DNA of 64,000 bases from Sedimenticolaceae bacterium (lineage in GTDB: Bacteria; Pseudomonadota; Gammaproteobacteria; Chromatiales; Chromatiaceae). The notes beneath the pieces are model-generated. The model was not told the origin of the DNA. It was given only the letters and a program-made list of their open reading frames with translations, and did not search any database. The stretch spans positions 10,086-74,085 of the forward strand of contig OY782758.1 in the NCBI GenBank assembly GCA_963678215.1, in the 5' to 3' direction. The position numbers and the translations under genes were made by a program. This document shows positions 1 to 64,000 of this stretch, in pieces (positions within the stretch are counted from its first letter, which is position 1; every line of letters begins with the position of its first letter).

Positions 1-350
1 GGTAGGACGGATTTGCGTGATACGGACGTCCAACAACCGAAGATGGCTGCCACGCCATGGTTGGAGACCAACTCACGCGTTTTTTCCGCGAATAAGGGCC
101 AGTTGGAGGCTGGATCAACCACCACAGGCTCCAGCTTTTTGCCCAGCAGGCCGCCTTTTTTATTTTGCTCCGCAATAAGCATCAACATGGTGTCTTTCAG
201 CGTCGTTTCAGAAATTGCCATGGTGCCGGACAGGGAATGCAGAATACCGACTTTGATGGTGTCAGTAGCCTGAACTGTGGTAGTGATTGTGACGGTTGAA
301 ATAACCGTCAGAACCAATGCCAATTTATCAATATGAGCTTTAAATTTCAC
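1..350 (-). CDS. urtA: UrtA/LivK-type ABC transporter periplasmic substrate-binding protein (N-terminal part; 3' end outside window)
   Basis: Minus-strand reading from GTG at 348-350, with AGGAG about 9 nt upstream. It gives a signal peptide [28 protein letters not shown] followed by [67 protein letters not shown]...[14 protein letters not shown]. The plus-strand ORF 13..273 is its shadow. Confidence 0.75.
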
Positions 351-707
351 AAGTGGACTCTCCTAAAGGGATATCGATAGATAGGTCGTCATGAGGCTGG
401 CGCATGCAATTTTGACGCCCTGCTGCTCGTGGTAGGCGTGAAACCGGTAGGGTTTAATTGGGTTATTGAACACCCTGTCAGTCTTATGGTCGCAGGTTTG
501 CGACGTATTAGTAAGCAGCATCCATGCCAATATGGATGCTGGTATTTGCGTTCAGCATATTGTACGGAGTGCGATGAGAGTCAGGCGCGGCTTAGAGAGT
601 ATCGTGCATCAAAATAAGGCGGATGGCCCTGCATAACGCACTAAAATCGCACAGTTATGTGTAAACCAATTGCCCCGCCTTTAGTTATCAATTAAGATAA
701 CCTACAT

Positions 708-1028
708 ATGAACTGGAAAATCACCTTCTACAATCAAAAAGTTAAAACAGAAACGCTGAATTTCCCTTCAGGTATTTTGGCTAATTTTTTGCACATTGGT
801 GAAATGATTGAAAAACTTGGCCCCAATCTGGGCAAGCCATACGTTGGTTATATTAGTTCAGGCCTCTATGAAATAAGGTCAAAAGGCAAAGAGGGTATTG
901 GTCGTTCTTTGTATTGCACAGTAAAAGAGCAAGAAGTCATCATTCTCCATTCATTTATCAAAAAAACACAAAAAACGCCGAAAAAAGCGCTTGATATTGC
1001 TAAAAGACGTATGAAAGAGGTTCAATAA
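708..1028 (+). CDS. Gp49-like (HigB-type, RelE/ParE superfamily) toxin
   Basis: 106 aa. It carries the family-typical segments GLYEIRSKGKEGIGRSLYC and VIILHSFIKKTQKTPKKALDIAKRRMKE. Its stop overlaps the start of the downstream HTH gene (ATAATG). Confidence 0.7.
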   Translation: MNWKITFYNQKVKTETLNFPSGILANFLHIGEMIEKLGPNLGKPYVGYISSGLYEIRSKGKEGIGRSLYCTVKEQEVIILHSFIKKTQKTPKKALDIAKRRMKEVQ

Positions 1029-1327
1029 TGAGTCGCCCTACTTTTTCAGATTTCAAACAGGAAGCCCTTGGAGAACTAGAAGTACGAGAAGAATATCTTG
1101 CATTAAGTGCAACTTATGATTTACGTAAAAAACTTATCGCACTACGTCAAAAAGCCGGGTTAACACAACAACAATTGGCCACTGTATTACACACTCAAAA
1201 AAGTAATATTTCCCGGCTTGAGAATGTTAATTCAGCAATATCGCCCAAGCTATCAACCATTGAGCAATATGCTCATGCGGTTGGTCATGAGGTGAAAATT
1301 GAATTTGTACCTAAAAATCACACATAA
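1028..1327 (+). CDS. XRE-family HTH antitoxin (HigA-like)
   Basis: 99 aa with the HTH segment LRQKAGLTQQQLATVLHTQKSNISRLEN. It is translationally coupled to the upstream toxin gene. Confidence 0.75.
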   Translation: MSRPTFSDFKQEALGELEVREEYLALSATYDLRKKLIALRQKAGLTQQQLATVLHTQKSNISRLENVNSAISPKLSTIEQYAHAVGHEVKIEFVPKNHT

Positions 1328-1371
1328 CACGGCGCTCCAGCGGACACCCAACACTCAGCCAGGCGTTAGCC
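1322..1371 (+). other. Degenerate attC-like recombination site (relic) closing a solitary higBA cassette
   Basis: CATAAC (1323-1328) overlaps the stop codon, followed by CTCCAGCGGACACCCAACACT and then GTTAGCC (1365-1371). The left arm CCAGCGGA(A/C)CCCCAACACT is nearly identical to the left arm of the attC at 36719-36833. The right arm appears to be deleted. Confidence 0.45.
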
Positions 1372-1469
1372 CACAAATACCCGATAGGATAAGACGTTTT
1401 GCGCAATCTTACTGGGAATGTAAAAGTGTAAAATCAACGAGGTAAAAAAACACCTTCAGGGGGAATCGC

Positions 1470-1997
1470 ATGAAAAATATAATGATGGTCTTGTTCTGCA
1501 CATGGTTTTTAATCGGCTCGGCGATGGCGGATGGCCATGGCGGGAAAGCACCAGCTCAGCTCACGAGTATGGATATGCGTCATATGGTTGAGCAAAGCAT
1601 CCAGCATTTCAAATTGGCGGAGGATGTGACCATTGATGATGCGATTGATTCCATGATGCTGCGTGCCAATGGTCTGAACTTTAAGCTAGTCGCCGATTTG
1701 CCTTTGTCAGAACAAGTGGAGGCGATGGGCGAGGAAGCCAACTATATGCGCATTCTGGCGTTTTGCGATGCGTTGATCGCCAAAAAAATGGTCGAATACA
1801 ATCTGATTTTTGCCGGTTTCTTACCCTGCCGCATTGCTGCACTTGAAGACAGTGATGGACAAGGCTGGTTAGTCACTATGAATATGGATATGATGCTGCA
1901 CGCGGTTGATTTGCCGGATGACCTCAAGCCATTGGCTCAACAAGTCCGTGACACTATTTACAGCATCATTGATGCTGGTGTGAATGGCGATTTGTAA
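1470..1997 (+). CDS. DUF302 domain protein with signal peptide
   Basis: 175 aa. N-terminal signal MKNIMMVLFCTWFLIGSAMA. DUF302-like core ILAFCDALIAKKMVEYNLIFAGFLPCRIAALEDSDGQGWLVTMN. Confidence 0.65.
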   Translation: MKNIMMVLFCTWFLIGSAMADGHGGKAPAQLTSMDMRHMVEQSIQHFKLAEDVTIDDAIDSMMLRANGLNFKLVADLPLSEQVEAMGEEANYMRILAFCDALIAKKMVEYNLIFAGFLPCRIAALEDSDGQGWLVTMNMDMMLHAVDLPDDLKPLAQQVRDTIYSIIDAGVNGDL

Positions 1998-2188
1998 ATC
2001 AATCCGTATTTATTGCGATAAAACAACTGGCCAGGCCTGTTAAGGAAGAGCCGTCCTGGATTTTTTCTATGGTTCTTTTTGCAGGTTCGCTAAGTCGCTG
2101 ATAAGCGGCATTGATTTAACGGGATGACGCTTATTTCAGATTTAGGATTGCTTAGCGGCTGCTCATACCAACATTACAGGTGGTTGAC

Positions 2189-2419
2189 ATGCCGGAGACT
2201 TTAGATCCGCTCTTGCTTAATCTGTTGTATACCTGCATGGGAGGCGCGCTGACGCTTTTGTTTATGTGGGTCGGGTGCAAAGTTTTCAGTCATATTGTGA
2301 ACTTCAGTATCCCGGTGAAGCTTGCAGAGGGAAACATGGCGGTTGGTTTGATGATTATGGGAATGTTTATCGGTATCGGCGTCGCTATGGGGCTGGTGAT
2401 CGGTATGGGTTTAAATTGA
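2189..2419 (+). CDS. Small membrane protein (DUF350-like)
   Basis: ATG at 2189 inside ORF 2180..2419. Two hydrophobic helices are present (GGALTLLFMWVGCKVF and AVGLMIMGMFIGIGVAMGLVIGMG). Confidence 0.5.
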   Translation: MPETLDPLLLNLLYTCMGGALTLLFMWVGCKVFSHIVNFSIPVKLAEGNMAVGLMIMGMFIGIGVAMGLVIGMGLN

Positions 2420-2425
2420 TTCATT

Positions 2426-2998
2426 ATGTGGCGATACGGCGGGTGGTTAATGGTATTACTGATACCAGCGTTGGTTTACGCTGGTACGGTAAAACATGTT
2501 AAGCATAAACATTGGACCAAGGAATATGACCACCACTTCCGTAAATACGCCAAGCACTATTTCGGTCCTCATGTTGATTGGCATTGGTTTAAAGCCCAGG
2601 CCATTGCCGAATCAGGCTTGAATCCCGATGCGATCAGTTCTGCTGGCGCAGTGGGCATCATGCAAATATTGCCAAGCACTTATCAGGATATTGCCAAGCA
2701 GAATCCCTTTTTAGCCGATATTAAGGAACCGCGTTGGAATATTGCCGCCGGCGTGTTTTATGACCGGTATCTGTATTTAAAATGGAAGCGTAAAAACAAT
2801 ATCCGCAATCAGGATCGTTTTAAATTCACTTTCGCCAGTTACAATGCGGGTTTTGGTGGGATATCGAAAGCTGTGAAGCGGGCTGAGCGTCGCCGTGGCA
2901 AGGTGGTGAATGATTGGGATCAGGTTGAGCCATTTGCGCCGAGAGAGACCCGTGGTTATGTTAAACGCATTGAGAAACTGATGCATCATGCGCGCTGA
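2426..2998 (+). CDS. Lytic transglycosylase (SLT domain)
   Basis: 190 aa with the SLT catalytic region AQAIAESGLNPDAISSAGAVGIMQILPSTYQDI and the downstream motif ASYNAGFGG. Confidence 0.8.
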   Translation: MWRYGGWLMVLLIPALVYAGTVKHVKHKHWTKEYDHHFRKYAKHYFGPHVDWHWFKAQAIAESGLNPDAISSAGAVGIMQILPSTYQDIAKQNPFLADIKEPRWNIAAGVFYDRYLYLKWKRKNNIRNQDRFKFTFASYNAGFGGISKAVKRAERRRGKVVNDWDQVEPFAPRETRGYVKRIEKLMHHAR

Positions 2999-3260
2999 TG
3001 CCCCACCGCTTGAAGCCGTCATCGAACTGTTCCAACAGGCTCCTCACTCAGCTCCGGCGCTTACGCTATACGCTTTGGTCAGTACGCTGGAGCTTCCCCA
3101 AAGCGGTTGTTTATTTAAATTGGATAAATTGCAGGATTTGGATCCTGCGCAGCGCCAATTAGCTTACCAGTTGATGGAAATGATGGTTGCTGGGGAAAAT
3201 CAAACGGAACAGTGGAAGACCGCCAAACGGCGGATGGATACATTGATACGCGCTGGTTGA
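2988..3260 (+). CDS. Hypothetical protein
   Basis: 90-aa ORF that overlaps the SLT gene stop by 11 nt on the same strand. No motif recognised. Confidence 0.35.
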   Translation: MRADAPPLEAVIELFQQAPHSAPALTLYALVSTLELPQSGCLFKLDKLQDLDPAQRQLAYQLMEMMVAGENQTEQWKTAKRRMDTLIRAG

Positions 3261-3402
3261 AGATGAGCGCATTGGGTAAATTTTCAAATAAATTCAGCCA
3301 TTGCGTCATAGTTTGTGAAGCCTTGCTGCATCGGGGCCTTAGCTGGAATTTATATCAACCCCATGATATTTTCAGCACATAATCTTTGCTATTCAGGCAG
3401 TC

Positions 3403-4563
3403 ATGAACAAGCTACTTTCCTTATTGCTGACTTTGTTATTCAGTTGGAATGCTGTTGCGAATAACGGACAAGTACAGGTAGAAGGAGCGCGCATCTGGCA
3501 GGCACCGGATCATACCCGGTTGGTTTTTGATATCAGCCGACCTGTTGACCATAATATTTTCAAGTTGAAGAAACCGGAGCGTCTGGTGATTGATTTCACC
3601 AATTGCGCCGTCACCCCCGGTTTCCAGGCAGATGATATCGCCAGCAAACACCTCAAAGGCATCCGCTATGCGTCACGCGCAGGCAATGATTTGCGCGTTG
3701 TGCTGGATCTGCGGCAAAGCATGCGCCCCAAAACTTTTGAGCTTAAGCCTAATGCGCATTATGGGCACCGATTGGTTGTCGATTTACATGATAACCCGTC
3801 AGGTCAACCGAAAATCGCTAAAAGTGTTAGTGACATAAAACATCGGCGTGATGTCGTGGTGGCGATTGACGCAGGGCATGGCGGAGAAGATCCGGGTGCT
3901 ATCGGCCCGACCACAGGTGCCAGAGAAAAGCGCATTACTTTGCAGATTGCGAAGCGCATTGAAAAATTAATCAATGCCCGGCCTGGCATGAGCGCGATAT
4001 TGACCCGTACTGGCGATTACTATGTCGGGCTGCGGAAGCGGATACAGATTGCGCGCAATCATAAAGCGGATTTATTCGTCTCAATTCATGCGGATGCTTT
4101 CCGGGATAAGTCGGTGCGGGGTGCTTCGGTTTATGTCTTGTCAAACCGGGGCGCATCCAGTGAAGCGGCGCGTTGGTTGGCCGAACGGGAAAACGCGGCG
4201 GATTTGGTGGGTGGAGTCAGTTTGGATGATAAAGACGATATGTTAGCGTCCGTGCTATTGGATTTATCTCAGGCCGCGACTCAAGAGGCCAGCTTGTCTG
4301 CGGCTGATCAGGTGTATCGCCATTTACGTAAAATCGGCAAAGTGCATGGTCGGCAACGTGTGCAGCGGGCTGGATTTCTGGTGCTTAAATCGCCGGATAT
4401 TCCATCTTTGCTGATTGAGACCGGGTTTATTTCAAACCCGACTGAAGAGCGAAAATTGCGTACCCCGCAATATCAGCAAAAGATGGCGGCGGCGATTCTG
4501 CAAGGCATAGAGCGATATTTCCGGGAGGCCCCGCCACCTGATACCTTGTTGGCGGAACGTTGA
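3403..4563 (+). CDS. N-acetylmuramoyl-L-alanine amidase (AMIN domain + amidase_3; AmiB/AmiC-like)
   Basis: 386 aa. Signal peptide MNKLLSLLLTLLFSWNAVA, AMIN-like N-terminal region (RLVFDISRPV...LVIDF), and amidase core VVVAIDAGHGGEDPGAIG...DLFVSIHADA...LIETGFISNPTEE. Confidence 0.85.
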   Translation: MNKLLSLLLTLLFSWNAVANNGQVQVEGARIWQAPDHTRLVFDISRPVDHNIFKLKKPERLVIDFTNCAVTPGFQADDIASKHLKGIRYASRAGNDLRVVLDLRQSMRPKTFELKPNAHYGHRLVVDLHDNPSGQPKIAKSVSDIKHRRDVVVAIDAGHGGEDPGAIGPTTGAREKRITLQIAKRIEKLINARPGMSAILTRTGDYYVGLRKRIQIARNHKADLFVSIHADAFRDKSVRGASVYVLSNRGASSEAARWLAERENAADLVGGVSLDDKDDMLASVLLDLSQAATQEASLSAADQVYRHLRKIGKVHGRQRVQRAGFLVLKSPDIPSLLIETGFISNPTEERKLRTPQYQQKMAAAILQGIERYFREAPPPDTLLAER

Positions 4564-4579
4564 TGTTTGCTCATCGGGG

Positions 4580-5347
4580 TCAGGGGTGGTGATCAAGGGC
4601 TGGCGGTTTTTGTCTTGTCCTGCCTTCCTGTTTCCCGGTTCTGGCGATTGCCCAGATTGCAATATATTTCACTCCGGCGCGGCGTAAGCAACTTGCCGCT
4701 GCGCGTGCTGTCGCACCAGTTGTCATCACATCATCAATCAAGGCTATCCGCTCGGGGATGTGTGTATAAGCGGGTTTGATCTGGAAAGCCTGTTGCACTT
4801 GTCGCTGTCGTTGTTTCCGATTCGCACTCCGTTGATCCGGGCCGGGTTGAACACGCAACAGCAAATCCATGTAGGCAGGAATCCGTGTGCGGCGATTCAC
4901 CCAATAAGCCAACTCCGCCGCTTGATTAAAGCCGCGGTGTTTGAGCCGACTGGGATGCAAGGGAATCGGCACCAGCGCATCAACGGTGGCTGCGCACTCA
5001 ACAATGTGCTGGGCTAAATAGCCCCCTAATAGCCGCCCCATGGATAAGTGATGTTGATATTTGAAGCGGCTGATCATCTCGTCAATGGGTGGCGCATAAC
5101 GGAATGGTGCTATGGCCTCATCAAACGCGGGTGGATCAACCAAACACTCGCCGCAAAGTGGGTTGGCGATATCTACATCCGCCAATGGCAAGGCGCAACG
5201 TTTGCAGGCCTGATCCAGGTGAGGTAAGTCTGCTTCGCAGATCTCACATAATGCCTCTTCCGTTGGTTTGTCACATAACGCGCAATAGGTTGGGCATATC
5301 GCGTTCTGTATAGTTTTTAGCCAATTGTTGACTTTATTGATATTCAT
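4580..5347 (-). CDS. comF: ComF family protein (phosphoribosyltransferase-like)
   Basis: 255 aa. N-terminal Cys clusters (CALCDK...CEICEADL...CKRC...CGEC) and the C-terminal PRTase motif IALIDDVMTTGATA. Confidence 0.8.
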   Translation of the reverse strand: MNINKVNNWLKTIQNAICPTYCALCDKPTEEALCEICEADLPHLDQACKRCALPLADVDIANPLCGECLVDPPAFDEAIAPFRYAPPIDEMISRFKYQHHLSMGRLLGGYLAQHIVECAATVDALVPIPLHPSRLKHRGFNQAAELAYWVNRRTRIPAYMDLLLRVQPGPDQRSANRKQRQRQVQQAFQIKPAYTHIPERIALIDDVMTTGATARAAASCLRRAGVKYIAIWAIARTGKQEGRTRQKPPALDHHP

Positions 5348-5410
5348 TGGTTGACAGGTGATAAACCACCCTTGAAGATAATGCGCTCTTGCAACAGGAT
5401 AAAAAGATCC

Positions 5411-5842
5411 ATGATGAGCGACTCAACTGAATCAGATATTTCCCAACCTCGTATTGTGTCCGCCAAATCAGCGCGTTTCGCTGCTATGCAGATGGATTTG
5501 GGCAACATGATCAGTATATTGCTGCCACCATTACCTGTACTTTGGTTTGGTGTTTCCATGTTGATTTACGCTTTGCATCGACATCACCCGGATGAAAAGG
5601 TGGGACGTTATACCCAGTGGGCCGCTTATCGTTTTTACGGCGTTATGGGACTGATTATCCCGGTTGGCACCTTCTTTCCCGGTAATGGCGTGATGCCCTG
5701 GTTGATCGCCTGGGGATTGGGGATCGTCATTATCGTGCCTTGGTCGATATGGTCCATCTTATCCATTTATCGGGATGTCTGGCAGGATATTGAACTGCCC
5801 ACAGAACAAACCACGCCATCGGGAGAATTCAGCAATGCCTGA
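5411..5842 (+). CDS. Hypothetical integral membrane protein
   Basis: Uses the internal ATG at 5411 of ORF 5351..5842. Several hydrophobic helices are present ([54 protein letters not shown]). Its last 8 nt (stop codon included) overlap the 5' end of bioB. Confidence 0.4.
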
Positions 5843-6824
5843 CGCTAACTTACGCCATGATTGGTCCCTGACTGAGATAGAAGAGTTGTTTGCCTTGCCT
5901 TTCAACGATTTACTGTATCGGGCGCAAACTGTGCATCGGGAGCATTTTGATCCCAATCAGATTCAAGTCAGCACCTTATTATCCATCAAAACCGGTGCCT
6001 GCCCGGAAGATTGTGGTTATTGCTCACAAAGCGCCAAACATCATACGGATTTGGAGCGCGAAAAGCTGTTGCCTCTGGATGAGGTTCTGGCAGCCGCTCA
6101 GCAAGCGAAAAATAAGGGTGCGACCCGTTTTTGCATGGGAGCTGCCTGGCGTAACCCCACGGACAAAAACCTCGACAAAGTGATTGATATGGTAGTCGCC
6201 GTGCGAGGTTTGGGCTTACAGACCTGCGTCACTTTGGGCATGTTGAACAAACCGCAAGCGCAGCGTTTGCGGGATGCCGGACTCGACTATTACAACCACA
6301 ATCTGGATACTTCGCCTGAGTTTTACGGCAATGTCATTGGCACGCGCACGTTTGATGATCGCCTGGAAACTTTGCAACATGTGCGCGATGCTGGCATCAA
6401 TGTTTGTTCAGGTGGCATTTTAGGCATGGGGGAAAAGCCGCGTGATCGCGCACGTCTACTACAGGAATTGGCGAATATGCCTGCACACCCTGAATCTGTG
6501 CCGATCAATTTGCTGGTGCAGATTGAAGGCACGCCGCTGTATGGCGCGGATAAACTGGATCCGTTGGAATTTGTGCGCACCATCGCTGTGACCCGCCTGC
6601 TCATGCCAAAAAGTTATGTGCGCTTATCCGCCGGGCGCACTGAGATGAGTGATGAATTGCAGGCTTTGTGTTTTATGGCTGGGGCGAATTCGATGTTCTA
6701 TGGTGAACGTTTATTAACCACTGACAATCCTGAAGCAGATCGAGACCAGCAACTTCTTGATCGGCTTGGCATCCACATGGAATCCAGCGGAGATGATCAT
6801 TCGCCAGTCTGCTGTGCGGCCTGA
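5835..6824 (+). CDS. bioB: Biotin synthase
   Basis: Start at ATG 5835 ([19 protein letters not shown]). Radical-SAM motif [11 protein letters not shown]. Downstream YNHNLDTS and GGILGMGE. Confidence 0.95.
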
Positions 6825-7978
6825 TGCCGATGGATTGGCATGGGCGGTTGGCGGAGCGCCGCGCCGCTGGACTTTACCGGCGACGCCGCACTGTATCTGA
6901 CGGCCAATCCGTCAGCCAGATTGTGGATGGACGGCGGTTGCTCACGTTTTGCAGCAATGACTATCTGGGTCTGTCTGCTGACCCGCGTTTGTCAGAAACG
7001 TTTCGCCAGGCCGCCAAACGCTATGGCGTTGGTAGTGGCGCAGCGCATTTGATTAATGGTCACAGTGTTGCGCATCATGCTTTAGAAGAGGCATTGGCTG
7101 ATTTTGTCGGTGCCGAGCGGGCCTTGTTGTTTTCCACCGGTTATATGGCGAATCTGGGCGTGCTTAGCGCCTTGCTCAAAGCGGGCGATACGGTGATTCA
7201 GGACAAGTTGAATCATGCCTCATTAATTGATGGTGCGCGTCTCAGCCAGGCCCGTTTAAAACGTTATCGGCATAATGATATGGCATCCTTGCAAAGGGCG
7301 TTGCGAAATGCGACTGGCGACATGCTCATTGCCAGCGATGGCGTATTCAGCATGGATGGCGACGTGGCACCGATCAGACAACTGCAAGACTTGGCCGAAC
7401 AAAACGATGCTCTGCTGATGATTGATGATGCGCATGGTTTTGGTGTATTGGGCGAACAGGGTCGGGGCAGCGTGAATGCCGCCGCCGCGCAGACGCCCAT
7501 CTATATGGCTACGCTGGGTAAAGCGATTGGCGTCGCGGGAGCTTTCGTTGCCGGTTCAGCGGATTTGATCGAAATACTGATTCAGGATGCGCGCAGCTAT
7601 GTTTATACGACGGCCATGCCTGCCGCGCTGGCGGAAGCAAGCTGTGCCAGCTTAAGCATCCTCAAACAAGAACAATGGCGACGTGATCATCTACAAGATT
7701 TGATCCAATATTTTCGCCAGGAAGCGGCTCGATTGGCATTAACGATAATGCCTTCCTCAACGCCTATTCAGCCGGTGTTGTTGGGCGAGGCTGAAACGGC
7801 TTTGGCCTGGAGCCAGGCACTCGAACAACAAGGTATTCTGGTGACGGCGATACGTCCGCCCACGGTGCCCAAAGGGCAAGCCCGCTTACGTATTACTTTC
7901 TCTGCCAACCATCAAACACATCATGTTGAACGCCTGTTGGCAGCTTTGGCGAATTGTCAGAAAACCTTGAGTCTCTGA
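6824..7978 (+). CDS. bioF: 8-amino-7-oxononanoate synthase
   Basis: 384 aa overlapping the bioB stop. PLP-dependent class-II aminotransferase features are present: FCSNDYLGL, DGVFSMDGD, DDAHGFGVLG and the lysine region TLGKA. Confidence 0.9.
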   Translation: MPMDWHGRLAERRAAGLYRRRRTVSDGQSVSQIVDGRRLLTFCSNDYLGLSADPRLSETFRQAAKRYGVGSGAAHLINGHSVAHHALEEALADFVGAERALLFSTGYMANLGVLSALLKAGDTVIQDKLNHASLIDGARLSQARLKRYRHNDMASLQRALRNATGDMLIASDGVFSMDGDVAPIRQLQDLAEQNDALLMIDDAHGFGVLGEQGRGSVNAAAAQTPIYMATLGKAIGVAGAFVAGSADLIEILIQDARSYVYTTAMPAALAEASCASLSILKQEQWRRDHLQDLIQYFRQEAARLALTIMPSSTPIQPVLLGEAETALAWSQALEQQGILVTAIRPPTVPKGQARLRITFSANHQTHHVERLLAALANCQKTLSL

Positions 7979-8163
7979 GATGTCTGGAAGGCACCGATGT
8001 GGCGCGATTCACTCAAAAACCGGGAAACTTTTGTGCTGATGACTTATGTACGCTTGGTTTCCCCCACCTTATTTGCCGCATAATAGGGGTTACAGTATTT
8101 TGTATCTTTAACTTGATGCCGATTAAAAGCGTCAATTTTAGTTTGGCAGACATAGAGGACTAA

Positions 8164-8946
8164 ATGTTAAAAGCCGGTATATTTTTAGATATGGAAAACC
8201 TGACGATCAATGGTGGTTGGGGGATGCGACTGGATGTCATCAAGGAGCTTGTCGAAGCGCAGAGTACGGTAGTGCTGCGCGCCAATGCTTATATGGCTGT
8301 GGATTCGGATCGGGAGAAATTCGATCTCGAATATCGGGATAAAGCGCGTAAATATCGCCAGCGCATCCGTGAATCGGGTTTTCATATTGTGGAAAAGGAA
8401 GTTAAGCGATATCGCAATGAAGATGGCTCCGAAACTGTCAAAGCCAATGCGGATCTGGATATGGCCGTTGACGCCATACTGCAAGCGGAAAATCTGGATT
8501 ACATTATGTTAGGCAGCGGGGATGGTGATTTCCTACGTTTGATCCGTGCTTTGCAAAGTAAAGGCAAACGGGTGGATGCCTTGGCGTTCCATAATGTCAG
8601 CAATGAGTTGAGACGGGAAGTGGACTATTACTTCCCGGGTTTGCTGGTTCCTGAAGTATTACCGATTAAGGATGATCTTGATCGCACCCGCTATCGGGGC
8701 GTTCTGGAGGCAGTGAAAGAGCGTGAAGGTTTTGGCTTCATCTCCATTCGTACAGGCTATAAGGTGACTGATATCGAATCAGGCATTTTTTGCCACATCT
8801 CTCAAGTGACTGAGCATGGTCTGCCTGTACGTAATGAACGCTTCTCTGAGTTGGAGAAACGCAGCGTGGCACTGGAGCTTAATCGGGTTGAATCGGAGCG
8901 TGGCATCCAGGCTGAGAATGTTGTGGTTTATACGGGCAATTCCTGA
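8164..8946 (+). CDS. NYN (LabA-like) nuclease domain protein with C-terminal cold-shock-like domain
   Basis: 260 aa. NYN motifs GIFLDMENL, NADLDMAVD and LGSGDGDF. The C-terminal GVLEAVKEREGFGFISI...GIFCHISQV resembles a CSD/S1-like fold. Confidence 0.7.
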   Translation: MLKAGIFLDMENLTINGGWGMRLDVIKELVEAQSTVVLRANAYMAVDSDREKFDLEYRDKARKYRQRIRESGFHIVEKEVKRYRNEDGSETVKANADLDMAVDAILQAENLDYIMLGSGDGDFLRLIRALQSKGKRVDALAFHNVSNELRREVDYYFPGLLVPEVLPIKDDLDRTRYRGVLEAVKEREGFGFISIRTGYKVTDIESGIFCHISQVTEHGLPVRNERFSELEKRSVALELNRVESERGIQAENVVVYTGNS

Positions 8947-9044
8947 TGGCCGATCCTGGCGCTGAATGACATATCAAGCGCGGAAAAACGGCGTTGTTTG
9001 ATTGCGTCATTCCCGCGTGGGTGGGAACCCAAAGATGTCAGCAA

Positions 9045-9476
9045 TCAGTGGCTGTCGATGGGTTGATAGCCTGTTGGCTTTGAGCCGGTCAAATCCCAGG
9101 AAAAAGTGCAATCCAGCTCAGACAATACCGCAACCAAGCCACCTTCGCCGTCTTCCAGAATGATTGACAATGGCGTCCGGCGTCCGAAGCGGCGATGCAT
9201 CTGTTTAATCCAACGACTGCTCATTTTCGGGTTAAGCGGGTAAGTGGTGCGTAATGCATCGGCGATGCGGAGCAAATAGCCTGCGCGCCTCAACGTATCC
9301 GGGGCATCCGGGAAGGTCTCTTCGCCTTCGCGGAATTTATGGAAAGCGCGCGCCCGGCAATTCGCCGGCAAACATAAAATCGTTTGCATTTCCTTAACGC
9401 TCAGCTCCCAGGCATCGAGCAGTTTCATGACTGCCAAGGTGATGTCTGTCAAGGCCAACTGTTTGTCATCGCTCAT
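9045..9476 (-). CDS. DUF2384 (Xre/MbcA/ParS-type) antitoxin-like protein, orphan
   Basis: 143 aa with the C-terminal segment SSRWIKQMHRRFGRRTPLSIILEDGEGGLVAVLSELD, typical of the toxin-binding domain of RES-toxin antitoxins. No RES ORF lies downstream. Confidence 0.6.
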   Translation of the reverse strand: MSDDKQLALTDITLAVMKLLDAWELSVKEMQTILCLPANCRARAFHKFREGEETFPDAPDTLRRAGYLLRIADALRTTYPLNPKMSSRWIKQMHRRFGRRTPLSIILEDGEGGLVAVLSELDCTFSWDLTGSKPTGYQPIDSH

Positions 9477-9596
9477 TCTAGATTACCTTGTGAGCTCCCT
9501 AACTGGGCGTTAAACGGGGCTGCACGTTTGACTTGATTGGCTGGGATTATAGCAATGGCGTCAGTGTTGCTTCGCTGGGAAAAACGGGGTTTCTTT

Positions 9597-10943
9597 TTAT
9601 TTCCCAATACAAAAACTCCCGAATATTTCGCCCAATAGGTCATCGGCATGAAATTCGCCAGTGACTTCTGCCAGCGTCATTTGCGCTTGGCGAAGGTCTT
9701 CCGCCAATAGTTCGCCTGCCAGACCATTGATCAGGGCTTTTTGGCCATTTAACAGATGGTTTAAGGTACGTTCTATGACATTCAGGTGGCGTCGCCGGGC
9801 GATAAAGCCGCCTTCGGTGGATGGGTTAAGCCCCATGCATTGTTTGAGGTGTTCGCGGAGCAGGTGAAGCCCCAGGTTTTGTTTTGCGCTGATGAACAAG
9901 GTTGTTCGATCAGCTTCTTGTTGAATGCGGATTGGCGCGCCGCTGAGGTCGGCTTTGTTGTGAATATAGCTGATTGGTGCGTCAGTGGGTATGGCGTCAA
10001 CTTCAGTGTCAATGGTGGATTGGTGATGGCGGCCATCGTATACCCAAAGGATTCGGTCCGCTTGCTGGATGGCTTCGTGCGTGCGTTTGATACCCAGTTG
10101 TTCTATAAGATCCTGGCTGGCGCGTAGTCCGGCTGTGTCGATGAGGTGCAGAGGCATGCCATCAATCTGAATGTGTTCATGTAAGGCGTCCCGTGTGGTG
10201 CCAGGGGTGTTGGTGACGATGGCGCTGTCGTTGTGGGTCAGCGCATTCAGCAGGCTGGATTTGCCCGCATTGGGTCGTCCGGCGATGACGATAGTCATGC
10301 CTTCGCGCATGACCCGGCCATGGTGCGCGCTTTGTTGTAATGCGGTGATTTCCTGAATCAGGTTATCCAGGCCTTGTTCGATGTGTCCGTCACTGAGAAA
10401 GTCAATTTCTTCTTCCGGGAAGTCAATCGCGGCTTCAACGTACATGCGCAATTGAATCAGTTTATCCAGCAGTTGTTGGATGCGGCGGGAAAATTCACCT
10501 TGCAAGGAGCGGATGGATAAGCGCGCCGCTGCCTGTGTCTCACTGTCAATCAGGTCGGCGATGGCTTCGGCCTGGGTTAAGTCCAGTTTGCCATTGAGGT
10601 AAGCGCGTTCACTGAATTCACCCGCTCTGGCGAGACGAGCACCCAGTTGCAGGCAGCGTTGTAGCAGCATATCCATGACGACCGGGCCACCATGGCCTTG
10701 CAGTTCGATAATGTCTTCGCCAGTAAAGGAGCGTGGCGCGGCAAAATACAGGATCACGCCTTCGTCGATGATGATGTCGTTTTCGTCATGAAAACGCGCT
10801 AAATGTGCTTGGCGTGGTTGCAGGTCAACCTGACTGATGGTTTGGCCAATCTGGTGGGCCATCGCCCCGGATAAACGTACAATGCCAATGCCGCCGCGTC
10901 CTGGCGGGGTGGCGATAGCGCAGATGGTGTCTTGGTCAATCAA
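9597..10943 (-). CDS. mnmE: tRNA modification GTPase MnmE
   Basis: 448 aa: DTICAIATPPGRGGIGIVRLSG, G1 motif GRPNAGKSSLLN, DTAG, and C-terminal FCIGK. Confidence 0.95.
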   Translation of the reverse strand: MIDQDTICAIATPPGRGGIGIVRLSGAMAHQIGQTISQVDLQPRQAHLARFHDENDIIIDEGVILYFAAPRSFTGEDIIELQGHGGPVVMDMLLQRCLQLGARLARAGEFSERAYLNGKLDLTQAEAIADLIDSETQAAARLSIRSLQGEFSRRIQQLLDKLIQLRMYVEAAIDFPEEEIDFLSDGHIEQGLDNLIQEITALQQSAHHGRVMREGMTIVIAGRPNAGKSSLLNALTHNDSAIVTNTPGTTRDALHEHIQIDGMPLHLIDTAGLRASQDLIEQLGIKRTHEAIQQADRILWVYDGRHHQSTIDTEVDAIPTDAPISYIHNKADLSGAPIRIQQEADRTTLFISAKQNLGLHLLREHLKQCMGLNPSTEGGFIARRRHLNVIERTLNHLLNGQKALINGLAGELLAEDLRQAQMTLAEVTGEFHADDLLGEIFGSFCIGK

Positions 10944-11389
10944 GTTGCGGGGATTCTTGCTTTCAAGCGGGCGTAGATGCTTTTCAAGGTGGGGTAGCTT
11001 TTTAGCGCGAGTTGAATGGTTTGTATGCGCTTGGCCGCATTGAGTGGATAGTCGTGGGCGATTGCATTGCGTACTTCGCGGAGTTCGTCCCAGGCGGTTG
11101 CGTGATCAATAATCTCCAGCTTCTCCAATAAATTCAGCACATCCAGCATGGGCGTTGATAAGGCGTCGATTTCTTTTAGCTCATACAAGATTTTTTTCAA
11201 TAATTTGGCGCCGATTTTGTCTTGCAGTTTACTGAAATTAAATAAAAAGCTATTGACTATCCGGGTGTTTCCATAATCAGCAAAGAAATCCTGATGAATA
11301 TCCGTTTCTGTTAAAAGTTGGTAATCCAGATCACAGTTGGAGAAAATTGCATCACAGGCCGCCAGTTGTTCTTTTATGCTTGGCGACAT
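10940..11389 (-). CDS. HEPN-like protein (Rx4H motif), partner of the upstream nucleotidyltransferase
   Basis: 149 aa with LREVRNAIAHDY (R-x4-H). It overlaps the upstream MNT gene by 16 nt and the mnmE start by 4 nt. Confidence 0.55.
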   Translation of the reverse strand: MSPSIKEQLAACDAIFSNCDLDYQLLTETDIHQDFFADYGNTRIVNSFLFNFSKLQDKIGAKLLKKILYELKEIDALSTPMLDVLNLLEKLEIIDHATAWDELREVRNAIAHDYPLNAAKRIQTIQLALKSYPTLKSIYARLKARIPAT

Positions 11390-11679
11390 AGCAAAACCCC
11401 ATATTGTTTGGCGATTTTATCAATCAGCCGGTTTTGTCCGGTATCCATCACGACATCAATTTTTTGTTGCCCGGTTTTTTGTTTGAGCTTTGCCAGGAAC
11501 TGAATTTTCTTTTGCATCAATGCTTGCGGCTTGGCGGGGATAATATACAAATCAATATCACCGCCTTTTTGAGTCTCATCGACCCGGCTGCCAAAAAGAT
11601 AAATCTCGCCATGCTCGAATACATCCACAAAACAGGCTTTTATCGCGTCCTGTTGAGCATCGGATAAGCGTATGCTCAT
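11374..11679 (-). CDS. Minimal nucleotidyltransferase (MNT-type antitoxin-like)
   Basis: Start chosen at ATG 11677-11679 (MSIRLSDAQQ...). The longer ORF start at 11715 would overlap yidC. NTase motif LFGSRVDETQKGGDIDLYI. Confidence 0.6.
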   Translation of the reverse strand: MSIRLSDAQQDAIKACFVDVFEHGEIYLFGSRVDETQKGGDIDLYIIPAKPQALMQKKIQFLAKLKQKTGQQKIDVVMDTGQNRLIDKIAKQYGVLLCRQA

Positions 11680-11698
11680 GGTTGCAGCCCTTTGTGCG

Positions 11699-13360
11699 CT
11701 AACTGGATTGCTCAACGCGCCGCGTAATCACCCATTGCTGCGTGATAGAGAGCAGGTTATTGATGACCCAGTAAAGCACCAGACCCGCTGGGAAGAAGGC
11801 GAACATCACGCTGAAGGCGAGGGGTAAATACAACATGATTTTGGCTTGCATGGGATCCGCGGGAGGCGGGTTGAGCTTTTGTTGCACGAACATGGAGACG
11901 CCCATGATCACGGGCAGGATAAAGTAAGGGTCTTTGATTGACAGGTCGTTTATCCACAGTATCCAAGGCGCCTGGCGCATTTCAACGCTTTCCAACAGCA
12001 CCCAGTATAGTGCGATGAAGAAAGGCATTTGTACCAGCATGGGCAAGCAGCCGCCCAGTGGGTTGATTTTCTCTTCTTTGTACATTTTCATCATGGCTTG
12101 TTGCATGCGTTGTTTGTCGTCGCCAAAACGGTCTTTAAGCGCTTGCATGCGTGGGGCTACTTTGCGCATATTCGCCATGGATTTGTAGCTGCTTTCTGAG
12201 AGTTTATAAAAGAGTAGTTTAATCAGAATGGTGAAGATGATGATGGTCCAGCCCCAGTTGCCGACATATTTGTTGATTTGTTCCAGGAACCAATGCATGG
12301 GTTTGGCGATCATTGCCAGCCAGCCGTAGTCCACTGTCAAATCCAGGCCTTCGGTAACGCTTTCCAGTTCAGTCCGTAATTTGGGGCCGATGAACAATGT
12401 GCCATCGAAAGTGGTTTGTTCGCCAGATTCAACGGTTCGGGCGGCGGTGTAAGCGCCAATGACTGAGCGTCCGGTGATGAGTTGTTTGCCATAAAAATGC
12501 TGGCTTTCACCGCGTGGTGGAATGAATGCACTGAGAAAATAGTGTTGAATCATGGCAATCCAGCCATCGGTGACGTCACGATCCAGTTCGCCATCCGCCA
12601 GATCGCCGAAATCGTATTTTTGGTATTTATCTTCAGGGCTGTAAATCACGCCGCCAGTGTAGGTGTACATGAAAAAGTTGCCGCTTTCCGTCGGCTCGCC
12701 ACGTTGGATTTGACGGTATTCGCGGCCTTTCCAGGTTTGTTCGGATTGGTTGTTGACTTGGTGTTCCAATTGGATGGAATGTTTTCCCCGGGTGAATGTA
12801 TAGCGCTTGGTGACCGCCAAGCCGTCCTCTGAGTGCCAAGTCAGTTCAACGATCAGATTGTCGTCATGTTCGCCCATCTGATAATGCGATTTCGCCGCTT
12901 TGAAGATCGCTTGGTGAGTGGGAGTGCGGTTTTTATCGGCACCTAATAAGCCGCTTTGCGTGATGAAATAGTTGCTGGGACGTTGACTGAGCAGATGGAA
13001 TTTAATGTCTGGGGTATCCACGGAAACTGGATATTGCACCAGTTTGGCGTCAACGACCGAGCCGCCTCGGGTGTCAATATGTAAATCCAGCGTGTCGGTG
13101 GTCACGCGAATCAAGCGGGACTGGGTATTGTTATCCAGGGCATCGTCAGCGACGGGCGATGTGGTCAGCACCGGTGAATCAATGCTGGCGTGAAGCGGCG
13201 CATCCGGCATGGTCTCATCCGCATTGAGCTTGATATCTTGCTGCGCTGATTCACTGCTTAGCCGTGATTGCGGGATAACGTAATCCTTCTGCCAAGCTTC
13301 CCACAGTAACAGGGAAATAAAGGCCAGGGCCAGAATCAAAAACAGGCGTACGTTATCCAT
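11699..13360 (-). CDS. yidC: Membrane protein insertase YidC
   Basis: 553 aa. N-terminal TM helix, large periplasmic domain, and conserved C-terminal core NWGWTIIIFTILIKLLFYKLS...INPLGGCLPMLVQMPFFIALY. Confidence 0.95.
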   Translation of the reverse strand: MDNVRLFLILALAFISLLLWEAWQKDYVIPQSRLSSESAQQDIKLNADETMPDAPLHASIDSPVLTTSPVADDALDNNTQSRLIRVTTDTLDLHIDTRGGSVVDAKLVQYPVSVDTPDIKFHLLSQRPSNYFITQSGLLGADKNRTPTHQAIFKAAKSHYQMGEHDDNLIVELTWHSEDGLAVTKRYTFTRGKHSIQLEHQVNNQSEQTWKGREYRQIQRGEPTESGNFFMYTYTGGVIYSPEDKYQKYDFGDLADGELDRDVTDGWIAMIQHYFLSAFIPPRGESQHFYGKQLITGRSVIGAYTAARTVESGEQTTFDGTLFIGPKLRTELESVTEGLDLTVDYGWLAMIAKPMHWFLEQINKYVGNWGWTIIIFTILIKLLFYKLSESSYKSMANMRKVAPRMQALKDRFGDDKQRMQQAMMKMYKEEKINPLGGCLPMLVQMPFFIALYWVLLESVEMRQAPWILWINDLSIKDPYFILPVIMGVSMFVQQKLNPPPADPMQAKIMLYLPLAFSVMFAFFPAGLVLYWVINNLLSITQQWVITRRVEQSS

Positions 13361-13431
13361 GGTGAAGACTCATCGAGATTGGTGGGGGAGTGTCATGCAG
13401 TGCGCAAGTGTAAGCCGCCAATCGGCGTCTG

Positions 13432-13803
13432 TCATGCGCTCATCTGTTGCTGGAGTTTCTGGAAATGCTTGTCGAGTGAGTGGCGCAGACGCTTGCATGA
13501 TTGTTCTTTCGCTTTGGCGCGTGCCATCACGACATAGTCAATCCCTGAAATGGTGGGGGCGACATGCAAGCGGAAATATTCTCTGGTCAACCGTTTGATG
13601 CGGTTGCGATCCACGGCGCGCTTGAGTTGTTTACGCGCAATGGCCAAGCCAAGACGGGCCGGTCCATCTGCTGCTGATGCGCGGGCGAATACGGTGAACC
13701 AGGCGTCCGATGACTTCCGGGGTTGCGCAAATACCCGTTTGAATTCCAGTTCTTTGAGCAGTCGGTAATCACGCGGAAATGATTGCGACAGGGCTTTGTT
13801 CAA
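13432..13803 (-). CDS. rnpA: Ribonuclease P protein component
   Basis: 123 aa with the basic RNase P protein pattern (FPRDYRLLKELEFKRVF...LGLAIARKQLKRAVDRNRIKRLTRE). TTG start lies 3 nt after the rpmH stop. Confidence 0.85.
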   Translation of the reverse strand: MNKALSQSFPRDYRLLKELEFKRVFAQPRKSSDAWFTVFARASAADGPARLGLAIARKQLKRAVDRNRIKRLTREYFRLHVAPTISGIDYVVMARAKAKEQSCKRLRHSLDKHFQKLQQQMSA

Positions 13804-13806
13804 TGC

Positions 13807-13956
13807 CTATCTGACATTAACCGCCGGAGTTAAACGTTTGCGCCCTTTGGCACGGCGTGCATTGATGACTTTGCGACCACCAATGGTTGACATACGCGCG
13901 CGGAAGCCGTGGGTGCGGGCGCGTTTTAAGTTACTGGGTTGGAAAGTGCGTTTCAT
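13807..13956 (-). CDS. rpmH: 50S ribosomal protein L34
   Basis: Not in the ORF track because it is under 60 aa. Minus-strand ATG at 13954-13956 gives [49 protein letters not shown], with the stop at 13807-13809. Confidence 0.9.
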
Positions 13957-14109
13957 GATGAATTCCTGAGCTTTGCGCCGAAGTCATGGCGCAATCAAGG
14001 CATATGGAAAAGCGAGGGATCATATTTGAGTGGGTTTGACTTGTCAAAGCATGGTTCATCTGAAATGCAATAACCGCTCAGATTCTGGATAAAATGGGCG
14101 CTTACGGCT

Positions 14110-14271
14110 GGGGCTGTTCTCAATCACCGTTCACAGCGACCTTGCGGCTCTTTGCCGCGCTGACTGCGTTACAATTCGTCACAATAGAGCCACTATTCTT
14201 TCCTCATTGCGCCCTGTCAGCACGAAAAATAGTACGCAATCTCGTTTGTTCAGGTAATTGAGAACAGCCCC
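14110..14271. mobile_element. MITE-like element (162 bp) with 19-bp terminal inverted repeats
   Basis: GGGGCTGTTCTCAATCACC at 14110-14128 and its near-perfect complement GGTAATTGAGAACAGCCCC at 14253-14271 (1 mismatch). The interior is non-coding and partly self-complementary. A solo copy of the terminal 11-mer GAGAACAGCCC occurs at 25893-25903. Confidence 0.5.
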
Positions 14272-14318
14272 TATTGCCTGACAGGTGATAAAAATTTTAG
14301 TTTCCACTGGAATCTTCG

Positions 14319-16073
14319 ATGATGAGCAATTTACCTGAATTGACCGTAAAGGATATTCAAGCTTGGTGCCCCGGTGCTCATTATGAGCGTGGGTTGAACT
14401 ATTACAAGCAAGGTCTGATTATCAATCCGGTGCGGCGGGGCGAGCGTTTAGAGGCACGTTGTCATGGTTCTATGTCGCACCCTTATCAACTATGGGTGAC
14501 ATTGAATAGCGCTGGCATACAAGATGCCGGCTGCTCTTGTCCGGTGGGATCAGGGTGTAAGCATATTGCTGCTTTGTTGCTGACTTTTATGCGGGATCCG
14601 GAACGGTTTCATACGACGCAAACGCTGGATGAATTGTTGCAGCAGCGTGACAAGCGCGAATTAATGGTCTTGATCAAAGCGATGATCGCGCGCGAACCTG
14701 ATTTGGAAGCCTTGTTGGCGTTACCGTTGCCTGGAATCAAAACGCAAAAAACGCTTGATCCTGAACCCATCCGGCGGCAATTACGCCTGGCTTTTGATGG
14801 TGCTTTCGAATGGGGCGGCAGTTTCGAGGTGGCGGCTGAATTATCATCAACTCTTGATATGGCGGAACCTTTCGCAGAGACGGGCGATTGGCTCAACGTC
14901 AAAATGATTTGTCAGCTCGTGTTGGAGGAGGGATTAGCCAACTACGAATATGTCGGGCATGACGAAGGCGAGGTCGTTGGTGAAATCAATCGCGCTGCGA
15001 ACCGGCTGGCCGACTGTTTGCCGGCTTTTGCCGATGATGCTGAAACCCGCATGGAGGTTATGCGCGCGTTATTCAGTCTGGTGCGTTGGGACAATGAGAT
15101 GGGGGGCTATGGCGCAGCGGAAGGCATTACTGATGTGCTGCTCAGCGAGACCGATGCGGATGAGCAACAGCAACTGCGAGAGTGGATTATGCAGGAACTC
15201 ACGAAAACAGATGCACTGAACGAATTTTCTCGTCAATGGCGGCGGGAAAGTTGGGGAAGCTTATTGTTGCCATTGATTGATGATGCCGCCTTTGACGATT
15301 TCTTGCCGCAGGCTCGTTCGTTGGGTTTGCATCGCAACCTGTTTAGTCAGTTCGTCCAACTGGGACGAATTGATGAGGCGGTAAGGATCACGTTGGAAGA
15401 TACGGATGCATCGGATTACAGTTTGTTGCAGGCTGCGCAACGGTTGGAGGAGGCCGGGCATCTTAAACAAGCGACCAACATGGTGGAGACCCGGGCAGCA
15501 CAGATAACGGATGAACGTTTGTTGCTTTGGTTGGCTGAAAAGCGAGAACAGGCGGGTAATATCCATGGGGCGATGAAGTTGCATCAGCGTTGCTGGAATG
15601 ACAGCCCTTCATTGCCTGGTTATCAGACATTGGAGCGTCTGGCTGGCAAGCTGGGTGAATGGGAGATATTACGTGCCAAGCTGATATCCGGTCTGGCAGC
15701 GTCAAATCGTGATACTCAGGTATTGGCGCGCATCCATTTATATGAGAAAGCCTGGCAATCAACTTGGGATGTGGTTGGGACAAAAGCCTCAGGTTTTTGG
15801 CTTGGGGGCATTCGGGATGAGGTTGCGCAAGCCACTGAGCAGCATTGTCCGGAGCAGGCGGTCGCGCATTATTTACAAAGCGCGAAGCAATTGATTGAAC
15901 GACGTGGGCGCAAAAATTATGCGGCAGCAGCGCGTTACCTGAAAAGCGTAAAGAAAATCCTGAACCGTACGTCGCAAAAAGATGCCTGGCGACAAGCTAT
16001 CGACCCGATACGGCAGAGTTATTCTAATCTGCCTGCGCTACGGGATGAGTTGAGTAAAGCGGGGTTGGATTAG
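14319..16073 (+). CDS. SWIM zinc-finger protein with helical-repeat C-terminal region
   Basis: 584 aa. SWIM signature CSCPVGSGCKHIAALLL near the N-terminus. The remainder is alpha-helical and repeat-like. Confidence 0.7.
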   Translation: MMSNLPELTVKDIQAWCPGAHYERGLNYYKQGLIINPVRRGERLEARCHGSMSHPYQLWVTLNSAGIQDAGCSCPVGSGCKHIAALLLTFMRDPERFHTTQTLDELLQQRDKRELMVLIKAMIAREPDLEALLALPLPGIKTQKTLDPEPIRRQLRLAFDGAFEWGGSFEVAAELSSTLDMAEPFAETGDWLNVKMICQLVLEEGLANYEYVGHDEGEVVGEINRAANRLADCLPAFADDAETRMEVMRALFSLVRWDNEMGGYGAAEGITDVLLSETDADEQQQLREWIMQELTKTDALNEFSRQWRRESWGSLLLPLIDDAAFDDFLPQARSLGLHRNLFSQFVQLGRIDEAVRITLEDTDASDYSLLQAAQRLEEAGHLKQATNMVETRAAQITDERLLLWLAEKREQAGNIHGAMKLHQRCWNDSPSLPGYQTLERLAGKLGEWEILRAKLISGLAASNRDTQVLARIHLYEKAWQSTWDVVGTKASGFWLGGIRDEVAQATEQHCPEQAVAHYLQSAKQLIERRGRKNYAAAARYLKSVKKILNRTSQKDAWRQAIDPIRQSYSNLPALRDELSKAGLD

Positions 16074-16075
16074 TT

Positions 16076-16807
16076 GTGCGTGAACGTCGCATTTTTCACC
16101 CTGAAAGACTGAATGCTCATACTGAGGTGACATTAAGTGATCAGGCCGTCCGGCATGTGATTCAGGTATTGCGTTTGCAAGTGGGTGATAGGATCACGTT
16201 GTTCGACGGCGGTGGGCTGGATTATATGGCGGCGGTATTGTTGATCAGCCGTAAAAATGGCGTACGCGTGAAAGTGGGTCAGGTTTTGCGTAAAGAGCCT
16301 GCGGCCCAGCTTCAAGTGCATTTGGCGATTGGTGTGTCCCGTGGTGAGCGTATGGATTTTAGTCTTCAGAAGTCGGTTGAACTGGGCGTCGGGCGGATCA
16401 CCCCATTATTGACTGAACGCACCTTGGTACGGTTGAAAGGTGAGAAGCGGCAGGCCCGTCTGACGCACTGGCGGGGTGTTATCCAGCATGCTTGTGAGCA
16501 GTGCGGACGTAGTTATTTGCCTGCATTACATCCGATGCAGTCTTTTGAGGAGTTCGTCACCCGGTTCTCTGGGCAAGGGATTTTGTTGGATCATCGCGCC
16601 GAATCCGGGTTAGGCCAGTTGACTCGCCCTGAAGGGGAGTTGACTTTGTTGGTCGGTCCGGAAGGCGGATTGGCACCGCAAGAGCGGGATCAGGCGATAC
16701 GGCAGGGTTTGACCGGTGTCCGGCTTGGGCCACGTATTCTGCGGACGGAAACCGCTCCGCTGGCGGCGTTGGCGTCAATGCAAATGTTATGGGGTGATTT
16801 CCGCTAG
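16076..16807 (+). CDS. rsmE: 16S rRNA (uracil1498-N3)-methyltransferase
   Basis: 243 aa. PUA-like N-terminal region (HVIQVLRLQVGDRITLFDG) and SPOUT C-terminal region LLVGPEGGLAPQE...GPRILRTETAPLAAL. Confidence 0.85.
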   Translation: MRERRIFHPERLNAHTEVTLSDQAVRHVIQVLRLQVGDRITLFDGGGLDYMAAVLLISRKNGVRVKVGQVLRKEPAAQLQVHLAIGVSRGERMDFSLQKSVELGVGRITPLLTERTLVRLKGEKRQARLTHWRGVIQHACEQCGRSYLPALHPMQSFEEFVTRFSGQGILLDHRAESGLGQLTRPEGELTLLVGPEGGLAPQERDQAIRQGLTGVRLGPRILRTETAPLAALASMQMLWGDFR

Positions 16808-16852
16808 ATAGCGTTGTCAAGCGGCTGTGCTTGCGCGCATGACAACGCTATC
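16807..16852. terminator. Hairpin between convergent rsmE and rimI (candidate bidirectional terminator)
   Basis: Perfect 13-bp inverted repeat GATAGCGTTGTCA (16807-16819) / TGACAACGCTATC (16840-16852) with a 20-nt loop. There is no strong T-tract, so its function is uncertain. Confidence 0.4.
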
Positions 16853-16862
16853 CAGTGAAGAC

Positions 16863-17333
16863 TCATCCCATTGGCTTGGCCAGTATCAAGGCGTCTTCGC
16901 GGCCATTCGGTCCATCAGGATAATAACCCCGGCGTTGGCCGGTCTCACAAAATCCAGCCGATTCATAGAGGTTAATGGCCGGTTGGTTGCTGATGCGAAC
17001 TTCCAAAAACACGGTGTCGATCTGAAATGAACGGGCGAGATGCAGCATATGGCGTAGCAGATAACGGCCAAATCCGTTGCCTTGCCAGTCCGGTGCAACG
17101 CATAAATTCAACAGGTCCGCTTGGTTAGCGCCATGCGCCAGCACGGCATGTCCGATGGGTTGCTCGTTCAGCGCCAGCGTTTGGCAGCAATACCCGACCT
17201 TCAGGCAATCCTGAAAAATTTGCTGGCTCCAAGGGTGTGTATAAGCGGCCTGTTCGTTGCGGATGATTGTCGGCAGATCAATTTCGCACATTTTACGCAG
17301 GGATGTCATCGGGTCTGGAGCGGCTTGACTCAT
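16863..17333 (-). CDS. rimI: Ribosomal-protein-alanine N-acetyltransferase (GNAT)
   Basis: 156 aa with the GNAT acetyl-CoA motif VAPDWQGNGFGRYLLRHML and LEVRISNQPAINLYESAGF. Confidence 0.8.
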   Translation of the reverse strand: MSQAAPDPMTSLRKMCEIDLPTIIRNEQAAYTHPWSQQIFQDCLKVGYCCQTLALNEQPIGHAVLAHGANQADLLNLCVAPDWQGNGFGRYLLRHMLHLARSFQIDTVFLEVRISNQPAINLYESAGFCETGQRRGYYPDGPNGREDALILAKPMG

Positions 17334-17635
17334 TGGCTTCCTTTATCGGCGTATAGCAATCCGCCGCTGCAAGATGGTTGTCTTTTCGGTACAGTGGCGC
17401 GCAATGTTTCCATCACGTTGCTGTATCGCCGGGTTTGGATGTTTCGCGGATTTTATCTGTTGGCGCAATGTTTTTCCGGCGCAAAAAGTCAGGTCAAGGT
17501 GAAAACATGGGGGCTTGGTTCACCATTGGGAGCAGCATATTTTTCAATCCGGTGCTTTGTCAGGGTGAAGATGGCTCGCGCGAAGCGCCGGTATTTATTT
17601 CGTTTGACATCGGTTTTTACCGGTGAGGAGTGAGC

Positions 17636-18325
17636 ATGGCTGATTTTATGATTGCGCCTTCGATTCTTGCGGCGGATTTCGCCAAAATCGGTGAGGAATG
17701 CGCCAATGTGCTGGCGTCTGGTACGGATATGATCCATTTTGATGTGATGGATAATCATTATGTGCCGAATCTGACGATTGGCCCGTTGGTATGCGAAGCG
17801 CTGCGCCAATATGGCATTACCGCACCCATTGATGTGCATTTGATGGTCAGCCCGGTGGATCGGATTGTCGGTGATTTCGCAGCGGCGGGCGCGAGCTATA
17901 TCACATTCCACCCAGAAGCCTCTGAACATATTGATCGTACTTTGCAGTTGATTAAAAGCGAGGGTTGCCAGGCGGGCCTGGTTTTCAATCCAGCAACGCC
18001 TTTGTCTTATCTCGATTATGTCATGGACAAAATAGACATGGTCTTGTTGATGTCTGTGAATCCGGGTTTCGGCGGTCAAAGCTTTATTCCATCAGCCTTG
18101 GACAAGTTGAAACAGGTACGCGAAATGATTGATGCGGCTGGCCGGGATATCCGTTTGGAAATTGATGGCGGTGTCAAAGTGGAGAATATTGGTGAAATCG
18201 CGGCGGCTGGCGCGGATACGTTTGTTTCCGGCTCCGGTATCTTTGGTAAAGGCGATGCTAACGATCCTCATCGTTATGACACCATTGTCGGTCAAATGCG
18301 CGAGAAACTGGCTGCGGCATGTTAA
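17636..18325 (+). CDS. rpe: Ribulose-phosphate 3-epimerase
   Basis: ATG at 17636, 5 nt after GAGGAG. Motifs [40 protein letters not shown] and DGG. Confidence 0.9.
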
Positions 18326-18999
18326 ACACGCCTGAGATGGTCCTGATTGACGTGGATGGCACGCTGGTTGACAGCGTGCCCGACTTGGCTTTTTGTGTTG
18401 ATGAACTGATGCGGCGTTTGGGACGCCCGCCGCACGGCGAAGCCAAGGTGCGCGATTGGGTGGGTAACGGGGTTGAACGGTTATGCCGCCGGGCTTTGGT
18501 GGGGCAATTGGATGGTGAACCGCCGGAAGAGGATTTCGCCAAAGCTTACCCGATGTTCCTTGAACTTTATGCCGAGAACACCTCCAAGCGCTCAACCCTT
18601 TACCCGGGAGTCCGCGAAGGTCTGGATTATCTGCAGTCTGCTGGTTATTTGTTGGGTTGTGTGACCAACAAGGCAGAGCGGTTCACCAAGCCGCTGCTGC
18701 AAGATCTGGGGATTTATGATGCATTCGGCATTGTGATATCGGGCGATACCTTGCCGGTTAAAAAACCCGATCCACGTCCCTTGCTGCATGCCGCTGAGCA
18801 TTTTAGCGTCCGCGCAGACCAATCTTTGATGTTAGGCGATTCCAAAAGCGATGTGACGGCGGCGCGCGCTGCTGGATTCCAGATTGTTTGCATGAGCTAT
18901 GGTTACAATCACGGCGAGGATATCCGGATCTATGAGCCGGATTTGGTGATTGATTCGATGGTCGAATTGCGGATGCATTTAGATCATCCGAAGCATTAA
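18319..18999 (+). CDS. gph: Phosphoglycolate phosphatase (HAD family)
   Basis: 226 aa. HAD motif [13 protein letters not shown], motif II CVTNK, motif [13 protein letters not shown]. It overlaps the rpe stop. Confidence 0.85.
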
Positions 19000-19088
19000 C
19001 AACATAGCCCTCTGCAGAGAGTCGCTTGTTCCAGTGGCAACTATTGCATCGTATTGCAACGCTATGCCGTTATTGGACAAATGACGCG

Positions 19089-20390
19089 CTACGGCTGATC
19101 AAGCATCTCCTGCAACGCGTGGGCGTATAAAGACAGGGCGTTAATTTGTTGGTTGAGTTTGTCCAAGGCTCGTTGGGCGGCTGGGTGATTCTTTTGTTGC
19201 TGTTGATCTTCAATGTATAGGCTTCTTGCTAACAGCGGCGAAAGGCTGATGGCGTAATTCTCCAGCGCTTTTCCCAGTTCCCTTATGGTGCGGTTCAGGC
19301 GGCTTTTCTTATCCAGTTTTTGGATGGCCTGGTTGAGATTGGCCGCCTGGGTGCGGAATTTCCTGAAGCGTTGCAATAGGGTGTCTATGGGTTCGCGTTG
19401 CGTGGTCAGATAAGTTTGCAAGGTGGATCTTTGCTGTTCGATTTGCGGGGCATCCGGGTAGAGTCGGCTGAGTGTTTCAAGCAGTTGTTCGGCCTGAACG
19501 ATGTTGCCGGTTTTGTGTGCTTGCAAGTGACGTTGGATGGCTTCTGAGTAAAGCGCAATGACTTGTTCTTTGGCTTGTTGCAGATGTGGCGTCTGATAGG
19601 TTTGTCGTATCGTCTGAACGTCCTGCGCATTCAGGATTTGGGGTTGGGTGGTTTGCGGTGCTATCTGGTCAAGCGGATGGCGCACCAGTTCCCGTGAATT
19701 GGAGGTGGTTGGGGATTCATCCGGCCCAATAGGGTTGACCGACCAGATCAACAATTCGCCGATAAGCACCACCACCAATGTGGAAATCAATGCGACACCG
19801 AGCGGGAGTGATGATTTCTTCGGGCTGGGTGGTTCAGCATCGAATTTCTCTTCTTCTGGTGCCGGATCGTCTGGCGGCGTCAGTTTACTCTCGATTTGTT
19901 GCGTAATCGCGTGTTGCAGCGTTTGCAGGTTGAATACGTCTTTTGGGATCTTTCGCGTCAGCAGGTAGCAGGCGCGCTCGCATCGATATAACAAACTTAA
20001 ATCCGCCTGGACCGGCTGGTCGGGAGGGATTTGCTCATTGACCCGACTGGCCATCCAGTTCAGCGCATTCGCCGCTGCCTGGGGTGCGTTTTTCCGGCCT
20101 CCGGTCTGTTGATGAAGAGCGACCAGAGTGATTTCCAGGCCGTTCGCCAGACCTTTGACGCCTTCGGTTTTCGCCAATGCTGTGGCGTAATAGATGGCGG
20201 CCAGTAGATTAAAGCCGGCTTCGCGCTCCAGTTGTTTGGCGTGTTGTTTGATTTTGTCCCAATCGGGGAGGCCCATCCGGTTGTTGATCTGATGACGTAT
20301 TGCCTGATAGTGGTCGTTGTCTTCAATTTGTTCCGGATCTGACGTCAGGCGCAAGTTATGGGACGCTGCATAAAAGCTTTCTTCTCTCAT
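19089..20390 (-). CDS. VasL-like T6SS-associated membrane protein (ImpA_N-like N-terminus, single TM)
   Basis: 433 aa immediately downstream of tssM, matching the position of vasL in the Vibrio cholerae vasJ-vasK-vasL order. The N-terminal region resembles an ImpA_N-type domain (DWDKIKQHAKQLEREAGFNLLAAIYYATAL). Central TM helix LPLGVALISTLVVVLIGELLIW. Confidence 0.45.
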   Translation of the reverse strand: MREESFYAASHNLRLTSDPEQIEDNDHYQAIRHQINNRMGLPDWDKIKQHAKQLEREAGFNLLAAIYYATALAKTEGVKGLANGLEITLVALHQQTGGRKNAPQAAANALNWMASRVNEQIPPDQPVQADLSLLYRCERACYLLTRKIPKDVFNLQTLQHAITQQIESKLTPPDDPAPEEEKFDAEPPSPKKSSLPLGVALISTLVVVLIGELLIWSVNPIGPDESPTTSNSRELVRHPLDQIAPQTTQPQILNAQDVQTIRQTYQTPHLQQAKEQVIALYSEAIQRHLQAHKTGNIVQAEQLLETLSRLYPDAPQIEQQRSTLQTYLTTQREPIDTLLQRFRKFRTQAANLNQAIQKLDKKSRLNRTIRELGKALENYAISLSPLLARSLYIEDQQQQKNHPAAQRALDKLNQQINALSLYAHALQEMLDQP

Positions 20391-20399
20391 AGCGTGGCC

Positions 20400-23300
20400 T
20401 TATCGGGTTGCGATAGTGGTGCCTTTGGCTGGCGTATATCGCTTCTTTAACAAAGTACGCGGCAGAGAGAAATTCTTGAAAAGCTGTCGAAGCAGAGGGC
20501 TGTTGCTTTTTTCTGAATGAATGCGGTAGCGCATCCGCCCTTTCCCTAATTGGAAGGTGATATCCAGCATATTATTGTCTGCGCCATTGATTTCCGCCTG
20601 ATCCAGTAAACGGAACCATGACCATGGTCCCTGGTGACGGAGAATCTGGCTGCGTCCCAGGCGACTGATCAGGGTTATTTTACTTTCCGCGCCTTTGCGC
20701 AGCGTGTTGGGCCAGATTAATTGGCTGGCGTGGGAGGGGCCATGATTATAGGAAATCAGTTGTCCGTCAATGTTGAGTACACTGCGCCGCTGGTTGGAGG
20801 ATAGGGCAAGCGGCTCCAGATTGAAGTTGATATTAAGCGCGCCGCGTGGATCGAAGAAACCGTCTTGTATGTCCCAGGCGGCTTTAAGCTGGTTCAACAT
20901 GTCAGTGTCCACCAGATAGTCTTCCGCTTCTTCGGAATACAAGGCACTCAGGTTATCTTCCAGGAACACTTTCAGGTACTTGGTGTAGAACTCACTAAGT
21001 GTGCCTTGTTGGCCGAAGAATTGTTCAAAGTCTTCCAGTGAGGCATCTATCTTGGCGGTCGGATTGAAAGGATAACGTTGGGCGAAACGCTCCTGGTAGA
21101 ACTGGTAGATCTCCTCATCCCATTTCTTTTCCAAGGCTTGCAGGGCTTTGACCAGCAAGACTTTCCAGGATTCCTGCGCGACGGTTTGTATTTGCGCAGA
21201 GAGAGGTTCCGGCAGGCCCGCAGCGACCCGTTCAAGCGCATAGATGGGGTCGGTGCCATCCAGTTGGAAACGGTTGCGCGCGGCTTTTAATGCGGCTCGA
21301 CCGCGATCCGGCGCATTCTGGATGCCAGCGATATAGTCATAGGTGGCGGTCAATGTTTGCATCAAGACTTCGTAATAAGGTGTTTCCTTGTCGCCTTTTT
21401 CGAGCAGGCTGAGCAGCCCTTTGAAGTTACGCAATATGCGTTTGGCCTCACGCCGGTTGGCGTCGTCAGCCAACAGTTTTTTCTCTGCTTCAATGTCCAG
21501 TGCCGGATAGATTTCGGCGTTTTGTTTAACGGCCTCAATCAAGCGGCGTAAGGGATCGGTTGGCCCAGTCAGTTTCTCCAGTACCTCGGATGCGTCACCG
21601 ATATGGTTAAAGTGTTTGACTTTTAACAGGCCTAAGGTGCGTTTCCAGGTGTCCAGATAGTCGTTGATATACAGTGAGCGGATGGCGTCTGAGAGTTGTT
21701 TTTTGTCTTCTTCACTGTATTTGACGGTATCACGTTCGCCCAGCACCCATTGGTCGATCACGGCGAGATCAATTACATTCTGATTTTCTTCGACGAAATA
21801 ATCTTTATAGGCTGATGCGGTGAAAATGGGCTGGATGGCGAATTCATCCGGTTGTTTGGGGTGATGCTGGTAGATGGTGTTGAAGGCTTCACCCATATGC
21901 TGGCGAATATCGACACCGCGATTTAATTCAATTTCCGAGCGTTGTTTGATGATTTGGTAGACCCGTTGCGGGGCGGGTAATTCGCCCAGTTCATTTTGGG
22001 CCTGGCGAACTTCCTCAGCATATTCGGGCAGATCGGATTCGACGTAATCCATGGCGTAGTCAAGATGCATCAACAATTGACGCTGGATGTCGCTTTGGCC
22101 TTCAAAGTATCGGTGCCACTTGGTTTCCATCCAGTTCAACACGATATGTTTGTGGCGGTTGCTTTGGTCTTCAATCATCCGGTATACGCGCAATGCGGAG
22201 AGCTTCTCACTGCTGCCGGGGGTGGCTTGGTTGATTTCTTCAATCAGGCCAGTACCCAGGGCGCGTAAATATCGGGACGATAGCAGGTTCAAATAGGTAT
22301 CTTCGACTTTCGGGCCAATGACGTGGCCTTGATACAGGCCCATGTCGGCGAGTAAAAACCATTGATCACGATACTGGCCGTAGGCCGAGGTGGCGGTGCG
22401 AATGTGGTTAAGCGGCTCCAACAGGTTTCGGCCAGTGACATCAATGCTTTCATCAATGGTGCTTTGCATGAACGCCTTGCTTTGTTCGAGCACCACCTGT
22501 GAGGCGTGAATATTTTTTTCATAATAAAAATGCCAGCCACCAACGACCAATATGCCGCCTAATCCGGCGACCGTGCTGGCCAGAACGAAAATGCGCCGTT
22601 TGTTGCGCGCCACACGCATATTGTCACCAGCAAGCCCGGCTTCCGGGTAGATCACTTGCTGGAACAGCGATTTGGAAAAGTAAGTGATGGAGCGTTGGAT
22701 GGATTTGGCGGCTTCGATCCGGGCAGGCAGGTTGAATGAGGCCGCCGAGGCCTGGACATAAGTATTTTGCGGTATGCCTTGCTGGTAAACCGAAGTGAGA
22801 TACAGGCCCCGCACCAGCGCCGCTGTGGCGTAACGGTCACTTTCCAGTATGTCGGACAGAAATTCGAGCAAGGTTTCTTTAATACCGGCCAGTTGTCGGC
22901 TGAAGGAGAACAAGGCATGGCGTGCCTTTTGGCTGTGCGTATTGGCTAAAGCATCAAAAATGGTGTCATTCAGATTTTGCAGGAAAGTGTCGTAATGTTG
23001 CTCCAGTTCTTCCAGCCAGTGGTCAGCATCGCGCAGGGAATCCATGGAGAAAGTGAAGCCGAAGGTTTCTTCGCGGGCTGAGCGCGGCAGGTTGTAGAAA
23101 AAATCGTCGAAGCCTTCAAGCAGGTCAAATTTGGTCAATACGATATAGACTGGCAGGCGGGTGCCCAGGGTTTCAATCAGGTCGCGCAATTTCACCCGCA
23201 ATAATTCTGCATAATGTTTGCGGTCGCTGACGCGCATCACCAGAATGGAAGGCAGATCAATGGTCAGCACAATGCCATTCAAGGGGCGACGACTGCGTTT

Positions 23301-23993
23301 GGTTTCCAGCCAGTGTATACAGTGCTCCCACACGCGTTGCGGGAAATTTTCATAGGTTTCATAGCCTGATGGTGTCTGATCGCTGATCAGTTCGCCGTCC
23401 GGGTCAATGATCACGGCGTCATTACTGATCCACCAGTCAATTTTGTAGGGCAGCTCCACCTGTTTGCGCTTTTTTTTGCTGCGGCTGTAGGTGCTTTGAG
23501 TGAAGTTTTGATCAGAGCGGTTGATCAGGCTGGTTTTGCCGGAGTTTTCCGCGCCGACCACCATATACCAGGGGAGTTTGTAGAGAAAATCCCGGGTACC
23601 GATGGTCTCCCGCATTTCCTTGAGGTTCTGGTTGAATTGGTTATCCAGTTCCTCCAGAAAAGGCATGACCGGGTCGCGTTCGTCGCGTTCCTGTTTCGCG
23701 CGCTCCTGTTCGATCTTTCTCAGTTTGCGTCGGGTATGGGCCGCGATGATCACGGTGAGCAATAAAAAGGCACCAAGCGTGATCAGACTTCTGACCAGAA
23801 TAGGCTCAAGGGGATATCCTCCGCTTATCTGCCATTTTGGCCCCAGCCACCACAGCAGCGTCAGACCAATCAACAGACCTAGGATGAATAAAACAGTCGC
23901 TGAGTTTTTGACATGCACGAACAGTGGTTTGATCCAGCCGAAGAGCTTACTGAGAAAACCGACGTTCGTCACAGAACTTGTATTTAAAGCCAT
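20400..23993 (-). CDS. tssM: Type VI secretion system membrane subunit TssM (IcmF family)
   Basis: 1197 aa. N-terminal TM helices, Walker A VVGAENSGKTSLINRS, a third TM helix around residue 470, and a long periplasmic IcmF-type C-terminal region. Confidence 0.9.
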   Translation of the reverse strand: MALNTSSVTNVGFLSKLFGWIKPLFVHVKNSATVLFILGLLIGLTLLWWLGPKWQISGGYPLEPILVRSLITLGAFLLLTVIIAAHTRRKLRKIEQERAKQERDERDPVMPFLEELDNQFNQNLKEMRETIGTRDFLYKLPWYMVVGAENSGKTSLINRSDQNFTQSTYSRSKKKRKQVELPYKIDWWISNDAVIIDPDGELISDQTPSGYETYENFPQRVWEHCIHWLETKRSRRPLNGIVLTIDLPSILVMRVSDRKHYAELLRVKLRDLIETLGTRLPVYIVLTKFDLLEGFDDFFYNLPRSAREETFGFTFSMDSLRDADHWLEELEQHYDTFLQNLNDTIFDALANTHSQKARHALFSFSRQLAGIKETLLEFLSDILESDRYATAALVRGLYLTSVYQQGIPQNTYVQASAASFNLPARIEAAKSIQRSITYFSKSLFQQVIYPEAGLAGDNMRVARNKRRIFVLASTVAGLGGILVVGGWHFYYEKNIHASQVVLEQSKAFMQSTIDESIDVTGRNLLEPLNHIRTATSAYGQYRDQWFLLADMGLYQGHVIGPKVEDTYLNLLSSRYLRALGTGLIEEINQATPGSSEKLSALRVYRMIEDQSNRHKHIVLNWMETKWHRYFEGQSDIQRQLLMHLDYAMDYVESDLPEYAEEVRQAQNELGELPAPQRVYQIIKQRSEIELNRGVDIRQHMGEAFNTIYQHHPKQPDEFAIQPIFTASAYKDYFVEENQNVIDLAVIDQWVLGERDTVKYSEEDKKQLSDAIRSLYINDYLDTWKRTLGLLKVKHFNHIGDASEVLEKLTGPTDPLRRLIEAVKQNAEIYPALDIEAEKKLLADDANRREAKRILRNFKGLLSLLEKGDKETPYYEVLMQTLTATYDYIAGIQNAPDRGRAALKAARNRFQLDGTDPIYALERVAAGLPEPLSAQIQTVAQESWKVLLVKALQALEKKWDEEIYQFYQERFAQRYPFNPTAKIDASLEDFEQFFGQQGTLSEFYTKYLKVFLEDNLSALYSEEAEDYLVDTDMLNQLKAAWDIQDGFFDPRGALNINFNLEPLALSSNQRRSVLNIDGQLISYNHGPSHASQLIWPNTLRKGAESKITLISRLGRSQILRHQGPWSWFRLLDQAEINGADNNMLDITFQLGKGRMRYRIHSEKSNSPLLRQLFKNFSLPRTLLKKRYTPAKGTTIATR

Positions 23994-25421
23994 TTATCGT
24001 TCTCCTAGGATGGATTGCACGCTTTGCAGATAGTCTGGTTCCCATTCGCTAACCGATAAGGTTTTCATGTGCTCCGGGACAGCAGTCAGGAGGTCTTTGC
24101 CGACTTGTTGCAGGCCAGCCGCTTGCAATTGTTCAGCCGCTAATAATTTCAAATAATGTTGTTGACGCAAATTGCCCGCATTCCGTTGTTGTTGTTCGAC
24201 TTGCTCCAGTACAGCGCTAATGCCTTGGTTTTCGCGCAGTTCATGCCAGGTTGCTTGCAGGGCTGACCATTCCACATCCAGCGGGCTGGGGTTGTGGGGG
24301 GAATCTGGTGCCTGGATGAGCTGTAATACTTCGTTAAGGTAAGGTTCATCCAAATAAGGTAAACCACCGTCAAATTTGGCCTGGGTTAAAGCTGGCAAAC
24401 GTTCCAATAACGCCAGAATCATGCGCAGGATAGCCTGAGCGGCGGATGGATAACCTAAGAATTGGGTGGTCACCGCTGTATGTAAGGAGCCTGTCAGCCA
24501 GAATGGACTGGCGGTGACGCTTTTTTCAATGTTGCGTAATAACTCAAGGCTGTATTTTCCTGAGTTCATTTGATCGACATATCCATTGATAAGGTCAACT
24601 GGCGGGGGTGCCAGTTCACTTTCGCCATGCGCATTGAGAGGGGGAGTGGATTGCAGGCCGGACCAGAGCGCATAGCGTCGGATTTGATAGCCCAATGGGT
24701 CAGAGGTATCTTGTTGGTTGATAAGGTCGCCCAGGCTCAGCAAAAGTCGTTTTATTTGACGTTCATCGCCGAGATCGGCCAATTTCGGCGGTGTCTGGTC
24801 GGTGGAATTCGTCTCGCTGGATGTCGTAAGTGGCTGTCCTGCGGTGGTATGGGTACTTGCCGATGTTTCTTGAGCGGGTTTAATCGCTTTCAAGCGGCCC
24901 GTCAGTTTTTTCAATCCCGGGGTGAAGGCTTTTTGTTGGGCTTGTTGTTGGAGCGCTGTACAGGCTTCCTCCAGTGCTTCGTAGTGGCCGGCTGTTAAGG
25001 TGTTCGTATCACCCAGGATACGAGCCGCTCCCTGATCGATTCTGAACAGAATTTGCTCGACCAGTTTTTTACGATATGGCGTATGCGCCTCGCCAGGTCT
25101 TGGGTGGCCGTCAATCCAATATTGCGTAATGAAGCCGTTTAACAGTTGCAGGCTGTCCAGCAGGCTGGCGATGTCGCGTTTATTTAGCCAGCAAGTGATC
25201 AGGTGCAGCAGTACGCGATAATGTTTGCATTGGCTGCGTAATATCTGAGTGCATAAGGCTTCGACTTTAGACCAATCAATGCTGTTCTGGTGTAGTGAAC
25301 CATATTTCAGCATGATTTCTTCGAGTTCTTCCAGCAGTGCGTCGTCTTCTTCGCAAATGCCTGTGGGACGCCCTGCGTCAATTGGCGCAAGTAATGTTTC
25401 AAGCATGTTAGTCCTTGTCAA
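23994..25421 (-). CDS. tssA: Type VI secretion system protein TssA (ImpA N-terminal domain)
   Basis: 475 aa with an ImpA_N-type N-terminus: LLAPIDAGRPTGICEEDDALLEELEEI...IDWSKVEALCTQILRSQCKHYRVLLHLI. Its stop abuts the tssM start. Confidence 0.75.
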   Translation of the reverse strand: MTRTNMLETLLAPIDAGRPTGICEEDDALLEELEEIMLKYGSLHQNSIDWSKVEALCTQILRSQCKHYRVLLHLITCWLNKRDIASLLDSLQLLNGFITQYWIDGHPRPGEAHTPYRKKLVEQILFRIDQGAARILGDTNTLTAGHYEALEEACTALQQQAQQKAFTPGLKKLTGRLKAIKPAQETSASTHTTAGQPLTTSSETNSTDQTPPKLADLGDERQIKRLLLSLGDLINQQDTSDPLGYQIRRYALWSGLQSTPPLNAHGESELAPPPVDLINGYVDQMNSGKYSLELLRNIEKSVTASPFWLTGSLHTAVTTQFLGYPSAAQAILRMILALLERLPALTQAKFDGGLPYLDEPYLNEVLQLIQAPDSPHNPSPLDVEWSALQATWHELRENQGISAVLEQVEQQQRNAGNLRQQHYLKLLAAEQLQAAGLQQVGKDLLTAVPEHMKTLSVSEWEPDYLQSVQSILGER

Positions 25422-26160
25422 GAAAGTATGGATTGGCTGAGGTTCTTAACAGGCGGTTGAGGGCCGGATTTTCCAGCGGCATTTCACCCAGGCGCATTGT
25501 AAACAGGAAATACCTATATTTCCTAAGTATTTTTGTGCGGAGCCTTTAGTGATTGAAGCGTGTGTTTTGGAGGAAATGAGCCAGATGATCTGCTATGCGC
25601 GACAAAATGTGTAGATGTTGCTGATGCGGAATAATCTGGCATCCGGTTATGCTGATTTATCCGTTGAATTTCGAAAGACAGGTTTGGTCTCACTTATGCC
25701 AAAGCCTGTTTACAGATGCCTCAATTCTTCCATTGACACGCGTCGGTCAAACCGACCACAGTTTGCTGCGTATGCGCGCTGCCGCAGAAAAATATACCAT
25801 CCGGCAGAATAATCGCCATTACCGCATCGCGCTGTTTGGCGTTGCCTTCCGCGTAGTTTTTACCTAATTTGCCTGAATTCAGGTTGATCTTAGAGAACAG
25901 CCCTTAAAATTGAATCGGTCAATCATCATGTTCAGTACGCGCCATCTCCGCGAGATTGTCTCAGAGATTTCAGGATGAATCACATAATGCGCTTTGCAGC
26001 GCATTTGTTGCTGGCAGATTCAATTTGCAAGTGCAACGCATAGTCTTCAGTAGTCACTATGGTCTGTCATCACGCTTTGGCGCAAGCGGAATTGATCACC
26101 CGGTATCATCAGCGCCAAGCTACTTGAGCATTGCCCTGATGACCTGCGCATGCGCTTGAG

Positions 26161-26470
26161 TCCTGAAGCGCTTTATCAATGGATTTACGACGACGCCAAA
26201 GACGGTGGCACTTGGCATGAACATCTTTGGTGTAGACGCCACAAACCCCGTCCACATTGGCGTTATCGTGTTTGCCTGGGCGTGAGGATTTGGCGACGCA
26301 TACGGATCGTAAGAGCCGACTGCTGACCCTTATTCACCTTGGCAACGTGGCACGAATGAACAAATCAATGGCTTATTGCGGTGTTACTTCCCCAAGGAAA
26401 CGGGTTGTCCGGTATCGGATTGGGCACTGGATGACGTGGTATTGAATATTCAGAAGAGACTCATGCGGAA
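26161..26470 (+). pseudogene. IS30-family transposase relic (internally deleted, frameshifted)
   Basis: Fragments LSPEALYQWIYDDAKDGG, DRKSRLLTLI and, in another frame, [23 protein letters not shown]...LDDVVLNIQKRL match conserved IS30 InsI blocks ([34 protein letters not shown]). They are not in one frame and large parts are missing. Confidence 0.6.
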
Positions 26471-26605
26471 CAAAAGGAGAACAATTAGAAAGGACTCGCG
26501 CGCGGTTAATTGGATGCCAACTTGCAGGAAAAAAGAGGTTTTCTTATGAGAAACAAACGGTTAAATGAAAAATTTGGAAAAATTCCCGCAGAATTAGCAG
26601 GAAAC

Positions 26606-26655
26606 CTTGTAATCTTGTTTTGTGGGACGAAGTCCCTCAAAACAGGCTGTTAGCA
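26606..26655 (+). other. attC-like site preceding the first intact cassette
   Basis: CTTGTAATCTTGTTTTGTGGGAC GAA GTCCCTCAAAACAGGCT GTTAGCA. The arms TGTTTTGTGGGAC / GTCCCTCAAAACA pair with one mismatch. The R' core GTTAGCA is at 26649-26655. The R'' is degenerate (TGTAAT). Confidence 0.45.
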
Positions 26656-26684
26656 TTTTCCAATAGTCAGTCGATATAAATAAG

Positions 26685-27365
26685 ATGAAAATCGAATACG
26701 ACATTGCTATTTCATTTGCAGGTGAACAAAGGCCTATAGCAAAAAGAATTAATGATGTATTGAAGGAAAATGGGATTTCTACATTTTATGATGAAGATAA
26801 AATAGTCGAATTATGGGGAAAAAATCTAGCGGAGCACTTGCCCACAATTTATTCCGAAACAGCTCGTTTTGTTTTATTGATATTATCTGAGGAGTATTTA
26901 AATAAAGTATGGACCAAGGTAGAAAGGCGTGCTGCCATTTCTAGAATGATAAGAAGCAGCAATGAATATGTTCTTATCTATAAGGTAGGTGATGTGTGTA
27001 TGGAAAATGCTCCTGGCCTTAGTCGTGATACCGCGTATATTTCAGACTCACTTAAAAATCCAGAAGAAGTTGCATTATTAATTATGAAAAAGCTTGGACT
27101 TAGCTACTCATTGGAGGAACTCAAAAGCGTAATCCCAGATATAGCTAACAAGAGATTGCTTGTAGAGTCAAATGAGAAACAATTTCAAGACGGGTTTGTT
27201 CCATACATTACACTAAGAAACGAAGTATATCAACACTGCCGAGGGGTGGATTTGAAGATAATTGAAAAAATACTATATGATTTTCTGAATAGCCAAGTTA
27301 ACAGAGGCTTGTACGAATACTATGGTGGCGCTGTTTCTGGTTATCGCATCCCGAATAAAAGCTAA
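26685..27365 (+). CDS. TIR-domain protein (cassette 1)
   Basis: 226 aa with the bacterial TIR pattern YDIAISFAGEQRPIAKRINDVLKENGISTFYDED...FVLLILSEEYLNKVWTKVERRAA. The Glu in W-x3-E is the candidate catalytic residue. The C-terminal ~90 aa are unassigned. Confidence 0.7.
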   Translation: MKIEYDIAISFAGEQRPIAKRINDVLKENGISTFYDEDKIVELWGKNLAEHLPTIYSETARFVLLILSEEYLNKVWTKVERRAAISRMIRSSNEYVLIYKVGDVCMENAPGLSRDTAYISDSLKNPEEVALLIMKKLGLSYSLEELKSVIPDIANKRLLVESNEKQFQDGFVPYITLRNEVYQHCRGVDLKIIEKILYDFLNSQVNRGLYEYYGGAVSGYRIPNKS

Positions 27366-27417
27366 CAATTAAAATACACCCGACCTCCTTCGTCGGCGGG
27401 TGATTTAAGCGTTAGAG
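27361..27417 (+). other. attC site 1
   Basis: GCTAAC (27361) overlaps the stop; arms CACCCGAC / GTCGGCGGGTG; GTTAGAG at 27411-27417. Confidence 0.65.
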
Positions 27418-27427
27418 GTAAAAGAAG

Positions 27428-27877
27428 TTGAGGTATGAATGGTCAAAACTGAATAAGCAGCAAAAAGGAACTTATGGTGAATATTTGGCTAAAATGGAAT
27501 TTACTATGTATGGTTTGTCAGTTTTCACGGCAGAAGTAGATGATAGGGGAATTGACTTCGTGATACGTAATAACAATGGGAATCACTTTGATGTTCAAGT
27601 TAAAACTATTACAGGCAAAAATTACACATACATATCGGAGTCAAAGTTCAATAAGAACCTTTTAGTTTGTTTGTTAATTTTAAAAGAACACATGGAACCA
27701 TCTATGTTCTTAATTAAAGGCTCAGACTGGCATAGTGATGATTCAGGTCTGTTAAATTACAAACATTACCCAAGTTCAAAGGAAGCAGAATACGGCATCA
27801 ACATTACAAAAAGCAGGCTTAATCACTTACAAAAGTATGAATTTAAGAATGTTGTGTCATCAATTTCAGGCCTCTAA
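27428..27877 (+). CDS. Small PD-(D/E)xK-type nuclease-like protein (cassette 2)
   Basis: 149 aa with TTG start. The pattern GTYGEYLAKMEF...EVDDRGIDFVI...FDVQVKT fits E...D...(D/E)xK, a Hjc/DUF4365-like arrangement. Confidence 0.5.
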   Translation: MRYEWSKLNKQQKGTYGEYLAKMEFTMYGLSVFTAEVDDRGIDFVIRNNNGNHFDVQVKTITGKNYTYISESKFNKNLLVCLLILKEHMEPSMFLIKGSDWHSDDSGLLNYKHYPSSKEAEYGINITKSRLNHLQKYEFKNVVSSISGL

Positions 27878-27949
27878 CAATCACATTAAATACGCTCCCT
27901 CCGGTCGCCGGATGCTCGCAAGCTCGCACCGTTTATGTGGGCGTTAGCC
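27872..27949 (+). other. attC site 2
   Basis: TCTAAC at 27873-27878 overlaps the stop; inner CCGGTCGCCGG region; GTTAGCC at 27943-27949. Confidence 0.6.
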
Positions 27950-27959
27950 TCAGGAAAGA

Positions 27960-28769
27960 ATGGACAGAATACCACCTTTTGATGCACAACACTTAAAAGC
28001 TGTCTGCCGAGTCCTAGCGGATACAGAACGAGGATTAAGTGGAAGCGAGATAGAATATCTATTGCAAGATTGTAATATGCAAGATGTTGCGCCGACTATG
28101 ACGAAATGGAAAAGGCTATTCAATGCTATGGTAGAAGCTCAAAATACGCATCAGGTTGGAAATCACCTAATCATGTTTGTAAATCGAGCCATGAATCCCG
28201 TTTCATACTCTAGCAGTAAAGCAGCCTTTGATTGGCGAAGAAGTGAATTGAATGTTGTATTAGCATTTTCCGGTTACTCTGTGCGTGAAGACGGAAAGGT
28301 TGCTCGTTCAGCAAAGGAATCAACTATTTCTGGTGCACGGGCTAAAGCTAACGCACTCAAGCATGCACTAGAAGAACGAAACGCTCATCAGCAAGTTTTC
28401 ACATATTGTAGGGCTGAACTTGTAGATCAAAATTACTTTCATGCTGTACTTGAGGCCATTAAAGGCATAGCAGAGCGTATTCGTTCAATCTCTGGACTTT
28501 CTACCGATGGTGCAGAATTGGTAAACACCGCTTTCTCGGTAAAAGCTCCGCTGATTTCAATAAATCCTCTATCCACAGAAACAGAAATAAGTGAGCAAAA
28601 AGGATTTAGTAATATTCTTGTCGGCCTTTTTGGCGCAGTACGAAACCCAACAGCACATGCACCAAAGACCATGTGGGAGATCACTGAGCAAGATGCATTG
28701 GATGTTCTATCAATGGTTTCATATATTCACCGAAAACTTGATAAAGCAAAGGCTAACAAGGCAAATTAA
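27960..28769 (+). CDS. TIGR02391-like protein with C-terminal HEPN-type Rx4H motif (cassette 3)
   Basis: 269 aa. C-terminal FHAVLEAIKGIAERIR...GFSNILVGLFGAVRNPTAHAPK...DALDVLSMVSYIHRKLD matches my recollection of the TIGR02391 family. RNPTAH is the R-x4-H motif. Confidence 0.6.
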   Translation: MDRIPPFDAQHLKAVCRVLADTERGLSGSEIEYLLQDCNMQDVAPTMTKWKRLFNAMVEAQNTHQVGNHLIMFVNRAMNPVSYSSSKAAFDWRRSELNVVLAFSGYSVREDGKVARSAKESTISGARAKANALKHALEERNAHQQVFTYCRAELVDQNYFHAVLEAIKGIAERIRSISGLSTDGAELVNTAFSVKAPLISINPLSTETEISEQKGFSNILVGLFGAVRNPTAHAPKTMWEITEQDALDVLSMVSYIHRKLDKAKANKAN

Positions 28770-28826
28770 CACGGACCTCAAAAGCTGCTTCGCAGCTGTT
28801 GAGGCCGGTTATTTGCGGCGTTATGT
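28751..28826 (+). other. attC site 3
   Basis: GCTAACAAGGCAAATTAACACGGACCTCAAAAGCTGC TTC GCAGCTGTTGAGGCCGG...GCGGC GTTATGT (28820-28826). The left end overlaps the last codons of the ORF. Confidence 0.65.
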
Positions 28827-28860
28827 TTAAAAAATGAAGCCATATACTAAGGAGCAAATT

Positions 28861-29328
28861 ATGAAAAAAACATCAAGTTTAGTTTTAATATTCGTTTTTA
28901 TGGTAGGTTGCTCATCTACTTCATCTATAAACACAAATACGCCAACCGCTAGTACAACCAAAGAGCAGCTTAAACCCACTCCGTCAAAGAAAGTAATTCA
29001 AAATAAAAAAGTTGTGGGACAAAAGGAAAATATTAAACCTTTATACCCAAGCAGCAACTCCACAAAAAGTTTAACTAGTTCTTCTGCAAGCTCTAAATAT
29101 ACAGCCAAAAGAATTTATACTTGCTCCGAGTTAAATAAATCAAATGCCTATTCTTTATTGAAATCAGGTCATTCTTGCCTAGATAGAGATGGTGACGGAC
29201 ATCCTTGCGAATGGGGCAAGAAAAAAATAAAAACATATGCTCCATCGTATAAGAGCAATTGTCACTACGTTGGAGGGTATTATCGGAAAGGCGGAACTTA
29301 TGTTCGTGGTCACATGAGATGCAGATAA
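28861..29328 (+). CDS. Lipoprotein with Excalibur-like calcium-binding motif (cassette 4)
   Basis: ATG at 28861 after AAGGAG. Lipobox LIFVFMVGCSS, a Ser/Thr/Lys-rich linker, and C-terminal CSELNKSNAYSLLKSGHSCLDRDGDGHPCEW (DxDxDGxxCE). Confidence 0.6.
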   Translation: MKKTSSLVLIFVFMVGCSSTSSINTNTPTASTTKEQLKPTPSKKVIQNKKVVGQKENIKPLYPSSNSTKSLTSSSASSKYTAKRIYTCSELNKSNAYSLLKSGHSCLDRDGDGHPCEWGKKKIKTYAPSYKSNCHYVGGYYRKGGTYVRGHMRCR

Positions 29329-29330
29329 AA

Positions 29331-29463
29331 ACATAACAAGTACATCAACTGCGGACTTGCCTACTCAGTGGTTTAATTTCAATTTTGTGGTTTCAGCCAG
29401 TTTTACTGTAAATTTAAGTTCAGTGACTTCGTTTCCGGCAAGCCCGTTATGTAGGCGTTAGCA
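29331..29463 (+). other. attC site 4 (long, ~133 bp)
   Basis: CATAAC at 29332-29337; arms CTGCGGACTTGCC / GGCAAGCCCG; GTTAGCA at 29457-29463. Confidence 0.55.
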
Positions 29464-29514
29464 ATCTAGGTAGTTTATTCGTAGAAATCCAAAATATTTA
29501 TCAAAGGAAGTGTT

Positions 29515-30435
29515 ATGACAGGGTTTAATAATCAAACCTACAGTACCTTAGTAGAAGATTTACTGAATGACACATTTTACATTGGCGAGCGTTCTCCCAG
29601 AGGGACAATTGCGACTATAAGGCAGTACGCAGAGGTCATTGTAAGAAAGATACTAAATTTTTCTAATGAAGAGTACGTTACCCTTGGTAATAAGAAAATA
29701 ATAGAGGCATTAAATTGTGCCAGCAATAACAGCAGTTTACTATTAGATGCCCTAAAGAAAATTACCGATATTGGCAACAAATGTACGCATACGCAGAGAA
29801 TCGAGCAGGTAACAGATCAAGAGGTAGAAAGTACTCTAGAGAGCTTGTTTGATTTATATGCTTATCTCTTTGTTAACTACTTTGGAAAGTATAGATTTGG
29901 AGAAAATGAAGAAATTCAATCATCATTTTCAATTTTGCCACCGATTATAAGATATATAGCTCTTTCTTCCCTTTATGACCTAGATACTGAAAACGTTGCG
30001 ATTATTGATAAACTATCTCTCGCCATTTTAAAGGCATTTGATGAGCAGAAGGCAATAGGTTGGTTGAACGAAAGAAAGGATGAGTTGAAGAGTATGTCAT
30101 CAGTTACTCCAGAAGCAGAGTCCGATCTAAAGGAAAGACTTGGGGCGGCTACAACAAGTATTATCGTCAACCAAGCTCCGAATATGTATGACTTATGCAT
30201 AGATAGAGTTAAGACTGTGAATGTCAAAATACAAGAAAAAGGGCGTCTATACGATGATTTTGAAAGTGCTATAGAGTTATATAAAAAGGAAGGTGTTGTT
30301 TCAGGTGAGAGCGATGCTGTATCAGAGTTTAACGACTTGATGGATTTTGTCTATCTAGGAAGGAAGGCTAGAGAAAATGAAAAGCTTAAAAATAAAGATG
30401 CATATCTTATAATGGATAACTTGTTTTTCCAGTAA
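29515..30435 (+). CDS. DUF4145-like N-terminal domain protein (cassette 5)
   Basis: 306 aa. The N-terminal IATIRQYAEVIVRKILN...LGNKKIIEAL...LLLDALKKITDIGNKCTH resembles DUF4145, a helical HEPN-related module seen fused to restriction/Abi proteins. The rest is unassigned. Confidence 0.45.
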   Translation: MTGFNNQTYSTLVEDLLNDTFYIGERSPRGTIATIRQYAEVIVRKILNFSNEEYVTLGNKKIIEALNCASNNSSLLLDALKKITDIGNKCTHTQRIEQVTDQEVESTLESLFDLYAYLFVNYFGKYRFGENEEIQSSFSILPPIIRYIALSSLYDLDTENVAIIDKLSLAILKAFDEQKAIGWLNERKDELKSMSSVTPEAESDLKERLGAATTSIIVNQAPNMYDLCIDRVKTVNVKIQEKGRLYDDFESAIELYKKEGVVSGESDAVSEFNDLMDFVYLGRKARENEKLKNKDAYLIMDNLFFQ

Positions 30436-30437
30436 AT

Positions 30438-30485
30438 TGCTAACAAAGCGTTGCACCGGACGAGCCGGTGAACGCGGCGTTATGT
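30438..30485 (+). other. attC site 5 (short)
   Basis: GCTAAC (30439-30444) AAAGCGTT GCACCGG ACGAG CCGGTGAACGCGGC GTTATGT (30479-30485). Confidence 0.6.
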
Positions 30486-30520
30486 TTTTAATTGGAACTT
30501 GAATATGTGGAGGATTAAGT

Positions 30521-30883
30521 ATGCATTGGGAATATAGTCAATCTACGGGAAATATGAAATTTAAAGGAATGAAAGTTGCAAAAGGCTACTCTGGCTATGG
30601 CAATGGAAAAGATAAACCCATGATGGAGCATGTCATAAATATTGGCCCAATACCAAAGGGGGAATATGAAATTCAAGCTCCTAGAACTAGTGCAAAAACC
30701 GGCCCGTATGTTTTACCTTTAATACCAGTTAGGCACAATGCACGTGGAAGAACTAATTTTCAAATTCATGGAGATTCTATAGATAAGCCAGGAACGGCAT
30801 CAAATGGTTGCATAATACTAAATCGTTCTATTAGGGAAAAAATATGGCGAAGTGGCATCAGAAAGCTAATTGTAATCAATTAA
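30521..30883 (+). CDS. DUF2778 / Tlde1-like L,D-transpeptidase-fold toxin (candidate T6SS effector; cassette 6, gene 1)
   Basis: 120 aa: GYSGYGNGKDKP...NIGPIPKGEYEI...FQIHGDSIDKPGTASNGCIIL. The H...S-x-G-C catalytic-type motif and the GPIPxGxY segment are characteristic of DUF2778. Confidence 0.6.
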   Translation: MHWEYSQSTGNMKFKGMKVAKGYSGYGNGKDKPMMEHVINIGPIPKGEYEIQAPRTSAKTGPYVLPLIPVRHNARGRTNFQIHGDSIDKPGTASNGCIILNRSIREKIWRSGIRKLIVIN

Positions 30884-30898
30884 GATCTGGTATGTAAA

Positions 30899-31390
30899 AT
30901 GAAAATATCTATCTATACCTTTGTTGTATTCTTTATAGTCGGTTGTACTTTTGGAAGTGAAGGTTCTGAGAAAATAATTAAACGTCTAGAATCAGAAGGA
31001 AAGCCATATTTTGTTCACCTTGTTACTACACAAAAGTATGATCAATTACTAGATAAAATAGAAAATGGAGATGATTATTTAATTCGGGCTTCATCCGTAT
31101 TAACTCAATGGGTAGATGCTTCTACCTCATTATCTTTAAGGTTCTCATTATCGAGAGCAATGACGAAAAATCCTGGTGCGGTTATGAGTCTTGTTCCCAA
31201 TTTTTTTTCAATTCCTGAATTATGTACAATCCCTTACATTGAACCGCCCATTGATCTTGCAATAAAACACATTAATGACTCCATTTCTGCTTTGTCGAGT
31301 TATAGCAACTCTAACGGATCTTACATTAAGTGTATAAATATATATAAAGAAATTAGTAAAAACATAACAAAAAGCTCAAGCGGACGCTGA
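30899..31390 (+). CDS. Lipoprotein, candidate cognate immunity protein (cassette 6, gene 2)
   Basis: 163 aa with lipobox FFIVGCTF. It lies 15 nt downstream of the toxin gene with no attC between them. Confidence 0.45.
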   Translation: MKISIYTFVVFFIVGCTFGSEGSEKIIKRLESEGKPYFVHLVTTQKYDQLLDKIENGDDYLIRASSVLTQWVDASTSLSLRFSLSRAMTKNPGAVMSLVPNFFSIPELCTIPYIEPPIDLAIKHINDSISALSSYSNSNGSYIKCINIYKEISKNITKSSSGR

Positions 31391-31419
31391 AAACCGCTCC
31401 GCTTAGCTTGACGTTAGAT
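31372..31419 (+). other. attC site 6
   Basis: CATAAC (31373-31378) lies inside the ORF end; arms AAGCGGAC / CTCCGCTT; GTTAGAT at 31413-31419. Confidence 0.55.
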
Positions 31420-31428
31420 TCGGAAATT

Positions 31429-32091
31429 ATGATGTACAACCCTATAAGCAAACAACCAAGCCCATTTGTTTACATTATTGACTCACCTTCGCCACAAGAT
31501 TTGTTTGAAGGGTATACTATCGGAATGGCTCTACGAGATGCACTGCGGTCTATTCGCATCCCGCATTTCTATACGCTTGCAGTGAATAGAGAAGCATTGA
31601 ATACAGCGATGAGCGGAAAATTACAAGACTGCATTAATCAAATGCAGCCATATGCTTTAGCAACGGATGCGGTACCGCTTATTCATCTATGTATGCATGG
31701 TGCAAATACGGAAATCTCTTTAACCGACGGTTCGTTTATTACTTGGCAAGAACTAAGGCAGTTGTTAATTTCTCATAATCAAATTAAAGGTTACGACCCA
31801 TTCGTATGCATGGCTTCATGCAATGGAATAGAGGCATCATCCATGGCACATGCATATGACAGTGTGTTTAGCTATCTAATTGGAAACACAGGGCCTGTTT
31901 ATCAATCAGATTTAACTATCGCTTACCTTGCTTTTTACAATCAAATATTCGTAAAGAATGCCACTGTTGATCTAGCTGTATCAAAGATGAAAGTGGCGAC
32001 TGGCGATGAAAATTTTTACTACGCTAGTGGCCAAGTAATCAAACAACAGCGGTTCAATGAACTTTCAAATGGCTGGCAAAATAGAATCTAA
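31429..32091 (+). CDS. Minimal CHAT/caspase-like protein (His-Cys dyad; cassette 7)
   Basis: ATG at 31429. The track ORF start at 31408 lies inside attC 6. PLIHLCMHGANTEISLTDGSFITWQELRQLL...DPFVCMASCNGIEAS matches the caspase-hemoglobinase fold pattern (H-G, then hydrophobic strand, then S/A-C-x-G). Confidence 0.5.
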   Translation: MMYNPISKQPSPFVYIIDSPSPQDLFEGYTIGMALRDALRSIRIPHFYTLAVNREALNTAMSGKLQDCINQMQPYALATDAVPLIHLCMHGANTEISLTDGSFITWQELRQLLISHNQIKGYDPFVCMASCNGIEASSMAHAYDSVFSYLIGNTGPVYQSDLTIAYLAFYNQIFVKNATVDLAVSKMKVATGDENFYYASGQVIKQQRFNELSNGWQNRI

Positions 32092-32178
32092 CAAGCGCAT
32101 AAACTCGGACGTCAAAAAGCTGCGCCGCTCGTTCCTCGCTCTGCAGCTTTTTGCCTCCGGTTATGCTTGGCGTTAGCC
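32086..32178 (+). other. attC site 7
   Basis: TCTAAC at 32087-32092 overlaps the stop; arms CGGACGTCAAAAAGCTGCG / CTGCAGCTTTTTGCCTCCGG; GTTAGCC at 32172-32178. Confidence 0.65.
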
Positions 32179-32193
32179 GTCGAAGGAGAGTAG

Positions 32194-32472
32194 ATGCCTT
32201 ATCTAAGGTTTTATCGAAGAATTCCTATAATACCTGGATTGTTGTATCTGAACTTATCAAAAGGCGGTGTTTCCATCTCTATTGGTAAGCGCGGGTGGAC
32301 AGTTACCTTCGGAAAACATGGTGTTCGCTTTACAGCGGGTTTGCCCGGAACAGATTTGTTTGTTACGGAACATGTAAATTACGAAAAAATCAACGTTAAG
32401 GAGCGTGAAAAAGAGGCTCCAAGCATTGAACAATTTATAGGAGAACGTGATGGCACGAAAGAAGAAAGATGA
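32194..32472 (+). CDS. DUF4236 domain protein (cassette 8, gene 1)
   Basis: 92 aa. YLNLSKGGVSISIGKRGWTVTFGKHGVRFTAGLPGT matches the DUF4236 repeat pattern. Confidence 0.6.
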   Translation: MPYLRFYRRIPIIPGLLYLNLSKGGVSISIGKRGWTVTFGKHGVRFTAGLPGTDLFVTEHVNYEKINVKEREKEAPSIEQFIGERDGTKEER

Positions 32473-33196
32473 TGCAGGTGGGGTAATTATTCTAATAATT
32501 ATAGTGGTTTTGGTTGTAATAGCTCTCGCTACGCCAGTAGTAATCGTTATCGGGTATTTGTACAACAAAATCAAAGAAAGCGAAGTAAGAAAACATTTAA
32601 CAGGTACTATGACTGGTTTTTGGATTGAAGATAATGAAAAACGTGATTTCAAAGAAAAAGTCTATCAATTATCACAGGTAGAGAAAATAATACAACAGGC
32701 CAATAATAAAGGTGAGCAGGCAGGGATAAGCAGAAACCAAGATGGTACATTTTCCGCCAGAAGTAAACTTGGAAAAGAATTAAAAGGAACAATAAGTAAA
32801 CATGAACCAATAAAAGCCAATCTTATTGGATACTTGCAAGAATTGCAGAGTCTTCCAATTTCACGTTGGGAAGACTTCAATAATTATGTAAGAAATGGCA
32901 AGTCCTTTCTTTTGTCGCTTTGCAGTTGGGTTGCCGCACTGGTGTATTATTCAATAACACTTGGGAAGCAGACCATATCTGAAGCAATTATGCCATATTA
33001 CGCATTAGCAACTAATTTTTTCCGAGATGAAGGCAACAAACTGCCGATGGTAGATGGTGACTTAAAAATGGTAGCAATAGCCACAGTTGCAGCAATTGCC
33101 TCATATTTTTTGTTTCGTGTCATTTTTGCCAATGCTGCTACAAAATATTCTCCAAAGCCTGGGGTTGTAACGCTTGAAAATATTGATACATATTGA
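32450..33196 (+). CDS. Membrane protein (cassette 8, gene 2)
   Basis: ATG at 32450, 6 nt after AGGAG, overlapping gene 1 by 23 nt. N-terminal TM helix VIILIIIVVLVVIALATPVVIVIGYL and two C-terminal helices (FLLSLCSWVAALVYYSI, MVAIATVAAIASYFLFRVIF). Confidence 0.5.
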   Translation: MARKKKDDAGGVIILIIIVVLVVIALATPVVIVIGYLYNKIKESEVRKHLTGTMTGFWIEDNEKRDFKEKVYQLSQVEKIIQQANNKGEQAGISRNQDGTFSARSKLGKELKGTISKHEPIKANLIGYLQELQSLPISRWEDFNNYVRNGKSFLLSLCSWVAALVYYSITLGKQTISEAIMPYYALATNFFRDEGNKLPMVDGDLKMVAIATVAAIASYFLFRVIFANAATKYSPKPGVVTLENIDTY

Positions 33197-33202
33197 CGAA
33201 AC

Positions 33203-33274
33203 GGCTAACAAGGCATTCCACCGGACGGCAATTCCGCTACGCTCCATTGCCGCCGGTGAGCTTGGTCGTTATAG
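33203..33274 (+). other. attC site 8
   Basis: GCTAAC (33204-33209) AAGGCATTCCACCGGACGGCAAT...CATTGCCGCCGGTGAGCTTGGTC GTTATAG (33268-33274). Confidence 0.65.
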
Positions 33275-33357
33275 GGCTTATTGATGGTTTAAAGGCCTAC
33301 TAAACGTTGAACCTTTAAAAGAATGGCTTTAAATATTCACAGTAAAAAGGGTGAAAA

Positions 33358-34752
33358 ATGGAAGCAGAGATAGCAAGTACTTCAAGTATTTCACCAAAAT
33401 CATTTCTAAAAGCTAGAAGACCAGAGCGTTTTTCCGATTCAATAACAAAGGATGTAGGTAAACTAGATCGTTCTGTTTTGGAATTTCAGTTGTCTACGCT
33501 TAATAGAAGAAATATGGAGTTGGCATTCGAAGATTTCGCTAAAAGACTCTGTGAAAAAGTCATTTGTCCAAATCTGCTAGAGCAAACAGGTCCGGTTGCG
33601 GGTGGTGATGGAAAGGTAGATACACAAACCTTTCCCGTATCAGAGCAATCTAAAGTTCTTTGGTATATTGGAGTTGATGAAAATTCCAACAACGAACGAT
33701 GGGCTTTTGCAGTAAGCACACAAGAAGATTGGAAAGCTAAGTGCAGGAAAGATGTTCGAAAAATAAAAGCCACTGACCGAGATTACAAAAAAGCATTTTG
33801 TGTAACAAATATGTATGCAAAAGCTAATCAGCGAAGTGAGTTGGAAGACTCGTTAAGGGAAGAAACTGGAATTGATGTAAGAATTTTAGATATCTCTTGG
33901 ATACTAGATCAAATCTTTTCCAATGGCTACGAACAATTGGCGATTGATTGTTTGTCGATTGACATAGACTGGCGCCGAGAAATAGAAATCGGAGTTAATG
34001 ACTACGCTAGAAATGTAAGGCTAAATGAGCTCGAAGAATTAATAAAAAATGAAATAGACACTAGTAAAGTGCTCCCTCACCAATTGGATTGGTTATTAGA
34101 GGTCGCGGTATTGTCAAAGGAACTCGAAAAGCCCTCAATTGAAACACAGGGTCTTTTTCTAAGAGCTATTAAAGCGGCTGAAAAATTTGGCACTAATTCC
34201 CATCGATTTAATGCTCATTATCAGTATGCTTGGGCTGCCTATTGGTGGTTTGAAGACATTGCTATATTTGGCGAACAGCTATCGTTATGTTTGCAGATAG
34301 CGAAAGGAATTGAGCAATCGGCTCAATGGGGAGATACAGTATCGCTTCTTGGTCTCTATTCGAGCTACTATCGAGGTAGTGAAGGTGAAAGTGATTTGGA
34401 TATCGAATCGCTTCTGTTAGAGGCAAACGGCGAACTCAATAAGCTTGCAAAAAAGGATGAACGACCCAGTAATTCTCTGATGTCTCGGATCTATATTGAA
34501 TTGTTAAATTTGCATTCCATCAAGAATATAGACCAAGCTTCAGCCATATTTTCATCAATGCACGAAATTATGAAAGAAGGTGAGAAGTTAGTAGGCTTCT
34601 CATTTAATGAAGTATCCGATTTGGTTACCGAGTTGGATAGTTTGTTTGGTGAATTAGAAAGTTATGAAAATTTACTTGACTATATTACAGAGTGCACTTC
34701 ACGTCGTGAGGGCGAGGTTAGGGCCAATGTCATTAACTTAAGGGATAAGTGA
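33358..34752 (+). CDS. Hypothetical 460-aa-class protein, 3' end disrupted by IS insertion (cassette 9)
   Basis: The native reading frame runs to about 34724. The last 8-9 codons and the stop are supplied by the IS inverted repeat. The N-terminal region FEDFAKRLCEKVICPNLLEQTGPVAGGDGKVD...WAFAVSTQEDWK weakly resembles Mrr-type restriction-endonuclease cores. The C-terminal half is helical and repeat-like. Confidence 0.45.
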   Translation: MEAEIASTSSISPKSFLKARRPERFSDSITKDVGKLDRSVLEFQLSTLNRRNMELAFEDFAKRLCEKVICPNLLEQTGPVAGGDGKVDTQTFPVSEQSKVLWYIGVDENSNNERWAFAVSTQEDWKAKCRKDVRKIKATDRDYKKAFCVTNMYAKANQRSELEDSLREETGIDVRILDISWILDQIFSNGYEQLAIDCLSIDIDWRREIEIGVNDYARNVRLNELEELIKNEIDTSKVLPHQLDWLLEVAVLSKELEKPSIETQGLFLRAIKAAEKFGTNSHRFNAHYQYAWAAYWWFEDIAIFGEQLSLCLQIAKGIEQSAQWGDTVSLLGLYSSYYRGSEGESDLDIESLLLEANGELNKLAKKDERPSNSLMSRIYIELLNLHSIKNIDQASAIFSSMHEIMKEGEKLVGFSFNEVSDLVTELDSLFGELESYENLLDYITECTSRREGEVRANVINLRDK

Positions 34753-36164
34753 TTGCGTACGCTTATAGTTTGGTCGGAAAGCGGGGACCGCAACCTTTTT
34801 CAAATGCCTCGGGAAAGACCGACCGGGCCTGACGGGTTCGACCGCATTGACCATGCGTTGCAACAAGCACTGACATAAGTCGAGCACAGCATCAGAGCAT
34901 AACACGCGCATCAGGTTATTCTTCATCGCCGATAAGGCATTGGCCCAGTTGATTTGGTATCGATAATGCCTTTTTCGGTAACGCTCATCGGCCAACCACT
35001 GGGCAATGAACACAAAAATTGCGGTCAGGTTCTGCGCCAGGATTTTGGCCTGAAAATCCTGTAAGACGACCTGGGGCGAACGACCTGAGACATTCTCCAC
35101 CTCCAGGCGTAATTTGCTCCGCTTATACTGCTCCTCAATGCCCCAACGTAAGGCATACAACTTGGCAAACAACCGAGTGGGGTAGGTTTTCTCGTCCAGT
35201 AATGAGGTAGCCAAAACTTCAATCTCTCCAGACTTCAGTTCCACCCGGATTAAGCGTACCAGGATGGGCTTTGTTGGCAAATGAAAGTCTTTACACTGGC
35301 GGGCATTCTGGGCATTGGGTGTCAGCGACACGAGAGTGCTTTTTTGTCCTGATGCCACAAAGGCTTTCACTTCAGCATGGAAGTCCAGGCGTACCCGCGC
35401 ACAAAAGCCCCGTTGTTGCACGCAATGGAAAACAAACAGCCAGAACGCCGCATAGCCCCGGTCATACAAGAAAAGATCATCTGGACGGGACTCCAGGACA
35501 TACTCACTGGCAAAAGTGCGTTCACCCTCCGCATAGGGAGCCAAGTCGGCTTGAATCACCCGATCATTGAGCACATCATACAGCGTAGACCAGCGGGCCA
35601 AAGGGACGCCATCGCCTTTGCGGTGACCAAAATGTGCGGCAATCTGAGGGGTAGAGGGCAACCGGGCAGTAGAACCATCCACGGCCAAGACACGCAAACC
35701 TTGCCAACGTCGTTCACCGAGTTGTTGGGAAGCCAGATCAACCAGACGGTCATTGAGCCAAACCAAGGCGTGTGGGTTGAGTTTTTGACGTGCTCGACAC
35801 AAAGCGGCGGGGGTGACTGGCTTCACGTTGGGTTGTGCTTCCTGTAACACCTCAAAAGCCTGATCCAGCTCATTGCGCAGGGTGCCTTTACGGAAATTGA
35901 GGCGTAGAGGGACTAAGCGGGATAGCGGTAAATCGCGTTGGCGGGAAAAATCACCGACCTGAGTGCGGGCTTGTTGGAGAAAGTCGTCTGAGCGAATAAC
36001 ATCCTTTATAGGGTCATAGATGTTTCTAAATAATGCGCTGAATCTGGGCAAGATCGGTTGTCGGGACTGGGGCTGAAAGGGACATGAAATGCTCCTGAGT
36101 AAACGATGAACTGGTAAAATACCTTACACTATTCAGGCACTTAGTGCTTAAGTTAATGACATTG
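34725..36164 (-). mobile_element. IS4-family insertion sequence (1440 bp) with about 27-bp imperfect terminal inverted repeats
   Basis: IRL CAATGTCATTAACTTAAGGGATAAGTG (34725-) and the complement of IRR CAATGTCATTAACTTAAGCACTAAGTG (-36164). The first 18 bp are identical. GC content is visibly higher than in the flanking cassettes. No direct target duplication was recognised. Confidence 0.8.
34738..36051 (-). CDS. IS4-family DDE transposase
   Basis: 437 aa with DDE blocks VLAVDGS, LFLYDRGY and YALRWGIEEQYKRSK (Y-x2-R-x3-E-x6-K). Confidence 0.85.
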   Translation of the reverse strand: MPRFSALFRNIYDPIKDVIRSDDFLQQARTQVGDFSRQRDLPLSRLVPLRLNFRKGTLRNELDQAFEVLQEAQPNVKPVTPAALCRARQKLNPHALVWLNDRLVDLASQQLGERRWQGLRVLAVDGSTARLPSTPQIAAHFGHRKGDGVPLARWSTLYDVLNDRVIQADLAPYAEGERTFASEYVLESRPDDLFLYDRGYAAFWLFVFHCVQQRGFCARVRLDFHAEVKAFVASGQKSTLVSLTPNAQNARQCKDFHLPTKPILVRLIRVELKSGEIEVLATSLLDEKTYPTRLFAKLYALRWGIEEQYKRSKLRLEVENVSGRSPQVVLQDFQAKILAQNLTAIFVFIAQWLADERYRKRHYRYQINWANALSAMKNNLMRVLCSDAVLDLCQCLLQRMVNAVEPVRPGRSFPRHLKKVAVPAFRPNYKRTQSLIP

Positions 36165-36217
36165 CCCCTAGACCCAGCGTACCATCTTGAAATTCCTCAA
36201 CCACAACGGAGGTAGTT

Positions 36218-36718
36218 TTGCTTGGATTAAAAGTTCGTACATTTTGGCAGATTGTTATATTCAGTTTTGTGGCGTCTAGTTCAGCATACGCCACTGAAAA
36301 CTGTATTTTTAGCAAGGAAAATATTTCCCAAAAGCAATATTCGGATAACCCTGCTATTGAGGTTTTCCAATGGTTCCCCAAAAGTAATGAAGTTAAAGGG
36401 GTTCTATCTAACGGCCATTTATTTTCTGTGAAACACTGGGCATGCCATCACTACGGAAAGCAGGCCATTATGCTTATAGGGCCGCAAATAGCATCCATTC
36501 CGCGTGAACTTAACAAGCATATTCTGCAACTGGGCAAAGTAGCCCTTAGCAAGACCGAATTTATGTTGCTAACGAATAACATAGCAAATAAGCCATTTAA
36601 GCTAGCAGATTCCCCCATAACATTGCGTATTAAATCTAAAACCTTTGATGACTTCTATGTACAGACAAATATTATAGGGGAGGTAATATTGATTGAGATT
36701 AGACTATATAAATCATAG
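36218..36718 (+). CDS. Secreted hypothetical protein
   Basis: 166 aa. TTG start 7 nt after GGAGG and signal peptide FWQIVIFSFVASSSAYA. No motif recognised. Confidence 0.45.
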   Translation: MLGLKVRTFWQIVIFSFVASSSAYATENCIFSKENISQKQYSDNPAIEVFQWFPKSNEVKGVLSNGHLFSVKHWACHHYGKQAIMLIGPQIASIPRELNKHILQLGKVALSKTEFMLLTNNIANKPFKLADSPITLRIKSKTFDDFYVQTNIIGEVILIEIRLYKS

Positions 36719-36833
36719 CGCTTAACAAAACATTCCAGCGGAACCCCAACACTGCGCGGCTTTTTGCGCATGGCTTCGCCATTGTCGCGCAAACGCTGCT
36801 CCGCGTTGGGTTCCGCTGAGTTTGGCGTTATCG
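36719..36833 (+). other. attC site 9
   Basis: GCTTAAC (36720-36726) AAAACATTCCAGCGGAACCCCAACACTGCGCGG...CCGCGTTGGGTTCCGCTGAGTTTGGC GTTATCG (36827-36833). Long complementary arms. Confidence 0.65.
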
Positions 36834-37061
36834 CGCTGGGCAAAGCCCAGCGTATTCTTGCAGGGTGAAAGCAAAGTGGCATAAATCCAAATTCACCCCT
36901 TTAGGTGGTACGAAAATACTTGACCACTACAGTGATGGTTCGCGCGAAAGTGAGTACAACCGGGGAACCGGATGCGGGAAAACTGCACGTCAGGGTCTGT
37001 GCGGGGGGCGTCCGGTAACGGGCGTTCCTACCGCGAGAGGTGAAAAAGAAAGAGTAGATAT

Positions 37062-37319
37062 ATGCCAATAATAAGCAGATTTCTTGGAATAATCATAGCC
37101 ATGTATTGGGATGATCATTCTCCTCCACACTTTCATGCAAAGTATGCAGAGTATGAAATAACCATAAATATTCACACCGGTGTAGTAGAGGGAAAATTCC
37201 CAAAACGAGCACTCAAGCATGTTCTCGAATGGTATGAATTACACAAAGATGAATTAATTGAAAACTGGGAGCTATGTCAGAATAATGAAGCACCAAGACC
37301 CATAGAACCACTGGAGTGA
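37062..37319 (+). CDS. DUF4160 domain protein (cassette 10, gene 1)
   Basis: 85 aa. ISRFLGIIIAMYWDDHSPPHFHAKY is the DUF4160 signature. Confidence 0.75.
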   Translation: MPIISRFLGIIIAMYWDDHSPPHFHAKYAEYEITINIHTGVVEGKFPKRALKHVLEWYELHKDELIENWELCQNNEAPRPIEPLE

Positions 37320-37324
37320 TAATT

Positions 37325-37612
37325 ATGTTTCTTCATGTTACAAACGCAAAATATCTAGAAGATTATAAGGTAGAAGTATCATTTAACAATGGCCGGAAAG
37401 GTGTGGCTGATTTAATCGATGCTTTAAAAGGTCCAGTATTTAGCCTATTGAAAAATAAATCAGAATTTTCTAGATTCATAGTTGATAAAGAGCTTGAAAC
37501 AATTGTTTGGCCCAATGGGGCTGATCTAGCTCCTGAATATATATTTTTTCAAGCATTTAAAAACGAACCTGAACTTCAGGCACAATTCAAACAATGGGGT
37601 TATATCACCTAA
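37325..37612 (+). CDS. DUF2442 domain protein (cassette 10, gene 2)
   Basis: ATG at 37325. VTNAKYLEDYKVEVSFNNGRKGVADL...ETIVWPNGADLAPEYI fits DUF2442, the usual partner of DUF4160. Confidence 0.7.
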   Translation: MFLHVTNAKYLEDYKVEVSFNNGRKGVADLIDALKGPVFSLLKNKSEFSRFIVDKELETIVWPNGADLAPEYIFFQAFKNEPELQAQFKQWGYIT

Positions 37613-37615
37613 AAA

Positions 37616-37646
37616 TTGCTTAAATCTGACGCATTTGGCGTTATGT
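37616..37646 (+). other. Truncated attC-like remnant
   Basis: GCTTAAATCTGACGCATTTGGC GTTATGT (37640-37646) is directly followed by GTAACAATCAGCCGCGCAC, an R''-like left arm. It is too short for a complete site and looks like fused halves. Confidence 0.3.
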
Positions 37647-37671
37647 GTAACAATCAGCCGCGCACATAAAT

Positions 37672-37725
37672 TTCCAATCAATTTGCAGTAATTCTATACT
37701 CTCAGCAAACCCATCGTACTGAGAG
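37672..37725 (+). promoter_or_regulatory. Candidate sigma70 promoter plus operator-like inverted repeat upstream of the RHH gene
   Basis: TTCCAA (37672-37677), 17-nt spacer, TATACT (37695-37700). The 7-bp inverted repeat CTCTCAG (37699-37705) / CTGAGAG (37719-37725) lies between the -10 box and the RBS GAGGTG. Confidence 0.35.
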
Positions 37726-37732
37726 GTGTAAA

Positions 37733-37954
37733 ATGCCCAGGCTTACTGTTGATCTATCCTCCGAAATTGACTCCCGCCTTACTTCCATTGCCCAGAGGCA
37801 AGGTATCTCCAAAGCCGAAGCCATGCGACGAGCATTCGCATTACTGTCAGTCGCAGACCAAGAAACCGCCAAAGGGAATTCTTTGGGCATTGTGCGTGAA
37901 GATCCCAATGGACATGAACTTATAGCTCTTGGCCGTGTTGTGGGGCTTCAATGA
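37733..37954 (+). CDS. Ribbon-helix-helix (CopG/MetJ-type) protein, antitoxin-like (cassette 11, gene 1)
   Basis: 73 aa. The N-terminal PRLTVDLSSEIDSRLTSIAQRQGISKAEAMRRAF is a typical RHH beta-alpha-alpha segment. Confidence 0.65.
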   Translation: MPRLTVDLSSEIDSRLTSIAQRQGISKAEAMRRAFALLSVADQETAKGNSLGIVREDPNGHELIALGRVVGLQ

Positions 37955-38208
37955 ACAGTGAGGAAAACATTGATCTGAAATCGGTCTTCTCTGAAGAGAG
38001 CCGTGTCAGCATTGATGAAAGTGATCGCTTAAAATTCGCGAAGCAAGTGCTATTTTAGCTGGGGTTTATTTGTATTGCGGTATTTATCGGCTATGCGGTG
38101 TTTCCAGAAAACGCAGCATTAGCAGCTATATTTGAGTTGGTTAAAATCGGGGCATTACTGTTGGTCACCTTGGTGATTTTCTTTTACTTTCCCAATTCAA
38201 GCAAGTAA
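37951..38208 (+). pseudogene. Small membrane-protein gene interrupted by an in-frame amber codon (cassette 11, gene 2)
   Basis: ATG at 37951 overlaps the RHH stop (ATGA). It reads 35 codons (MNSEENIDLKSVFSEESRVSIDESDRLKFAKQVLF), then TAG at 38056-38058, then 49 more in-frame codons encoding two hydrophobic segments (LGFICIAVFIGYAVF...IGALLLVTLVIFFYF), with the stop at 38206-38208. Confidence 0.5.
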
Positions 38209-38284
38209 CACATAATCAACCATTCAACCAGGAGTGCCTTCGTCACTTACGCTCTTCAGCCGCCCTGTTAATGGGGCGTTAGCG
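38203..38284 (+). other. attC site 11
   Basis: AGTAAC (38204-38209) overlaps the stop; GTTAGCG at 38278-38284; partially complementary arms (CCATTCAACCAGG / CCCTGTTAATGG). Confidence 0.5.
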
Positions 38285-38318
38285 CCAAAAATATCATTTC
38301 CAACGTTGTGTTGGAACT

Positions 38319-38603
38319 TTGCTAAGTGATTCAGAAAAACAAAGTTTAATCAATTATTTAGCGAAACACCCGCAAACAGGTGCCATCATGCAGGGTACTG
38401 GCGGCATCCGAAAACTCCGTTGGGCTTCTGGCAGCAAAGGAAAAAGTGGTGGTGTTCGAGTGATTTACTACCACTACCATGAAATGGTTCGACTATTTTT
38501 GCTTTCCATTTTTGGTAAAAGTGAAAAGGCTAATTTATCTAAAGCAGAAAGGAACGAACTTGCCAAATTCACTCAATTACTTGTGAAACACTATGGTGAA
38601 TAA
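38319..38603 (+). CDS. higB: HigB-2-like (RelE/ParE superfamily) toxin, apparently N-terminally shortened (cassette 12, gene 1)
   Basis: LSDSEKQSLINYLAKHPQTGAIMQGTGGIRKLRWASGSKGKSGGVRVIYYHY...LFLLSIFGKSEKANLSKAERNEL parallels Vibrio cholerae HigB-2 as I recall it (LSDEEYRLFQ...GDVIQGTGGLRKIRVASKGKGKRGGSRIIYYF). The frame opens right after the attC core and has only a TTG start. Confidence 0.6.
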   Translation: MLSDSEKQSLINYLAKHPQTGAIMQGTGGIRKLRWASGSKGKSGGVRVIYYHYHEMVRLFLLSIFGKSEKANLSKAERNELAKFTQLLVKHYGE

Positions 38604-38605
38604 AG

Positions 38606-38893
38606 ATGTCGGAATTTTTCAACAGTATTAAACAAGGCTTGGAAGAAGCTATTGATTACTCAAAAGGCAGATGTCCTAAAGCTGTTGTACATAAATTTTC
38701 CCCCATTGATGTAAAGAATATTCGTGCAAAAATGGGGATGAATCAAAATGAATTTGCATCCGCTTTTGGCATTAGTGTTAGTACATTGAGGCATTGGGAG
38801 CGTGGGGATCGTTCTCCGCAGGGGCCAGCTTTAGTGTTGCTCAATGTCGTTGCAAAAGAACCCCATGCTGTACTTAAAGTATTGGCAAGTTAA
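38606..38893 (+). CDS. higA: HigA-2-like XRE HTH antitoxin (cassette 12, gene 2)
   Basis: 95 aa. IRAKMGMNQNEFASAFGISVSTLRHWERGDRSPQGPALVLLNVVAKEPHAV. Confidence 0.7.
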   Translation: MSEFFNSIKQGLEEAIDYSKGRCPKAVVHKFSPIDVKNIRAKMGMNQNEFASAFGISVSTLRHWERGDRSPQGPALVLLNVVAKEPHAVLKVLAS

Positions 38894-38896
38894 TTG

Positions 38897-38967
38897 CGCT
38901 AACAAGTTGCTCCACCGGAAAAAATACTCGCTTCGCTCGCATTTTTCCGCTGGGTCAGGTGTTAAAT
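38897..38967 (+). other. attC site 12
   Basis: GCTAAC (38898-38903) AAGTTGCTCCACCGGAAAAAAT...CATTTTTCCGCTGGGTCAGGT GTTAAAT (38961-38967). Confidence 0.65.
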
Positions 38968-38987
38968 TTACTCGGAGAATTTATTCT

Positions 38988-39191
38988 ATGCCCTATGTGA
39001 ATATAAAAATTACCAATGAAGGTGTTTCAAAGGAACAAAAAACTCAATTGGTTGCGGGTGTGACCGAGCTACTTCAGCGGGTTCTAAATAAGAATTCTGC
39101 AACAACTGTTGTGGTGATTGACGAAGTGGAAACTGATAATTGGGGTATCGGTGGTGAGCTGGTTACCGAAAGAAGAAAGCGGGGGGCTTAA
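38988..39191 (+). CDS. 4-oxalocrotonate tautomerase family protein (cassette 13)
   Basis: ATG at 38988 gives MPYVNIKITNEGVSKEQKTQLVAGVTELLQRVLNK, with the Pro-1 signature after Met removal. 67 aa. The longer track ORF start at 38844 lies inside higA. Confidence 0.7.
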   Translation: MPYVNIKITNEGVSKEQKTQLVAGVTELLQRVLNKNSATTVVVIDEVETDNWGIGGELVTERRKRGA

Positions 39192-39250
39192 AAGGTGAGG
39201 GCAGCGGTTTCTGTTGCGGAGTGATGTTTCCCAAGGCTGTGTCGGGTCGT

Positions 39251-39432
39251 TCAATTATTGTACCGCCATAGCCATTCGGTCGCTGTCTGCTGGGCATGAG
39301 CGATGGATTCAGAGATGTGTTCGCCCAGCCACTGCGGATAGTTTTTCGTCCAGTCGCTTACCGGCTTCCCGTGTGTTGATGTATTTGATGATGTTGTTGT
39401 GCTCGTTGACGAATTTGGCAGCGGATTGAATC
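39251..39432 (-). pseudogene. IS3-family (IS2-group-like) transposase OrfB C-terminal relic
   Basis: Minus-strand fragments ...GKPVSDWTKNYPQWLGEHISESIAHAQQTATEWLWRYNN* resemble the conserved OrfB end (PGKP...ATEWLWTYNNERPH). The relic is frameshifted, internally deleted and truncated. Confidence 0.5.
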
Positions 39433-39553
39433 ATAACGATCAGTTATTCCCGGAGAATTCCGCTGCCCTTGATCGTTCAATGCACTTGGCTTTTATGGCG
39501 AAAGAATTTAAGCGCGATTGCTCTGGGAGTTGGCGCTATCGCGCTGCATTTGC

Positions 39554-40678
39554 TCAACTTTGTTGGTTCATTGCCACATCCGCTGGTGAGTAGGCATAGC
39601 CTAAAGCTTCAGCGACAGGTTGGCAGGTGACTTTTCCGGCGTAGACATTGAGTCCGTTACGCAGATGTGGGTTATCAGTTAAAGCTTGTCGCCAGCCTTT
39701 ATCCGCGATTTCCAAAGCGTAGGGCAGGGTGGCATTGTTCAGCGCATAGGTTGATGTCCGCGCCACGGCCCCTGGCATATTGGCGACGCAATAATGCACG
39801 ATGCCATCCACGATATAAGTCGGCTCAGCATGCGTGGTGGGTTTGGATGTCACGAAACAACCACCTTGGTCAATTGCCACATCGACTAGCACAGCGCCGG
39901 GTTGCATGTCAGCGAGCATGGCTTTTGAGATCAGTTTGGGAGCAGCGGCACCTGGAATCAACACGGCACCGACAATCAGATCGGCTTCCGTGATCAGTTG
40001 ATTCAGCAAGGCTTCGGTCGAATAGAGTACGTTGGCGCTGGCACCAAAATAGTTGGACAGGCGTTCCAGCGTGGCTGGATTACGGTCCAGAATCGTCACG
40101 TCGGCTTGCATGCCGACTGCCATTTGCGCGGCGTTAAAACCTACCACGCCGCCGCCGATGATGACGACTTTGGCCGGTTGCACGCCTGGCACGCCGCCGA
40201 TCAGCACGCCCAGGCCACCATGCACTTTTTCCAAGACATTAGCACCGGCCTGGATTGACAGGCGTCCGGCCACCTGGCTCATGGGTTTCAGTAAGGGTAA
40301 TCCGCCTTGTGCGTCGGTAATGGTTTCATAGGCGATGCCTACAGCCCCGGATGCTAACAGGTCGCGTGTTTGCTCAGGATCCGGCGCAAGGTGCAAATAG
40401 GTATACAGGATTTGTCCATCACGCAACATTTGGCGTTCGATGGCTTGTGGTTCTTTCACTTTGATGATCATGTCCGCCGTATTGAACACCTGTTGCGCGT
40501 CATCCGCGATTGTCGCGCCAACGGCTTGATACATGGCGTCCGTTGCGCCGATGCCTGCGCCAGCACCGGTTTGCAGCAGGACTTCATGGCCGTGTTTGAT
40601 CATTTCTCCCGCGCTTTCCGGCGTCAGGCCGACACGGTATTCATGGTTTTTGATTTCTGTGGGTACGCCAATCAACAT
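39554..40678 (-). CDS. ald: Alanine dehydrogenase
   Basis: 374 aa. MLIGVPTEIKNHEYRVGLTPES and the Rossmann motif VVIIGGGVVGFNAA. Confidence 0.9.
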   Translation of the reverse strand: MLIGVPTEIKNHEYRVGLTPESAGEMIKHGHEVLLQTGAGAGIGATDAMYQAVGATIADDAQQVFNTADMIIKVKEPQAIERQMLRDGQILYTYLHLAPDPEQTRDLLASGAVGIAYETITDAQGGLPLLKPMSQVAGRLSIQAGANVLEKVHGGLGVLIGGVPGVQPAKVVIIGGGVVGFNAAQMAVGMQADVTILDRNPATLERLSNYFGASANVLYSTEALLNQLITEADLIVGAVLIPGAAAPKLISKAMLADMQPGAVLVDVAIDQGGCFVTSKPTTHAEPTYIVDGIVHYCVANMPGAVARTSTYALNNATLPYALEIADKGWRQALTDNPHLRNGLNVYAGKVTCQPVAEALGYAYSPADVAMNQQS

Positions 40679-40697
40679 CGGTTTGTCCTCGAAAAAG

Positions 40698-41726
40698 TTA
40701 CTGCAGGATCTTTTCCACTAAGTCAACCGCGCGTCGCCAGCGCGGGTGCGCTTCCAGTTGCGCACGATTTAACGACCAGGGGTGTGCATATAGGCGGGTG
40801 AGTTTGGCATGGCTGATTGGTGGGTTGTCCAGACTGTCCAAAATCTGATCCGCCGCGTTGGGATTATTGCACACTAGAATGCTGTCGCAACCGGCTTGCA
40901 GAGCGGCTTTAGCGCGTGCGCCATGATCGCCTTCCGTGATCGTGGCGTCCATGTTGAGGTCATCACTGAAGATCACTCCTTGGAAACCGAGTTGTCGTCG
41001 TAATAGCGTCTGCAACCAGAATGGCGAGAAACCCGCGAGTTGCGTATCGCATTGTGGGTAGACAATGTGCGCTGGCATGATCGCATCTAATCCGTCATTG
41101 ATGAGATATTGGAAGGGTTGGATATCCAGTAGGATCGTCGCCAATTCCCGTTCATCAATGGGTTGGTCGGTATGTGAGTCGGCAGCGACGGCGCCATGGC
41201 CGGGAAAATGCTTGCCGACGCTGGCCATGCCAGCTTGGTGTGCGCCCAGCATCCAGGCATGTGCCAGTTCGCTGACTTGCTGTGGCGTCTGGCCAAAGGC
41301 GCGATCACCAATCACCTGACTGATGCCATAATCAATGTCCAGCACAGGCGCAAAGCTTAAATCCACGCCGACGCAGCGTAATTCAGCGGCCATCAGCCAG
41401 CTGATTTCGCGGCTGGCTGCTTGGGCTTGTGAAAGGCTCTGGTGGTAATGGCGCAGGATTTTTGCCGCAGCGGGCAGGCGAGTGAACGCTTGGCGGAAAC
41501 GTTGTACGCGTCCGCCTTCCTGGTCGATAGTGATTAGTAAGGGGGGATCGCGTAATGCGCGAATCTGTTGTATCAGGCGCTGAATTTGATCATAGGAGTC
41601 ATAGTTGCGGGTGAATAAAATCACACCGCCGACAGCCGGGTGTTGCAGGCGTTGAATGTCATCTGGGGTGAGTTCCAGTCCTATGATGTCCAGTATGACT
41701 GGCCCAAGCGTTGGATTGGCGTTCAT
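40698..41726 (-). CDS. nagZ: Beta-N-acetylhexosaminidase
   Basis: 342 aa. GH3 motifs ITIDQEGGRVQR, KHFPGHG and FSDDLNM. Confidence 0.9.
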   Translation of the reverse strand: MNANPTLGPVILDIIGLELTPDDIQRLQHPAVGGVILFTRNYDSYDQIQRLIQQIRALRDPPLLITIDQEGGRVQRFRQAFTRLPAAAKILRHYHQSLSQAQAASREISWLMAAELRCVGVDLSFAPVLDIDYGISQVIGDRAFGQTPQQVSELAHAWMLGAHQAGMASVGKHFPGHGAVAADSHTDQPIDERELATILLDIQPFQYLINDGLDAIMPAHIVYPQCDTQLAGFSPFWLQTLLRRQLGFQGVIFSDDLNMDATITEGDHGARAKAALQAGCDSILVCNNPNAADQILDSLDNPPISHAKLTRLYAHPWSLNRAQLEAHPRWRRAVDLVEKILQ

Positions 41727-41747
41727 TGGTGTGGGGCAGGCGGAGGT

Positions 41748-42644
41748 TCAGGTGGCATCGTTGGTCGTCGTTTCGGCGTGCGTATCAGGTGGCTGAATGG
41801 CGGTGTATAAAGCGGAGTAATCGGCGTTGGCGAACCCGCTATTGATTGTTTTGGCGACGATCTCTTTGATGCTGGTGACGGTGGAACCATCAAGATGCTG
41901 TTCCGTCATGGAAGACAGGAATAAATCCAAATCTTTGAGTAAGTGTTTGGTGGTGAAATTGGGTTGAGTGAAGTCGTTGCTCAACATGCGTGGGAGTTTT
42001 TTGTCATAGGTGGGCGCGTAGAGGGCGCTTTCACGCACAATCGTCATGAAGGATGCAATATCGACGTTATTGCCTTGGATATAGGCCAGAGAGGTGGAGA
42101 AAGCCGTTGTGAGTGCGCCGATCAGATGGTTCATCGCCAGTTTGACGGCGGCGGCATGACCGACTTCGCCCAGATAAACCGGGTTTGGGCCTAAGCTGGT
42201 CAAAAAGTCATGCCAGATCTCGTATTGTGGGCGACTGGCACCGACCATCAAAATCAAGCGGGCCGATTGGGCTTCAGGAATACTGCCCAATACCGGGCAT
42301 TCGAGATAATCACAGGCGATTTTTTCGCAATCCGCTGCCAGTTGCTGGCTTTGTTCGGGTGAGATCGTCGCCATTTGAATCAAGGTTTTGCCGGCCAGTA
42401 CGCGTGGTTCAGTCTGGCGAAAGAGGACATCCTGAATCGCCGTATCATCAGTGAGCAGGGTGAGGATGCACTGGGCGTTTTCCATGGCGTTCGCGGGAGT
42501 GGTCGAGGTGTTGATGCCTTGGCGGGCCAGAGCGGTGAGTTTTTCAGCCGAGCGATTGTAAGCGGATACGGTATGGCCGGTTTGTTTTAAGGTCATGGCG
42601 ATGGCCGATCCCATCAAGCCAGTTCCCAGGATAGCGACATGCAT
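41748..42644 (-). CDS. NAD(P)-dependent beta-hydroxyacid dehydrogenase family oxidoreductase
   Basis: 298 aa. N-terminal VAILGTGLMGSAIA Rossmann motif and a 6PGDH-type NAD-binding pattern. Confidence 0.75.
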   Translation of the reverse strand: MHVAILGTGLMGSAIAMTLKQTGHTVSAYNRSAEKLTALARQGINTSTTPANAMENAQCILTLLTDDTAIQDVLFRQTEPRVLAGKTLIQMATISPEQSQQLAADCEKIACDYLECPVLGSIPEAQSARLILMVGASRPQYEIWHDFLTSLGPNPVYLGEVGHAAAVKLAMNHLIGALTTAFSTSLAYIQGNNVDIASFMTIVRESALYAPTYDKKLPRMLSNDFTQPNFTTKHLLKDLDLFLSSMTEQHLDGSTVTSIKEIVAKTINSGFANADYSALYTAIQPPDTHAETTTNDAT

Positions 42645-42656
42645 GACGGGTTGCCT

Positions 42657-43730
42657 TTATAGCGCTGCGCACACGGCGTCGCCCATCTCGGCGCAACTCA
42701 CTTCAGTCATGCCGACAGACAGAATGTCCGGTGTGCGCAGGCCGTCGTCCAGGACCTGATTGACGGCGGTTCCAATACGATCCGCCTGGGCAGGTTCATG
42801 CAGGCTGTGACGTAACATCATGGCGACGGATAGGATGGCAGCCAGTGGGTTGGCGATATTTTGTCCGGCGATATCCGGCGCTGAACCATGGATGGGTTCG
42901 TACAACCCCTGGCCTTTTTCATTGAGCGAGGCGGAGCCTAACATGCCGATGGAGCCAGTGAGCATGGCGGCGCAATCTGACAGAATGTCGCCAAACATGT
43001 TGGTTGTGACCATGACATCAAATTGCTTGGGCCATTTGACCAATTGCATGGCGGCGTTATCCACATACAGGTGGCTGAGCTGAATGTCAGGATATTCGTG
43101 CTGCACAATGCGGGTTGCGACTTCACGCCACAGTTCAGTGCATTCCAGTACGTTGGCTTTGTCCACTGAGCACAGGCGTTTATCGCGTTGCATGGCAATA
43201 TCACAGGCCACGCGCATGATGCGTTCGATCTCATGCTCGGCGTAGACTAAGGTATTGAATCCTTCGCGTTCGCCGTCCGCCAATGTGCGGATGCCGCGTG
43301 GTTGGCCGAAATAAATGCCCCCTGTCAACTCGCGCACAATCATGATGTCCAGCCCGGCGACCACTTCCGGTTTTAAGGTTGAGGCGGCGGCCAGTTGGGG
43401 TGCTAGCACCGCTGGGCGTAAATTAGCGAATAAGCCAAGTTCTGAGCGTAAAGCGAGCAGTCCTTTTTCGGGACGCATTGAGATGTCCAGTGACTCCCAT
43501 TGCGGACCGCCGACGGCGCCTAACAGAGTGGCGTCGGTTTCACGCGCCATTTCCAGCGTGGTTGGTGGTAATGGAGTGCCTGTCGCTTCATAAGCGGCAC
43601 CGCCGACCAGTCCTTCATCCAACGCAATATCCAGGCCCTCGCCTGCCAGTTTATCCAATACTTTGGCAGCTTCAGTAATGATTTCAGGGCCTATGCCGTC
43701 GCCCGGCAAAATGAGTATGCGTTTGGTCAC
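42657..43730 (-). CDS. leuB: 3-isopropylmalate dehydrogenase
   Basis: 357 aa. [33 protein letters not shown], and the SAPDIAG region. Confidence 0.95.
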
Positions 43731-43903
43731 TGACTGGGATCCTCGTTTGTTGATCGCCGTTTGTCGGGTTGAGGCGGGTATGCGCGTTTAGCCGACAGTC
43801 GATCATGATTTTTAGAAAGGACGCAGTATAACCAACTCCGGTTAATATCTGAATTCGGGCATAATGGCGACCTGTGTTATCCGGTTTTTTGTGGATTTAT
43901 TCT

Positions 43904-45064
43904 GTGCGACGTATTCAATTGCCAGAGCGACCCGATTGGCGCGAACATGCCGAGCGTGAGGGGTTTCATTTTCATACGTTCGATGATGGGCCTTATTGGT
44001 ATGAGAAGGCGGCCTATCAGTTCAGCCTTCGTCAAATTGAGGTGGACTTGGAGGATGTCACGGATGAGCTGTACGCTATGTGCCTGGATTTTGTGGATCA
44101 AGCGGTTCGGGATGAGAAAATCCTGCGTGATTTACGCATTCCTGAGTTTGCCTGGCCGATGATTCAGGATAGTTGGCGGCGTAACGAAGGCAGTTTGTAT
44201 GGCCGGATGGATTTTTGTTATGACGGCGCAGGCCCCGCCAAATTGCTGGAATTCAACGCGGATACGCCAACCAGTATTTATGAGGCGGCCTATTTTCAAT
44301 GGGGTTGGCTGGAAGACGCCATGCGACTGGGTTTGATTCCGCCGGACAGTGATCAATACAATGCCATGCATGAAAAGCTTGTCGAAGCTTTTGCGCGTTT
44401 GCCCATTGTCAGCCCGCTGCATCTGGCCAGTTGCCAAGGTAGTGAGGAGGATCGGGCCACGGTTGAATATCTGCAAGATTGTGCGAACCAAGCGGGCTAT
44501 GAAACCAAGTTCCTCTATATAGAGGATATCGGAGCGGACATTCAGGGTCAGTTTAATGATCTGGAAGATCAGCCGATTCGTTGGTTATTCAAGCTGTATC
44601 CCTGGGAATGGTTGATGCGTGAGGAATATGCCGAGCATCTGGTGGGTTGTGATACGAATTTTATTGAACCAGCATGGAAGGCTGTGTTGTCGAATAAAGC
44701 CATGCTGGTTTACTTGTGGCGACGACATCCGGGGCATCCGAATTTGTTGCCGGCTTTTTTTGCCGAAGATCCGGCAGCTCGGGAATTGATGGGTAATTAT
44801 GCGCGCAAGCCGATTTATGCCCGAGAAGGCGCCAATATCAGTTTGTTCCAACAGGGTCGGGAGCCAGTTGAGTTACCCGGCAGTTATGGCGAGGAAGGGT
44901 ATATTCACCAGGCATTGGCCCCACTGCCGCAATTTGATGGCAATTACACGGTGATTGGCAGTTGGGTGATTAATGGCGAAGCTTGCGGGATGGGCATTCG
45001 TGAGGATGATGGGCCAATCACGACGGATGATGCGCGTTTTGTGCCGCATTTCATTGCCGATTGA
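43904..45064 (+). CDS. Glutathionylspermidine synthase-like ATP-grasp family protein (YgiC/YjfC type)
   Basis: GTG at 43904 gives VRRIQLPERPDWREHAEREGFHFHT..., paralleling the YgiC N-terminus ([20 protein letters not shown]). LLEFNADTPTSIYEAAYFQWGWLED is also present. Confidence 0.75.
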   Translation: MRRIQLPERPDWREHAEREGFHFHTFDDGPYWYEKAAYQFSLRQIEVDLEDVTDELYAMCLDFVDQAVRDEKILRDLRIPEFAWPMIQDSWRRNEGSLYGRMDFCYDGAGPAKLLEFNADTPTSIYEAAYFQWGWLEDAMRLGLIPPDSDQYNAMHEKLVEAFARLPIVSPLHLASCQGSEEDRATVEYLQDCANQAGYETKFLYIEDIGADIQGQFNDLEDQPIRWLFKLYPWEWLMREEYAEHLVGCDTNFIEPAWKAVLSNKAMLVYLWRRHPGHPNLLPAFFAEDPAARELMGNYARKPIYAREGANISLFQQGREPVELPGSYGEEGYIHQALAPLPQFDGNYTVIGSWVINGEACGMGIREDDGPITTDDARFVPHFIAD

Positions 45065-45070
45065 GACACC

Positions 45071-46036
45071 TTAATAAAACTGATGCAAGTCCATGCCCCG
45101 GTATAAGTCAGCGACGGCTTCCGCATAGCCATTGAACAGCAAAGTGTCTTGTTTGCGGGCGAAAAAGCTGTCGCCCAGCATGCGGTGTTGTTTCTGGCTC
45201 CAGCGAGGGTGATCAACCTGTGGATTGACATTGGCGTAAAAACCATATTCATCTGGTGCCATTTGCTGCCAGGTGGTTCCAGGCATTTTATCCGTAAAGC
45301 GGATATGCACAATGGATTTGATGCTTTTAAAGCCGTATTTCCAGGGTACGACCAAACGTAATGGCGCGCCATTTTGGTTGGGCAATTCCGTGCCATACAC
45401 GCCGGTTGCCAACATGGTCAGCGGATGCATGGCTTCATCCATGCGCAGCCCTTCACGGTATGGCCAATCCAGTACGCTGCGTTTTTGACCTGGCATCTGT
45501 TCAGGGTCAAAAAGCGTTTCAAAAGCAACATATTTGGCTTTGGAGGTTGGTTTAAACCGCTTTAACAAGGCCATCAGGGAAAAGCCGTCCCAGGGCACAT
45601 TCATCGCCCAGGCTTCCACGCACCGGAATCGGTAGATGCGCTCCTCTTGGGGGATATGGTGCAAAATATCTTCAATACCGATTTCTCCTGGTGCCTCGCA
45701 TTCACCATCCACTTTAACCACCCAGGGACGTGTTTGCAGTGTGTGTGCATATCGAAATGGGTCGCGTTTGCCTGTGCCGAATTCATAGAAATTGTTATAA
45801 CGGGTGATGTTTTCGTAAGCTGTGAGTGTCAATCCATCGCCATGCGGCGTATCAATCCGGTTTGGTATGAGTGTGCCATCTCCTTGCGGTTTGACTAAAG
45901 CATGGGCGAGGTTCGTGCTGAGTCCTATGCCGGTTGCCATTGCCGCCTTGAGGAGTTGGCGACGTTGGGCGAATGTTTCCGGTTGGGTGATAGCTGATGG
46001 CTGAATGGGGTGGCTAGGTCGGCGGCGAATCAGCAT
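45071..46036 (-). CDS. msrP: Protein-methionine-sulfoxide reductase catalytic subunit MsrP (YedY)
   Basis: 321 aa. Tat signal RRQLLKAAMATGIGL and a molybdopterin oxidoreductase core (YNNFYEFG, RCVEAWAMNVPWDGF). Confidence 0.85.
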   Translation of the reverse strand: MLIRRRPSHPIQPSAITQPETFAQRRQLLKAAMATGIGLSTNLAHALVKPQGDGTLIPNRIDTPHGDGLTLTAYENITRYNNFYEFGTGKRDPFRYAHTLQTRPWVVKVDGECEAPGEIGIEDILHHIPQEERIYRFRCVEAWAMNVPWDGFSLMALLKRFKPTSKAKYVAFETLFDPEQMPGQKRSVLDWPYREGLRMDEAMHPLTMLATGVYGTELPNQNGAPLRLVVPWKYGFKSIKSIVHIRFTDKMPGTTWQQMAPDEYGFYANVNPQVDHPRWSQKQHRMLGDSFFARKQDTLLFNGYAEAVADLYRGMDLHQFY

Positions 46037-47379
46037 GTGGATTCCTGATCATTGGTGGCGAAGCGGGTTTTCGATTCTGACGGATTTTGTGAGTTCGGGT
46101 TCGCTAAATCTTTAAACAAAATTTGTGAATTACGCTGATAGTTGTACAAAGATTTTTTGTTGGCGGGTAATGCTTCAACGGTGCCTTTACGAAAACCGCG
46201 TTCACGGAACCAGTCAGCGGTTTGAGTGGTGAGTACAAGCAGTCTGTTTTTGTGCTGTGTTTGCGCCAGTTGGGTGATATGTTTCAGTAACATATCGCCG
46301 CGACGGCCACCGCGGTAGTGCGGGTGAACGACAAAGCAGGCAAGTTCTCCGAGCTGGGGGTTGTCGGTGTCATACAGGGCGGTGCAGGCGATGATTTGCT
46401 GGTCGCGGGTGATGATATGAAAATTACCGATCTCCAATTCCAGTTGCTCACGAGACCGCTTGATCAGCATTCCGGTATTTTCCAGTGGGCGAATCAGGTT
46501 GAGGATGCCGCTGATATCCTCAATGTCGGCTTTGCGCAAGGATTCAAATTGTTCAGCCGCGATCATCGTACCCACGCCGTCGCGGGTGTATAACTCCAGT
46601 AGCAAAGCACCGTCAATGTCAGCATCCAGCAGATGGATGCGGTCAACGCCAGTTTCCAATGCACTGATCAGCGGCGTCAATAAGGCGATTTGTGACGCAT
46701 GTGTTTTGGCCTCGTCCAAGGTGAGTTCACGCGGTAAGTTCAGCGGTTGATGGCTGAGAAACATCAACTTATCGGCTTTGAGGGATTTGGCGGCGGCGAT
46801 CGCCACTTCTTCGTAATGCAAGTTATAGGTTTCACCCGTAGGTGAGTAGCCGATGGGAGACAGTAGAACGATATTGTGTCTATCCAGTTGTTGTTGAATG
46901 TTTTGATGGTGTATCCGACGCACCCGACCGGTATATCCATAATCAATACCGGCATGGATGCCGAAGGGGCGTGCTGTAATGAAGTTGCCGGATATGACGC
47001 TCAGGCTGTCAGTGGAGATCGTGGGTTGATTCAGCGCATAGGCTAACAGGCTCTCAATGCGGATGCCGAGAAAGCCAACAGCTTCTTGAGCGGCCAGTAA
47101 TGCCTTGTGGTCCGTGATCCGGATGCCGTCGTGCAGATGAATTGGCGTATTCTTTTGCCGTAAACGCTCATCAATCTGTGGTCGGGTGCCGTGGACCAGG
47201 ACTAGCTTTACGCCCAGGCTGGAAATGATGGCGAGATCCTGGATGATTTGGTGGAAAAGGCTGGCGGTAATGATTTCGCCAGCGAAAGCCACGATGAAAG
47301 TTTTGCCACGGTGATGATGGATATAGGGTGCGGCTTCGCGCAGAAATGTGGTGTTGCGTTGCGTTGAGTCGTGTTTCAT
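46030..47379 (-). CDS. argA: Amino-acid N-acetyltransferase (N-acetylglutamate synthase)
   Basis: Start taken at MKHDSTQRNTTFLREAAPYIHHHRGKTFIVAFAGE; the track ORF begins 15 codons earlier. It has an AAK domain plus a GNAT C-terminal region (ELACFVVHPHYRGGRRGDMLL) and a ~25-aa C-terminal extension relative to E. coli ArgA. Confidence 0.85.
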   Translation of the reverse strand: MKHDSTQRNTTFLREAAPYIHHHRGKTFIVAFAGEIITASLFHQIIQDLAIISSLGVKLVLVHGTRPQIDERLRQKNTPIHLHDGIRITDHKALLAAQEAVGFLGIRIESLLAYALNQPTISTDSLSVISGNFITARPFGIHAGIDYGYTGRVRRIHHQNIQQQLDRHNIVLLSPIGYSPTGETYNLHYEEVAIAAAKSLKADKLMFLSHQPLNLPRELTLDEAKTHASQIALLTPLISALETGVDRIHLLDADIDGALLLELYTRDGVGTMIAAEQFESLRKADIEDISGILNLIRPLENTGMLIKRSREQLELEIGNFHIITRDQQIIACTALYDTDNPQLGELACFVVHPHYRGGRRGDMLLKHITQLAQTQHKNRLLVLTTQTADWFRERGFRKGTVEALPANKKSLYNYQRNSQILFKDLANPNSQNPSESKTRFATNDQESTC

Positions 47380-47685
47380 TGGAGGTTCATCAAACCACAT
47401 TGTGAGATGTGGAGATAGATTCAAGTTGTGTCGTCAAACAGTGGAGTTTGATAACTGTTGGCTTCTGCGATTGGACAAAAAATGTTCATTTCTGTCCAAT
47501 AAATTGCGCTTCTTTGCTCAATGCCTATGTATAAGTTGTTCGTCCTTGCTTTTGCGATGATCCTCACTAAGGCGCTAAATTCCAATAGGATTGCCCTGGT
47601 AGTCACGGCTTCCGGCTGATTGCATTAGCCATTATTAATATGGATAATAGCTCGGATCTATCCTGAGCATTTGAAAATTCTGGAA

Positions 47686-48846
47686 ATGGCAATGCGAATA
47701 GTTCTGGTTGCATGTATTTTTGCTGTGCTGGCGGCTCCGCTTCATGCAAGCGTGGCTTCGGCCCAAATAGCCCACACAGGGGATATCTTTACGGTTGATG
47801 TTTCCACTGAGCAGCCGGCCATTGTTGTCGGAGGTACGGTGGTTCCCTTTCGGGCAGTGACCTTGTCCGCTCAACTGCCTGGCCGGGTGAAATTGATCGC
47901 AGGCATTGCAGGCGATCATTTTGATCAAGGCACAACACTCGTTGCGTTGGATGAGGATGAATTGCTTGCCCGACGTTCGGCGGCGCAGGCTCAGTTAAAT
48001 GCGGCGGAAGCTGAGTTACGCAATGCAGGGGTGCAGTATTCCCGGGAGTTGTGGTCTCCGCAAACCAAAGTCGCGCCAGGCGGTATGGGGATGCCGAACA
48101 TGTTCGATCAAATGTTCTCCCGTCCAGCGGAGGATTTTTTTGGTGGACGGGATCGTGATGCTGAACGTAGCGCGGATTTGTATGCGTCAAGCACGCGTAT
48201 TGAGCAAGCGCGTAGCGCAATCGTGCGTACGCAGTCCGAGATCCAGGCGATTGATGCAAAATTGAGGGACGCGAAAAGCCTTGCCCCTTTTGCTGGTGTG
48301 GTGATGCAGAAGTTTGTGGAAAAGGGAGATACGGTTCAACCTGGGCAACCACTTGTTAAGTTCGCTGATTTGACGTGGTTGCAGATTGAGGTTGACGTGC
48401 CGGCGCGTTTGGCGCAGGGCTTGGAGCCGTTGATGGTGTTGCCTGCTGCTGCGATTTTTGATGATCATCCTGAACCAGCGGATGTGCGGGTTGCGCAGAT
48501 TTATCCCATGGCGGATGTGCAGCGGCATACGATTAAAGTGAAGTTTGATATTCCACGCGGGGTATCCAAGCCAGGTATGTACGCCAAAGTGCAGATTCCT
48601 GACGTGACCATGTCGGCGGATGTCCGCCGCTTGCCTGCTATCCCCAGCACTGCCATTCGCTATCGTGGCAGTCTGCCAGTCGTCTATATCAGGAATGCCC
48701 GGGGTCAACCTGAGCTGCGCATGATCCGTGAAGGGAAACGTTTGTCCAATGGCATGACGACAGTGTTGTCCGGCATTGCTGAAGGCGATCAGGTGTATGC
48801 GAATCCGGGGCCGAACATAATGAATGTGACTGTTAGCGCGCAATGA
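47686..48846 (+). CDS. Efflux RND periplasmic adaptor (HlyD/MFP family)
   Basis: Signal-like N-terminus MAMRIVLVACIFAVLAAPLHA. Lipoyl/hairpin features (LVALDEDELLARRSAAQAQLNAAEAEL), a beta-barrel region (APFAGVVMQKFVEKGDTVQPGQPLV), and a downstream RND gene. Confidence 0.8.
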   Translation: MAMRIVLVACIFAVLAAPLHASVASAQIAHTGDIFTVDVSTEQPAIVVGGTVVPFRAVTLSAQLPGRVKLIAGIAGDHFDQGTTLVALDEDELLARRSAAQAQLNAAEAELRNAGVQYSRELWSPQTKVAPGGMGMPNMFDQMFSRPAEDFFGGRDRDAERSADLYASSTRIEQARSAIVRTQSEIQAIDAKLRDAKSLAPFAGVVMQKFVEKGDTVQPGQPLVKFADLTWLQIEVDVPARLAQGLEPLMVLPAAAIFDDHPEPADVRVAQIYPMADVQRHTIKVKFDIPRGVSKPGMYAKVQIPDVTMSADVRRLPAIPSTAIRYRGSLPVVYIRNARGQPELRMIREGKRLSNGMTTVLSGIAEGDQVYANPGPNIMNVTVSAQ

Positions 48847-48873
48847 TGTGACCGAATAGGCGAAATATTCAGC

Positions 48874-51800
48874 ATGATAGACATGAATCAGTCTGACAAG
48901 AATCAACCCTCTGACGCTCAGGTCGGGCAGGAAAATTTGGGCGTTGCGGGTAATGTGGCGCGTTTTTTCATTAAATCCCCGTTGTCGCCGTTGCTCTATA
49001 TTGCAATGCTGGCTTTGGGGATTTTGGGATTGCTGATTACCCCGCGTCAGGAAGACCCGCAAATTTCCGTGCCGATGGTTGATCTGTTTGTCCAATACCC
49101 AGGGGCTGACGTACAGCAGGTCGAAGCGCTGGCGGTGCAGCCGTTGGAGCGGCTGATGTTTGAGATTGATGGCGTTGAACATGTGTATTCCGCCGTTGAA
49201 CGTGGCCAAGGCGTCGTTACCATACAATTTGAAGTCGGCGAACAGATGGAGCCGTCCTTGGTCAAGGTCAACGATAAGTTGGCTTCAAACCGTGATCGCA
49301 TACCGAATGGTGTGTTGCCGCCTTTGGTGAAGGCGAAAGGCATTGATGATGTTCCCGTGGTGACGATTACTTTATGGTCAGAGAAGGACTATAACGGTGA
49401 TGGCGTGCCGGATGTGGATGATTCGCAATTACGCCGTTTGGCGCAGTCTCTTTTGCAACATATTAAAGAGATTCCGGAAACGGGGAACAGTTTTGTATCC
49501 GGTGGACGTGCCGAGCAAGTGATTGTTGAAATTTATCCTGAACGTCTGGCTGGATTTGGCTTGAGCGTCGGACAAGTAGCGCAAACCATCCGTGCCGCAA
49601 ACGCCGAGCAACAGATGGGCGGAATCGAGTCTGGCGGTTCCCATATGGTCGTCGTATCCGGTTCTTTTTTGCAAACGGTTGAAGATATCCAGCAGTTGCA
49701 GGTCGGTGATCATAATGGCGTGCCTGTTTATGTGCATGATGTGGCGGAAGTGCGTCAAGGGCCGGAGGATGCCAAGCAGGCTGTGGCTTATTACTCGGGC
49801 GCGGCGAGCGGCGATTTGGACAAAGCGGTGGCGGTGCCTGCGGTTACGATCGCTGTGGCGAAAAAGAAAGGCACGAATGGCGTACAGGTATCTCAAGATA
49901 TCATCAAGCGGGTCAATAGCTTGAAAGGACGCTTGATCCCGGATGATGTGCAGATCAGCATCACACGGGATTATGGTAAAAGCGCGGATCAGAAAGTGAA
50001 TGATCTGATCAAGAAGTTGTTTATTGCGACTGGCTTCGTTTTTCTCTTGGTTTGGCTGGCTTTCCGCGCTTTAAAGCCGGCGGTGGTTGTGCTGCTGGTG
50101 ATCCCTGTCGTGTTGTTGTTCACGATTTTGTGTGCTTGGTTGCTGGGCTTTACGATTGACCGGGTGTCTCTGTTCGCTTTGATTTTCTCGATTGGCATTC
50201 TGGTGGATGACGCTATTGTCGTCGTCGAGAATATTTATCGGCGCTGGCTGGAAAATGGCGAGACGGGTTATGCGACGGCGATTGACGCTGTGCGTGAAGT
50301 GGGTAATCCGACCATCCTGGCAACTTTCACGGTGATTGGCGCGCTGCTGCCGATGGGTTTTGTCAGCGGCATGATGGGTCCCTACATGTTGCCGATACCG
50401 GTATTGGGTTCCGTGGCGATGGGCATTTCGTTGTTCGCCGCTTTCGTCTTCACCCCTTGGCTGGCGATTCATGGTTGGTTCCGACCAACGATGAAATACC
50501 TGGAAACGGCGGAAAAACGCGAACATCAGGAAGCCGAATGGTTGGATGGCTTGTATCGCCGTATTTTGGTGCCGATGATTCGCAGCAAGGCGAAGGCGCG
50601 GACGTTCAAGCTGATCATGTGGGGCGCACTTATCGTGATGTGCTCTTTTTTCTATTTCAAGTGGGTCGCAGTCAAAATGCTGCCGCTTGATAACAAACCT
50701 GAATTCGCCGTGGTCATTGATATGCCGGAAGGCACAGCGTTGCCGGTTACCGGCAATATCGCTCATCAGGTGGCCGATAAATTACGCCGCATGCCGGAAG
50801 TGGTGGACGTGCAGATTTATGTGGGTACGGCGCGCCCCTTCGATTTCAATGGCATGGTGAGGCACTACTATCTGCGCAACCAACCTTGGCAGGCTGAAGT
50901 TCAGGTGCAATTGGTTGATAAGGGTAAGCGTAAACGGTCGAGCCATAAAATCGCGGTTGATGCCAGAGAACAGATTGGCCATTTGGTTGGCGATACCGGG
51001 ATGAGGTTCTCCGTGGTGGAGATGCCGCCGGGGCCGCCTGTATTGCAGTCTGTGGTGGCTGAGGTGTATGGCCCGGATGCGGATACCCGCCGTACAGTGG
51101 CGAGTGATTTAACCGAGGTTTTCGCCCAAACGGATAGCTTGCGTGATGTGGATAACTATATGCGCGAGCCGCATGAATATTGGCATTTTGAAATTGACTA
51201 CCAAAAGGCACAACGTCGAGGCATTTCCGTTGAAGCGATCAACCGGGAACTCGCCATGGCGTTGGGTGGTTATGTGCTAGGTGATGTCAAGCAGCGCGCC
51301 GGTCACGAGCCGATCAATATCGTGGTGCAAATTCCGTTGGCGGAACGTTCCAATATATCGCGTCTGGGCGATATATTAGTCACCTCAAGCAGTGGCGTAG
51401 GCGTGCCATTACGTGAGTTGGGTCGTTTTGAGCGCCGTCAGGAATCTCCTGTCGTTTATCATAAGGACTTGCGCCCGGTTGAATATGTTGTGGCGGATGT
51501 CGGTGGTGATTTGGCCGCCCCGGTTTACGGTATGTTACAGGTGCAGGAGAAGTTGCTGGAGAGAGGTTGCGAGACGCCGGATGGCAATACCTTGTGTGAC
51601 AATATCTCCTGGGCAGGTCCGCCGCCGGATGATAATCAATCAGCTTTTGAATGGGCAGGTGAGTGGACCGTCACCTATGAGACATTCCGTGATATGGGAA
51701 TGGCTTTTGGTGCAGCGTTGATTTTGATTTATATTCTGGTGGTTTGGGAATTTGGCAATTTCCGTATTCCTGCCCTGATCATGGCGCCGATACCTTTGAC

Positions 51801-52809
51801 TCTTTTAGGTATTATTCCTGCCCATATGTTGTTTTTCCAGGTAGGTTGGGGCGGTGAGTTTACCGCGACTTCAATGATTGGCTGGATTGCTCTGGCAGGT
51901 ATTATCGTGCGTAACTCAATCCTGCTGGTGGATTTCTCCGTACATGAAATCCAGCACGGTTCAACAGTGGTTGAGGCTGTTTTACGCGCTTGTAAGACGC
52001 GGACGCGTCCGATTCTGATTACTGCACTGGCGTTAGTTTGCGGTTCTTCTGTCATTTTCTTTGATCCGATTTTCCAGGGCATGGCGATTTCTCTGGCTTC
52101 TGGCGTACTGGTTTCAACGATTTTGACCTTGATCGTGATCCCGTTGGGATGCGTGAGCGCCGCCAAATCGTTGTGTGAAGTGGCGGGTGTGGATTGTAGT
52201 GGTCGCTTACCTGGAGATTCTGATATACAGGGTTATGTGGCTCCTCAGCGGAGTGGCGAATCGATAGATTCTGCGCATCAACAACCTTTATGGGTGCGTG
52301 TGTGGGGCGCGGTAGCCACTGGACTGATTACACTGTTCATGTTGCTTCAGGGTATTACTGGACAATTAAAATCTTTGTTCAAGCGTCAGCAGGTGGGTTT
52401 GTCAGATTCTCGTTCCGAGAAATCTTCCCCGGCTGGGCATCAGGCGGGTTCTGATCGCCAAAAAAATGATGCGACAGAAGGGGCGTCGAAACAGGCTGAA
52501 CCGGAAAAACCCCGGGAGCCAGCGGGTGATACGTCTGCTGATATGGATAATGCTGTTTTAGCACCACCGCGAAACGCGGGAAAACAGACGGGTTCTGATC
52601 AACCAGTGTCTGATAATAAGGTTGTTGCGAAAAAACGTGGCGTTGGCAAAAAGGCGGGCGCGACTCCAAAAGTAGCGGTTCAGCAAGGCGTGACGAATAA
52701 AGTCACGGCCAAGTTGGCTCCTAAAAAAGAATCTGATAAGGATTCTGAAACGAATTTATCTACAAGAAAATCTGTCCGGATAAAACAGAACCCTTCCGAT
52801 GAGAGTTAA
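48874..52809 (+). CDS. RND efflux permease (AcrB/AcrD/AcrF superfamily) with a ~230-aa C-terminal extension
   Basis: 1311 aa. RND hallmarks FIKSPLSPLLYIAMLALGILGL, ALIFSIGILVDDAIVVVENIYR and IALAGIIVRNSILLVDF. After residue ~1085 there is an extra hydrophobic helix and a Lys/Ala/Pro/Ser-rich tail. Confidence 0.85.
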   Translation: MIDMNQSDKNQPSDAQVGQENLGVAGNVARFFIKSPLSPLLYIAMLALGILGLLITPRQEDPQISVPMVDLFVQYPGADVQQVEALAVQPLERLMFEIDGVEHVYSAVERGQGVVTIQFEVGEQMEPSLVKVNDKLASNRDRIPNGVLPPLVKAKGIDDVPVVTITLWSEKDYNGDGVPDVDDSQLRRLAQSLLQHIKEIPETGNSFVSGGRAEQVIVEIYPERLAGFGLSVGQVAQTIRAANAEQQMGGIESGGSHMVVVSGSFLQTVEDIQQLQVGDHNGVPVYVHDVAEVRQGPEDAKQAVAYYSGAASGDLDKAVAVPAVTIAVAKKKGTNGVQVSQDIIKRVNSLKGRLIPDDVQISITRDYGKSADQKVNDLIKKLFIATGFVFLLVWLAFRALKPAVVVLLVIPVVLLFTILCAWLLGFTIDRVSLFALIFSIGILVDDAIVVVENIYRRWLENGETGYATAIDAVREVGNPTILATFTVIGALLPMGFVSGMMGPYMLPIPVLGSVAMGISLFAAFVFTPWLAIHGWFRPTMKYLETAEKREHQEAEWLDGLYRRILVPMIRSKAKARTFKLIMWGALIVMCSFFYFKWVAVKMLPLDNKPEFAVVIDMPEGTALPVTGNIAHQVADKLRRMPEVVDVQIYVGTARPFDFNGMVRHYYLRNQPWQAEVQVQLVDKGKRKRSSHKIAVDAREQIGHLVGDTGMRFSVVEMPPGPPVLQSVVAEVYGPDADTRRTVASDLTEVFAQTDSLRDVDNYMREPHEYWHFEIDYQKAQRRGISVEAINRELAMALGGYVLGDVKQRAGHEPINIVVQIPLAERSNISRLGDILVTSSSGVGVPLRELGRFERRQESPVVYHKDLRPVEYVVADVGGDLAAPVYGMLQVQEKLLERGCETPDGNTLCDNISWAGPPPDDNQSAFEWAGEWTVTYETFRDMGMAFGAALILIYILVVWEFGNFRIPALIMAPIPLTLLGIIPAHMLFFQVGWGGEFTATSMIGWIALAGIIVRNSILLVDFSVHEIQHGSTVVEAVLRACKTRTRPILITALALVCGSSVIFFDPIFQGMAISLASGVLVSTILTLIVIPLGCVSAAKSLCEVAGVDCSGRLPGDSDIQGYVAPQRSGESIDSAHQQPLWVRVWGAVATGLITLFMLLQGITGQLKSLFKRQQVGLSDSRSEKSSPAGHQAGSDRQKNDATEGASKQAEPEKPREPAGDTSADMDNAVLAPPRNAGKQTGSDQPVSDNKVVAKKRGVGKKAGATPKVAVQQGVTNKVTAKLAPKKESDKDSETNLSTRKSVRIKQNPSDES

Positions 52810-53356
52810 ACCGAGCAATTGGATTGCCAGTTTAGCTTAGTTGTTTGGCCGGAGACTGGCGTTTTCCCAAAGCGTTTCATCTTCGGTCCGGGAGAGGACT
52901 CAATGGTTCTCTCTTCTTATTTGCTGTTGGGTGTTTAGCGAGTATTGTCATGAGAGCGGGCACAGGCGGTTTGTGCATGGAATTGGCTGAGAAAGCGCAA
53001 TTTACTGAGTGTAAATGAGCATTCTGAATCCAGTTTTAGGGGTGAAGTGACAAAGTGTAGCCTCTTGACGATACTATCCAGTGCTTTGTCATGATTGGAT
53101 TGACGGAGTACGCTAACCCATCACTGAGTAATTGTCGCAAGCGCAGTGGAATATTTTTGGATTAAGCTGAGGTCTGTTGGCCTGGTGTTTAGCGATCAAT
53201 CGTAAATATCCTGCTGTTCGTGGAATGATCAACTGCGCTTAAGTGTTTTTGCTGTGTAGACCTGTCTGCGTTGAGCTGGGGTTGTCTCTGTTGGCCGGAA
53301 TGGTCTATGCGGTTTCAATCAGATTGGATCTGAATAAAACATGTTTGGTGAATAGC

Positions 53357-53836
53357 ATGAGTGAGAATCAAGAGTTGCAAGTGAAAGAGTTAAGTGAAAG
53401 CCCACAAGACGGTTATTCGCGTTTGTCCGAAGTTTTTGAGGCGAGCGCGCGTCGATGGGAGTTAATCATTTATCCATCATTGGTCATGTTCATTGTGTTG
53501 GCAGCGTATGGTTTCTATTTGATTTTTAATTTACAGCGGGATGTGCATCAACTGGCGATCAGCGTCGATACCAATATGACTTCCTTGGCTGGCAATATGC
53601 AGATTGTTTCTGAAAACATGCAGCAGATGACGAATAGCGTTAGAGTGATGACGACGAATCTGGATTCGATTGATCGTCAGGTTGCTAATCTGGAGCCGAT
53701 TCGTATGAATATGAATTCAATGGATCATGCCGTACGTTCAATGAGCCGGGCGACCCACTCTATCAATCATGCCACCCAAGGCATGAATCATAGCATCCGG
53801 CCCATGTCTTTTATGAACAATTTTTTACCCTGGTAG
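53357..53836 (+). CDS. Hypothetical membrane-anchored protein with Met/Asn/His-rich repeats
   Basis: ATG at 53357 (MSENQELQ...). One TM helix (LIIYPSLVMFIVLAAYGFYLIF), then repeats such as TNMTSLAGNMQIVSENMQQMTNSVRVMTTNL and MNSMDHAVRSMSRATHSINHATQGMNHSIRPMSFM. Confidence 0.45.
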   Translation: MSENQELQVKELSESPQDGYSRLSEVFEASARRWELIIYPSLVMFIVLAAYGFYLIFNLQRDVHQLAISVDTNMTSLAGNMQIVSENMQQMTNSVRVMTTNLDSIDRQVANLEPIRMNMNSMDHAVRSMSRATHSINHATQGMNHSIRPMSFMNNFLPW

Positions 53837-53890
53837 TGGGTCGTTGGCATTATTCTGAATAATGGTTTATTCAATTAACGGAGAGTAAAA

Positions 53891-54295
53891 ATGGCTGAAC
53901 TTTTTTCTGCGGAATGGATGAATGCTTTAAGGGACGAATGGAATGCTGACCCGGAAGTGAAAGATAAACTTGCGGCGATCGGCTTCAATTCTGTGATCAC
54001 CTGTGGTTTTAAAGGTGAAGACAAGCCGCGTGGCGTTTTTGTCGTGGAGAATGGCGAATGCGTACGTGCAGGCGATTATGATGGCACTACGCCAGACTGG
54101 GATATGCGCGCTGACCGTAAGCAATGGTTAAAATGGTGTGAGAATGGCATTGGCATGACGGGTCTTGGCGCTGCGTTTGCGATGGGCAAATTAAAATTCC
54201 TGTCTGGTGATTTCGCCGCTATGATTAAAGATCCGCGCATGGCAGGCCCTTTCGTGAAAAGTTTTGGGTTGATGCAGAAACTCGATACTGAATAA
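53891..54295 (+). CDS. SCP2 sterol-carrier-like domain protein
   Basis: 134 aa. The N-terminal LFSAEWMNALRDEWNADPEV and the C-terminal MGKLKFLSGDFAAMIKDPRMAGPF are typical of SCP2-fold proteins. Confidence 0.6.
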   Translation: MAELFSAEWMNALRDEWNADPEVKDKLAAIGFNSVITCGFKGEDKPRGVFVVENGECVRAGDYDGTTPDWDMRADRKQWLKWCENGIGMTGLGAAFAMGKLKFLSGDFAAMIKDPRMAGPFVKSFGLMQKLDTE

Positions 54296-54316
54296 TTGAG
54301 TCTGTGATTGTGCATC

Positions 54317-54343
54317 AACAGGCCGGGCTTTGCCCGGCCTGTT
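54317..54343 (+). terminator. Rho-independent terminator after the SCP2 gene
   Basis: AACAGGCCGGGC TTT GCCCGGCCTGTT is a perfect GC-rich stem, followed by the T-rich CGTTATTGTT. Confidence 0.7.
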
Positions 54344-54383
54344 CGTTATTGTTCTGGAGTTTGTTTTGTCGCATCAAAACACC

Positions 54384-55766
54384 ATGACGCAAACCGAGCG
54401 TCGCACTGCGCTTGGACTTGCCGGCGTTTATGGTTCCCGCATGTTGGGTTTGTTTCTTATTCTGCCGGTTTTTGCATTATTTGCTGAAGATATGCCAGGG
54501 GCTACGCCTTTGTTGGCTGGCCTTGCGGTCGGTATTTATGGCCTGACTCAGGCGTTGTTGCAAATTCCTTTTGGTCTGTTGTCTGATCGAATCGGACGCA
54601 AGCCTGTGATTTTCGCTGGATTAGTGTTGTTTATATTGGGCAGCGTGGTTGCTGCGCTTGCCGACGATATTGTGTGGATAATTATTGGCCGTGCTTTACA
54701 GGGTAGCGGTGCCATAGCAGCGGCTTTAATGGCGCTTGCCGCAGATTTGACCCGTGAAGAGCAGCGCACCAAAATCATGGCCACGATCGGCATGACGATT
54801 GGTGCTTCATTCATGTTGGCGATGATAGCTGGCCCCTTGCTAAGCGCCTGGGTCGGGGTGCAAGGGATCTTTTGGTTGACTGGGTTATTGGCGCTGTTGG
54901 GGATTGCGACCATTGGTTTGGTAGTGCCGACGCCTGTGGTCAGTAAAGTACATCGAGACGCTGAACCTGTGCCAGTGATGTTCCGTCGGGTATTGGCCCA
55001 AACCGATTTATTGCGTTTGGATTACGGTATTTTTTCTTTGCATCTGATATTGACGGCATTATTTTTAGGCGTGCCGCTGGCGTTGCGTGACAGTGGGTTG
55101 GCCGCTGTTGATCATACCTGGGTATATCTGCCTTTAATGCTGCTTTCGATTGTCGGCATGGTGCCGTTGGTGATTCTGGCGGAAAAACGTCGCCAAATGA
55201 AAACGGTTTTTCTTGGTGCGGTCGCCATGTTGGGGCTGGCGCAAGTTTTCTTATGGCGAACATTCGATCTTCATTTAGGGCTTTTGCTGCTGGGTATTGG
55301 CGTGTTTTTCACAGCATTTAATTTGCTGGAAGCGCTGTTACCGTCGTTAGTGTCAAAAACAGCACCTGCCGATGCCAAAGGCACGGCGATGGGAGTTTAT
55401 TCAACTTCGCAATTCGCTGGGGCATTTGTCGGTGGCGTGCTTGGCGGCTGGGTCCATCAATACTATGGTTTATCCGCGATATTTCTACTAGGCGCTGCGG
55501 TTAGCCTGATTTGGTTTGTGCTGGCCTGGGGCATGCGTAAGCCAGGCCGACATACCAGCCGTATGTTGCGATGCGATATTATTAGTCAACAGCAGGCTGA
55601 AAGCCTTGCTTATGAATTGCGCCAACGAAAAGGTGTTCTTGAAGCGGTGGTCGTTGGTGAAGAAGGTCTGGCTTATCTTAAGATTGATCAAGACCAATTT
55701 GATCCAGCGAATTGGATTCCGTTCACGGAAGAATGCCTTTTGAAAGTCAGAGCAGGGAATGTTTAA
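54384..55766 (+). CDS. MFS transporter with an extra cytoplasmic C-terminal domain
   Basis: ATG at 54384, after the terminator. MFS motif GLLSDRIGRKPVI and 12 predicted hydrophobic helices. The ~80-aa soluble tail (RMLRCDIISQQQAESLAYELRQRKGVLEAVVVGEEGLAYLKID) is unassigned. Confidence 0.75.
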   Translation: MTQTERRTALGLAGVYGSRMLGLFLILPVFALFAEDMPGATPLLAGLAVGIYGLTQALLQIPFGLLSDRIGRKPVIFAGLVLFILGSVVAALADDIVWIIIGRALQGSGAIAAALMALAADLTREEQRTKIMATIGMTIGASFMLAMIAGPLLSAWVGVQGIFWLTGLLALLGIATIGLVVPTPVVSKVHRDAEPVPVMFRRVLAQTDLLRLDYGIFSLHLILTALFLGVPLALRDSGLAAVDHTWVYLPLMLLSIVGMVPLVILAEKRRQMKTVFLGAVAMLGLAQVFLWRTFDLHLGLLLLGIGVFFTAFNLLEALLPSLVSKTAPADAKGTAMGVYSTSQFAGAFVGGVLGGWVHQYYGLSAIFLLGAAVSLIWFVLAWGMRKPGRHTSRMLRCDIISQQQAESLAYELRQRKGVLEAVVVGEEGLAYLKIDQDQFDPANWIPFTEECLLKVRAGNV

Positions 55767-56069
55767 CCGGATATTCTTTCAATTGAAGTTGGGTTACCGG
55801 CTGTTTGTGGGGAGAGCGTAGAATTGATGGGGTTTCCTGGAGAACAGCCTGAACCGTTCTTACCCATGGGGCATGCCCATTCTCGCTTCGCAAGATTTGA
55901 AATTTCCGTTTTTGTCGGCATTCCGCCAGACTTTTAAGCAATCTTCGGCGAGTTGATGCAGGACGCAATGTACAAAGTGGTTGGCTGGAATGTGGGTCTC
56001 AGAAGGAGTGACTGGATGCAGGTTATGGTGCATCAGGATTGCGCCCATAACCTGCTGACCACTGCTTTG

Positions 56070-56675
56070 TTATTGCAGGCCTTGGATGTATTCCGAAACC
56101 GCTTTCATTTCAGCATCGCTCATTTTTCTTGCGATTACACGCATCATGGAGCCGGCATCGTTGGCTCGCGTGCCTTTAGCAAATTGCTGTAGTTGGGATG
56201 CTGTGTAGGTGGCGTGTTGTCCGCTCAATTGGGGGAAGTTGGCCTGAGGGTTGCCTGCTCCGGTTGGAGAGTGGCAAGCCGCGCAAGCGGAGACGCCCGT
56301 CGTGGCGTTGCCGCTACGGTAGATCATTTGTCCAAGTGCCAATTGATCTTCCGCCGTGGTTCCTTTGGAACCCGTTTGACTGGCGTAATAGGCTGCTAAG
56401 TCGCGCATGTCTTTTTTGCTGAGAGCGGCGACCATGCCTACCATTGTCGGATCAACGCGTTTTCCGGTTTTGAAGTCCATCAACTGCTTATACAGATAAC
56501 CTTCGTGCTGTCCGGCGATCTTAGGAAAGTTGGGTGCGGCACTGTTGCCGTCCATACCATGACAGGCGACGCATGTGGCGGATATTGCTTTGCCGGCTGC
56601 AGCATCGCCTGCAGCGTATAGCGGAGCTGATAAAACCAGCGCAGAGAAGGATAAGGTTAATAGGATTTTTTTCAT
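56070..56675 (-). CDS. Cytochrome c4 (dihaem)
   Basis: 201 aa with a signal peptide and two CxxCH motifs (CVACHG, CAACHS), each followed by a distal Met region. Confidence 0.85.
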   Translation of the reverse strand: MKKILLTLSFSALVLSAPLYAAGDAAAGKAISATCVACHGMDGNSAAPNFPKIAGQHEGYLYKQLMDFKTGKRVDPTMVGMVAALSKKDMRDLAAYYASQTGSKGTTAEDQLALGQMIYRSGNATTGVSACAACHSPTGAGNPQANFPQLSGQHATYTASQLQQFAKGTRANDAGSMMRVIARKMSDAEMKAVSEYIQGLQ

Positions 56676-56978
56676 AAGCGTTCCCCGACGGTGCTGAAAT
56701 CCGGTGATAGTAAATCGCGCTGGATTATAAGTAAACTCTGATTGAATAGCGCGTAAAAATACCTAATGCTTTCATTGAAATGGTATTGCAACCTGTTTTG
56801 TAGGTATTTTCCGGGAGTAGCGCAACTTGTCGTTGGTGGATAAAAGGGTTTCTGGATAGTGTGTCTAGCGGACAATTGGGAGTTCTGATCATAGCCCCTG
56901 AAATTGGATAAGGCGCTCATGCTGGCGTTTATCGGGTTAGGGACTGTTGATTGGCGCATCATCAACAGGCTTATTCAG

Positions 56979-57293
56979 TCATTTCAGGGTGGCGATATAA
57001 GCCGCAATGTTATTGATATCCATATCGGTCAGGCCTGCCGTCATAGCTCTCATGGTGACGTTATTGCGTTCACCGGATTTGTATCCGCGCAGCTTGCCAG
57101 CAATATCCACAGCACTTTGTCCAGCCAGTTTTGGGTAGCCCAGCATGGGGTTGCCCAAGCCAGTTGGTCCATGGCAACCGCCGCAAACAGCATATTTCGC
57201 TTTACCGGCCGCTGCATCACCTGCTAGCGCAACGCTTGATAGGGTTGTGAATAAGCTGACGATAGCGATGGCGATTAATTTTTTTTTCATCAT
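56979..57293 (-). CDS. Monohaem class I c-type cytochrome (c5/c552-like)
   Basis: 104 aa with a signal peptide, a single CGGCHG motif and a downstream Met (MRAM). Confidence 0.8.
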   Translation of the reverse strand: MMKKKLIAIAIVSLFTTLSSVALAGDAAAGKAKYAVCGGCHGPTGLGNPMLGYPKLAGQSAVDIAGKLRGYKSGERNNVTMRAMTAGLTDMDINNIAAYIATLK

Positions 57294-57635
57294 TGAGTGT
57301 CTCCATTGGAACTGGCATGAAATACCCGCGATCGGGCTAAAGGCGCGAGTGTGGTTTTTGGGAAAATGGCAAAATTGTTGGAAAAAATCGGTGTGGTCGA
57401 ATTGTTTTGATTCATGAATGGGCTTGGCTGGTTGCTAATCGATAACAGCGGCAAACTCTGATGCCAATCAATATCGTGACTTTAATCACTTCCCGGGTTG
57501 ATATTTATTTTATGCCTAACTTTAACTGAACGCCGCCTGCTTGCGCCAGCATGAGATACCGGATATTTCAAGTGTTATTTACCGGTTCTCGATAATGTCG
57601 TGATGAGAGCGAGTGCCGCCGCTTGACGATACTAC

Positions 57636-58526
57636 CTAACGGGTGCGTAATTTTTGTCCCTGACTAAAGCGCCAAGTACGGGTGATATCCAGCACATCAA
57701 CCTGTTCCCGCAGATTTGGCGGGAAGGCCGCGAAGGGTGCAGCCAGTCGTACAATGCGTATGGCCGCGTCATCCAATATTTTGTGTTTGGAAGTGCGTAC
57801 TAACCGAACGTTTTGTAAAGAACCATCAGCGCGAATGGCGACATGCAGTAATAGATCGCCATACAACTTTTTACGTCGCGCCTCATCCGGGTAATGCAAA
57901 TTGCCGATCCGTTCAATTTTTTTACGCCAGGCATCCAGATAATTGGCATACAGGTATTCCTGCGTACTGGCGTTAATCGCCTTACGCCGTGGTTGTCTGG
58001 CGGCGGGCAGGTTACGATTATCCAGTTCAGCGGTTAATTGGTCGATTTCTTTTTGCGTACTGGCGAAAATTTGCGCCCAATCATCTTGTTGTCGCGCTGT
58101 GACGTCAGTTTCGGTGTTGACCATTTGGTATTGCGCGGATTGGTATTGCGTGATTACCGTCGGTTGTTTTTTGGGTTGTGGCTGACTTACTCCACTCGGT
58201 TTTAATTCAGGCGCGATTTGTGGTTTGGGCGTGGCTGACAAGTTGCCTAACGGGCTGCTTGGACGTGACTTATTGACTTCATCGCCACCGCCTTGCTGAG
58301 TGATTTGAGCGAGAAAATCCGGGTTGTCATTTTTTTGCGTCGATTGAACGTTTGGGGCAAGCGTGATATCCAGCGTACGTTCAGGAATTGGTGTGTTTTT
58401 AGGATCAATATCAAAGCTGATGGCCAAAATGAGGAAGGCATGCAAGCCAAATGCCACCAACAGCGTGGTTATGATGGCATCATGAGTGTGCAGTGGAGAA
58501 GGCGCTGACATAGGGTTTTGATTCAT
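57636..58526 (-). CDS. TonB-family energy transducer
   Basis: 296 aa. N-terminal TM helix IITTLLVAFGLHAFLILAI, a Pro/Gln-rich linker, and a TonB_C-like end YPDEARRKKLYGDLLLHVAIRADGSLQNVRLVRTSKHKILDDAAIRIV. Confidence 0.75.
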   Translation of the reverse strand: MNQNPMSAPSPLHTHDAIITTLLVAFGLHAFLILAISFDIDPKNTPIPERTLDITLAPNVQSTQKNDNPDFLAQITQQGGGDEVNKSRPSSPLGNLSATPKPQIAPELKPSGVSQPQPKKQPTVITQYQSAQYQMVNTETDVTARQQDDWAQIFASTQKEIDQLTAELDNRNLPAARQPRRKAINASTQEYLYANYLDAWRKKIERIGNLHYPDEARRKKLYGDLLLHVAIRADGSLQNVRLVRTSKHKILDDAAIRIVRLAAPFAAFPPNLREQVDVLDITRTWRFSQGQKLRTR

Positions 58527-58576
58527 GATCTGACGGAACCGCCTGTGAAGTCATTCTGTTTTTTCGGAGCCATGGT

Positions 58577-59572
58577 ATGGATATTGATCAACTCAAACAA
58601 CATTTGCGTAACGCCAATATGCCGGTTTGGGCGGATTGCGTCGAAAAGCAGGTAGCACAATGTCTGGTCGATAAACCGCACGGCGATTTATCCCGTTGGC
58701 GCGCCGTGGTTGAAGCGTTGCCGCGCTTGCCTTATGCAGAGCGCCGGATTGACCAGGATTTGATTCAGGTCGGGTTGGATGCTGACATCACGCCAGAACA
58801 ACGCCAACATTTAATGCAATTACTACAGCAGCTTCGACCCTGGCGTAAAGGGCCTTATCGGTTGCATGGCGTGATGGTTGATACAGAATGGCGCTCTGAT
58901 TGGAAATGGGAGCGGATCGCGCCTCACATTGATGTATTGCAGGGACGTACGGTCTTGGATGTCGGCTGCGGTAATGGCTACCACTGCTGGCGTATGGCGG
59001 GCGCAGGCGCTGAACTGGTGATTGGCATTGATCCAATGGCCTTTTTTTATATGCAATTTCAAACGGTGCGCCACTTACTGACCGCTGGCGACCAGACTGA
59101 TTTACTGGCGCAAAAAGTCTGGCATTTGCCGATTGGCGTACAGGACTTGCCAGCCGGGTTACGCGCTTTTGATACAGTGTTCTCAATGGGAGTGTTATAC
59201 CATCGCCGCTCCCCGCTGGATCATCTCATGACTTTATATCATGCGCTCAAGTCAGGTGGGCAATTGGTGCTTGAAACCCTGGTGATTGAAGGTGACGCTC
59301 AGCAGACTCTGATGCCGCAAGGCCGGTACGCCAAAATGCGTAATGTCTGGTTTATTCCGAGTATTCAGGCGTTGGAAAACTGGTTGAGGCGATGCGGTTT
59401 TGTGGATGTGAAAACGGTAGATGTCAACTTAACCTCGACGGAAGAGCAACGCACCACCGAGTGGATGCCTTTTGAATCGCTGGCAGATTTTCTAGATCCT
59501 CAACATCCGAACCTGACAATCGAAGGTTATCCTGCACCACGCAGAGCGATTGTTTTAGCAAGAACACGATAG
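58577..59572 (+). CDS. cmoB: tRNA U34 carboxymethyltransferase
   Basis: 331 aa. PWRKGPY, the SAM motif VLDVGCGNGYH and GVLYHRRSP. Confidence 0.9.
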   Translation: MDIDQLKQHLRNANMPVWADCVEKQVAQCLVDKPHGDLSRWRAVVEALPRLPYAERRIDQDLIQVGLDADITPEQRQHLMQLLQQLRPWRKGPYRLHGVMVDTEWRSDWKWERIAPHIDVLQGRTVLDVGCGNGYHCWRMAGAGAELVIGIDPMAFFYMQFQTVRHLLTAGDQTDLLAQKVWHLPIGVQDLPAGLRAFDTVFSMGVLYHRRSPLDHLMTLYHALKSGGQLVLETLVIEGDAQQTLMPQGRYAKMRNVWFIPSIQALENWLRRCGFVDVKTVDVNLTSTEEQRTTEWMPFESLADFLDPQHPNLTIEGYPAPRRAIVLARTR

Positions 59573-59707
59573 CGTATTAGGGAGACTTTTTAGCGTTGTA
59601 TCCCAGGGTGCCGCCTATCAAGGTGTTCGAGTCAGACATCTGCGCGAACCTCGCCATCCTGACGGAGTGGGCGGATGCCGCTCAGCATGACGTTATGCCT
59701 AGAAAAG

Positions 59708-59998
59708 TCAGAGTGTCTTTTTTAAGTCGCGGTAAAAGTTTTCGTGTGAGCACAACGCCATGAATTCCAATACCACAGAACCTTCTTCATATGAGTAGCC
59801 AAGCAGCATGAGTTGTTTAGCCATTTTAAATTTGTATACCCTTAAAAAGGCTAAATCGCCTTTTTTGGGATGGCCTACTAATGGGTGTTCCATTAAATCC
59901 CTAACAGCACCGTCTAAATCTTGCTTTTGGTTTTTATGCAGCTTCTTTACGGCCTTTTTAAAGGTTGGCGTTTGCAGTATTGTGGTGACTCTAGCCAA
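59708..59998 (-). CDS. RelE/ParE-family toxin-like protein
   Basis: PTFKKAVKKLHKNQKQDLDGAVRDLMEHPLVGHPKKGDLAFLRVYKFKMAKQLMLLGYSY fits the RelE/ParE beta-sheet pattern. The start is uncertain. The TTG at 59996-59998 overlaps the antitoxin stop and gives 96 aa. The track ORF start at 60061 would overlap the antitoxin by 71 nt. Confidence 0.55.
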   Translation of the reverse strand: MARVTTILQTPTFKKAVKKLHKNQKQDLDGAVRDLMEHPLVGHPKKGDLAFLRVYKFKMAKQLMLLGYSYEEGSVVLEFMALCSHENFYRDLKKTL

Positions 59999-60212
59999 AG
60001 CTGTAAGGCTCCAGCTTTCCGGCTTCTTTTTCTGCTTTTGCAATAATCGCTTGTTTAACAAACTTGTAGGGTAAATCTGGGTTGTCTTCCATCATTTCAC
60101 CAATTTTTGCCCAATGCTCAATTTGTTTCGGGGGCGTCCGGTTAAGTGCTTTCGCCATTATGGCGGCTTTATCGACCAGATTTTGGTCAAGCCTTATACT
60201 TGCTGTTGCCAT
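59991..60212 (-). CDS. ParD-like antitoxin
   Basis: ATG at 60210-60212 gives MATASIRLDQNLVDKAAIMAKALNRTPPKQIEHWAKIGEMMEDNPDLPY, matching the ParD-like antitoxin family pattern. Confidence 0.6.
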   Translation of the reverse strand: MATASIRLDQNLVDKAAIMAKALNRTPPKQIEHWAKIGEMMEDNPDLPYKFVKQAIIAKAEKEAGKLEPYSFG

Positions 60213-60434
60213 TTCAATCACCTTGTGTAAACTTGTTTGATATGTGGTAAGTTGCTTCAAATGTAGTATTTTGCGAATAACAAGTCAATTCACTACGCAC
60301 GTTTCGCGTGTCAGACGCTCGTACCTCCGCTGCTTATTGTCGTCCGTTCACTGTGTCCACCTCTGTCATCGTTCGTAAAGGTTACTGGGTAAGCTTGGCG
60401 CCAAGCATCGTGGAAGGGAAAAGGTTTTCCAATA

Positions 60435-61697
60435 TCAACGGATCCATGCGTTGATGGTTTTAATGACATAATCCATCGGCAGTCTTTCCTGCTCCAGCCT
60501 CGTATTAACGTATTTTTTTGATCGCAGGCTTCTCAACAAATCCAATTCGTCTTCAGTCAAAGCGACCGGTTCTTTAGCGACTGAGTCAGGTTCGGCGACC
60601 ATTCGTTCCTGATAGTTTTCAACCGTTCTGGCGTCCATCATTAAAGGTGTGATGGTGCTGAGCTTGCTACGGGCATCACTGAGTATGGCCAGGCCCTCTG
60701 AATCAATATCTCCCCAGTAACCGACACGCTTGGCGGCGAGCCAGGTTGCTGTCATCCATGCGATGTTTTTCCCGCCGCCGGATATGGCGATCGTGTCAGT
60801 CATGTGATTCAGCGCCAGGCATGATTGCTCATTTTCAATGATCAGAATGTTTCTCGCAGGCAGCGCAAACTTGCGTAAGGTTTCCGAAGACAAGCGAAGT
60901 AGGGGGATGCCCCCCAAGGCGGCTTGAGTTTGTTCACATAGCGGTTTAATAAGCAGCCAGTCCTTTGGTTTGCCCTGACAATCCAGCCAATTCAGCAGGC
61001 CCATATCTTTGACCGCCTCATCAATTAATGCGGCGACGATGGATTCAATCATGCGCAAGTGGTTTTCAATGAACTTGGTATCGACAAATGTGACCGGCAG
61101 TGCTCTCAAATAACCGCCATTACCCATGCCTTGCGTTAACTGAGGGATGAGTTTGACCAACAGGCCCAGATCTGAACGATCAAATTTATTCAACGTTTCA
61201 AGGTGGTCAATCAAGGCCGAGAATAAAGCGCTTTTCTTTTGCTGATCGGCAGGTGCCTCACTTTGCCAAAGCGGGGCCAAGGCATTGAGCAGATGCGTTA
61301 TTTTAGATTGCCACGCATTGAGTTCACGCGTTTCATGCTCGCCAAGTAAACCGGCGAAAGCGCCTACGTCAGGCAGCACCAATTTGGTTGGGATCGATTG
61401 TTCAGCGAGCGCGCGGAAACGGCGGTTTTCCCAATATACTTCACCAGCGCGCCGATTTTCATCAGCGGAAAATGCTTTCCATGAGGACACAAATATTTGG
61501 AAATGGCGAATATCAACGAGCGCCGCATTCCCCCTTGGCGGTTTCAATGAAATGTGCAATGGAAAGGCGGATTCGTCTTTGAGCAGGCGTTTCAGCTTGC
61601 CTGGCTGACGCCATTGTTTTCGCTTTGAGGCGATGATGTCTTCTGGTAGCAGTCCCCAGGGTGGTTTGTTGGACGTTGCGTTATGTTCAGGCGTCAT
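60435..61697 (-). CDS. jetD: Wadjet system protein JetD (DUF3322 + Toprim-like DUF2220)
   Basis: 420 aa. The C-terminal ILIIENEQSCLAL...AISGGGKNIAWM...VGYWGDIDSEGLAIL is the Toprim-type E...DxD arrangement typical of JetD/MksG. It overlaps the upstream SMC-like gene by 11 nt. Confidence 0.75.
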   Translation of the reverse strand: MTPEHNATSNKPPWGLLPEDIIASKRKQWRQPGKLKRLLKDESAFPLHISLKPPRGNAALVDIRHFQIFVSSWKAFSADENRRAGEVYWENRRFRALAEQSIPTKLVLPDVGAFAGLLGEHETRELNAWQSKITHLLNALAPLWQSEAPADQQKKSALFSALIDHLETLNKFDRSDLGLLVKLIPQLTQGMGNGGYLRALPVTFVDTKFIENHLRMIESIVAALIDEAVKDMGLLNWLDCQGKPKDWLLIKPLCEQTQAALGGIPLLRLSSETLRKFALPARNILIIENEQSCLALNHMTDTIAISGGGKNIAWMTATWLAAKRVGYWGDIDSEGLAILSDARSKLSTITPLMMDARTVENYQERMVAEPDSVAKEPVALTEDELDLLRSLRSKKYVNTRLEQERLPMDYVIKTINAWIR

Positions 61698-64000
61698 TGA
61701 GTGAAAGCGGTTGATGGGTCGCGGATGCTACTTGGCGCAACTCGATCTCATCCGGCAGAGCTGATTGGTGTTGTTCGGCCATGCGTCGATCGATTTCTTC
61801 CCAGGTCACTTCGCATAAATGGCTTTCATGCAACTCAGGATCACGTTCGGCAATCAGCAAGGATCTGGCGGACTCTCTGGCGAGGTTGAGATTTTTATAG
61901 GGCGTAATCAGGTTCACATGGATATGCAAGGCTTTAAACACCCGAAGCACCCGACGGCTCACCGCCTCAGCCGTATTTGAAAAGGCCTCATCCAGAAAAA
62001 CGGTGCAATAAATGGGCTGTTCATAACCCTCAGGCGTCAAGACATAGGCCAGACTGGCGGCGACAATGACGCCGGCGAAAGATTCTTTTTCGCCCCCGGA
62101 TTTGCCGCTGCTGGATTCCAGCACATCTCTGATCTCCAGGGTGTCCGAATCAATTTCTTCAGCGTAAAAGGACATTTGATACCTTGGATCCAATAACCGC
62201 AGGCTTTCCATCGTATGGGACGTACCGGACGCGCTGGCTTTTTCCAACACCTCAACGACTTCGGTGAGCACCTTGAAGCGACCTTCATGATCATCGCTCG
62301 TGGCTTGGCTGAGCGCATTTTTGAGTTTGCGTTCAAAATCCTGCACATGCGGATATTTTTCACGTTTTGAACCGAGCTTCAAATGACTGCCTTGCTTGAA
62401 TTCCGTCCGGTTTAATACCTGATTAATGATTCCGATGCGCTCAAGAATGTCTTCTCGTTCAGATTCCAGATGCGTTTTGATACGGGCCAGGGATTGGGTC
62501 GCATGATTATTCAGACGCTCCTTGAATTGATCAATCAGTTCCGGCAGACCTTCTGTTTCGAGGTACTCATAATGCGCCAGATAATCCTGCAAGCCTTCCA
62601 GGCCGGTTGGCCAATCAGCGGTGATTGGCCGCCATTGATCTTTTCCCCGGAATGAAGCCATAACGCCATTTGCCACATTCTCGTCCTTATTTTTCGAGGC
62701 GCGTACTTTCTCCAACTCCCGGTCCAATGCTTTTTCAAATTCCGCTTGCCGTTGCGCATTATCCAGCGTGACTTCGCCAACGCGCTGCGTGAGCAGGGTT
62801 CGGACATCATCCGTCATGCCGGGCGCGGCCAATGCTTGAGATTTGGTGAATTGTTGATGGGCATTTTCCCGCTCTTTTTCCAGCGCCCCTTGCTGTACCA
62901 GAAGTCGTTCTTTGTTTTTTTGAACGGTTTGCAAATGAGTCTTGGCGGCTTGCCAGTGCTCCAGCGCCAATGCCAGATCGCCGCCTGATGCTTCAAGTCT
63001 GGCCAAATCCGCTTTCACGGCATCCAAACGGTTTCGCCAATAAGGCGCATTAATTTGCTCCCAGGCATAGGCGCTCAGTCTTTCCCACCGTTTGGCTTTT
63101 TCCGCTATGTTGTTAAGGAATTCTCTGGCTTCCATGGCCTTGGCCTGGAGTTCTGAATCGTGAAGTTCAGCCGCTTTTTTGTCGGCATTTAACAGCCCCA
63201 AACGGGATTTATTAGAAAAGCCCAGGCTCCAGCTTCTACGGTCATCAACCCGCTTTTGGTCTTTTTTCTCAAACCGGCCTCGCTCTTTATGCACAAGACC
63301 TTCTTTCGTCATCGAAAAGGGCGTGGCATCCAATTCGTCCGTCCCGGATACACATTGCAAATCAAATTTATTCAGATGATGTTTTAACCAGTCGCGGTAA
63401 GGGTGTGCTTTCCACACCAGCTTGCGCAGAAACCCTTTATCGTTGAACGGCACATAATCTTGATGGGGCTGATGCGAACGGTCATGCTGCATGACGACCT
63501 GAGCGCGCACATGCAAACCGGTGTGCCTGACATTGAGCCAGCGGGTCACCATGGAATAGCTTTTTTGTGGCGTTAACAGCGTGGTTTTCAACCCGCCCAG
63601 CGCGCGTTCAATGGCGCCTTGCCAGGGCTTTTCTTCATCTTTAACGTCCAGCAACTCACCGATAAATGCCAGTTCATCCCCGGATAATCCCAGCGAATCA
63701 ATCATGTCATCCCGAAGTTGCTGGTAGCGGACATCAATGTTTGAATCTGGCCGCGCCTCGATTTCCCGGATTTCGTCCTCAATATTCTTCAGCTTTTGCT
63801 GATGCTGACTTAACTGAGCGGCGGCTTCGGCAAAAGCGTCCTGGCTTTGCTTTTTGTCTTCTTCAATATCAGCGGTTTTTTCAGCCGCGTTCTGCTGGTT
63901 GGTTGAGAATGTGTCTTCATTCAACTCAGCGCTCAATTCCAGGCTTCGACAGTCATCTTGATAGTTTGAGGAAGCTTGAATGACATCATTCAGCTTTTCC
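61687..64000 (-). CDS. jetC: Wadjet system SMC-like ATPase JetC (C-terminal ~770 aa; 5' end outside window)
   Basis: The frame stays open to the window edge, so the track start at 63936 is internal. It has long coiled-coil segments, the signature-like SSSGKSGGEKESFAGVIVAASLAYVL and Walker B TVFLDEAFS. Confidence 0.75.
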   Translation of the reverse strand, partial: EKLNDVIQASSNYQDDCRSLELSAELNEDTFSTNQQNAAEKTADIEEDKKQSQDAFAEAAAQLSQHQQKLKNIEDEIREIEARPDSNIDVRYQQLRDDMIDSLGLSGDELAFIGELLDVKDEEKPWQGAIERALGGLKTTLLTPQKSYSMVTRWLNVRHTGLHVRAQVVMQHDRSHQPHQDYVPFNDKGFLRKLVWKAHPYRDWLKHHLNKFDLQCVSGTDELDATPFSMTKEGLVHKERGRFEKKDQKRVDDRRSWSLGFSNKSRLGLLNADKKAAELHDSELQAKAMEAREFLNNIAEKAKRWERLSAYAWEQINAPYWRNRLDAVKADLARLEASGGDLALALEHWQAAKTHLQTVQKNKERLLVQQGALEKERENAHQQFTKSQALAAPGMTDDVRTLLTQRVGEVTLDNAQRQAEFEKALDRELEKVRASKNKDENVANGVMASFRGKDQWRPITADWPTGLEGLQDYLAHYEYLETEGLPELIDQFKERLNNHATQSLARIKTHLESEREDILERIGIINQVLNRTEFKQGSHLKLGSKREKYPHVQDFERKLKNALSQATSDDHEGRFKVLTEVVEVLEKASASGTSHTMESLRLLDPRYQMSFYAEEIDSDTLEIRDVLESSSGKSGGEKESFAGVIVAASLAYVLTPEGYEQPIYCTVFLDEAFSNTAEAVSRRVLRVFKALHIHVNLITPYKNLNLARESARSLLIAERDPELHESHLCEVTWEEIDRRMAEQHQSALPDEIELRQVASATHQPLSLNDA

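Follow-up and report, generated by a model that had tools for sequence, protein, structure and literature searches.

A stand-alone caspase-fold protein encoded by a single-gene integron cassette as a candidate conflict module

The window analyzed here (a whole stretch of 64,000 nucleotides from a Sedimenticolaceae bacterium) carries a single-gene integron cassette whose 220-aa product very likely has a caspase/CHAT-like fold with a conserved His-Cys dyad. The family to which this protein belongs is large and unannotated and is new to Pfam, NCBIfam, and defense catalogues. We propose, at about even confidence, that the cassette is a conflict module made up of one gene, of the abortive-infection or antiphage type, whose product is a minimal clan CD cysteine protease.

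Bacterial caspase-like proteases have recently emerged as immune executioners in several settings (gasdermin systems, Craspase, SAVED-CHAT/PCaspase, and type IV Thoeris), and to our knowledge, every characterized bacterial executioner of this kind has a separate sensor or activator. The present family may define the minimal requirements of regulated caspase-type activation and could be useful for understanding how control by proximity or ligands evolved before sensor fusion; alternatively, it may reveal a new activation principle. As each member is a single short gene, its function is directly testable. The family also represents a missing model for Pfam, NCBIfam, and defense catalogues, and the caspase-like cassette offers a concrete case of how integron arrays can serve as reservoirs for streamlined conflict genes.

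The cassette and its borders, delimited from sequence and predicted folding of the attC sites, comprise the following features:

31362 to 31419, + strand: upstream attC site, which closes the preceding Tlde1/lipoprotein cassette at its 3′ end
31414 to 32173, + strand: single-gene integron cassette of ~760 bp, with bounds from the two attC sites
31429 to 32091, + strand: open reading frame (ORF) of the stand-alone clan CD (CHAT-like) caspase-fold protein, 220 aa, supported by the ORF listing, the AF2 model, Foldseek, and homologues
32086 to 32179, + strand: the cassette's own attC site, 94 nt

In the ORF listing, the gene runs from an ATG at 31429 to a TAA at 32089 to 32091 on the + strand. The first-pass annotation had placed the protein at 31429 to 32178; the start and the length of 220 aa are borne out, while the end is that of the downstream attC site, the ORF itself stopping at 32091. 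Both peptides quoted there are found in the ORF (IHLCMHGANTEISLTDGSFITWQELRQLL, residues 85 to 113, and FVCMASCNGIEAS, residues 125 to 137). An alternative TTG start at 31408 falls within the upstream attC site, and its use is unlikely. No signal peptide or transmembrane segment was apparent when the protein sequence was inspected by eye, and the protein is probably cytoplasmic.

The upstream attC site has the boxes R″ ACATAAC (31362 to 31368) and R′ GTTAGAT (31413 to 31419) and forms an imperfect 58-nt hairpin (dG, −21.1); the crossover point between G and TT in this R′ box is the 5′ boundary of the caspase-like cassette. In the downstream site, R″ ATCTAAC (32086 to 32092) includes the TAA stop codon and R′ is GTTAGCC (32173 to 32179), and folding of 32077 to 32216 gave a long imperfect hairpin (dG, −46.7). 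The limits of the cassette were set from the TT of the upstream R′ box to the G of the downstream one. The ORF thus lies between R″/R′ boxes (RYYYAAC-like and GTTRRRY-like) in the orientation of the array, and because attC sites with the expected imperfect hairpins occur on both flanks, we consider this a genuine single-gene cassette. No promoter signal above chance was found for it in an array that has no adjacent intI/Pc.

The cassette belongs to a series of ∼10 attC-like sites located 3′ of + strand ORFs between 27.3 and 36.8 kb of the window. As no intI was found adjacent to the array (25.4 to 26.7 kb of the window), the array is classed as a CALIN; the genome does encode an intact IntI (TIGR02249, 433.7 bits), ∼360 kb from it (G000:C1:2164215-2165162). 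TIR, HEPN-type (Hypoth_Ymh), and Tlde1 cassettes are also present in the array. A T6SS cluster adjoins the array. A reading of the protein as a T6SS effector was dropped, since it has neither a PAAR or MIX domain nor any other domain for trafficking and the cassette contains no immunity gene.

The structural evidence for a caspase-like protein comes from the AF2 model (pLDDT, 91.9; pTM, 0.88), which shows strands at residues 9 to 19, 46 to 50, 79 to 91, 125 to 128, 149 to 153, and 196 to 200 along with helices, arranged as the alpha/beta/alpha sandwich with a six-stranded, mostly parallel sheet that is typical of the clan CD fold. A Foldseek search of the PDB returned 57 matches at an E value of ≤1e-3, and the top 50 listed were all clan CD proteins. 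The best match was SAVED-CHAT (8tl0; E = 7e-8; TM score, 0.60; 18% identity), with further matches to legumain, caspase-3, -7, and -8, CED-3, GPI8, DdvA (8rw5), and Csx29 (8eey); against BFVD, viral caspase and clostripain-like proteins were recovered. The caspase-like fold that had been suggested from the letters of the sequence is therefore supported by model confidence and structural matches alike. As the protease fold fills all 220 aa, there is no separate ligand-binding domain. Searches of PDB sequences with the single protein or a close-family profile gave noise only (a TLR8 LRR and a short-chain dehydrogenase); a broad family profile (A2) reached SAVED-CHAT, weakly (E = 0.18).

To describe the putative active site, we refer to the following elements:

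31480 to 31491, + strand: D18-S19-P20-S21 at the C-terminal end of strand beta1 (from column counts and the AF2 strand at residues 9 to 19)
31684 to 31701, + strand: H86-L-C-M-H90-G91 motif (from conservation and the SAVED-CHAT alignment)
31807 to 31827, + strand: C127-M-A-S-C131-N-G133 motif (from conservation and the SAVED-CHAT alignment)

The predicted catalytic histidine is H90 (codon at 31696 to 31698) and the predicted catalytic cysteine is C131 (codon at 31819 to 31821), H86 being the second histidine of the CHAT-type HxxxHG motif. In the AF2 model, H90-G91 closes strand 79 to 91, and C131 comes just after strand 125 to 128, as in the caspase fold. Both residues and W106 are the same in every one of the 60 relatives (24 to 49% identity), and H86 and G91 (59/60 each) and G133 (54/60) are nearly invariant. 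Position 18 is acidic in all 60 relatives (E in 56, D in 4) and is followed by S in 59 and P in 54, which makes D18-S19-P20-S21 a candidate element of the S1 pocket. In a profile alignment with SAVED-CHAT (8tl0), HLCMHG falls on ILHFIGHG and MASC on LNAC, i.e., on H375 and C422; the His-Cys spacing in the aligned SAVED-CHAT chain is 47, equal to that of H375/C422. The H375A/C422A form of SAVED-CHAT is catalytically dead (10.1101/2023.06.23.546230). The signature first noticed in the protein, an H-G after a beta strand and then a second strand ending in S/A-C-x-G, is accordingly present and conserved and not a product of chance, with both dyad residues invariant in the 60 relatives and aligned onto a proven dyad. 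Neither of the two outcomes that the first-pass annotation had named as refuting (a fold unlike that of caspases, or H and C that vary among homologues) was thus observed.

We found 77 close homologues of the 220-aa protein, and the family as a whole comprises at least 1,807 clusters at 50% identity. Among the best 150 of the 1,807 clusters, nearly all members are 200 to 270 aa long and have no real fusions. Longer entries (P0010, P0040, P0188, and others) were considered as domain fusions that might give a clue to function but were rejected, as their starts had been overcalled through translated attC sequence. The first-pass annotation had called a bare catalytic domain unusual, and this holds against canonical CHAT proteins, whose reading frames span 420 to 2,800 aa in a phylum sample (except for two fragmentary matches), but not within the protein's own family, where such a domain is the norm.

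No Pfam, NCBIfam, or PADLOC model reaches its threshold for the family. For the 220-aa protein, NCBIfam gave no match, PADLOC v2.0.0 (a version that predates type IV Thoeris) gave 0 families at an E value of ≤1, and Pfam CHAT (PF12770) was likewise without a match at an E value of ≤1 and thus below its gathering threshold. Peptidase_C13 matched residues 80 to 142 (E = 0.056) with 13.4 bits against a cutoff of 22.8. Subthreshold Pfam matches in the relatives were to C13 (18/60), CHAT (7/60; best E, 0.0013), and C14 (2/60; best E, 0.00056), with the C14 and C13 scores remaining below the gathering thresholds. The CHAT motif pair HxxxHG and (S/A)xC is present in the protein and conserved, HLCMHG and MASC aligning with HIATHG and LSAC in the consensus of the CHAT alignment. 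When profile A2 was compared with a 23-sequence CHAT alignment by hhalign, the match (17.8% probability; E = 0.0014; 76 columns) covered the Cys half alone and paired the family's CMSSC with LSACETG of canonical CHAT. A literature search found no paper on this caspase-like family.

In unrelated arrays of at least six genera and several metagenome contigs, the gene is again found as a cassette. Directly 3′ of the stop codon, an attC-like hairpin was found at ∼15 of 29 related loci, compared with ∼10% of random segments; this tally used a constrained fold and a random-segment null, which is leaky in that ∼10% of random segments pass, and the loci were retrieved with alignment A1 rather than the broad alignment A2. 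A single gene is flanked on both sides by attC-like sites in Xanthomonas, Marinobacter, a Xanthomonadaceae MAG, and Vibrio anguillarum, and visual inspection of the folded flanks showed sites on both sides for the Methylomonas and Stutzerimonas relatives as well. The spread of the family through the Proteobacteria is patchy. A phage origin or antidefense role was considered and dropped, as tblastn gave no match in 50,697 phage records, viral contigs gave three marginal matches only, and a single PHROG match was weak (phrog_38219; E = 7e-6). Plasmids gave one distant match only.

Outside integrons, the neighbors of the family are Lit, an AriA-like ATPase with DUF4435, PDC-M30, or SIR2+AAA. In Acinetobacter baumannii, a homologue of Lit is encoded 43 bp upstream of the relative, the AriA-like ATPase with DUF4435 is located beside the Pseudomonas relative, and SIR2+AAA is found beside the relative on a V. 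ponticus plasmid. HEPN_AbiU2 (in Xanthomonas) and PDC-M30A/B also occur among the neighbors, and Shedu and Kiwa genes lie within 4 kb of some relatives. Two relatives are located between housekeeping genes (PrmA and shikimate dehydrogenase), and the ORFs 3′ of these two are not related to each other. The Dickeya homologue resides in an ICE, between the transfer genes and a methylase/topoisomerase block. By guilt by association over ∼13 to 20 loci, a link to defense is plausible. Integron cassettes have been reported to be rich in streamlined antiphage systems (10.1101/2024.07.02.601686), and caspase-like proteases are executioners in type IV Thoeris immunity (10.1101/2024.10.24.620036) and type III-B CRISPR immunity (10.1101/2023.06.23.546230).

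In the proposed conflict module, the protein would be a complete minimal protease of the caspase-hemoglobinase fold, with His90 as the general base and Cys131 as the nucleophile but without any domain for sensing, repeats, or targeting; its gene travels as a self-sufficient unit, captured in a one-gene integron cassette. We infer catalytic activity, latency with a trigger, substrate specificity, and a role in defense as follows. The enzyme would stay latent in the cytoplasm before infection. An infection-linked trigger, either binding of a phage product or induced dimerization or oligomerization, would then activate it; induced dimerization or oligomerization is how caspases and CHAT proteases are activated. 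Once active, it would cleave host and/or phage proteins, possibly after a basic P1 residue. This preference is suggested by the position of acidic residues in the sequence, which never vary at the end of beta1 and hardly do after beta5, although the specificities of known CHAT proteases are not all alike. Points against the proposal are that PADLOC and the literature contain no match to the family, that two relatives lie between housekeeping genes and one in an ICE, and that a protease with neither inhibitor nor sensor would need some mechanism of latency. A bolder form of the proposal, possible but doubtful, is that these 220 aa make up an entire immune system in one gene, the smallest self-contained defense module of the caspase type, which integrons would distribute as a plug-and-play cassette and which would sense infection itself (e.g., by phage protein-induced dimerization across the exposed edge strand) and bring about abortive infection by promiscuous proteolysis.

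The protein might instead be an effector activated in trans, as the first-pass annotation had suggested. It would then be the executioner half of a split system, awaiting a small-molecule signal or a cleavage event from a component encoded elsewhere, by analogy with type IV Thoeris (TIR plus caspase) or with SAVED-CHAT acting on PCaspase; a TIR or cyclase cassette of the same array or a chromosomal gene would be the candidate activator. Known bacterial caspase-like executioners are indeed switched on by TIR-made N7-cADPR or by an upstream protease, the array holds a stand-alone TIR cassette (26685 to 27365), and a canonical CHAT protein is encoded elsewhere in the same genome. The gene neighborhoods, however, do not support activation in trans. 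Several cassettes separate the upstream TIR cassette from the caspase-like one, and the two are not coinherited, as no cassette protein of the window, TIR included, had a tblastn homologue near any of 13 relatives; a split type IV Thoeris system using this TIR was rejected on the same ground. No neighbor family recurs among the 105 ORFs at the 13 loci, and in particular no TIR, cyclase, or SAVED family does. A 196-aa gene upstream of a distant metagenomic member is not related to the family. The claim that the protein sits in its cassette without a partner therefore agrees with the two flanking attC sites, the single gene, and the lack of a shared neighbor at the 13 loci. Since single-gene cassettes shuffle independently, an obligate partner would often be lost, and a fold that fills the 220 aa leaves no room for a separate ligand-binding domain. 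We regard activation in trans as unlikely.

Selfish or offensive cargo of mobile elements, acting in counterdefense by cleavage of a host defense or regulatory protein or as an addiction-type toxin that stabilizes the array or ICE, is quite unlikely. The ICE location of the Dickeya homologue, the abundance of toxin-antitoxin cassettes in chromosomal arrays (the window has a RelE/HigB-like pair at 38319 to 38893), and the weak PHROG match are in its favor, but phage genomes and viral contigs are essentially devoid of the family, plasmids gave only the one distant match, the cassette has no antitoxin-like partner, and the neighbors are mostly host-type defense systems. Very unlikely, too, is a nonconflict accessory enzyme with a specific cellular substrate, whether a processing peptidase or a transpeptidase or ligase of the legumain/GPI8 kind. 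Clan CD does include transamidases and ligases (GPI8, butelase, and PALs) that are seen among the structural matches, Peptidase_C13 is the most frequent weak Pfam match, and some loci lie amid housekeeping genes; against this, the family occurs in 3 of 400 genomes of the class, an extremely patchy pattern, the gene is a mobile cassette gene with no conserved neighboring substrate gene, and the nearest structural relative is an immune CHAT protease. Finally, pseudo-caspases exist in eukaryotes, but a catalytically dead scaffold or decoy in which the fold alone is kept deserves hardly any credence here, because His90, Cys131, and Gly91, like the acidic residue that follows beta1, are (near-)invariant at 24 to 49% identity, which argues for selection on catalysis.

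Among known systems, SAVED-CHAT (8tl0) is the closest structural match of the cassette protein; the dyad motifs align, and both proteins occur in conflict-type neighborhoods. SAVED-CHAT, however, is ∼480 to 500 aa long and has a cA3-sensing SAVED domain that drives filament formation (10.1101/2023.06.23.546230), whereas the cassette protein is the protease core alone, with neither a ligand sensor nor an associated substrate gene, and the similarity lies below family thresholds. Pfam CHAT proteins (PF12770), e.g., TPR-CHAT/Csx29 of the type III-E Craspase and DdvA, have the fold and the type of dyad motif in common with it, but canonical CHAT carries TPR or other modules, and the cassette protein scores below the CHAT gathering threshold. 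Legumain and GPI8 (MEROPS C13) are second-tier structural matches (E values of 3e-6 and above) and the commonest weak Pfam match, yet identity is 8 to 10%, and they are eukaryotic-type secretory/ER enzymes with Asn/Asp specificity.

By analogy, the favored functional model for the cassette protein would be PsCaspase of type IV Thoeris and PCaspase, which are small cytoplasmic executioners of the caspase fold. These proteases cause abortive infection by promiscuous cleavage after Arg (10.1101/2024.10.24.620036; 10.1101/2023.06.23.546230), and candidate acidic pocket residues are conserved in the cassette family. Unlike the cassette protein, which has no linked activator, both are of the C14 type and are encoded in a fixed operon with their activator (TIR or SAVED-CHAT). 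The type IV Thoeris operon arrangement is absent here, as the gene is alone in its cassette and the TIR cassette is several cassettes away. A conceptual analogue, in function alone, may be Lit (Peptidase U49, from the e14 element of E. coli), which is a zinc metalloprotease with a fold not related to that of the cassette protein. Encoded by a single gene, Lit is a latent protease that, on sensing a product of the phage, cleaves a host protein that is essential.

The 220-aa caspase/CHAT-like open reading frame (ORF) lies in a low-GC island (36 to 43%, versus 50 to 55% in the flanks) spanning roughly 26 to 39 kb of the window and bordered by T6SS genes (tssM/tssA, 20400-25421) and an alanine dehydrogenase gene. 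Each plus-strand ORF or ORF pair of the island precedes an imperfect hairpin, with a (C/T)TAAC-type box at its start and GTTA(G/T) at its end; these hairpins are attC sites. Two of them bound the target, which therefore occupies a cassette of its own, without a partner gene, as the first-pass annotation had proposed.

Cassettes and attC sites of the array, in window coordinates
26685-27365, TIR-domain protein, single-gene cassette
27960-28769, Hypoth_Ymh (HEPN-type) protein, single-gene cassette
29515-30435, 306-aa unknown, single-gene cassette
Next upstream of the target, two-gene cassette (Tlde1 and a lipoprotein)
31362-31419, upstream attC site, R' box GTTAGAT
31414-32173, target cassette, ~760 bp, one gene
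31429-32091, plus strand, target ORF, 220 aa
32086-32179, downstream attC site, R'' box ATCTAAC (containing the target's TAA stop codon), R' box GTTAGCC
Next downstream of the target, two-gene cassette (DUF4236 and a membrane protein)
33358-34752, 464-aa unknown, single-gene cassette, 3' end clipped by the insertion sequence (IS)
34738-36051, DDE_Tnp_1 transposase of the IS

Among those tested of the TIR, Hypoth_Ymh, 306-aa, and 464-aa proteins, none matched PADLOC. Toward the island's right end, a RelE/HigB-like ORF (94 aa) and an HTH antitoxin-like ORF (95 aa) were recognized by eye in the translation (38319-38893); toxin-antitoxin pairs are typical content of chromosomal cassette arrays. 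No integrase gene adjoins the array (25.4 to 26.7 kb of the window examined), and the genome (2.48 Mb, one contig) carries an intact integron integrase ~360 kb away (G000:C1:2164215-2165162; TIGR02249, 433.7 bits versus a cutoff of 265) and a second, degraded intI fragment (G000:C1:2369912-2370277). The array is thus a CALIN (a cassette array without an adjacent integrase), the cassettes of which could still be mobilized in trans.

The first-pass annotation had read the protein as a caspase/CHAT-like fold, with His-Gly after one strand and Cys after the next, and had proposed checks by AlphaFold and Foldseek and by His/Cys conservation; both checks bear this out. The AlphaFold2 model, built on a 38-sequence alignment (pLDDT, 91.9; pTM, 0.88), folds as an alpha/beta/alpha sandwich, its core strands spanning residues 9 to 19, 46 to 50, 79 to 91, 125 to 128, 149 to 153, and 196 to 200. 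Strand 79-91 ends in H90-G91 and C131 follows strand 125-128, which in the predicted structure is the caspase-hemoglobinase arrangement. Foldseek returned 57 PDB matches at an E value of ≤1e-3, and all 50 of the top matches listed belong to clan CD. The best was SAVED-CHAT (8tl0; E, 7e-8; TM, 0.60; 18% identity), followed by legumain, caspase-3/-6/-7/-8/-11, CED-3, GPI8, plant asparaginyl endopeptidases and ligases, DdvA, and Csx29; matches in BFVD were viral caspase, clostripain, and metacaspase-like proteins. A profile of diverse relatives aligned weakly to the 8tl0 chain (E, 0.18), placing 'ilHlsaHG' on ILHFIGHG and 'CmSsC' on LNAC, and the His-Cys pair so matched is 47 residues apart, exactly as H375 and C422 are; the H375A/C422A double mutation abolishes SAVED-CHAT activity (10.1101/2023.06.23.546230).

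At the sequence level, the target gave only a subthreshold Pfam match to Peptidase_C13 (residues 80 to 142; E, 0.056) and no match in NCBIfam or PADLOC. Individual relatives gave subthreshold matches to C13 (18/60), CHAT (7/60), and C14 (2/60), and hhalign of the family against the canonical CHAT alignment yielded a probability of 17.8%, covering the Cys half alone. The family is therefore outside Pfam CHAT, C13, and C14 by those families' own criteria; it is an uncurated clan-CD family to which CHAT is structurally nearest. A word-index search found 77 homologues (44 to 83% identity, mostly 215 to 235 aa), all annotated as hypothetical, in Aquitalea, Methylomonas, Acinetobacter, Xanthomonas, Dickeya, Aeromonas, Vibrio, Yersinia, Serratia, and Stutzerimonas. 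When 1.84 billion cluster representatives were searched exhaustively with a profile, the family extended to at least 1,807 clusters at an E value of ≤1e-3 (640 at ≤1e-10 and 102 at ≤1e-30). D18, S19, H86, C88, M89, H90, G91, W106, M128, A129, S130, C131, G133, Y166, and Y170 are invariant in 38 close homologues. Among 60 diverse representatives (24 to 49% identity), H90, W106, and C131 are invariant, H86, G91, S19, and Y170 are each present in 59, and positions 18 and 161 are acidic in 60 and 54, respectively.

The gene travels as a cassette elsewhere as well. AttC-like sites flank single-gene copies in Xanthomonas campestris (on both sides, with an IS within the downstream attC of one strain), Methylomonas, Marinobacter lipolyticus, a Xanthomonadaceae MAG, Vibrio anguillarum, and Stutzerimonas stutzeri, and one side only of copies in Fluviicoccus, Marinobacter sp., and Aquaspirillum. 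An attC-like hairpin stands directly 3' of the stop codon at ~15 of 29 loci, metagenome contigs included (~10% of random segments attain an equal score). A Dickeya homologue (SZVX01000014.1, L062:6001-6740) lies within an ICE, among TraG/TrwB, DUF2859, DUF3577, methylase, and topoisomerase genes; the hairpin is retained on its 3' side alone, and the copy resembles a cassette that integrated at a secondary site. The gene is rare, being present in 3 of 400 genomes of the class, and the close subfamily occupies 12 loci among 185,579 species genomes. It is nearly absent from plasmids and essentially absent from phages (no tblastn match in 50,697 phage records; three marginal matches in viral contigs).

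No conserved neighbor emerged from 105 ORFs at 13 loci, which had in common only two transposases and two glyoxalases, and no homologue of the window's other cassette proteins was found near any relative. Many neighbors are defense genes, including the SIR2/AAA pair and the Lit-like gene described below. The Pseudomonas relative neighbors an AriA-like ABC ATPase with DUF4435, and the one in a Rhodospirillales MAG neighbors PDC-M30A/B; the Xanthomonas neighbor is an AbiU2 cassette, and other loci have Shedu and Kiwa genes. On Vibrio ponticus plasmid pVPon1 (48 kb; L057:2489-5546), a distant homologue (27% identity) adjoins a SIR2 and AAA ATPase pair in divergent orientation. In Acinetobacter baumannii (AP023077.1), a Lit-like Peptidase_U49 gene (L002:5034-5957) lies 43 bp upstream of the homologue (6001-6690) on the same strand, a pairing seen on three independent contigs; these two unrelated proteases could form an operon or a mere defense islet. 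Two family loci are flanked by housekeeping genes. On a freshwater metagenome contig (L058:560-6654), a distant member (36% identity) follows a fixed four-gene run (1,133 aa with a weak RdRP match, 189 aa, 177 aa, and 196 aa) that recurs across several contigs; the 196-aa protein is unrelated to the target family.

These results show a complete protease fold with an invariant dyad in a protein that carries no other domain; its gene moves independently, has no linked partner, and lies in a conflict-rich neighborhood. We infer that it is a latent cytoplasmic cysteine protease serving as a one-gene abortive-infection or defense module. Activation would most plausibly be by induced dimerization or oligomerization, or by binding of a phage product, the routes by which caspases and CHAT proteases become active. 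Acidic residues stand at the end of beta1 (invariant) and after beta5 (mostly acidic); in other clan-CD enzymes, the S1 pocket is lined by residues at these positions, which tentatively suggests a basic P1 specificity. A processing enzyme or transpeptidase outside conflict is a possible alternative. A counterdefense or addiction protease serving mobile elements is also possible and would suit the ICE context of the Dickeya copy, but absence from phages disfavors it. Activation in trans, raised in the first-pass annotation and modeled on TIR-caspase or on SAVED-CHAT acting on PCaspase, is disfavored because no partner gene is linked. A dead scaffold is very unlikely given the conservation of the dyad across 60 relatives.

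Integron cassettes are rich in streamlined antiphage systems, in a study that does not mention a protease cassette (10.1101/2024.07.02.601686), and we found no published paper on the target family. Its interest lies in being directly testable as one short gene. Within the family, the bare domain is the rule: nearly all of the best 150 of the at least 1,807 clusters are 200 to 270 aa. The few longer entries carry N-terminal extensions resembling translated attC sites; those of P0010, P0040, P0188, and P0099 (40 to 150 aa) resemble attC repeats in translation, e.g., '...PNKSFKPTPCRG...GRLNSGVRC'. We rejected domain fusions here, as false fusions arise when gene callers run a start too far upstream through an attC site. 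Canonical CHAT proteins differ. In a sample of 151 genomes from the phylum, open frames with a PF12770 match span 420 to 2,800 aa, two fragmentary matches aside, and those with the highest scores are mostly >1,000 aa; the single canonical CHAT protein of the window's genome (G000:C1:1348833-1349711; 126.8 bits) has a 507-aa frame. The earlier view that a bare domain is unusual therefore holds against large, fused CHAT proteins but not within the target's own family, which represents a new version of the CHAT/caspase kind, uncurated, minimal, and stand-alone.
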